Shown one piece after another: positions 1 through 26,526 of a DNA stretch of 26,526 nt (its first letter is position 1; each line of letters begins with the position of its first letter). The position numbers were made by a program, and so were the translations under genes. This DNA is from Oculatellaceae cyanobacterium bins.114 (lineage in GTDB: Bacteria; Cyanobacteriota; Cyanobacteriia; Elainellales; Elainellaceae), in assembly GCA_033764315.1 (NCBI GenBank), contig JANRJA010000244.1:1-26526 (forward strand), given 5' to 3'. The notes under the pieces are model-generated. The model was not told where the DNA came from, made no database searches, and saw only the letters and a program-made list of their open reading frames with translations.

Positions 1-870
1 TTCCTTCTTGAAGCGTGATTCTAATGAGTCTCGCAACTCCTGGAGGGTTTCAAATTCACTAATTTCCTGGGCAAAATCATCATCCAGTTCGGGCAACTCT
101 TTCTCCTTCAAATCTTTCAAGGTGATAGAGAAGACTGCTGGTTTACCGGCTAAATCCGCCTGAGGATATCCTTCCGGAAAGTTAACCGAAACCTCTTTGG
201 TTTCCCCAGAGGTCATGCCAATAATGCCATCAATAAACCCTTCAATGAATTTGCCTTCAACCAATTCAATCTCAAAATCAGTAGCACTACCGCCCTGAAT
301 TTCATCTGAACCTTCTTCTGTGGGTTGAGACAAACGCCCTGTAAAATCGACAACAGCGACGTCACCGCGCTGAGCTACCCGATTTTCGACAGGAACAAGG
401 GTTGCCATCCGATTACGGTAAGACTCTAAAACTTCATCAACCTTTTGAGGATCATAAGCAACCTCTTCGGCCTGAAGCTGAAACCCTTGATATTGGTCAA
501 GCGTTGCTGTTGGACTGACATCTACCGCCGCTGAGAAGGTAAAAGCAGATCCGGGATCATACTGACTAATCAAATCTTCAAAGGGCGATCGCAATTCAAA
601 GTTACCGATCGCCTCAATTTTCTCCTGCTCGATCGCCTTTTTCAGGCTGCTATCAATCAATTCCTCAATCACCGTGGCTTTGATACGAGTCAAACCCAAC
701 CGTTGAATGAGAACCTGACGTGGCACTTTGCCCTTGCGAAAGCCAGGAATATTCATCGAGCGCATGAAATCTTGCAGGGTCTTTTCATACGCCTGCTTAG
801 ACGCTTCAGGGGTGATTTCAATTTCCAGACCAATCTGGCTAGCGGGCAGCTTTTCCTGGGTTACTTTCAT
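1..870 (-). CDS. tig: Trigger factor (5' part; runs off the window edge)
   Basis: Not in the ORF track because it is truncated. The reverse complement from ATG at 870 reads MKVTQEKLPASQIGLEIEI..., includes the ribosome-binding signature IPGFRKGKVP, then an FKBP-like part (AVVDFTGR...KFIEGFIDGIIGM...VNFPEGYP). Confidence 0.95.
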   Translation of the reverse strand, partial: MKVTQEKLPASQIGLEIEITPEASKQAYEKTLQDFMRSMNIPGFRKGKVPRQVLIQRLGLTRIKATVIEELIDSSLKKAIEQEKIEAIGNFELRSPFEDLISQYDPGSAFTFSAAVDVSPTATLDQYQGFQLQAEEVAYDPQKVDEVLESYRNRMATLVPVENRVAQRGDVAVVDFTGRLSQPTEEGSDEIQGGSATDFEIELVEGKFIEGFIDGIIGMTSGETKEVSVNFPEGYPQADLAGKPAVFSITLKDLKEKELPELDDDFAQEISEFETLQELRDSLESRFKKE

Positions 871-1307
871 CGGTTCTCTCGTGGCACAATCATGCGGTTA
901 CTCAGATTTTTTTCGGTATCACCGCAATTAGTTATAGTAACTGATCTCGATAGACCCGATGTAATTCTAAACAGTTTTGAGATCAGGCAATCTTAACAAT
1001 AGGCACCCTGGACTTTGTGCCGCAAACTGGCTAGACCTGTTGTAAAAGAACCGTTTACACCTTTAAGCAGCTATTCATGTGCAAGGTCTAAGTGATAATG
1101 TCTTAAATCAGGGTGTTGCTGGCGATTTAAAATGCTTGGTTATGGGTCAGACCTTGACATTAGCCCTCTGACATGAGCCAAGTACAAGCGATCGCAAGGT
1201 TGGCTATGATCAAAAAATCTCTTGCTAGGTGCCCGTTATTGGGGTCTAGCTTTGTAAATTTCTGCTCAGGTCAAATTCGATTTTTATTTTAGAGATAGGG
1301 CAGCGGC

Positions 1308-1348
1308 TATACTACAGAGTGAATTAGAAGAGTGGATTAGAGTGAATT
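1308..1348 (+). promoter_or_regulatory. Putative -10 box (TATACT) of the asd operon followed by three AGAGTG[A/G]ATT direct repeats
   Basis: TATACT at 1308-1313; repeats at 1316-1325, 1329-1338 and 1339-1348. Confidence 0.35.
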
Positions 1349-1451
1349 CACCCGTCTTGTAGATTGAAGCTCTATAAAAATTGTTATTTGATTTTGAAAT
1401 CTTTGTAATTATTTGCCGTTTCTTGAAAGATCACGCTGGAGGAAATCAATT

Positions 1452-2504
1452 TTGCCAAATTTGTATCGAGTTGCCATTTTAGGAGCGACTGGGGCTGTTG
1501 GAACTGAACTCTTAACGCTGTTAGCCGAGCGTCAATTTCCGCTGGCAGAGCTTAAACTTCTGGCTTCTCCCCGTTCAGCTGGGCAAACCTTGCTGTTTCA
1601 GGGCGAGTCATTAGTCGTAGAAGCGGTTAATGATCACTCTTTTGATGGCATTGATATTGTCTTGGCATCAGCGGGTGGCTCGACTTCAAAACAGTGGGCA
1701 TCCAAAGCAGTAGCAGCAGGGGCGGTTGTCATTGATAACTCCAGTGCCTTTCGCATGGATCCAACGGTGCCGCTGGTGGTGCCAGAGGTCAATCCTCAAG
1801 CAGCAGCCGATCATCGGGGAATTATCGCCAATCCAAACTGCTCCACGATTTTAATGGTGGTTGCCATTTACCCCCTGCATAAGGTGCAACCAATTCGGCG
1901 AGTGGTGGTTTCAACCTATCAGGCGGCAAGCGGTGCTGGAGCACGAGCCATCGAAGAAGTTAAGGCTCAGGCGATCGCCATCTTAAATGGACAGACTCCT
2001 CCCACAGATATCTTTCCCTATCCGCTAGCATTCAACCTCTTCCCTCACAACACTCCCTTAGATGAACAGGGATATTGCCAGGAAGAAATGAAAATGGTGA
2101 ATGAGACGCGTAAAATCTTTGATGACCCCAACATCCGAATTACGGCGACCTGTGTACGGGTTCCAGTATTGCGGGCACACTCAGAAGCCGTTAACCTAGA
2201 GTTTGAGACTTCATTTGATGTAGAGCAGGCTCGGCAAATTTTGAGTCAGGCTCCCGGCATCAAATTAGTTGAAGATTGGCAAGCTAATTACTTCCCTATG
2301 CCCATTGACGCCACTGGTCAAGATAATGTTTTGGTAGGGCGAATTCGCCAAGATATTTCCCATCCTTGTGGAGTTGAGTTGTGGTTAAGTGGTGATCAGA
2401 TCCGCAAAGGAGCGGCACTCAATGCAGTGCAGATTGCCGAGTTATTAATTACCCAAAACCTGCTGCAATCATCTGACAAAATTGAGATGGTCGCTAAGGT
2501 TTAA
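1452..2504 (+). CDS. asd: Aspartate-semialdehyde dehydrogenase
   Basis: GATGAVG Rossmann motif, IDNSSAFRM, catalytic ANPNCST, DQIRKGAALNAVQIAE. Start placed at TTG 1452 (GGAGG at 1438-1442) rather than 1413. Confidence 0.96.
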   Translation: MPNLYRVAILGATGAVGTELLTLLAERQFPLAELKLLASPRSAGQTLLFQGESLVVEAVNDHSFDGIDIVLASAGGSTSKQWASKAVAAGAVVIDNSSAFRMDPTVPLVVPEVNPQAAADHRGIIANPNCSTILMVVAIYPLHKVQPIRRVVVSTYQAASGAGARAIEEVKAQAIAILNGQTPPTDIFPYPLAFNLFPHNTPLDEQGYCQEEMKMVNETRKIFDDPNIRITATCVRVPVLRAHSEAVNLEFETSFDVEQARQILSQAPGIKLVEDWQANYFPMPIDATGQDNVLVGRIRQDISHPCGVELWLSGDQIRKGAALNAVQIAELLITQNLLQSSDKIEMVAKV

Positions 2505-2527
2505 GGAATTGGGTGTAGGAGATAGGT

Positions 2528-3421
2528 GTGACTAACTTTGGACGAGTTTTAACTGCCATGATCACGCCGTTTAATGCTGACGGCAAGGTCGATTATGCTG
2601 TTGCTGAGGCGTTAGCGGTGCATTTAGCCAATCATGGCACAGACACACTCGTCATCTGTGGTACCACAGGTGAGTCACCAACTCTCACATGGGATGAGGA
2701 ATATCAGTTATTTCAGGTCATTCAACACGCTGTAGTCGGTAAGGCCAAAATTATTGCTGGAACAGGGTCAAATTCTACGGCTGAGGCAATTGCAGCAACT
2801 CAAAAAGCAGATAAACTAGGACTAGATGGATCACTCCAGGTCGTTCCCTATTACAACAAACCACCGCAGGAGGGGTTGTACCACCACTTTCGAGCGATCG
2901 CAGAGGCTAGTCCCGACCTACCCATGTTGCTCTACAACATTCCAGGACGCACGGGGCAAAACCTGCTTCCTGAAACGATCGCCCGTTTGGCAGAAGTTCC
3001 TAACATCATTGCTGTCAAAGAAGCAAGTGGCAGCCTCGATCAGGTGAGTCAGGTTCGTCGTCTAACTCCATCTACTTTTGACATTTACTCTGGTGATGAC
3101 TCGATGACCCTTCCAATTTTGGCAGTTGGGGGGAAGGGAGTTGTAAGTGTCGCAAGTCATCTTGTGGGTGACGAATTGCAACAATTGATCCAAGCGTTTG
3201 AACAGGGTCAAACTCAAAGAGCTACCAACATTCATCTCCAACTTATTCCTTTGTTTAAAGCTCTGTTCCTCACAACCAACCCGATTCCCCTTAAGGCGGC
3301 TTTGAGATTACAAGGGTGGCAGGTTGGCTCTACTCGTCCTCCTTTATGTGATGTGACGCCAGATGTCATCCAAACTCTCCAATCTGTTATGGCTGAGCTT
3401 AATTTATTACCTCCTCGTTAA
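2528..3421 (+). CDS. dapA: 4-hydroxy-tetrahydrodipicolinate synthase
   Basis: [20 protein letters not shown] and Schiff-base KEASG motifs; AGGAG RBS before the GTG start. Confidence 0.97.
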
Positions 3422-3641
3422 TTGACCCATTTAAGGTCTATGAGTGGGGTCACATAAGTTTCCTTACAACTGAATAGCTGAACCTCATAAATACTACAGA
3501 ACCTCTTCAATCGCTTTGGATTTATCCATCGAGTGGTTTGTGTTCTGCTTAGCGTCTACTGTACCTCCTATCTTGTTGGCACGCTTGATAGCTGTCTTGC
3601 TCGATAAATTTCACTCCAAACATTGCATTTTAAGGACATAC

Positions 3642-5402
3642 ATGAGTCAAAACGGATCGTCACCTACTCTCAAAATCATTCCTCTTGGGGGATTGCACGA
3701 AATTGGGAAAAACACCTGTGTTTTTGAATACAACGATGAAATCGTTTTATTAGATGCAGGTCTCGCTTTTCCAACAGATGGGATGCATGGTGTAAATGTT
3801 GTTTTACCAGACACCACTTACCTCCGAGACAATAAACAAAAAATCAAGGGCATGATCGTTACCCACGGTCATGAAGACCACATTGGGGGCATTCCCTTTC
3901 ACCTGAAGCAATTTGATATTCCAGTGATGTATGGTCCTCGGTTAGCGATGGCACTGTTACAAGGCAAATTAGAAGAAGCCGGGGTTGCCGATCGCACTGA
4001 GTTGAGAACCGTTCGCCCGCGCGACATGGTGCGAATTGGAAAATATTTTCTAGTAGAATATATTCGCAATACCCACTCAATTGCCGACAGTTTCACAGTG
4101 GCAATTCACACGCCAGTGGGTGTCGTCATTCATACCGGCGATTTCAAAATTGACCATACCCCTGTAGATGGCGAGTTCTTTGATTTTCAACGACTGGCAG
4201 AACATGGTGAGAAAGGCGTTTTATGCCTGATCAGCGATTCAACCAACTCTGAGGTGCCGGGGTCTACTCCATCTGAACGGTCGGTTTTTCCAAATCTTGA
4301 TCGCGCTTTTGCTCAAGCAAATGGTCGCTTGTTTGTCACGACCTTTGCCTCGTCAGTCCATCGCATCAATATGATTTTGGAATTGGCGAAAAAGCATCAA
4401 CGTGTGGTTGCCGTCTTGGGCCGCTCGATGCTAAATGTCATTGCCCAGGCGCGATCGCTGGGTTACATCAAGTGTGAAGACAGTCTGTTTGTCCCCCTCA
4501 ACATGATCAATAAGATTCCAGATCAGGGAGTCTTAATTTTGACCACTGGCTCTCAAGGAGAACCAATGGCAGCCATGACTCGTATTGCCAACCAAGAGCA
4601 CAAGCAGATCAAGGTTCGCAAGGGTGACACAATCATCTTCTCGGCAAACCCAATTCCAGGTAATACGATTGCCGTCGTCAACACAATTGACAAATTGATG
4701 ATTCAAGGGGCAAATGTCATCTACGGCAAAGATAAAGGCATCCACGTATCGGGGCATGGAGCACAAGAAGATCAGAAACTCATGATTGCTCTAACCCGTC
4801 CAAAGTTCTTCCTGCCCGTTCACGGAGAACACCGGATGTTAGTAAAACATTCTGAAACTGCTCAAAGTATGGGCATTCCCGCTGAGAACATGGTCATTAT
4901 CAATAACGGAGATGTTGTGGAATTGTCGCAAGATAACATTCGCATTGCCGGTAAAGTGCCCTCTGGAATTGAACTGGTTGATGCCTCTCGCGGTGGCGTA
5001 GTACGACAAAATGTCTTGAAAGAACGCCAACAATTGGCTGAAGATGGCATTATCACAGTCGCAGCAGCGATCGGCTGGAAGGGCGAACTGCTAGCAAAAC
5101 CCGAAATTCACATGCGGGGAGTGGTCACGTCAGTTGAGAAAGCCCGCTTTGAAAAAGCTGTAGTGCAAATTCTGGAAACGGTGTTGGGCGATCGCTGGAA
5201 GGAATTTACCCAAAACTTTGGCGATGGCGAAATCGAGGTTGAGTGGACTAAACTTCAGTCTCATCTAGAATCTGAACTGCGCCGCCTGATTCGCCGGGAA
5301 CTGCAAAACAACCCTATGTTGGTGTTTTTGCTGCAAACCCCCTCTGAGTCAGCCACCCAAACTGCCAGACGGCAACGCCCAGTTGAGCGAGTCGCTTCTT
5401 AA
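3642..5402 (+). CDS. rnj: Ribonuclease J
   Basis: LGGLHEIGKN, THGHEDHIG metallo-beta-lactamase motif, HTGDFK, TGSQGEP, HVSGH, PVHGE. Start placed at ATG 3642 (AAGGA upstream). The asd-dapA-rnj order is typical. Confidence 0.96.
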   Translation: MSQNGSSPTLKIIPLGGLHEIGKNTCVFEYNDEIVLLDAGLAFPTDGMHGVNVVLPDTTYLRDNKQKIKGMIVTHGHEDHIGGIPFHLKQFDIPVMYGPRLAMALLQGKLEEAGVADRTELRTVRPRDMVRIGKYFLVEYIRNTHSIADSFTVAIHTPVGVVIHTGDFKIDHTPVDGEFFDFQRLAEHGEKGVLCLISDSTNSEVPGSTPSERSVFPNLDRAFAQANGRLFVTTFASSVHRINMILELAKKHQRVVAVLGRSMLNVIAQARSLGYIKCEDSLFVPLNMINKIPDQGVLILTTGSQGEPMAAMTRIANQEHKQIKVRKGDTIIFSANPIPGNTIAVVNTIDKLMIQGANVIYGKDKGIHVSGHGAQEDQKLMIALTRPKFFLPVHGEHRMLVKHSETAQSMGIPAENMVIINNGDVVELSQDNIRIAGKVPSGIELVDASRGGVVRQNVLKERQQLAEDGIITVAAAIGWKGELLAKPEIHMRGVVTSVEKARFEKAVVQILETVLGDRWKEFTQNFGDGEIEVEWTKLQSHLESELRRLIRRELQNNPMLVFLLQTPSESATQTARRQRPVERVAS

Positions 5403-5526
5403 AAGCTAAGTATCAACAGAGTCTCGTGGTTAAGAGTTCTGAGGGATGAACTAAGAATCGGTGAATGCTTTGCCCTCAGACTCTCCCAAACGATTTACCC
5501 CTCCTTATCGAGAAAGCTGAGAACGC

Positions 5527-5680
5527 TAAGTAGGAAGGCAGAGTTATTTGTAAGAGACATTTCGCCTCCCATTCGACTCGCTCAGGGCAAGCCCCTTCAG
5601 TGACCGGAATCTTTGCCAGAAGAGGGTTGAGCGTAGCCGAAACTTGGCATTTCGTCTATTTCAATTTCACTCAACTCCAG
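5527..5680. mobile_element. Degenerate MITE-like element with internal REP-like inverted repeat
   Basis: Internal IR TTCGACTCGCTCAG (5572-5585) / TTGAGCGTAGCCGAA (5627-5641). The left end TAAGTAGGAAGGCAGAGTTATTTG resembles dispersed cyanobacterial repeat ends as I recall them; the right end is eroded. Confidence 0.45.
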
Positions 5681-6178
5681 ATTAGCTTTAGCAAGCTTAA
5701 AATTCTCGTTGGATTGAAGTTAGTTTAATAATTTTTTGACTAGGGTGAGTACCAGTAAAGCGGTTATTCACCCTCATTTGTGGATTGCCAGAGAAAGGCG
5801 ATCGCCTTTTTCCTCAAGGGATGATTAGTACAAACATATCCGTAATAACCCTGAAATCGTTAGAATCAGGAGGGGAAATTTTAGTGGGATTACTCACTAA
5901 AAGATTCCGGATTTAGGGCAAGATTGAGCTGTTAAGTAGAAGGGGACAGTTGATCACACTGCCACACACTCCCACCTCACCAGAAATTGTCGGACTAGGA
6001 TAAACGGGGTAAACAAGGACGATTACTTCACCGAGCAACCACTCCACATCGTTCCTCAATCTCAGACCCATTTACAAATTCTCTTTAGTCGTTGCGATCC
6101 CCGTCCGATAAGTTCCGATTTAAGACTGTAGACATCAATAGCTAAGTCCCTAACCCTCACTACTCTTGAGGAAACCAG

Positions 6179-6586
6179 ATGAAAGCACCGGACTGCAACC
6201 ATCAAACCATCATCACCCAAGACATTGCGCTCGTCAGTTGGATCTGGCTAGATCGGCAAAACGTTGTTATCCCTTCAGAGCCTTCCAGCCAACCAACTCA
6301 TTCTCAGCCCACAGCTGATAAACCTTCGTTCGACCTGTTACGCCCTCTACGCCAATGGCTAGACAACATTAAAGTCTGCGATGCCCATGTGGCTCGACGG
6401 TTGTGCCGACTGATCCCCGCTCAATGTCCTTTTGAGCGCACGATTCAACTGTTTGGTCGTACGCTTCTCCACATTCCTCCGATGTGCAAGCTCAACCCTT
6501 TATACGACGAAGTGGTGGCCTTGCGATTTCGCGCCTTGTGCTATTTAGCCGATGAGTGCGGCGAAGACATTAGTTCCTATTGTTAG
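6179..6586 (+). CDS. Mo-dependent nitrogenase C-terminal domain-containing protein (function unknown)
   Basis: Signature CRLIPAQCPFER...IPPMCKLNPLY...LRFRALCYL; GAGGA RBS. Confidence 0.88.
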   Translation: MKAPDCNHQTIITQDIALVSWIWLDRQNVVIPSEPSSQPTHSQPTADKPSFDLLRPLRQWLDNIKVCDAHVARRLCRLIPAQCPFERTIQLFGRTLLHIPPMCKLNPLYDEVVALRFRALCYLADECGEDISSYC

Positions 6587-6596
6587 AGCAAAACTG

Positions 6597-6624
6597 GAGG
6601 GAGCTAAACATGGCTAGCTCCCTC
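6597..6624. terminator. Hairpin between convergent genes (likely terminator)
   Basis: GAGGGAGCTA-N8-TAGCTCCCTC, perfect 10-bp stem; no clear U-tract. Confidence 0.6.
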
Positions 6625-6667
6625 ATGGCATCTCGGCAGAATAAGAGATTTAATGGGTGCTCCTAAG

Positions 6668-6785
6668 TACTGCTTTTCACAGATAGGGTTCGGCAATAAA
6701 ACCAAGGGGGTGTGGGGGCTGCGCCCCCAGCCAGGGGTGAAACCCTTGCACCCCAAATTCCCACCCCTATTTACGGCGAGTTGTA
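6668..6785. mobile_element. MITE with TAC...GTA ends, CTAAG target-site duplication and GC-rich internal hairpins
   Basis: CTAAG at 6663-6667 and 6786-6790. Imperfect TIR TACTGCTTTTCACAGATAGGG versus the right-end reverse complement TACAACTCGCCGTAAATAGGG. Internal TGGGGGC-TGC-GCCCCCA and CAGGGGT-GAA-ACCCTTG hairpins. Confidence 0.7.
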
Positions 6786-7541
6786 CTAAGCAACCGTCGA
6801 AGACTCTGATTCGGTATCACTTGCATCTTCAATCTGTGTGGCAGGCAACTCTAGACAGTAGCCCGCTCCATAGACTGTTTTGATGTAACGAGGATGGCGG
6901 GGATCAGGTTCTAGTTTGGTTCTCAAGTGTCTGACATGCACCCTAATCGTTTCAATATCATCATCGGGATCATAGCCCCAGACTTCTTTAAGGATCTCGC
7001 TGGGCGAGACAGTCTGACCATGACGCTGCAACAAACAGTGGAGCAACTCAAATTCGAGATGAGTCAATTTCACAGTTTGATCAAACCAGATTGCTTCTAA
7101 CCGCTCAGGGACAAGCGTTAGAGGACCATAGTTGAGAATCTCGCTGTGTTTGGCAGCTTGGGGAATGCGATCAGTACGTCGCAAAAGTGCCCGAACCCGC
7201 GCCAACATTTCTTCAATTTCAAATGGCTTTGTTAAGTAATCGTCAGCACCAGCGTTAAAACCATCTACTTTGTCTTGGGTTTGACCAAGGGCTGTCAACA
7301 TCAATACTGGAATATCGGCTGTGCGCTCATCCCGACGTAAACGCTGGCAAACTGTAAAACCATCCACCTTAGGCAGCATAAGGTCTAGCATAATAAGGTC
7401 GGGCAATAGCTGTAGAGCTAACGCCTGACCCTTAATGCCGTCAGTTGCCTGACTGACATCATACCCGGCCATCTCTAAATTCACAGCGACTAGCTCTGAA
7501 ATGGCGGGGTCATCGTCAATGACGAGTATCCGAGGCATCAT
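6786..7541 (-). CDS. rpaA: OmpR-family response regulator RpaA (circadian output regulator)
   Basis: Receiver domain (IDDD, LDLMLP, KPF) plus winged helix; characteristic [24 protein letters not shown] and [27 protein letters not shown]. Start may be 7538. Confidence 0.93.
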
Positions 7542-7736
7542 TCAATAAGATTTAACGACAAAATGTGTAGCAATAATTGAGGACTTGTTTAGGAATAAGA
7601 AGATTCCTGTAAGGATTCTAAAGCTTTTCTGAACAAAGTGCACCTGATGAATGCGAATTAGCAGTGCCTAGAGCAAAAGTTTGCAATAGGTAGACCTAAA
7701 ATTCATCAAAAATGAAGTCATTTACGAGAATTTGGA

Positions 7737-8936
7737 ATGCTCTTAGCCATTGTCATGCTTGGGCTGATCAGTACTGTGCTGTATGGGTTGAAGCTACAAC
7801 GGGTGGCTCGACATGCGCCTCGGCTACTGCCTCAGCTTGACAGGCTCCCCCAGGAAGCTCAATTTTCGCCAACCGTAGCAGTTGTGGTACCTGCCTATAA
7901 CGAAGCTAACCATGTTGAAGAGTGTCTGCGATCGATTTTAGGCAGCACGATGTTGCCTGTAGACCGATTGGAGGTGTGGTTGGTGGATGATGGCTCAACT
8001 GATGAAACTTGGGCGATCGCACAGGCACTACACCAGCAACTTGGTGATCCTCGGCTTAAGCTACTGGCAGGTCAACCCCGACCTCAAGATGAAGTCTGGG
8101 TTGGCAAAAATTGGGCTTGTACCCAGGCGGCAATGTTGATCAAAGCTGACTACCTGTTGTTTTTAGATGCTGATATGCGCCTCAAACCAGGGGCGATCGA
8201 AACGGCAGTCACCGCCGCAGCCCAAGAAAAAGTCGATTTGCTCAGTTGTGCTCCGGCGATTGTCTGTGGTTGCTGGTCAGAGTGGCTTATCCAACCGCTG
8301 ATGATTGGAGTGTTGTTGGCAGGGTTTCCATTTGACGCGGTGAACGATCCTCATGACAAAACAGCATTTGCGACAGGTCAATTTATGCTGTTTCGGCGTG
8401 CGGCCTATGAGGCCGTAGGAGGACATCGAGCCGTAGCCCCTCAAGTTGTCGAGGATGTAGAACTGGCTCAACAGATTAAATCGAGTGGCTTTAACTTGCG
8501 ATATGTCTTGGGAGCCGAGTTAGCAGCGGTGCAGATGTATGACTCCTGGGCCGCCATTTGGGAAGGTTGGACGAAGAACCTCTATCTGGGTTGTCAGCGA
8601 AACCTTAAAACGATCGCCCATCTTTGTTTAGCGGTGCTGATCACCTGTACCTTGCCCTGGATAGCCTTGGGATTCTTGTTGAGCCAAGCGGTGTTTACTC
8701 CAATCTCTTGGGTTGATGGAGTGGCGATCGCACTTGCCGTGATCACAGTCGCCTTACATTACGACTTACGCCGCACAGAAGAAAAAATTGTGCATATTCC
8801 TCCTCGCTACTGGTGGCTCACTGCTTTGGGAGGAGTATTCATTGTGGCGATCGCTATTGGTTCTGCCATCAAAACTGAGACAGGGTGGGGGTGGACCTGG
8901 CGAGGACGTTTGCTCTATTCTCCCGTAAAGAAATAA
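7737..8936 (+). CDS. Family 2 glycosyltransferase, CruG/CrtQ-like (possible carotenoid glycosyltransferase)
   Basis: VPAYNE, VDDGSTD, WVGKNWAC, FLDAD, EDVELA; N- and C-terminal hydrophobic helices. Substrate is an inference. Confidence 0.85.
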   Translation: MLLAIVMLGLISTVLYGLKLQRVARHAPRLLPQLDRLPQEAQFSPTVAVVVPAYNEANHVEECLRSILGSTMLPVDRLEVWLVDDGSTDETWAIAQALHQQLGDPRLKLLAGQPRPQDEVWVGKNWACTQAAMLIKADYLLFLDADMRLKPGAIETAVTAAAQEKVDLLSCAPAIVCGCWSEWLIQPLMIGVLLAGFPFDAVNDPHDKTAFATGQFMLFRRAAYEAVGGHRAVAPQVVEDVELAQQIKSSGFNLRYVLGAELAAVQMYDSWAAIWEGWTKNLYLGCQRNLKTIAHLCLAVLITCTLPWIALGFLLSQAVFTPISWVDGVAIALAVITVALHYDLRRTEEKIVHIPPRYWWLTALGGVFIVAIAIGSAIKTETGWGWTWRGRLLYSPVKK

Positions 8937-9020
8937 TGCTTCAAGGAGTAATCGTTGATGTTTGTTAGTGTCAACAGGCTGCTATTGTGAAGAAATTGAT
9001 ACCTGCAACCGCACCTCAAA

Positions 9021-9407
9021 TTGAAGCCAAAACGCTCCAAGTTTTTATTATTAGCCTTACTCAATTCCCTGGCTGATTTTGATGGAGAGCTATCGGAAGA
9101 TGCGAACAGACTCTTGGATGAATTGAGCCGACGGTCTGACGTCCTTCCTCCACTGTATGCCGATGTTTTTGTTTTACCTGGTTCTGCCACTTGTGCTGAT
9201 TTGGTAAAGCGGATTAAGTCACTGTCTCAAAAGCAGATTGCGATCGCCAGTTACGCCTTTCAAATCTTTCGCTTTTATGAGCAAATCTTGAGGGCGAGTT
9301 CGATTGAGACATCCCCACAACAAAAGGCAGCCTATGAGTCTCAATTAGAGAAAGTGCGCCTCTCAGTGGCTCGCACCAAAGTAGCTCTGGCAGAATCCTT
9401 TGGGTAA
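9021..9407 (+). CDS. Hypothetical helical protein
   Basis: 128-aa ORF with TTG start and protein-like composition, filling the gap; no recognised motif. Confidence 0.6.
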   Translation: MKPKRSKFLLLALLNSLADFDGELSEDANRLLDELSRRSDVLPPLYADVFVLPGSATCADLVKRIKSLSQKQIAIASYAFQIFRFYEQILRASSIETSPQQKAAYESQLEKVRLSVARTKVALAESFG

Positions 9408-9462
9408 GGGTGGAAAAACTACTACAATGACCTGTGAGAAATGATCAGGAAAATTGATCGCC

Positions 9463-9639
9463 ATGTCTTCCCTTGACCGTCAGCAATCTGATCGCCTTGT
9501 TCAACACATCACCGGGATTGAACAACTGTTAACTGGAGTAGATGAAGCAGGAGCTGATGAAATTTTGGATGAGCTATATATGCTCATTACGAAATTGTTT
9601 GAGCAGTTTCCCCAGCTTGACCGGGAAGAAGAGGAATGA
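9463..9639 (+). CDS. Small acidic hypothetical protein
   Basis: ATG at 9463 (track start 9454); amphipathic helical pattern, acidic C-terminus. Confidence 0.5.
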   Translation: MSSLDRQQSDRLVQHITGIEQLLTGVDEAGADEILDELYMLITKLFEQFPQLDREEEE

Positions 9640-9668
9640 AGCAAGCCAGTACTTGACGAAGTGAATAA

Positions 9669-9742
<74 letters not shown>

Positions 9743-9847
9743 GTGCGGTAATCGATAATAACACAGGCCGGGGACGTAGCGCAAAATCCATTGTAGCAAT
9801 CAATCTGTCACAGACAACGGGTTTTACAAACAATTCGCCGTAGCAAA

Positions 9848-9879
9848 GTAGGGGCACCCATCAGGAGCGATCGCCCCTG
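9848..9879. repeat. GTAG-type REP-like hairpin containing HIP1
   Basis: GTAGGGGC...GCCCCTG; shares 15 bp in inverted orientation with 11392-11406. Confidence 0.45.
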
Positions 9880-9918
9880 AGAGTCTTTGCCGCCTTGCTA
9901 CTAGAGATAGGTGTAGTC

Positions 9919-10446
9919 TTAGTTTCTCACCAACCACTTCTGCCCGTTTAACCGCTGCACTGTATAGAGCAGTAACAGGTCAAGCGATACTTTGCGTTCA
10001 TCAATCATAAAGGACTCCAGCGTACTGGGTTTTGACCCACCTTCAGAGTAGGCAAACACTTTCTGTCCCTGAATGTCTTCTTTTAAGAAGCCAATCAAAA
10101 ATTGTCGTTGCCCCGCTTTAAAGTCACCGAGCACCTGCCAGCATTCTCCAGCTTCCTCCAGTCCTTTAACCGGGAGCGATCGCTTTTCAAAGACTAGATC
10201 CAGGTCAGTAACGCCCAGCGTTTCCATCGTTTGCCTTAATTTGGGCAGATAATCTTGGGCAATAAAGTCTGCAAAAGGTTTATCTTCTAGCGCAGGGGCT
10301 TTTTCTTTTTTAGGCTTCTCTGCCTTAGCAGCAGGTGCTCCCTCGGCAGCAGGTTTTTCACGCTTTGGGGTAGCCGCAGGTTTTTCTGCCGCCGCTTCAG
10401 CCGGAGGGGTGTCTTGTGATTCAGTGGGGGTAGGTTCTTCTGGCAT
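9919..10446 (-). CDS. ndhV: DUF2996 protein, NDH-1 accessory subunit NdhV
   Basis: P/A/K/E-rich N-terminus, then EDKPFADFI...PSTLESFMIDERKVSLDLLLLYTVQRLNGQKWLVRN. Confidence 0.88.
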   Translation of the reverse strand: MPEEPTPTESQDTPPAEAAAEKPAATPKREKPAAEGAPAAKAEKPKKEKAPALEDKPFADFIAQDYLPKLRQTMETLGVTDLDLVFEKRSLPVKGLEEAGECWQVLGDFKAGQRQFLIGFLKEDIQGQKVFAYSEGGSKPSTLESFMIDERKVSLDLLLLYTVQRLNGQKWLVRN

Positions 10447-10606
10447 TGCTCAAATGACTCTTATAAAGAGGTGGCGATCGCTCATCTGATCGAGATGAAA
10501 CTTAATCACGTAACAGTGCTTTACGTCTATAGTACAAGGTTTGTTCAAGTCAGAGATAGATCCCCACAGAATCAAACCTATAGAAATTTTAATCGTTAGG
10601 ATTCGG

Positions 10607-11176
10607 TCAATCGTGGAGTTGTGATAACCAGGCTTGAGTAGCTTGGGGCGATCGCAACCGCACAAACCTTAAATAGGCAAAGGCTGGATCCTGGCTCAAA
10701 GCTACATAAGTTCGACGATTTTTGCGAAAGGTTCGCAAGGCCCACAACAAAATGGAATCGCGGCTAAAAAATGAGAGACGCCAGTTTTCTCGATTGCCAT
10801 TCCACAAAATTTCCTGTCGCCAACTCCGTCTCAGCGTTCGCCCCAGCAGTTGCCACATCAACACTCTCAAGGGATAGTCTAGCCACACGACAGTGTCAGC
10901 CCGACTCCAAACTAAGTCTCGCACTTTGCCATAATTACCATCGACCACCCAAGCCTTACCCCTGAGCGCAGTCGCAATCCGTGCTCGAAAAACCTGATCT
11001 GAGGCTTCCGTCCAATTGGGTTCCCAGTGCAATGCATCTAACTCAACATGGGGGAGTCGTAGACGTTCGGCAATCTGTTGAGCCGCTGTGGTTTTGCCAA
11101 CCCCACTGGTACCCACCACCACAATGCGTTGAGGGCCGTTTGCTTGGGTGTCATCCATCCCAGTGACATGATCCAT
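10607..11176 (-). CDS. Adenylate kinase-like / FlaR-type P-loop protein
   Basis: GTSGVGKTT Walker A, ELDALHW, WVVDGNY, ADTVVWLD. Start placed at 11176 (or 11158); the track's extension to 11230 is a heptamer-repeat tract. Confidence 0.8.
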   Translation of the reverse strand: MDHVTGMDDTQANGPQRIVVVGTSGVGKTTAAQQIAERLRLPHVELDALHWEPNWTEASDQVFRARIATALRGKAWVVDGNYGKVRDLVWSRADTVVWLDYPLRVLMWQLLGRTLRRSWRQEILWNGNRENWRLSFFSRDSILLWALRTFRKNRRTYVALSQDPAFAYLRFVRLRSPQATQAWLSQLHD

Positions 11177-11180
11177 ACAA

Positions 11181-11226
11181 AAAGTAGGAGGCAGAAGGTA
11201 GGGGGCAGGGAGCAAAAAGGGGCAAG
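11181..11226. repeat. Degenerate 7-bp tandem repeats (STRR-like)
   Basis: AGTAGGA GGCAGAA GGTAGGG GGCAGGG AGCAAAA periodicity. Confidence 0.5.
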
Positions 11227-11447
11227 CCACTCATGACGATTGATCAACGACCATCGGCACTCGCAAGCATTCGCAGATGACGATTAACGATCAATCAAAT
11301 TAGTTTTCACGCCACACAATCCGTAGTCGTTATGAGTATGATTTAAGAAGAGGGATATATCTCTCTATATCTCTTCTCTTGGTTCACATGTAGGGGCGAT
11401 CGCTCCACTCGCCCAGCCTTAAAACCCTACACAGGAAAGAAACGACC

Positions 11448-11843
11448 ATGAACTTTAGGCGATTTGAACATCTTAATCTGTCGTGTCGCAATCTCGATAC
11501 CACGCAACAGTTCTATCAAACCCTGTTTCCAGATTGGGTTGTGCGTGCCCAAGGAGAATGGCAAGGAGAACGGTGGCTTCATCTGGGAAGTCCTCAGTTT
11601 TATCTAGCTTTAAATGACGCCTCCAACAGTCAACGAACTCAACACCCTTACGAAGGCATTGGAATTAATCACGTTGGCTTCGTCATTGAGGATGGTGAAA
11701 AAATGTTGACCTTGTTGAATGCTAATGGCATTGAGCACTACACCCTGAACTCACCTGAAACCAAATTTCGGATTTATGTTAACGACCCAGATGGCAATGA
11801 GATTGAATTAGTGGAATATCAAGAGACTTATGCTCTGAGATAA
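11448..11843 (+). CDS. VOC/glyoxalase family protein
   Basis: FEHLNL...FYQTLF...GINHVGF...YVNDPDGNEIELV. Confidence 0.9.
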   Translation: MNFRRFEHLNLSCRNLDTTQQFYQTLFPDWVVRAQGEWQGERWLHLGSPQFYLALNDASNSQRTQHPYEGIGINHVGFVIEDGEKMLTLLNANGIEHYTLNSPETKFRIYVNDPDGNEIELVEYQETYALR

Positions 11844-11882
11844 GACACGTTGAGAGCAGAATTTTTAGGAGCGATCGCCAAA

Positions 11883-11912
11883 AAAGTCGAAGCTCTAGTG
11901 AACTCCGACTTT
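11883..11912. terminator. Hairpin between convergent VOC and sulfur-carrier genes
   Basis: AAAGTCGAAG...CTCCGACTTT with an A run on the left, giving a U tract on the minus strand. Confidence 0.55.
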
Positions 11913-11939
11913 ATCTCCAAACGTTAGTGCTAGAAACAG

Positions 11940-12215
11940 TTAGCCCCCAGCTACAGCGGGCACAATGCTAACTTCATCTCCAGCATTAAGGGGGGTATTA
12001 GCTCCCTCTAAAAAGCGAATGTCTTCACTATTGACATAGAAGTTGACAAAGCGACGCAGTTGACCCTGTTCATCACACAGACGGGCTTTGATGCCAGGAA
12101 AACTCTGCTCTAGCGAATCGAGCAACTCAATGATCGTTCCACCATCACACTCAATGGTGGATTGATCGCGGGTAAATTTTTGCAGCGGAGTCGGGATCAG
12201 AACTTTAACGGCCAT
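11940..12215 (-). CDS. MoaD/ThiS-family ubiquitin-like sulfur carrier (CysO/MetO-like)
   Basis: IPTPL...[16 protein letters not shown]...IVPAVAGG with free C-terminal GG. Confidence 0.92.
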
Positions 12216-12312
12216 AACTGAAAGGATGCAAGCGAAAGGATGAACGATAAAAATACAACCAAGGTAGAGACAAAGGACACAGACTAGAGCTTTATCCTTT
12301 TATCTCTCATCC

Positions 12313-13623
12313 TTAAACTAAGACTTGTTGCCACTCAAGACGCTCAAGAGTTCTAGATCTCTCAAGGGCACGCTCAAAGCTATCCAGTTTAGGTTCGATG
12401 GTGAGGGGTTCACCGATGTAACCCTGAATCGCTTCTTGAGTCTTCAAACCGTTGCCTGTGATATAAGCAACCGTAGTTTCATCAGGATCGATCTTGCCTG
12501 CCTCAGCCAATTTCTTGAGGACAGCGATCGTTGTACCACCCGCAGTTTCAGTAAAGATACCTTCAGTTTCAGCGAGTAATTTCATTCCCTCAATGATTTC
12601 AGCATCGGTGACAGATTCAATGTTGCCATTCGTTTTACGGGCAATATCCACAGCATAAATGCCATCTGCTGGATTTCCAATCGCGATCGACTTAGCGATC
12701 GTGCTGGGCTTGACTGGAGTGATGAAATCGCGCCCTTCTCGATAGGCTTGAGCGATCGGAGAACAGCCCTCCGCTTGAGCACCGCTAAACCGAACGGTCT
12801 TTTCATCCACTAAACCGACTTTGACAAACTCTTGGAAGCCCTTGTAGATCTTAGTAAACAATGAGCCAGAGGCCAGGGGGGCGACGATGTGATCAGGCAG
12901 TTGCCAACCAAGTTGCTCTGCCACTTCATAGCCCAACGTCTTAGACCCTTCTGAGTAATAGGGACGCAGGTTGATATTGACGAACCCCCACCCGTGGGTG
13001 TTAGCGACTTCAGAGCAGAGGCGATTGACCTGGTCATAGTTGCCTTGAACTGCCATCACCGTAGGACCGTAAATCAGCGTTCCTAAAATTTTTCCTGCTT
13101 CTAAATCGGCAGGGATGAAGACACAACAATCTAACCCTGCATGAGCCGCGATCGCCGCTGTCGAGTTTGCCAAGTTGCCAGTGCTGGCGCAAGAAACGGT
13201 AGTAAAACCTAACTCACGTGCACGAGTCAGAGCCACTGACACCACCCGATCTTTGAAGCTCAGGGTGGGCATGTTCACCGCATCATTCTTGATGTAGAGC
13301 TTTTTCAAACCAAGCCGACGAGCTAACCGATTAGCTTGCACCAGGGGCGTCATGCCAGTCCCCACATCAATGGGGTTATCGCTCAATACAGGCAGAAATG
13401 GACGGTAACGCCAAATTGAATTAGGCCCCGCTTGAATACTTTTGCGAGTGACCTGACGAGTTAAAGCGGCATAGTCGTAAGCAACTTCGAGGGGACCAAA
13501 GCAAAGCTCGCACACATGCACGGCTTTAAGTTCATACTCTGCGCCACACTCTTTGCATTTGAGTGCTCTAAAGGTTGCAGCCGTTGATTGACTTGTGGTT
13601 GAAAGGTCTAGAGCTTGGGTCAT
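12313..13623 (-). CDS. Threonine synthase-like fold-type II PLP enzyme (usually annotated thrC; possible MetM-type sulfhydrylase)
   Basis: PTLSFKDR PLP-lysine motif, ASTGN, N-terminal CKEC...CELC zinc ribbon, ITGNGLK. Confidence 0.9.
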   Translation of the reverse strand: MTQALDLSTTSQSTAATFRALKCKECGAEYELKAVHVCELCFGPLEVAYDYAALTRQVTRKSIQAGPNSIWRYRPFLPVLSDNPIDVGTGMTPLVQANRLARRLGLKKLYIKNDAVNMPTLSFKDRVVSVALTRARELGFTTVSCASTGNLANSTAAIAAHAGLDCCVFIPADLEAGKILGTLIYGPTVMAVQGNYDQVNRLCSEVANTHGWGFVNINLRPYYSEGSKTLGYEVAEQLGWQLPDHIVAPLASGSLFTKIYKGFQEFVKVGLVDEKTVRFSGAQAEGCSPIAQAYREGRDFITPVKPSTIAKSIAIGNPADGIYAVDIARKTNGNIESVTDAEIIEGMKLLAETEGIFTETAGGTTIAVLKKLAEAGKIDPDETTVAYITGNGLKTQEAIQGYIGEPLTIEPKLDSFERALERSRTLERLEWQQVLV

Positions 13624-13723
13624 GGGTCGGTTCTACTCAATAGCACTTGATGGACGAGTGAGAAAGCTTTGAATTGAAGGGTCTATGCGAAATTTAGAAA
13701 CTTTTTTTACTTTGTTGGGGCTA

Positions 13724-13780
13724 ATCGTAACATGGCTCACAAAACCCCGTCAAACATACCCGACAAAATTTATCGGGTAT
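13724..13780 (-). promoter_or_regulatory. Sigma70-type promoter of the thrC-like operon with adjacent Rrf2/IscR-like palindrome
   Basis: Minus-strand TTGACG (13753-13748), 18-bp spacer, TGnTACGAT (-10 at 13729-13724); ATACCCGA-N9-TCGGGTAT at 13756-13780. Confidence 0.65.
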
Positions 13781-13844
13781 AGATATCACGATTTGGTTAA
13801 GGGGTTGAACCCGGATTTATCAAGGTTTTTGAACTCAAAATAAA

Positions 13845-13872
13845 AACGTTGAGCGATCGCTCGCTCAACGTT
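13845..13872. repeat. Perfect 12-bp-stem hairpin overlapping a HIP1 site
   Basis: AACGTTGAGCGA-TCGC-TCGCTCAACGTT. Confidence 0.7.
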
Positions 13873-14171
13873 AAAAGAATTAAGAATTGTAAAGAATATA
13901 ACAAGTTAACTTGACTTGTCTTGGGCATTGTCAAACCCACTAATATTAGACAAGAAGATCATTCTTCTTTGCCAGGTAGGTTGACTAGCATAAGGTCTCA
14001 TCCGATTTTTGCTACGCTGATCTGATTACAGACCCTCTGTTGCAGGTCTGAAGACTGTAATGAAATTAAGAAGTCTTATGAAAATGAGTTGAAGTCGCCT
14101 AAAACCAGTCGAAGAAAAGGGGTATTTCTGATATATCTTATAAAAAGTTAATATTTACCATTAATTCTCTA

Positions 14172-15161
14172 ATGAATTTATTAGTTGTAGGTGCCACCGG
14201 AACTTTAGGAAGGCAAGTTGTGCGTCGGGCTTTAGATGAAGGCTATGAAGTGCGCTGTCTAGTGCGTAGCTTTAGAAGAGCCGCTTTTCTAAAGGAATGG
14301 GGTGCTGAACTAGTGCAGGGTGACCTGTGCAAACCTGACACCCTCCCTGCTGCATTGGCAGGCATAACGGCTGTGATTGATGCGGCTACTGCTAGAGCTA
14401 CTGACTCTCTAAATATTAAAGCTGTCGATTGGGATGGTCAGGTTGCTCTCATTCAAGCTGCAAAAGCGGCTGGGGTAGAGCGGTTTGTCTTCTTCTCCAT
14501 TTTGGATGCAGATAAATATCCCGATGTGCCTCTGATGGAAATCAAGCATTGTGTTGAAGACTTTTTGGCAGAATCGGGGTTGAATTACACCATTTTGCAA
14601 ACATCAGGTTTTCTACAGGGCTTGATTGGCCAATACGCTATTCCTATTTTAGAAAAGCAAGCTGTTTGGGTCATGGGAAATACCTCAGCGATCGCCTATA
14701 TGGACACTCAAGATCTGGCGAAGTTTGCCGTCAGGTCACTTAAAGTGTCAGAAACAGTAAACCGCACCTTTCCGGTGGTCGGCACCCGCGCGTGGGAAGC
14801 GTATGAAATCATTCGTCTTTGTGAACGGCTTTCAGGACAGGAAGCGAAAGTGACTCGAATGCCGTTGGGGTTATTACGGGGCGTTCGGAGGATTGCTCGC
14901 TTTTTTCAATGGACCTGGAATATTGCCGATCGTCTCGCTTTCACTGAAGTCATTGCGGCTGGCAAACCCCTGAATGCGCCGATGGACGAAACTTATGCAG
15001 TCTTTGGTATTGACCCTAGTGAGACCACTACGTTAGAGGGCTACCTACAAGATTACTTTGGTCGCATTATGAAGAAGCTAAAGGAAATTGAGTACGAAAA
15101 AGAAAAAGCCAAAGAGCGAGAGCAAGCGCGACGACTCAAGCGGACTCCCTTTAAAAAATAG
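14172..15161 (+). CDS. ycf39: Ycf39 atypical SDR/NmrA-like protein (PSII assembly, HCF244 homolog)
   Basis: GATGTLGRQ, AAFLKEWGAELV, VDWDGQVALIQAA, VPLMEIK, FFQWTWNIADRLAF. Confidence 0.88.
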   Translation: MNLLVVGATGTLGRQVVRRALDEGYEVRCLVRSFRRAAFLKEWGAELVQGDLCKPDTLPAALAGITAVIDAATARATDSLNIKAVDWDGQVALIQAAKAAGVERFVFFSILDADKYPDVPLMEIKHCVEDFLAESGLNYTILQTSGFLQGLIGQYAIPILEKQAVWVMGNTSAIAYMDTQDLAKFAVRSLKVSETVNRTFPVVGTRAWEAYEIIRLCERLSGQEAKVTRMPLGLLRGVRRIARFFQWTWNIADRLAFTEVIAAGKPLNAPMDETYAVFGIDPSETTTLEGYLQDYFGRIMKKLKEIEYEKEKAKEREQARRLKRTPFKK

Positions 15162-15246
15162 AGGTAAACCATAAAAGTTCGAAGGTTTGTGAGGCATTGC
15201 CTGTTCACCCCTTCGGCGGCCACTTAGGGGTTGTGTGTCTTCTATT

Positions 15247-15288
15247 GTCTAATTACTACCGTCTAATCACTACCGTCTAATCACCACT
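15247..15288. repeat. 14-bp tandem repeat x3
   Basis: GTCTAATTACTACC GTCTAATCACTACC GTCTAATCACCACT. Confidence 0.8.
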
Positions 15289-15293
15289 CACTG

Positions 15294-15995
15294 ATGGCAT
15301 TTCTAGAGTTAGTGCTAATTCGCCATGCCCAATCGGTCTGGAACCAACAGGGGCGAATGCAGGGCTGGGGTGAGGATGTGCTCACTGAGGTTGGGCAGGC
15401 ACAAGCGCAGCAGTTAGCAAACCGATTGCGGGCAGATTTTCCAGTTCCTACCCAGGTCTACAGCAGTCCATTGCGGCGATCGCACCAAACCACTGAGATT
15501 TTGCTGCGCCCATTTAACGCGATCTCAGTCAAGTATGTCGATGACTTGAAAGAGTTTCAAAACGGGATTTTTGAGGGATTAACCTGGGCAGAAGCAACGG
15601 CTCTATATCCTCAATTGTGCGCTGCTTTAGAGACATCATTAGATTGGTTGCCCATTCCCCAAGCAGAATCATTACAAGACGGACGCGATCGCGCTCAGCG
15701 GTTCATGCAACAATTACTGACTCGTCATCAAAACGGCGATCGTATTTGGATCGTCACCCACAGTTGGCTGTTGCAACAATTAGTTGCAGCGATATTGGGG
15801 TGCGATCGCGCTTGGGGCATTTCCGTTCATAACACGGCTTTATTTGAGTTTTGGTTAGACCAATCTCGCTGGCACCAAACTAACCAAAACCATTCCCAAA
15901 ATCAGTGGAACACAACCCTTTGGCAGATTCGTCACTTTAACGATTGCCAACATTTGAACGGATCAAAGATCTCTAAAGGATTAGATCAATGTTAA
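15294..15995 (+). CDS. Histidine phosphatase (phosphoglycerate mutase-like) family protein
   Basis: LIRHAQS (RHG variant), YSSPLRRSHQT, LKE, IVTHS. Confidence 0.88.
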   Translation: MAFLELVLIRHAQSVWNQQGRMQGWGEDVLTEVGQAQAQQLANRLRADFPVPTQVYSSPLRRSHQTTEILLRPFNAISVKYVDDLKEFQNGIFEGLTWAEATALYPQLCAALETSLDWLPIPQAESLQDGRDRAQRFMQQLLTRHQNGDRIWIVTHSWLLQQLVAAILGCDRAWGISVHNTALFEFWLDQSRWHQTNQNHSQNQWNTTLWQIRHFNDCQHLNGSKISKGLDQC

Positions 15996-16194
15996 TTTTT
16001 GATCTTCTCTTTTTTTAACCTTCATCTTTGTATCTTTTAGAGTTGCCTATTTCATCTATTCACTATTGTCATTTATCTATAAAATGCTTGAAAGTAGATA
16101 ATATACTGCAATCTTGACCTTGAGTTATTGTTAGAGGCAGAGACGACAACTTTAAATTCTTAACCACAACATTGCTCAGGATTTTCTACCGCCT

Positions 16195-17115
16195 ATGGTT
16201 GGCTCGACTATGGTTGACCCGATTGACGATATCGCCAGACAAGCCCGGCAGGGAAGTGTTTCAGCGATTATTCAAGTCTTGAATGAGAAACTGGTTGACT
16301 CTGGAGTTAGAACCAGAGCTATTTTGGCTGACGGTGTGTTGCAACTCTTGTGCGAAGCCGCTACCCCAGAACAGCTCGAACAATCGCCCCTAGTTGATCG
16401 GATTCGGCAGATTCTAGAATCAATTCAACCCCGGAACATTCGTCGAATCAACATTAATAGTCGCATTGTGCGCGAACAGCAATTGTTGTGGTTAGAAGAA
16501 GTTAGCCGTGACCCTCAACACCAGTTGCTGTGGGCACAAGAAATTACTTTGGCTCGCATGAACCCCCTCAAACGTCTGTTTGAGGACTGGTTTGCTGATA
16601 AGCCTGAATATGCAAAAACGATGCCTAAATCTAACCGAGATGAGAAGGCACAACAACATTTTTGGCGGGGGTTGGTCGGTGGAATTAGTTTTAGCATGTT
16701 GCTGCTATTAATTGGCTGGGTCGTTGCAGATTGGATGGGCTTAAAGTTAGGCTCACAGATGCAAGCTGTCACAACTCCCACAAATCAGCCAAGCTCCGCT
16801 CCGATCGCCCCCTCTCAGCCCGATCCCTTTGTGCAAGCGGTTCGCATTGCAGAACAGGCTGTTGTAGATGGGCAAGCTGCTCAAACTCCCGCTGATTGGT
16901 TAGATTTAGCGGCTCGTTGGCAACGAGCTTCCGATCTGATGGCCCAAATTCCTGCGGGTGACACTCGCTATAAAACAGCTCAAGATCGCACCCAGGTTTA
17001 TCGAAAAAACAGTGAAGTTGCCATGATCAAAGCAGAGCGACAACGCCAACCTGCTCTCGGAAACACACCTTCTCCCAATCCTCCACCCTCTCCGAATACC
17101 TCTCCTAATAATTGA
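16195..17115 (+). CDS. Hypothetical bitopic membrane protein
   Basis: 306-aa ORF, one TM segment ([20 protein letters not shown]), helical C-domain, Pro-rich tail; start may be 16210. Confidence 0.8.
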
Positions 17116-17129
17116 GGAACAAGACTGAT

Positions 17130-17618
17130 ATGAATCTCCGAATTGGCAATGGGTACGATATTCACCGTTTGGTGAGCGATCGCCCCCTGATTTTAGGTGG
17201 CGTCAACATTCCTCACGAGTTAGGTCTGTTAGGACATAGCGACGCAGATGTGCTGACTCACGCTATTATGGACGCCATGTTGGGGGCACTCAGCCTGGGA
17301 GATATTGGGCATTACTTTCCACCGAGTGACCCGCAATGGAAAGGAGCCGATAGCCTGGTCTTGTTAGCACAGGTGAATCAACTCGTAGGCTCTAAAGGAT
17401 GGCAAATCAGCAATCTCGACTCTGTCATTGTGGCAGAACGACCGAAACTAAAGCCTCACATTCAAGCCATGCGCGATCGCCTTGCCACCATTTTGCAACT
17501 GACCCCTGACCAGATTGGCATTAAAGCCACCACTAACGAGCAACTGGGTCCTGTTGGACGAGAAGAAGGCATTGCTGCTTATGCGATCGCCCTTTTAACC
17601 AGAAGGAACGAGGAGTGA
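17130..17618 (+). CDS. ispF: 2-C-methyl-D-erythritol 2,4-cyclodiphosphate synthase
   Basis: [33 protein letters not shown]; start ATG 17130. Confidence 0.96.
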
Positions 17619-17743
17619 GGAAATAGGCAGAGATGACTCCAACCCTCGTGACCCAGCGTGGGTCGGCTTCTCATGTCCTTTCAGACGTTTTTTCTTGAGT
17701 CCGATATAGTAGAGGTTGGATGTAAACAACCTTTAAGCTCACT

Positions 17744-18457
17744 ATGGCTGTTAATCTGGCTCACGATCCTGCTTCTATGCGGTTAGCTGCCCAGGATGCA
17801 CCGTTACTCAGGAAAGTTTTTGCAGCACTTACCGCTGATAGTTGCCCGACTTTGTTTAACTTCCACATGCATACTGTTTGTTCCGATGGAAGATTGCGGC
17901 CTGAGCAGTTAATCGAACAGGCCGTCAGCTTGGGGCTTCAAGGATTAGCCATCACTGACCACCACAGCATCAATGGCTATCGCCAAGCACAACAATGGCT
18001 GATGCAACACCGACTAGCCGTTTCAGAAAGCGATCGCCCTTTACCCCATCTGTGGACGGGTATGGAGATTAATGCTCTACTTCTAGATGATGAGGTGCAC
18101 ATCCTGGCATATGCCTTTGACCCAGATGGTGAGGCGTTGCAACGCTATATGAAACGAGAAACAACTGAGGGTGAGCATTACAAAGCCGAGACTGTAATCA
18201 CTGCAATTCATGCGGCAGGTGGTTTAGCTGTATTGGCACACCCGGCTCGCTATAAGCGATCGCACCATGAGCTTATTCCCGCAGCGGCAGAGGTTGGCAT
18301 TGACGGAATTGAGACATACTACGCCTACAACAACCCAACGCCTTGGACACCTAGCCCTCGACAAACTCAAGAAGTCTATGAATTGGGTCATACGTGGGGC
18401 TTATTGCAAACCTGTGGTACCGATACCCACGGTTTAAGCCTTTTACAGCGTTTATAG
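17744..18457 (+). CDS. PHP-domain metal-dependent phosphoesterase
   Basis: FHMHT-x-CSDG, AITDH, GMEI, VHIL, LAHP, GTDTHG. Confidence 0.9.
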   Translation: MAVNLAHDPASMRLAAQDAPLLRKVFAALTADSCPTLFNFHMHTVCSDGRLRPEQLIEQAVSLGLQGLAITDHHSINGYRQAQQWLMQHRLAVSESDRPLPHLWTGMEINALLLDDEVHILAYAFDPDGEALQRYMKRETTEGEHYKAETVITAIHAAGGLAVLAHPARYKRSHHELIPAAAEVGIDGIETYYAYNNPTPWTPSPRQTQEVYELGHTWGLLQTCGTDTHGLSLLQRL

Positions 18458-18528
18458 CTCTTCTGTAATAGCCTGTACCTGTAATAGCTGTCTGCCATAG
18501 CTCACAGCGACTAAACGCTGGGGAGAGA

Positions 18529-19158
18529 TTAGCCCACGGGGATTAATCGTTGGAGTGCAGGTAGCCACCCTGCGGCTAACACCCCTCCTAACAAACCAAA
18601 CAGATGCCCCTCCCAGGAGATGCCTTTTTGAGAGGGAAAAATTTCGAGTAGCGATCGCCAGTAAAAAAAACCTACAAATAGTGAAACCACACTCGTCATG
18701 GCGTCGTTTTTGAAATACGCGTACACCATTAAAAAACCTAGATAGCCAAAAATCACACCACTGGCACCCAGATGATTTGTGTTAGGTCTGCCAAATAGCC
18801 AGACTCCAAGCCCACTAGCGATCGCAACAATCACAGTGACGATATAGAATGCTGCAATTCCCTGAAGCAACACCAACCAACCCAGAATAATAAAGGGCAA
18901 AGTGTTGCCAAATAGGTGATTGCCATCCGCATGTAAAAACGGTGAGAAGCCAATACTCAGTAACCCACTTGGATCACGGGGGCGAATCCCTAGCTGAGTC
19001 AGAGTTCCCCCAACCATGACGTTAAAGATCGAAATTCCCCAGGTGACGACAATAAAGTCAGACAAAATGCTGGCCCGGTCTCGCCAGTCATTTGGCAACC
19101 CTCCTGCAAACAGCAGGGTCATACAAATGGCGTAAATAAAGATTTGCTCTTGCTTCAC
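18529..19158 (-). CDS. Rhomboid-family intramembrane serine protease
   Basis: HADGNHLFGN, GASG, ISWEGHLFG; multiple TM helices; start uncertain. Confidence 0.9.
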   Translation of the reverse strand: MKQEQIFIYAICMTLLFAGGLPNDWRDRASILSDFIVVTWGISIFNVMVGGTLTQLGIRPRDPSGLLSIGFSPFLHADGNHLFGNTLPFIILGWLVLLQGIAAFYIVTVIVAIASGLGVWLFGRPNTNHLGASGVIFGYLGFLMVYAYFKNDAMTSVVSLFVGFFYWRSLLEIFPSQKGISWEGHLFGLLGGVLAAGWLPALQRLIPVG

Positions 19159-19225
19159 CGACTGAGTATGACGATACAGAAGCGTAATTTCTCTGAGCGT
19201 CTTTTAAGCGTCTTATGAGGACACG

Positions 19226-21637
19226 TTAAGGAGCGGCCGGAGCAGCCGGCTCAGAGGCAGGTTCAACAGGAACAACCATTGGAGGTGGAGCCGCTTCTGG
19301 AGCGGGTTCAGGAGCAGGCTCAGGTGGAGCCGCCTCTGGAGCGACCTCAACCGTGGGTGCTACAGGTTCTCCTTCACTCCCACCACCCTCTCCTTTGGGA
19401 GAGGAATCAACAGGTTCTGAATGATCCTGTTGTTCCCGCTCTGTGTTGTTTTCAGCCTCAGACGAGGATGCGTTTTCTGCATTTTCATTTTCAGATGCCG
19501 CATTTTGGCTGGTCACCCGACGAGGTTTTACAGGACGTAACGTAATAGTTGCTCTACGTCCTTGCAGACGAGGCAGGTCAGGAAAGTCCTCTTCTGGGAT
19601 TTCGCCCACAATTTCACTCATAAAGTCATTCCAGGTTCGAGCAGCTGTGCTGCTAGCACCCCAGGTTGGGCGATTATTGTCGTTGCCTAGCCAAACCCCA
19701 GTCACCACCTGAGGAATATAGCCAATAAACCAAAGATCCCGTCTTTCTTCAGAGGTGCCTGTTTTGCCAGCTACTTGACGACCCCGCAGTTGGGCTCGCG
19801 CTCCAGTGCCCCCTTCCACAACCCCTCTCAACATCCAGGTCATGATAGCCGCAGTATCTTGATCGACCGCTTGCTTTGTCTCAAAATCTGCTTCATACAA
19901 CACTTCACCATAGCGGTTAGTGATGCGAACAATGCCATGAGGCTCGATGTGCCGTCCTTCATAGGCCAGGGTGCCATAGGCACTGGTTAACTCAAGCAAA
20001 TTAACTTCCGATGCACCTAATGCCAGTGAGTATGTTGGCATCAGTTCTGATTGAATGCCCATGCGTTTAGCCATGTCAATCACAGGGTCAAATCCCACGT
20101 CAATCAAGGTTTTAACCGCAACAATGTTGACAGAAGAAATTAACGCATCTCGAATCGAGATGTTCCCTCGATAGCCTCTGCCATAGTTGCTAGGTTCATA
20201 GCCATCGACCACAAACTTGGCATCGACATATGTTTTAGACGGAGAAAAGCCACCGGCGATCGCCGCAGTATACACAAAGACTTTAAAGGTAGAACCGGGT
20301 TGTCGCAGAGCCTGAGTAGCTCGGTTGAACTGACTCTTATTAAAGTCATTGCCTCCAACTAAAGCTTTGATCTCACCGGTGCGAGGGTCGATCGCCACTA
20401 GTGCGGCCTGGGTAAAGTTTTGTCTAGGGCCATAGTTTTCGATCGCATGAATCACCGTTTCCTGAGCTTGCTGTTGCCACTTTGGATTCAACGTGGTTTC
20501 GACCGTTAATCCGCCTAGCTCCAAGTCTTCTTGAGAGACATAGTTTGGCAACTGTTGCTGAACATAGGATGTGAAATAAGGAGTGTTGCTGTAGAGGTTG
20601 CGAGGTGTGCTCGGCTTCAGAGCCAAGGGGGTAGAAACGGCTTTCTCCATTTCTGCTTGAGTAATGAACCCCGTTTCCACCATGCGGGCTAAGACAATAT
20701 TGCGCCGTTCTCTAGCAACCTCTAAATTGACCAATGGTGAGTAAGCACTAGGAGCAGGCGGCATCCCAGCAATCATTGCCATTTCTGACAAGGTCAGATC
20801 ACCAACTGGCTTGCTGAAATAGACCCAAGCAGCATCTGCGACACCATAGGCACCAGACCCTAAATAAACCAGGTTTAAGTAGCGTTCTAAAATCTGCTCT
20901 TTGGTCAGCTCTGCTTCAATTTTTTGAGCCAGCAGGGCCTCTCTTAATTTGCGATCAATGCTGCGGTCTTGATCAAGAAACACAATCCGAGCGACCTGTT
21001 GAGTGATGGTGCTACCTCCCTCAACTACTTCCCCAGCTGAGATATTGGCAACTACAGCCCGGACGATCGCTTTATAGTCAACCCCATCATGTTCATAAAA
21101 ATGTTGATCCTCAGATGCAATAAACGCTTCGATCAACAGAGGAGGCATCTGATCAAAAGACAGTTTCTCCCGCGTAGCAGGCCCTAATTGTTGCAAGACT
21201 GAGCCATCAGCGGCCTTGATGGTCAAGGTTCCATCTCGCACAAAGGTCAACACGTTAGCCGTATCAGGCAATTCGCCCTTGATTCGGGTGATGGCATCGT
21301 AAGCCGAAACCGCACCCCCTCCAACACTGGCACTGATGCCTAAAATTACCCAGACCCACCAGCGTTGATAGATGGGCTTTCGACGTCGAGGAGATTTTTG
21401 AGTATCGGGTTGCTGTGGCTCTGGAGAGGAAATTTTCTTTTGGCGAGAGACAGATGGGGAGGCAGGATCTCGTCCCAGTTGTCTGGGCACCTGAGGCGGC
21501 GCAGATTCGACGAACCCATTGCCATCTTGAAGATGGGTGTTATCAGGGACTCCGTTGGATGCCCCATGAGGAGACTTGCGAGAGTCAGGATTGCTCCCCG
21601 TGGAGATCGCCTTGAGCCTTGAGATAAAATCTGTCAC
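19226..21637 (-). CDS. Class A penicillin-binding protein (PBP1A family)
   Basis: GT motifs EDQHFYEHDG, GGSTITQQ, RKLRE; TP motifs STFK, SVN, KTG; one TM; disordered termini. Confidence 0.95.
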   Translation of the reverse strand: MTDFISRLKAISTGSNPDSRKSPHGASNGVPDNTHLQDGNGFVESAPPQVPRQLGRDPASPSVSRQKKISSPEPQQPDTQKSPRRRKPIYQRWWVWVILGISASVGGGAVSAYDAITRIKGELPDTANVLTFVRDGTLTIKAADGSVLQQLGPATREKLSFDQMPPLLIEAFIASEDQHFYEHDGVDYKAIVRAVVANISAGEVVEGGSTITQQVARIVFLDQDRSIDRKLREALLAQKIEAELTKEQILERYLNLVYLGSGAYGVADAAWVYFSKPVGDLTLSEMAMIAGMPPAPSAYSPLVNLEVARERRNIVLARMVETGFITQAEMEKAVSTPLALKPSTPRNLYSNTPYFTSYVQQQLPNYVSQEDLELGGLTVETTLNPKWQQQAQETVIHAIENYGPRQNFTQAALVAIDPRTGEIKALVGGNDFNKSQFNRATQALRQPGSTFKVFVYTAAIAGGFSPSKTYVDAKFVVDGYEPSNYGRGYRGNISIRDALISSVNIVAVKTLIDVGFDPVIDMAKRMGIQSELMPTYSLALGASEVNLLELTSAYGTLAYEGRHIEPHGIVRITNRYGEVLYEADFETKQAVDQDTAAIMTWMLRGVVEGGTGARAQLRGRQVAGKTGTSEERRDLWFIGYIPQVVTGVWLGNDNNRPTWGASSTAARTWNDFMSEIVGEIPEEDFPDLPRLQGRRATITLRPVKPRRVTSQNAASENENAENASSSEAENNTEREQQDHSEPVDSSPKGEGGGSEGEPVAPTVEVAPEAAPPEPAPEPAPEAAPPPMVVPVEPASEPAAPAAP

Positions 21638-21643
21638 GTTAGT

Positions 21644-21652
21644 TCCTCACAC
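21644..21652 (-). promoter_or_regulatory. Putative Yfr1 sRNA target site overlapping the PBP RBS
   Basis: mRNA reads GUGUGUGUGAGGAACUAAC-GUG; GUGUGAGGA is complementary to the Yfr1 motif ACUCCUCACAC. Confidence 0.6.
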
Positions 21653-21837
21653 ACACCAACTGGGGTCAACATAAACCCAATTCTATGCCCTACTTAATTC
21701 GTGTATTTATAACGGGATCACAGCGTCTACACCCACTATAGATAAACCAATGCCAGTTCACACTATAAACTACGTCAGGGCTCGTTAACTTTCAACACAA
21801 AGCGATATTCGATATTTTACAGTGTCACACCCTACCC

Positions 21838-22896
21838 TTAAGCTCCAGCGTGTCCAAGGGCTAATGCTGCTACTAGCATTCCCAGCACTAAGAAAGGCTG
21901 AGCACTGGCTTGATACTTCACATCATTTTCCAGAGGATTCCGTAAAAAGTACATATCTTGAAATGTAATTTGCGGAATGATCAACAAGATCAAGATAGTT
22001 GCGTACAAATTTTGGCGAATGCCGATGAGATAGACCGCAATTCCTGACTGAAAAATGTCAATCATGAGTACACAGATCCAGGCGGCAGTTGTAATGCCGA
22101 ACATCACGGGCAGCGATTTAAGACCCAACTGGCGATCGCCCTCAACACTCTTGAAGTCATTTACAACTGCAATCCCCAATCCTGACAGGCTATAAAACAA
22201 CGTCAGCAGCATGATGGTGGGGTTCAGTTCGCCAAACAAGGCATGCCCCGTCCACCAAGGCAACGCGATATAGCTAGCCCCCAACGCATAACAGCCCAGC
22301 CAGCCGTTTTGTTTTAGTTTTAAGGGCGGAGCCGAGTAAATGTAGGAGAGGAAGGAACCTCCGATTGCCAGCACTGTAATGGTCGGAAATTCATGTCCTG
22401 CCCAGACATCTAAGGCGTAAGCGATCGCCAGTCCCGTCAAGAGTAAGACCCAAATCTGCACAATCACTTGAGGAATCGAAATGGCTCCTGAGGGGATAGG
22501 GCGATAGGGTTCGTTGATGGCATCAATTTCGCGATCGTAATAGTCATTGAGAATCTGGGTATACCCTGTGAGCAACGGCCCAGCCAACAGCATACAGGCG
22601 GCCGAGATCAACACGTTTTCTAGAGTCCAGGTGTAATTTCCTGAGGAAGCCGCCCCACAAATCACACCCCACATCAGCGGAATCCAGGTAATAGGCTTCA
22701 TCAATTGCAGGCGGATTTTCCAAATTGAGGTTTCGCCTGCCTGTGCTCCTTTCATGCCTAAAAGCTGTCGCGTCTTGGCATTGCGATCGCCACCCTTGGG
22801 GGGAGACTGCTCTGCATCGCTGGTCACACTGGTTGGAGAACCATCTGCGGAGATGTCTGATTCAGGGAGGGATGAAGGAGAGGGAAACTCAGACAT
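21838..22896 (-). CDS. chlG: Chlorophyll synthase
   Basis: RQLLGMKGA, WKIRLQLMKPITWIPL, NDYYDREIDAINEPYRPIPSG, NDFKSVEGD, DVKYQASAQPF. Confidence 0.97.
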   Translation of the reverse strand: MSEFPSPSSLPESDISADGSPTSVTSDAEQSPPKGGDRNAKTRQLLGMKGAQAGETSIWKIRLQLMKPITWIPLMWGVICGAASSGNYTWTLENVLISAACMLLAGPLLTGYTQILNDYYDREIDAINEPYRPIPSGAISIPQVIVQIWVLLLTGLAIAYALDVWAGHEFPTITVLAIGGSFLSYIYSAPPLKLKQNGWLGCYALGASYIALPWWTGHALFGELNPTIMLLTLFYSLSGLGIAVVNDFKSVEGDRQLGLKSLPVMFGITTAAWICVLMIDIFQSGIAVYLIGIRQNLYATILILLIIPQITFQDMYFLRNPLENDVKYQASAQPFLVLGMLVAALALGHAGA

Positions 22897-23014
22897 GAAG
22901 AATATTGCCTCTGCTACAAGTGGGTGTGCAAATTAGGTGGGTCAACCGTCTAGATTACCGCTAATTGTGAAGCATTGTGAAATAATTTCAAGTTTTTAAG
23001 CTAGTCTCAACCCT

Positions 23015-24112
23015 CTAAAACGAAATGATGAGATAGCCATCTTGAAATTTAGCCCCCGTCACCTGACGACCACTCAACTCAGGCGGCAAAAAGATATTCC
23101 GTCGTTGATCTCCAGCCTCAATCGTTACCTCTGGCCCATATTGAGTCAGCTTGACCTGTTTTTTATCAAACCCTGGCAAAAACAACATGACTTTTCGTTC
23201 AGCCACATTGGTAGCGATCGCCCGAGGCATTTGAGTCGCTTGAGTCAAGTCAGGTAAAGCTTCCATGACCGTTTGCCAATCCCCATCTAACCGGGTAGGA
23301 ATCGGGGCAACAGGAAGTGGGTCAAACTCAGATTGGAGGACATCAGCCTCACTAGACTGATTCAGCAACAGCCCCCCAACGGTCAACCCCACTTGTTGAG
23401 CACTACCCCAGAGATACTTAGCAGTTGCTACAGCAGCGCGATCGCCCGTACTGACCAAATAGGCAGCAACTCGATTAGGATCTGCCACCGCTGTCGTGCC
23501 TTGAGTCAAAATATTATTGACTTGCTGTGCCGCAGGTTGGTTGAATACATCCCCAGACCAATTCACATTTAAAACAGCACTGGCAACCGGTTGAATAAAG
23601 GGAGATATAGTTTTACCCAAATCTGAGTCAGCAAATACCTGACGAAACCGACGAATATACCAGCTTAAAACTTCAGGCATGCCTAACATTCGCAAAGTTG
23701 CCTGATCCCCGGCACCGTCATACACAATCACGTCATAGCGATCGCTGGCGTCATATTCTCGAATTGCATTTAAGATCAGCGCACTATCCATTCCAGGCAA
23801 GATTCCTAGCTCTTGACCATACACCGCTTTTAGAAATGGGGTGCGAAGATATTGGGCTTCCTGTTGTTTCAGCTCTTCCCAACTCCGCTCTAGCAGGGCT
23901 GTCGTCTGTAATTGCACCGCGTGTAGCCCGGTCGCAACCTCTTGAGGCTCAGAACTCAGGGATGTTTCCCACAACAGACTTAACGCAGGACTGGCATCTT
24001 GTCCTACAAATAAAACTCGTTTTCCCTGAGATGCAAACCGTTTAGCCGCCGCGATCGCGATTGTAGTGCGTCCCGTTCCCCCTTTGCCCAAAAAAGTCAA
24101 GATAAAACTCAT
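23015..24112 (-). CDS. ArsA/Get3-like ATPase with C-terminal alpha-crystallin-like domain (Get3d type)
   Basis: TFLGKGGTGRTT, LPGMDS, VIVYDG; C-terminal LFLPGFDKKQVKLTQYGPEVTIEAGDQRRNI. Confidence 0.88.
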   Translation of the reverse strand: MSFILTFLGKGGTGRTTIAIAAAKRFASQGKRVLFVGQDASPALSLLWETSLSSEPQEVATGLHAVQLQTTALLERSWEELKQQEAQYLRTPFLKAVYGQELGILPGMDSALILNAIREYDASDRYDVIVYDGAGDQATLRMLGMPEVLSWYIRRFRQVFADSDLGKTISPFIQPVASAVLNVNWSGDVFNQPAAQQVNNILTQGTTAVADPNRVAAYLVSTGDRAAVATAKYLWGSAQQVGLTVGGLLLNQSSEADVLQSEFDPLPVAPIPTRLDGDWQTVMEALPDLTQATQMPRAIATNVAERKVMLFLPGFDKKQVKLTQYGPEVTIEAGDQRRNIFLPPELSGRQVTGAKFQDGYLIISF

Positions 24113-24586
24113 TCTGATTGACCTACCCCAGAGGCTGAAAATTGCAACTATTGATATGGTATCGATCGCTTTCCAGATTTGTATCTAGACCGAGGCTGAA
24201 CTGCATCCAGTCAATTAAGGGATCAGCACAACACCACTCAGCGCAGTCCAAGATCGATCTAGCGCATCTATGTAGAAAAATCTGTGTATAGCCATAGCCA
24301 CATTCGATGAGGCGGAGGCAAGTCAGCAAGCGTTCCCAGCATCAGGATTTGAGCCATTGCCTTCGCCGTAAGCTTTCTGACCAAAGCTATAGAAAAGCGA
24401 TCGCAATTTCTCAGCCCAAAACCACCCATAACCGAGTCATGCAGCACGACTAGATCGCTCACAGGTGTGCCAAAAATAATTCAAAAAGAAAGGAGTACCC
24501 GTCCTAAATTTGAGTACTTGAGCAGTATTCGAGTACTGAAGCAGTGAGTTCTTTGAATTTTGTATGAATGACTCCAGCCAAAATCC

Positions 24587-24781
24587 TCAGGAGGAAGGCT
24601 CTAATTCATCCTCAAAAAACCAAGTAGCACCCTTATCTTCAAATTGCACAATCATGCCAACACTGCTGCCATCAACCATTTTGAACCCCTGGATGACACC
24701 GATCTGACCAAGTCTGCTGATAACTGACTGAGGTGAACGATCGCGCAACCGCCGCACACGGACTTTTTGACCGATTTCCAT
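24587..24781 (-). CDS. petP: Cytochrome b6f-associated subunit PetP (DUF2862)
   Basis: MEIGQKVRVRRLRDR...FKMVDGSSVG...TWFFEDEL; start ATG 24781. Confidence 0.85.
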   Translation of the reverse strand: MEIGQKVRVRRLRDRSPQSVISRLGQIGVIQGFKMVDGSSVGMIVQFEDKGATWFFEDELEPSS

Positions 24782-24894
24782 CGTTATTCTTTGCAATCAA
24801 CTCATAAAACCAAAACTCAGTGTATCAGTGTCTTGGCGTCGTTTGAGTTATTCTGAGAACTTGCAGATAAATTCAGTCGCAAAACAATCACGGC

Positions 24895-25665
24895 ATGCTG
24901 GCAAAACGAATTTTGCCCTGTTTGGATGTCAAGGCAGGGCGGGTAGTTAAAGGGATCAATTTTGTAGATTTGCGAGATGCGGGTGACCCGGTCGAGCTGG
25001 CACAAGCCTATAACCAGGCAGGAGCCGATGAGTTGGTGTTTTTAGATATCACCGCTACCCACGAAGATCGCGACATTATTTTTGACGTGGTTTATCGCAC
25101 CGCCGAGCAAGTCTTCATTCCGCTAACGGTAGGAGGGGGCATCCAATCCTTAGAAACTATTAAAAAATTGTTAAGAGCCGGAGCCGATAAAGTCAGTATC
25201 AACTCAGCAGCTGTCCGTGACCCAGATTTGCTCAATCGAGCCAGCGATCGCTTTGGTAAACAATGCATTGTCGTGGCGATCGATGCCCGTCGTCGCGTTG
25301 CGCCTGACAACCCTGGTTGGGATGTGTATGTGCGTGGAGGACGCGAAAATACGGGGCTTGACGCGATCGCTTGGGCAGTTGAAGTCGAGCAACGCGGTGC
25401 CGGAGAACTGTTGGTGACAAGCATGGATGCCGACGGCACTCAAGCTGGATATGATCTAGAACTAACACGGGCGATCGCTGAACGGGTTCAAGTGCCAGTC
25501 GTTGCCTCTGGTGGTGCAGGTAATTGTGAGCACATCCGGACTATTTTGACTGAAGGTAAAGCCGAAGCCGCTCTCCTGGCCTCTTTGCTCCATTACGGGC
25601 AACTGACAGTGGCTGAGATCAAGCATCACCTAGCAGAGCACCAAATTCCAGTCAGAATGACTTAA
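24895..25665 (+). CDS. hisF: Imidazole glycerol phosphate synthase cyclase subunit
   Basis: [45 protein letters not shown]. Confidence 0.97.
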
Positions 25666-25688
25666 CGTCCCCTCAGTCCTGCCTGATA

Positions 25689-25856
25689 GCTACTGTGTAC
25701 ACCGATCTCAGTGGAGATGCCAATTTTCTGCCCGCTCTCCCTCAATCACCCTTTAAAGAAAGGGACTTTGAGTCCGATCCCCTCCTTTTTAAGGAGGGCT
25801 AGGGAGGATCAACCCTAGCATTGGCTAGGTTAGAAGACTTATGTAAACACCATAGC
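25689..25856. mobile_element. Degenerate MITE with internal double-hairpin repeat
   Basis: Left GCTACTGTGTACAC versus right-end reverse complement GCTATGGTGTTTAC; internal CCCTTT-AAAG-AAAGGG and CCCTCCTT-TTT-AAGGAGGG hairpins. Confidence 0.6.
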
Positions 25857-25961
25857 TGCCTTCTAGAAGAAAGTTTAGGCAGATCGAAACCTGCATTTAT
25901 AAATCAGCTTTCAATTTATCTTGAGTAGATAGAATAAATGGCGACACTTCTCTGAGAAACT

Positions 25962-25995
25962 GTTACAATTGTAAATATTTACAATTGGTTACAGA
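25962..25995 (+). promoter_or_regulatory. HLR1 (RpaB)-like direct repeat within a 22-bp perfect palindrome
   Basis: TTTACAAT-TG-GTTACAGA at 25978-25995; extra GTTACAAT at 25962; CAATTGTAAATATTTACAATTG at 25966-25987. Confidence 0.5.
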
Positions 25996-26005
25996 CCATT
26001 TAAAA

Positions 26006-26314
26006 ATGATCTTTATTTTGCTCGTGGTTGTCGTTCTTGTTGCTTGGGCATTGCACCTGATGCAAGAAGCTATTCAAAGCCGTGAATTTTCCCTCATGCT
26101 GGCTGGCTTTTTGGTGTCCGTTGCTGCGGCTGCGATGATGGCAGTTTATTTCCTAATGAGCCATTACGTTGGGTATATGACCCACACAGCTCAACAGTTT
26201 TCCGTCTATAGCCAGGTTGTTGACTCTTCTGAGTGGCTCTCGTCAGACGAGTGGTGGTCAGAAGACTGGACTGACTCCAAAAGCAGTCCTCCGATTCAGT
26301 CCTCCTCGATCTAG
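26006..26314 (+). CDS. Small hypothetical membrane protein (2 TM, acidic Ser/Trp-rich tail)
   Basis: Two strongly hydrophobic helices; start placed at ATG 26006 (track start TTG 25985). Confidence 0.65.
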   Translation: MIFILLVVVVLVAWALHLMQEAIQSREFSLMLAGFLVSVAAAAMMAVYFLMSHYVGYMTHTAQQFSVYSQVVDSSEWLSSDEWWSEDWTDSKSSPPIQSSSI

Positions 26315-26526
26315 TCTCACTCTAAAAGGTGTCTGTAATTGATGATAGGGTTATAATTGCACCACAAGTTTCCGTAGTTTTATGGATCACTTTAGCGTCA
26401 AAGCTTTAGTGTCAACCTGTTAAATAGTTCCGTTTTATATCAAACGCATCAGGTATCTACCACGTTTTAGCTCTGTTGTGACAAGGTTTGTCGTGACAAG
26501 GTCTTTCACAACAGAGTGGGTTGTCA

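Follow-up and report, generated by a model that had tools for sequence, protein, structure and literature searches.

A cyanobacterial gene labelled threonine synthase and its carrier neighbour: a probable homocysteine synthase of the MetM/MetO type

Identification of the gene pair

Two adjacent genes in the genome of Oculatellaceae cyanobacterium bins.114 probably encode a thiocarboxylate-dependent homocysteine synthase of the MetM/MetO type. They lie on the minus strand of the window, by which we mean the whole stretch of 26,526 nucleotides that was analysed. This reading draws on the presence of two ThrC paralogs, linkage to a carrier gene, accessory genes elsewhere in the genome and the riboswitches of relatives, together with a phylogenetic tree, a model of the complex, the phyletic pattern and the literature.

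On this reading the locus belongs, under a wrong label, to a known system, and the core identification is not new. A homocysteine route consisting of MetM, MetO, MoeZ and Mec was reportedly described for Streptomyces albulus by Hasebe et al. in 2024 (Appl Environ Microbiol 90:e01247-24). GapMind 2026 lists these four proteins with experimental evidence and states that MetM is often misannotated as threonine synthase (PMC13759103); the UniProt accessions in PMC13759103 are A0A059WBP2 for S. albulus MetM and A0A059W7F4 for MetO. A 2025 paper cites Hasebe 2024 for MetM/MetO homologs in cyanobacteria; it gives 51.6% identity between a Microcystis ortholog and S. albulus MetM, and 47% between the neighbouring protein and MetO (PMC12172450). 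The putative orthology of the window pair to the S. albulus proteins rests on these published Microcystis identities and on an indirect tree.

Gene organization

An earlier note on this DNA had described a ribbon-bearing PLP enzyme followed, after 97 bp, by a carrier on the same strand ending in AVAGG, and the minus-strand open reading frames confirm that description. The features of the locus are as follows.

12313..13623, minus strand: MetM-like gene (open reading frame call), encoding a 436-aa PLP enzyme of ThrC fold that carries a four-Cys ribbon at its N-terminus
13501..13557, minus strand: codons of the four-Cys ribbon, residues 23-41 (C23, C26, C38, C41), from alignment and a NinF-like Pfam match
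13252..13254, minus strand: codon of Lys124, presumed to bind PLP, within the invariant S-F-K-D-R motif
12216..12312, minus strand: spacer of 97 bp between the enzyme and carrier genes (open reading frame coordinates)
11940..12215, minus strand: MetO-like gene, encoding a 91-aa CysO-type ubiquitin-fold sulfur carrier with the C-terminus ...IVPAVAGG
13724..13753, minus strand: predicted sigma-70-type promoter, TTGACG, 18-nt spacer and TACGAT, with TG before the -10 box (pattern scan and conservation)
13759..13777, no strand assigned: palindrome CCCGAY-W7-RTCGGG, immediately upstream of the -35 box, a candidate operator or activator site (upstream alignment)
13845..13872, minus strand: hairpin with a 12-bp stem and then a T-run, upstream of the promoter (pattern scan only)

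The enzyme

Residues 88-390 match the Pfam PALP family (259.8 bits), and residues 22-46 give a ribbon-like NinF match (29.6 bits) that spans the CxxC...CxxC pattern. An alignment of 27 rows shows no variation at C23, C38 and C41 and at least 90% conservation of C26. S122, K124, D125 and R126 are likewise invariant and are also found in canonical ThrC; from what is known of ThrC we take K124 to be the PLP lysine. Against the NCBIfam thrC model TIGR00260 the enzyme scores 341.4 bits (cut-off 167.1), so this model does not separate the MetM-like and ThrC clades. That the score lies far above the cut-off was counted against the MetM/MetO reading. All named database relatives of the enzyme carry the label threonine synthase. 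Assignment as cysteate synthase was rejected (TIGR03844, 82.9 bits versus a cut-off of 324.9), as was a cysteine synthase of the CysM/CysO type, the CysM and CysK models being absent from the 25 best NCBIfam matches, among which ThrC models are best.

The genome also encodes a canonical ThrC (373 aa, contig C26), as the earlier note had suggested it might; the window gene is thus not the sole thrC. The two proteins share 37% identity. The four-Cys ribbon is absent from canonical ThrC, PDB chains of ThrC (e.g. 2zsj and 1uim) align to the enzyme only from about residue 64-70 onward, and a PDB search with the enzyme found no ribbon-bearing chain. A comparison of the MetM-like and canonical ThrC groups gave 74 near-invariant positions common to both, including the substrate- and PLP-binding motifs, and 36 that are fixed differently (MetM-like/ThrC: e.g. 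R220/N180, Y223/R183, S252/N211 and L151/T111). Each of the 53 sampled cyanobacteria carries one ortholog of the enzyme with 78-100% identity and one further match at about 36-41%.

A phylogeny against ThrC had also been proposed. In a tree of 127 rows the window protein falls, with riboswitch-linked proteins, in a clade of 78 (SH-aLRT 98) that includes 16 actinobacterial proteins linked to a SAM riboswitch. A branch with support of 100 splits the canonical ThrC group from this clade, and the window enzyme lies outside that group. The view that the 'thrC' of the window is misannotated is supported: the enzyme is very probably of the MetM type and partnered by the adjacent carrier.

The carrier

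The carrier matches the ThiS family PF02597 (67.1 bits, Pfam) and moaD_arch (52.4 bits, cut-off 49.5). Among solved structures its profile is closest to M. tuberculosis CysO (3dwg_C, E 2.2e-33), and it also matches the CysO-like carrier in PDB entry 4n6e, which we take to hold a thiosugar synthase together with its carrier. In actinobacteria, carriers of the CysO type work with several enzymes. The remaining two carriers of the genome are ThiS and a MoaD-like protein.

The C-terminus reads IVPA[VI]AGG-stop in all 30 cyanobacterial copies. Since the carrier already ends in GG, the C-terminal processing that is Mec-dependent in Streptomyces is not needed. One carrier ortholog is present in each of the 53 sampled cyanobacterial genomes, and in 50 of these its gene immediately follows that of the enzyme on the same strand; the pairing is therefore not a matter of chance. 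The spacer between the two genes ranges from 45 to 494 bp over 30 cyanobacterial loci.

The upstream region

The promoter pattern scan, taken alone, returned two matches versus a mean of 3.6 in shuffled sequences, no excess over chance. A TTGACG-N17/18-TAnnnT block is nevertheless aligned in all 30 cyanobacterial loci. All 30 aligned upstream regions also contain the palindrome; its arms are near-invariant and its 7-nt spacer is composed only of A/T. In its strict and relaxed forms it occurs once in the 6.64-Mb assembly, at the window site; a looser form gave 617 matches genome-wide, which amount to noise and resolve no regulon sites. The hairpin and T-run further upstream would shield the operon from read-through.

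A search of the coding strand upstream of the genes in the window gave no Rfam element or SAM riboswitch, either at the gathering threshold or at E values as high as 1, and this was counted against the MetM/MetO reading. A weak match to nqrA-II (25.2 bits, threshold 55) is on the opposite strand. Relatives with 50-62% identity to the window enzyme are riboswitch-linked: a SAM riboswitch is directly upstream of the gene in 15 of 15 scanned actinobacterial loci, and of 20 loci scanned in other high-GC lineages 11 have one upstream. Downstream of the enzyme gene, 29 of 80 high-GC loci among the matches listed carry a MetO-like gene, and riboswitch, enzyme and carrier are combined in the loci of six relatives. 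No Streptomyces titles occur among the 80 loci listed for a query with an actinobacterial relative or the 80 listed for a high-GC DNA pattern for EVAEQLGW. The palindrome may, with the promoter, stand in for the SAM riboswitch of other phyla.

Accessory genes and alternative routes to homocysteine

The pair had been expected to need a MoeB/MoeZ activator and a JAMM/Mec peptidase encoded elsewhere, and a mec-moeZ operon is indeed present on contig C152. The MoeZ-like E1 is a 404-aa protein with ThiF and rhodanese domains; it scores 797 bits against NF005646 (cut-off 633) and 525.6 against the MoeZ model NF005902, under the cut-off of 647. Its gene was found in all 53 sampled cyanobacteria. Mec, a 159-aa Prok-JAB protein (91.6 bits), is encoded directly upstream of moeZ and was found in 41 of the 53 genomes and not in the other 12, a distribution that was counted against the MetM/MetO reading. 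As the carrier requires no trimming, Mec is probably dispensable here. Homoserine kinase (thrB) is encoded on contig C188.

The predicted absence of metA, metX, metB, metY and metZ fails, there being a metY-metX operon on contig C179. Proteins of the DUF39 (HcyBio) and NIL/ferredoxin types are encoded in the genome as well. MetM/MetO is one of three candidate routes to homocysteine in this organism, the others being MetX/MetY and DUF39 with NIL/ferredoxin. On paper, given these two, the route is unneeded, and this also was counted against the MetM/MetO reading.

Distribution across cyanobacteria

The earlier note had gone further and taken the pair to be the cyanobacterial sulfur-insertion step, a claim that finds only partial support. 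In favour of a general role, 34 of the 53 sampled cyanobacteria are without a strong PF01053 enzyme (Cys/Met-PLP; the MetB/C/Y/Z family); against an exclusive one, DUF39 and NIL/ferredoxin proteins were found in all 53. Since the latter are as widespread as MetM/MetO, an argument from the lack of another route in cyanobacteria does not hold.

Among 401 sampled cyanobacteria the MetM-like gene is present in 363 and DUF39 in 360, and the two co-occur. Of the 39 genomes in family f17, the same ten carry the MetM-like gene and DUF39, and both are missing from the other 29. The 29 genomes are small and all have PF01053 (MetY/MetB-type) enzymes, which occur in two of the ten that keep the MetM-like gene. 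In five of the 29 that were tested the carrier was found in none, NIL/ferredoxin in none apart from one 19.7-bit match, and MoeZ in all five. Three genomes of family f9 (G204, G263 and G275; 62-88% complete) are also without the MetM-like gene and DUF39. The f17 pattern derives mostly from one lineage and so represents few independent events. Literature searches found nothing relevant on DUF39 and homocysteine in cyanobacteria and added nothing on S. elongatus essentiality and Synechocystis genes; PMC11350084, in its available part, treats plant routes only.

Published data on the Microcystis ortholog

In Microcystis, threonine induces the ortholog of the enzyme 10.5-fold and its carrier neighbour 6.8-fold, and methionine reverses this induction and relieves threonine toxicity (PMC12172450). 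The MetM/MetO reading would explain the toxicity simply, in that excess threonine starves the cell of methionine precursors and induces the operon. The purified protein was described as an OPHS-dependent 'threonine synthase' (Vmax 0.0176 umol/mg/min, Km 4.4 uM) in an assay without carrier thiocarboxylate, and threonine deaminase activity was claimed (PMC12172450). The study saw no rise in methionine and, with Na2S, only an unidentified peak, the carrier thiocarboxylate having been omitted (PMC12172450). By our own arithmetic the Vmax corresponds to about 0.014 per second for a protein of about 47 kDa, the level of a side reaction. The OPHS and threonine kinetics were counted against the MetM/MetO reading.

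Model of the enzyme-carrier complex

The predicted complex of enzyme and carrier scored 0.63 and the best of three controls 0.00; the mark applied to this score is attained by 116 of 157 solved complexes and by 2 of 215 mismatched pairs. The model runs have at least 82% of contacts in common, with a partner pLDDT of at least 86. The predicted interface comprises enzyme residues 25 and 35-44 on the ribbon side, residues 146, 151, 216-220 and 252-254 in the active-site loops, and residues 83 and 85-91 of the carrier tail. The model puts the carrier's tail at the active site and its body on the ribbon. Because the PDB holds no ribbon-bearing chain that our search could find, the ribbon contact was not taken over from a solved structure; the placing of the tail in the site may have been, since a CysM-CysO complex has already been solved. 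Group-specific residues account for 4 of 24 catalytic-domain positions at the interface versus about 2.3 expected, which is not meaningful.

Proposed mechanism

We infer a sequence of steps that would begin with the formation of O-phospho-L-homoserine by homoserine kinase. The MoeZ-like E1 would adenylate Gly91 of the carrier, leading to a C-terminal thiocarboxylate. The ThrC-fold enzyme would take O-phosphohomoserine onto PLP at Lys124 and eliminate phosphate as in threonine synthase, and the carrier thiocarboxylate, in place of water, would then attack C-gamma. Hydrolysis of the acyl-homocysteine adduct, possibly aided by the JAMM protein Mec, would yield homocysteine for methylation to methionine. 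In the modelled complex the N-terminal zinc ribbon would grip the carrier body while the PAVAGG tail enters the active site. Transcription may start from the conserved sigma-70 promoter beside a promoter-specific palindrome, an arrangement that would replace the SAM riboswitch.

Alternative explanations

That the enzyme is a true threonine synthase with a moonlighting activity as threonine deaminase, and that the adjacent carrier serves another process, is highly improbable in our view. The TIGR00260 score of 341.4 bits, the substrate- and PLP-binding motifs among the 74 near-invariant positions common with canonical ThrC, and the turnover of OPHS and threonine in vitro by the Microcystis protein (PMC12172450) would all fit such an enzyme. 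Yet the Microcystis rate of roughly 0.014 per second is that of a side reaction, each of the 53 sampled genomes also has a canonical ThrC, and the carrier is adjacent in 50 of them. The predicted enzyme-carrier complex passes its controls, the relatives are under SAM riboswitch control, and the gene has been lost where MetY-type enzymes are present rather than where ThrC is duplicated. There is a still slighter chance that the pair makes another sulfur compound, whether cysteine from O-phosphoserine in the manner of CysM/CysO or a thio-amino acid destined for a cofactor or a natural product. The carrier is what suggests it, with CysO (3dwg_C, E 2.2e-33) nearest among solved structures and the 4n6e carrier also matched; the best models for the enzyme are all ThrC, with no CysM or CysK in the best 25, the SAM riboswitches of relatives point to methionine, and near-universal, single-copy conservation at 78-100% suits core metabolism and not a natural product.

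The distribution data raise a different question, namely whether MetM/MetO is stand-alone in cyanobacteria or forms one system with DUF39 (HcyBio) and the NIL/2x[4Fe-4S] ferredoxin. DUF39 and NIL/ferredoxin could, for example, mobilise or reduce the carrier sulfur, or NIL could be a subunit or sensor of MetM/MetO. We consider a joint system quite unlikely. All four genes are present in the 53 sampled genomes, and in f17 the MetM-like gene and DUF39 are retained by the same ten of 39 genomes and missing together from 29, the tested losers having neither carrier nor NIL/ferredoxin (0/5 each) and all having MoeZ (5/5); the three f9 genomes without both agree, though they are only 62-88% complete. 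Two independent routes made redundant by fixed MetY/MetB-type enzymes would, however, equally predict joint loss, and the losses amount to one or two events. Gene order points in both directions. In 6 of 180 loci a stand-alone NIL gene separates the MetM-like gene from the MetO-like one (where a carrier was found); the titles of all six name Chloroflexi, Chloroflexota or Dehalococcoidia, and the NIL protein shares 33-41% identity with the NIL half of the NIL/ferredoxin protein of cyanobacteria. DUF39 is a neighbour of MetM/MetO in none of the 180 loci and not in this genome. In addition, DUF39 with NIL/ferredoxin functions without MetM in Methanosarcina and Desulfovibrio, according to the available part of PMC5764234.

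Implications

The MetM/MetO reading has consequences for annotation. With the relatives all labelled threonine synthase, cyanobacterial metabolic models carry a false second ThrC, and the models of many strains have a gap between homoserine and homocysteine. The co-distribution with DUF39 and NIL/ferredoxin, the modelled ribbon dock and the single-copy palindrome provide experimental handles on cyanobacterial methionine synthesis. One speculative proposal, which we think unlikely, is that in oxygenic cyanobacteria the ribbon-bearing MetM, the GG-ending carrier, DUF39 and the NIL/2x[4Fe-4S] ferredoxin constitute one ancestral homocysteine module that is kept or lost jointly, in which the ribbon would act as the dock, NIL would couple or sense the two halves, and a regulator-bound palindrome would replace the riboswitch. 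If this four-gene module were real, the Streptomyces and methanogen routes to homocysteine would be mechanistically linked.

Comparison with known systems

Canonical ThrC resembles the window enzyme in its fold, its PLP-lysine motif and the likely substrate, O-phosphohomoserine; the window enzyme differs in the additional ribbon of about 65 residues, in having its own carrier as neighbour and in belonging to a separate clade. The S. albulus MetM/MetO system, as described in PMC12172450 and PMC13759103, shares a PLP enzyme annotated as ThrC, a Gly-Gly-terminated ubiquitin-fold carrier, genes at other places in the genome for a ThiF-rhodanese E1 and a JAMM protein, and a supply of O-phosphohomoserine via thrB. 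In Streptomyces a SAM riboswitch is found where the cyanobacteria have the conserved palindrome and promoter, and maturation of the carrier is Mec-dependent, whereas the carrier of cyanobacteria is encoded with a terminal GG. Only 1 of 80 loci listed for actinobacterial relatives has the carrier gene next to the enzyme gene, in contrast to 50 of 53 cyanobacteria, and the cyanobacterial pair, unlike the S. albulus system, is always accompanied by DUF39 and NIL/ferredoxin (53 genomes).

The M. tuberculosis CysM/CysO/Mec/MoeZ system (3DWG/3DWM) likewise combines a thiocarboxylate carrier, a fold-type-II PLP enzyme and a phospho-amino acid, with a homologous carrier and the same types of E1 and JAMM protein. 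CysM is a member of the CysM/CysK family, whereas the window enzyme is of the ThrC family with an N-terminal zinc ribbon; CysM acts on O-phosphoserine by beta-replacement, and the window enzyme would be expected to act on O-phosphohomoserine by gamma-replacement.

DUF39 (MA1821) with NIL/ferredoxin (MA1822) is a genetically proven homocysteine route in Methanosarcina and Desulfovibrio, as given in the available part of PMC5764234. It starts from aspartate semialdehyde and uses no carrier, whereas MetM/MetO starts from homoserine. The DUF39 route also has a COG2122 partner. The two have in common a non-classical synthesis of homocysteine, presence in the same genome and the same phyletic pattern across cyanobacteria. 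Neither the DUF39 nor the NIL/ferredoxin protein is related to MetM/MetO, and their genes are not adjacent to those of the window.

In Wolinella succinogenes, which uses HcyS, HcyF, HcyD and MetY, a carrier thiocarboxylate gives the sulfur for homocysteine. The likeness is the ubiquitin-fold carrier thiocarboxylate as the sulfur donor; the available part of PMC5764234 names the route only as 'the protein thiocarboxylate pathway'. The acceptor is where the two systems part, being MetY (PF01053) acting on O-acetylhomoserine in Wolinella and a ThrC-fold enzyme in the window.

The gene pair

The earlier note had described a zinc-ribbon PLP enzyme followed, after 97 bp on the same strand, by a carrier ending in AVAGG. 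This proved right throughout, and the ORFs and domains match.

12313..13623, minus strand: MetM-like enzyme ORF, 436 aa (ORF listing)
12216-12312: 97 bp spacer between the two minus-strand ORFs
11940..12215, minus strand: MetO-like carrier ORF, 91 aa, C-terminus IVPAVAGG (ORF listing)

The Pfam search assigns the enzyme to the fold-type II PLP proteins (PALP, 259.8 bits, residues 88-390). At its N-terminus is a CxxC...CxxC ribbon, with residues 22-46 matched by a NinF-like domain; in a 27-row alignment Cys23, Cys38 and Cys41 are invariant and Cys26 is at least 90% conserved. The protein scores 341.4 bits against the thrC model TIGR00260 (cut-off 167.1), 298.8 bits against the ribbon-type model NF006050, slightly below the cut-off of 303, and 82.9 bits against the cysteate synthase model (cut-off 324.9). 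Its best 120 database relatives are 87-96% identical, and every named one is called threonine synthase. The carrier belongs to the ThiS/MoaD family (PF02597, 67.1 bits; moaD_arch, 52.4 bits, cut-off 49.5). Elsewhere in the window a tRNA gene (9669-9742, minus strand; RF00005, 69.6 bits) adjoins a gene for a DUF2996 protein (9919-10446).

Phylogeny and distant relatives

A 127-row tree (quick IQ-TREE search, LG+G4) was built from ten cyanobacterial MetM-like proteins, 16 actinobacterial proteins, 13 canonical cyanobacterial ThrCs, eight proteins of the phylum's other classes and, out of the 150 relatives listed, 80 full-length representatives (380-470 aa). Canonical ThrCs form a single group (support 99), and all ribbon-bearing proteins are set apart by a branch 0.38 long (support 100). 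All 16 actinobacterial proteins share a clade of 78 members (support 98) with the window protein, in a tree whose rows are skewed to matches of this protein and exclude the characterised Streptomyces albulus MetM.

A search at E up to 0.001 in a library with clusters at 50% identity found 13,981 relatives. Among full-length relatives outside cyanobacteria the closest are 50-63% identical to the MetM-like enzyme, and one of them, from a Micromonosporaceae bacterium, was the query for a set of 80 listed actinobacterial loci. A SAM riboswitch lies directly upstream of the MetM-like gene in all 15 of these loci that were scanned, and a MetO-like gene within 2.5 kb in one of the 80. A DNA-pattern search listed a further 80 high-GC loci, from Actinomycetota, Chloroflexota, Acidimicrobiia, Armatimonadota and others. 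All carry a MetM-like gene (78 at 47% identity or more, two at 34%), 29 have a MetO-like gene downstream and 11 of the 20 scanned have the riboswitch upstream; riboswitch, enzyme and carrier share one operon in six (L158, L160, L185, L191, L195 and L218). Among 27 complete carriers 22 end in GG-stop and five have 1-6 extra residues.

In six of the 180 loci examined, from Chloroflexi/Chloroflexota/Dehalococcoidia (L162, L164, L167, L203, L228 and L229), a stand-alone NIL protein is encoded just 3' of the MetM-like gene, ahead of any carrier gene found. These ORFs, of about 70-86 aa, match the NIL half of the cyanobacterial NIL/ferredoxin protein at 33-41% identity. DUF39 was found in none of the 180 loci.

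Conservation in cyanobacteria

The phylum sample comprised 151 genomes, 53 of them from the class of the window. Each of the 53 has one MetM-like ortholog at 78-100% identity and also another match at about 36-41%; the other classes gave only matches of 35-42%. The carrier is likewise present in all 53, in single copy (64-100% identity), and lies directly 3' of the enzyme gene on the same strand in 50; it is 18 kb away in G113, on a different contig in G146 and also apart in G134. In 30 cyanobacterial loci read closely every carrier is 91 aa long and terminates in IVPA[VI]AGG-stop, with spacers of 45-494 bp.

A MoeZ-like E1 is encoded in all 53 genomes. In G038 the gene (G038:C1:270556-271815) matches as two adjoining pieces, residues 19-192 and 190-404, which may reflect a frameshift or a split gene. 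Mec was detected in 39 genomes by protein query and in two more, with an intact frame, by the Pfam model; it was not found by these searches in 12 of the 53, which is consistent with a carrier needing no C-terminal trimming. Beside moeZ in G086 (G086:C1:1062586-1062708) there is only a 33-aa JAB remnant bearing three stops.

Strong PF01053 enzymes occur in 19 of the 53 genomes and MetX above its cut-off in 13, adjoining metY in every case. Fragments of metX/metY are found in G065 and G086. These remnants (G065:C437:8945-9900 and G086:C1:5283484-5284221), truncated or stop-containing, come from one genus, and both genomes keep MetM/MetO; they look like decay of the classical route.

Accessory genes and competing routes

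The assembly (251 contigs, 6.64 Mb, 90.7% complete), in which the window is contig C195, holds the second, canonical thrC that the earlier note had proposed looking for. It lies on contig C26 (336.5 bits, ORF of 373 aa), has neither ribbon nor neighbouring carrier, and its product is 37% identical to the MetM-like enzyme over 326 residues. Homoserine kinase is encoded on C188 (280.8 bits, cut-off 168.25). The activator and JAMM peptidase expected elsewhere in the genome are together on C152, where a gene for a 159-aa Prok-JAB protein is directly upstream of that for a 404-aa ThiF plus rhodanese E1 (NF005646, 797 bits, cut-off 633; MoeZ model, 525.6 bits, below the cut-off of 647). The genome encodes three sulfur carriers: the MetO-like protein of the window, ThiS (84.3 bits) and a MoaD-like protein (57.9 bits, below its cut-off).

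The predicted absence of metA/X/B/Y/Z does not hold: a metY-metX operon is present on C179 (TIGR01326, 714 bits, cut-off 495; NF001209, 415.7 bits, cut-off 331). MetA was not found in this genome. Genes of another candidate route are also present:

G000:C100:17498-18589 (L271:3918-5135), minus strand: DUF39/HcyBio gene, 405 aa, 498.8 bits
G000:C52 (L272:1306-1710), minus strand: NIL protein with two 4Fe-4S motifs, 134 aa

Since metY-metX and the DUF39 and NIL/ferredoxin genes exist in addition to the pair, this genome has three candidate homocysteine routes.

Co-distribution with DUF39

DUF39 and NIL/ferredoxin each occur in all 53 sampled class genomes. In a larger sample of 401 genomes of the class, with the MetM-like gene called at E up to 1e-120, this gene is present in 363, DUF39 in 360 and PF01053 enzymes in 148; so strict a threshold can overlook genes broken at contig ends. 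Misses of the MetM-like gene and DUF39 cluster in family f17 (39 genomes of 1.6-3.7 Mb), where the same ten genomes have both and the other 29 neither. PF01053 enzymes, usually two, occur in all 29, and in only two of the ten. Five of the 29 (99-100% complete) were tested: no carrier was found in them and no NIL/ferredoxin, bar one 19.7-bit match, while MoeZ is present in all five. Because these kin are not independent, the joint losses represent one or two events. Three family f9 genomes, of only 62-88% completeness, also lack both genes, and a few genomes are discordant: G272 has DUF39 without a MetM-like gene at E 1e-120, and G304 is the opposite.

The DUF39 homolog of f17 is divergent (Pfam model E of about 1e-37 to 1e-56 versus about 1e-145 in other cyanobacteria; G110, G142, G306, G315, G357, G364, G420, G472, G478 and G490) and sits in a lineage whose relatives have lost DUF39.

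Upstream region

13759-13777: palindrome CCCGAY-W7-RTCGGG, abutting the -35 box; same position in L022-L050
13753-13748, minus strand: -35 box (promoter scan and conservation)
ending at 13724, minus strand: -10 box (promoter scan and conservation)
13845-13872, minus strand: strong hairpin of 12 pairs, then a T-run, just upstream of the operon promoter

All 30 cyanobacterial upstream regions have in common the block A-W-W-CCCGAY-W7-RTCGGG-TATGTTTGACG-N17/18-TAnnnT, and the palindrome is conserved in them across many families. In the window the leader is about 95 nt long. The palindrome occurs once in the 6.64 Mb assembly, at the window site, and we read it as the putative site of a dedicated regulator. 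No Rfam family matched upstream of the MetM-like gene in the window. The hairpin and T-run sit in the 548 bp gap between the operon and a divergent NmrA-like gene at 14172.

Model of the complex

With alignments for both chains the enzyme-carrier model scored 0.63, a mark attained by 116 of 157 solved complexes versus 2 of 215 mismatched pairs; the best control scored 0.00. The runs have at least 82% of contacts in common, with partner pLDDT of at least 86. Our model supports binding of the carrier by the enzyme. The predicted interface involves ribbon residues 25 and 35-44, enzyme loops at 146, 151, 197-209, 216-217, 220, 252, 254, 300-305 and 315-319, and carrier residues 83 and 85-91, among others. 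A solved structure exists for the CysM-CysO complex (3DWG), so the way in which the tail enters the site in our model may derive from it. For the ribbon, a PDB search found no solved chain covering it, the best matches being ThrCs aligning from residue 64-70 onward; we therefore infer afresh that it may be the carrier dock.

Comparison with known systems

A threonine synthase reading has been advanced for the Microcystis ortholog: in PMC12172450 the enzyme is taken as a threonine synthase and deaminase, on the basis of a Vmax of 0.0176 µmol/mg/min (by our arithmetic about 0.014 per second) in an assay run without carrier thiocarboxylate. The same paper reports that the gene responds to threonine with 10.5-fold induction and its carrier neighbour with 6.8-fold induction, that methionine undoes the induction and eases toxicity, and that Hasebe et al. 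noted homologs in cyanobacteria. According to PMC13759103, MetO, Mec, MoeZ and MetM of Streptomyces are experimentally supported, one MetO terminus is matured by Mec, and MetM is frequently misannotated as threonine synthase. A homocysteine route of DUF39, NIL/ferredoxin and COG2122 is documented in PMC5764234; our literature search on cyanobacterial DUF39 found nothing.

Three aspects seem undescribed in the literature searched and are offered as leads rather than findings: that the pair is kept and lost together with DUF39 and NIL/ferredoxin, the role modelled for the zinc ribbon, and the promoter-specific palindrome. The earlier note had claimed that a misannotated 'thrC' and its carrier form the cyanobacterial sulfur-insertion step. 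We consider it quite likely that the pair is a cyanobacterial MetM/MetO homocysteine synthase, but this genome holds other candidate routes as well. Most likely the pair is a known kind of system under a wrong label and not a new one.
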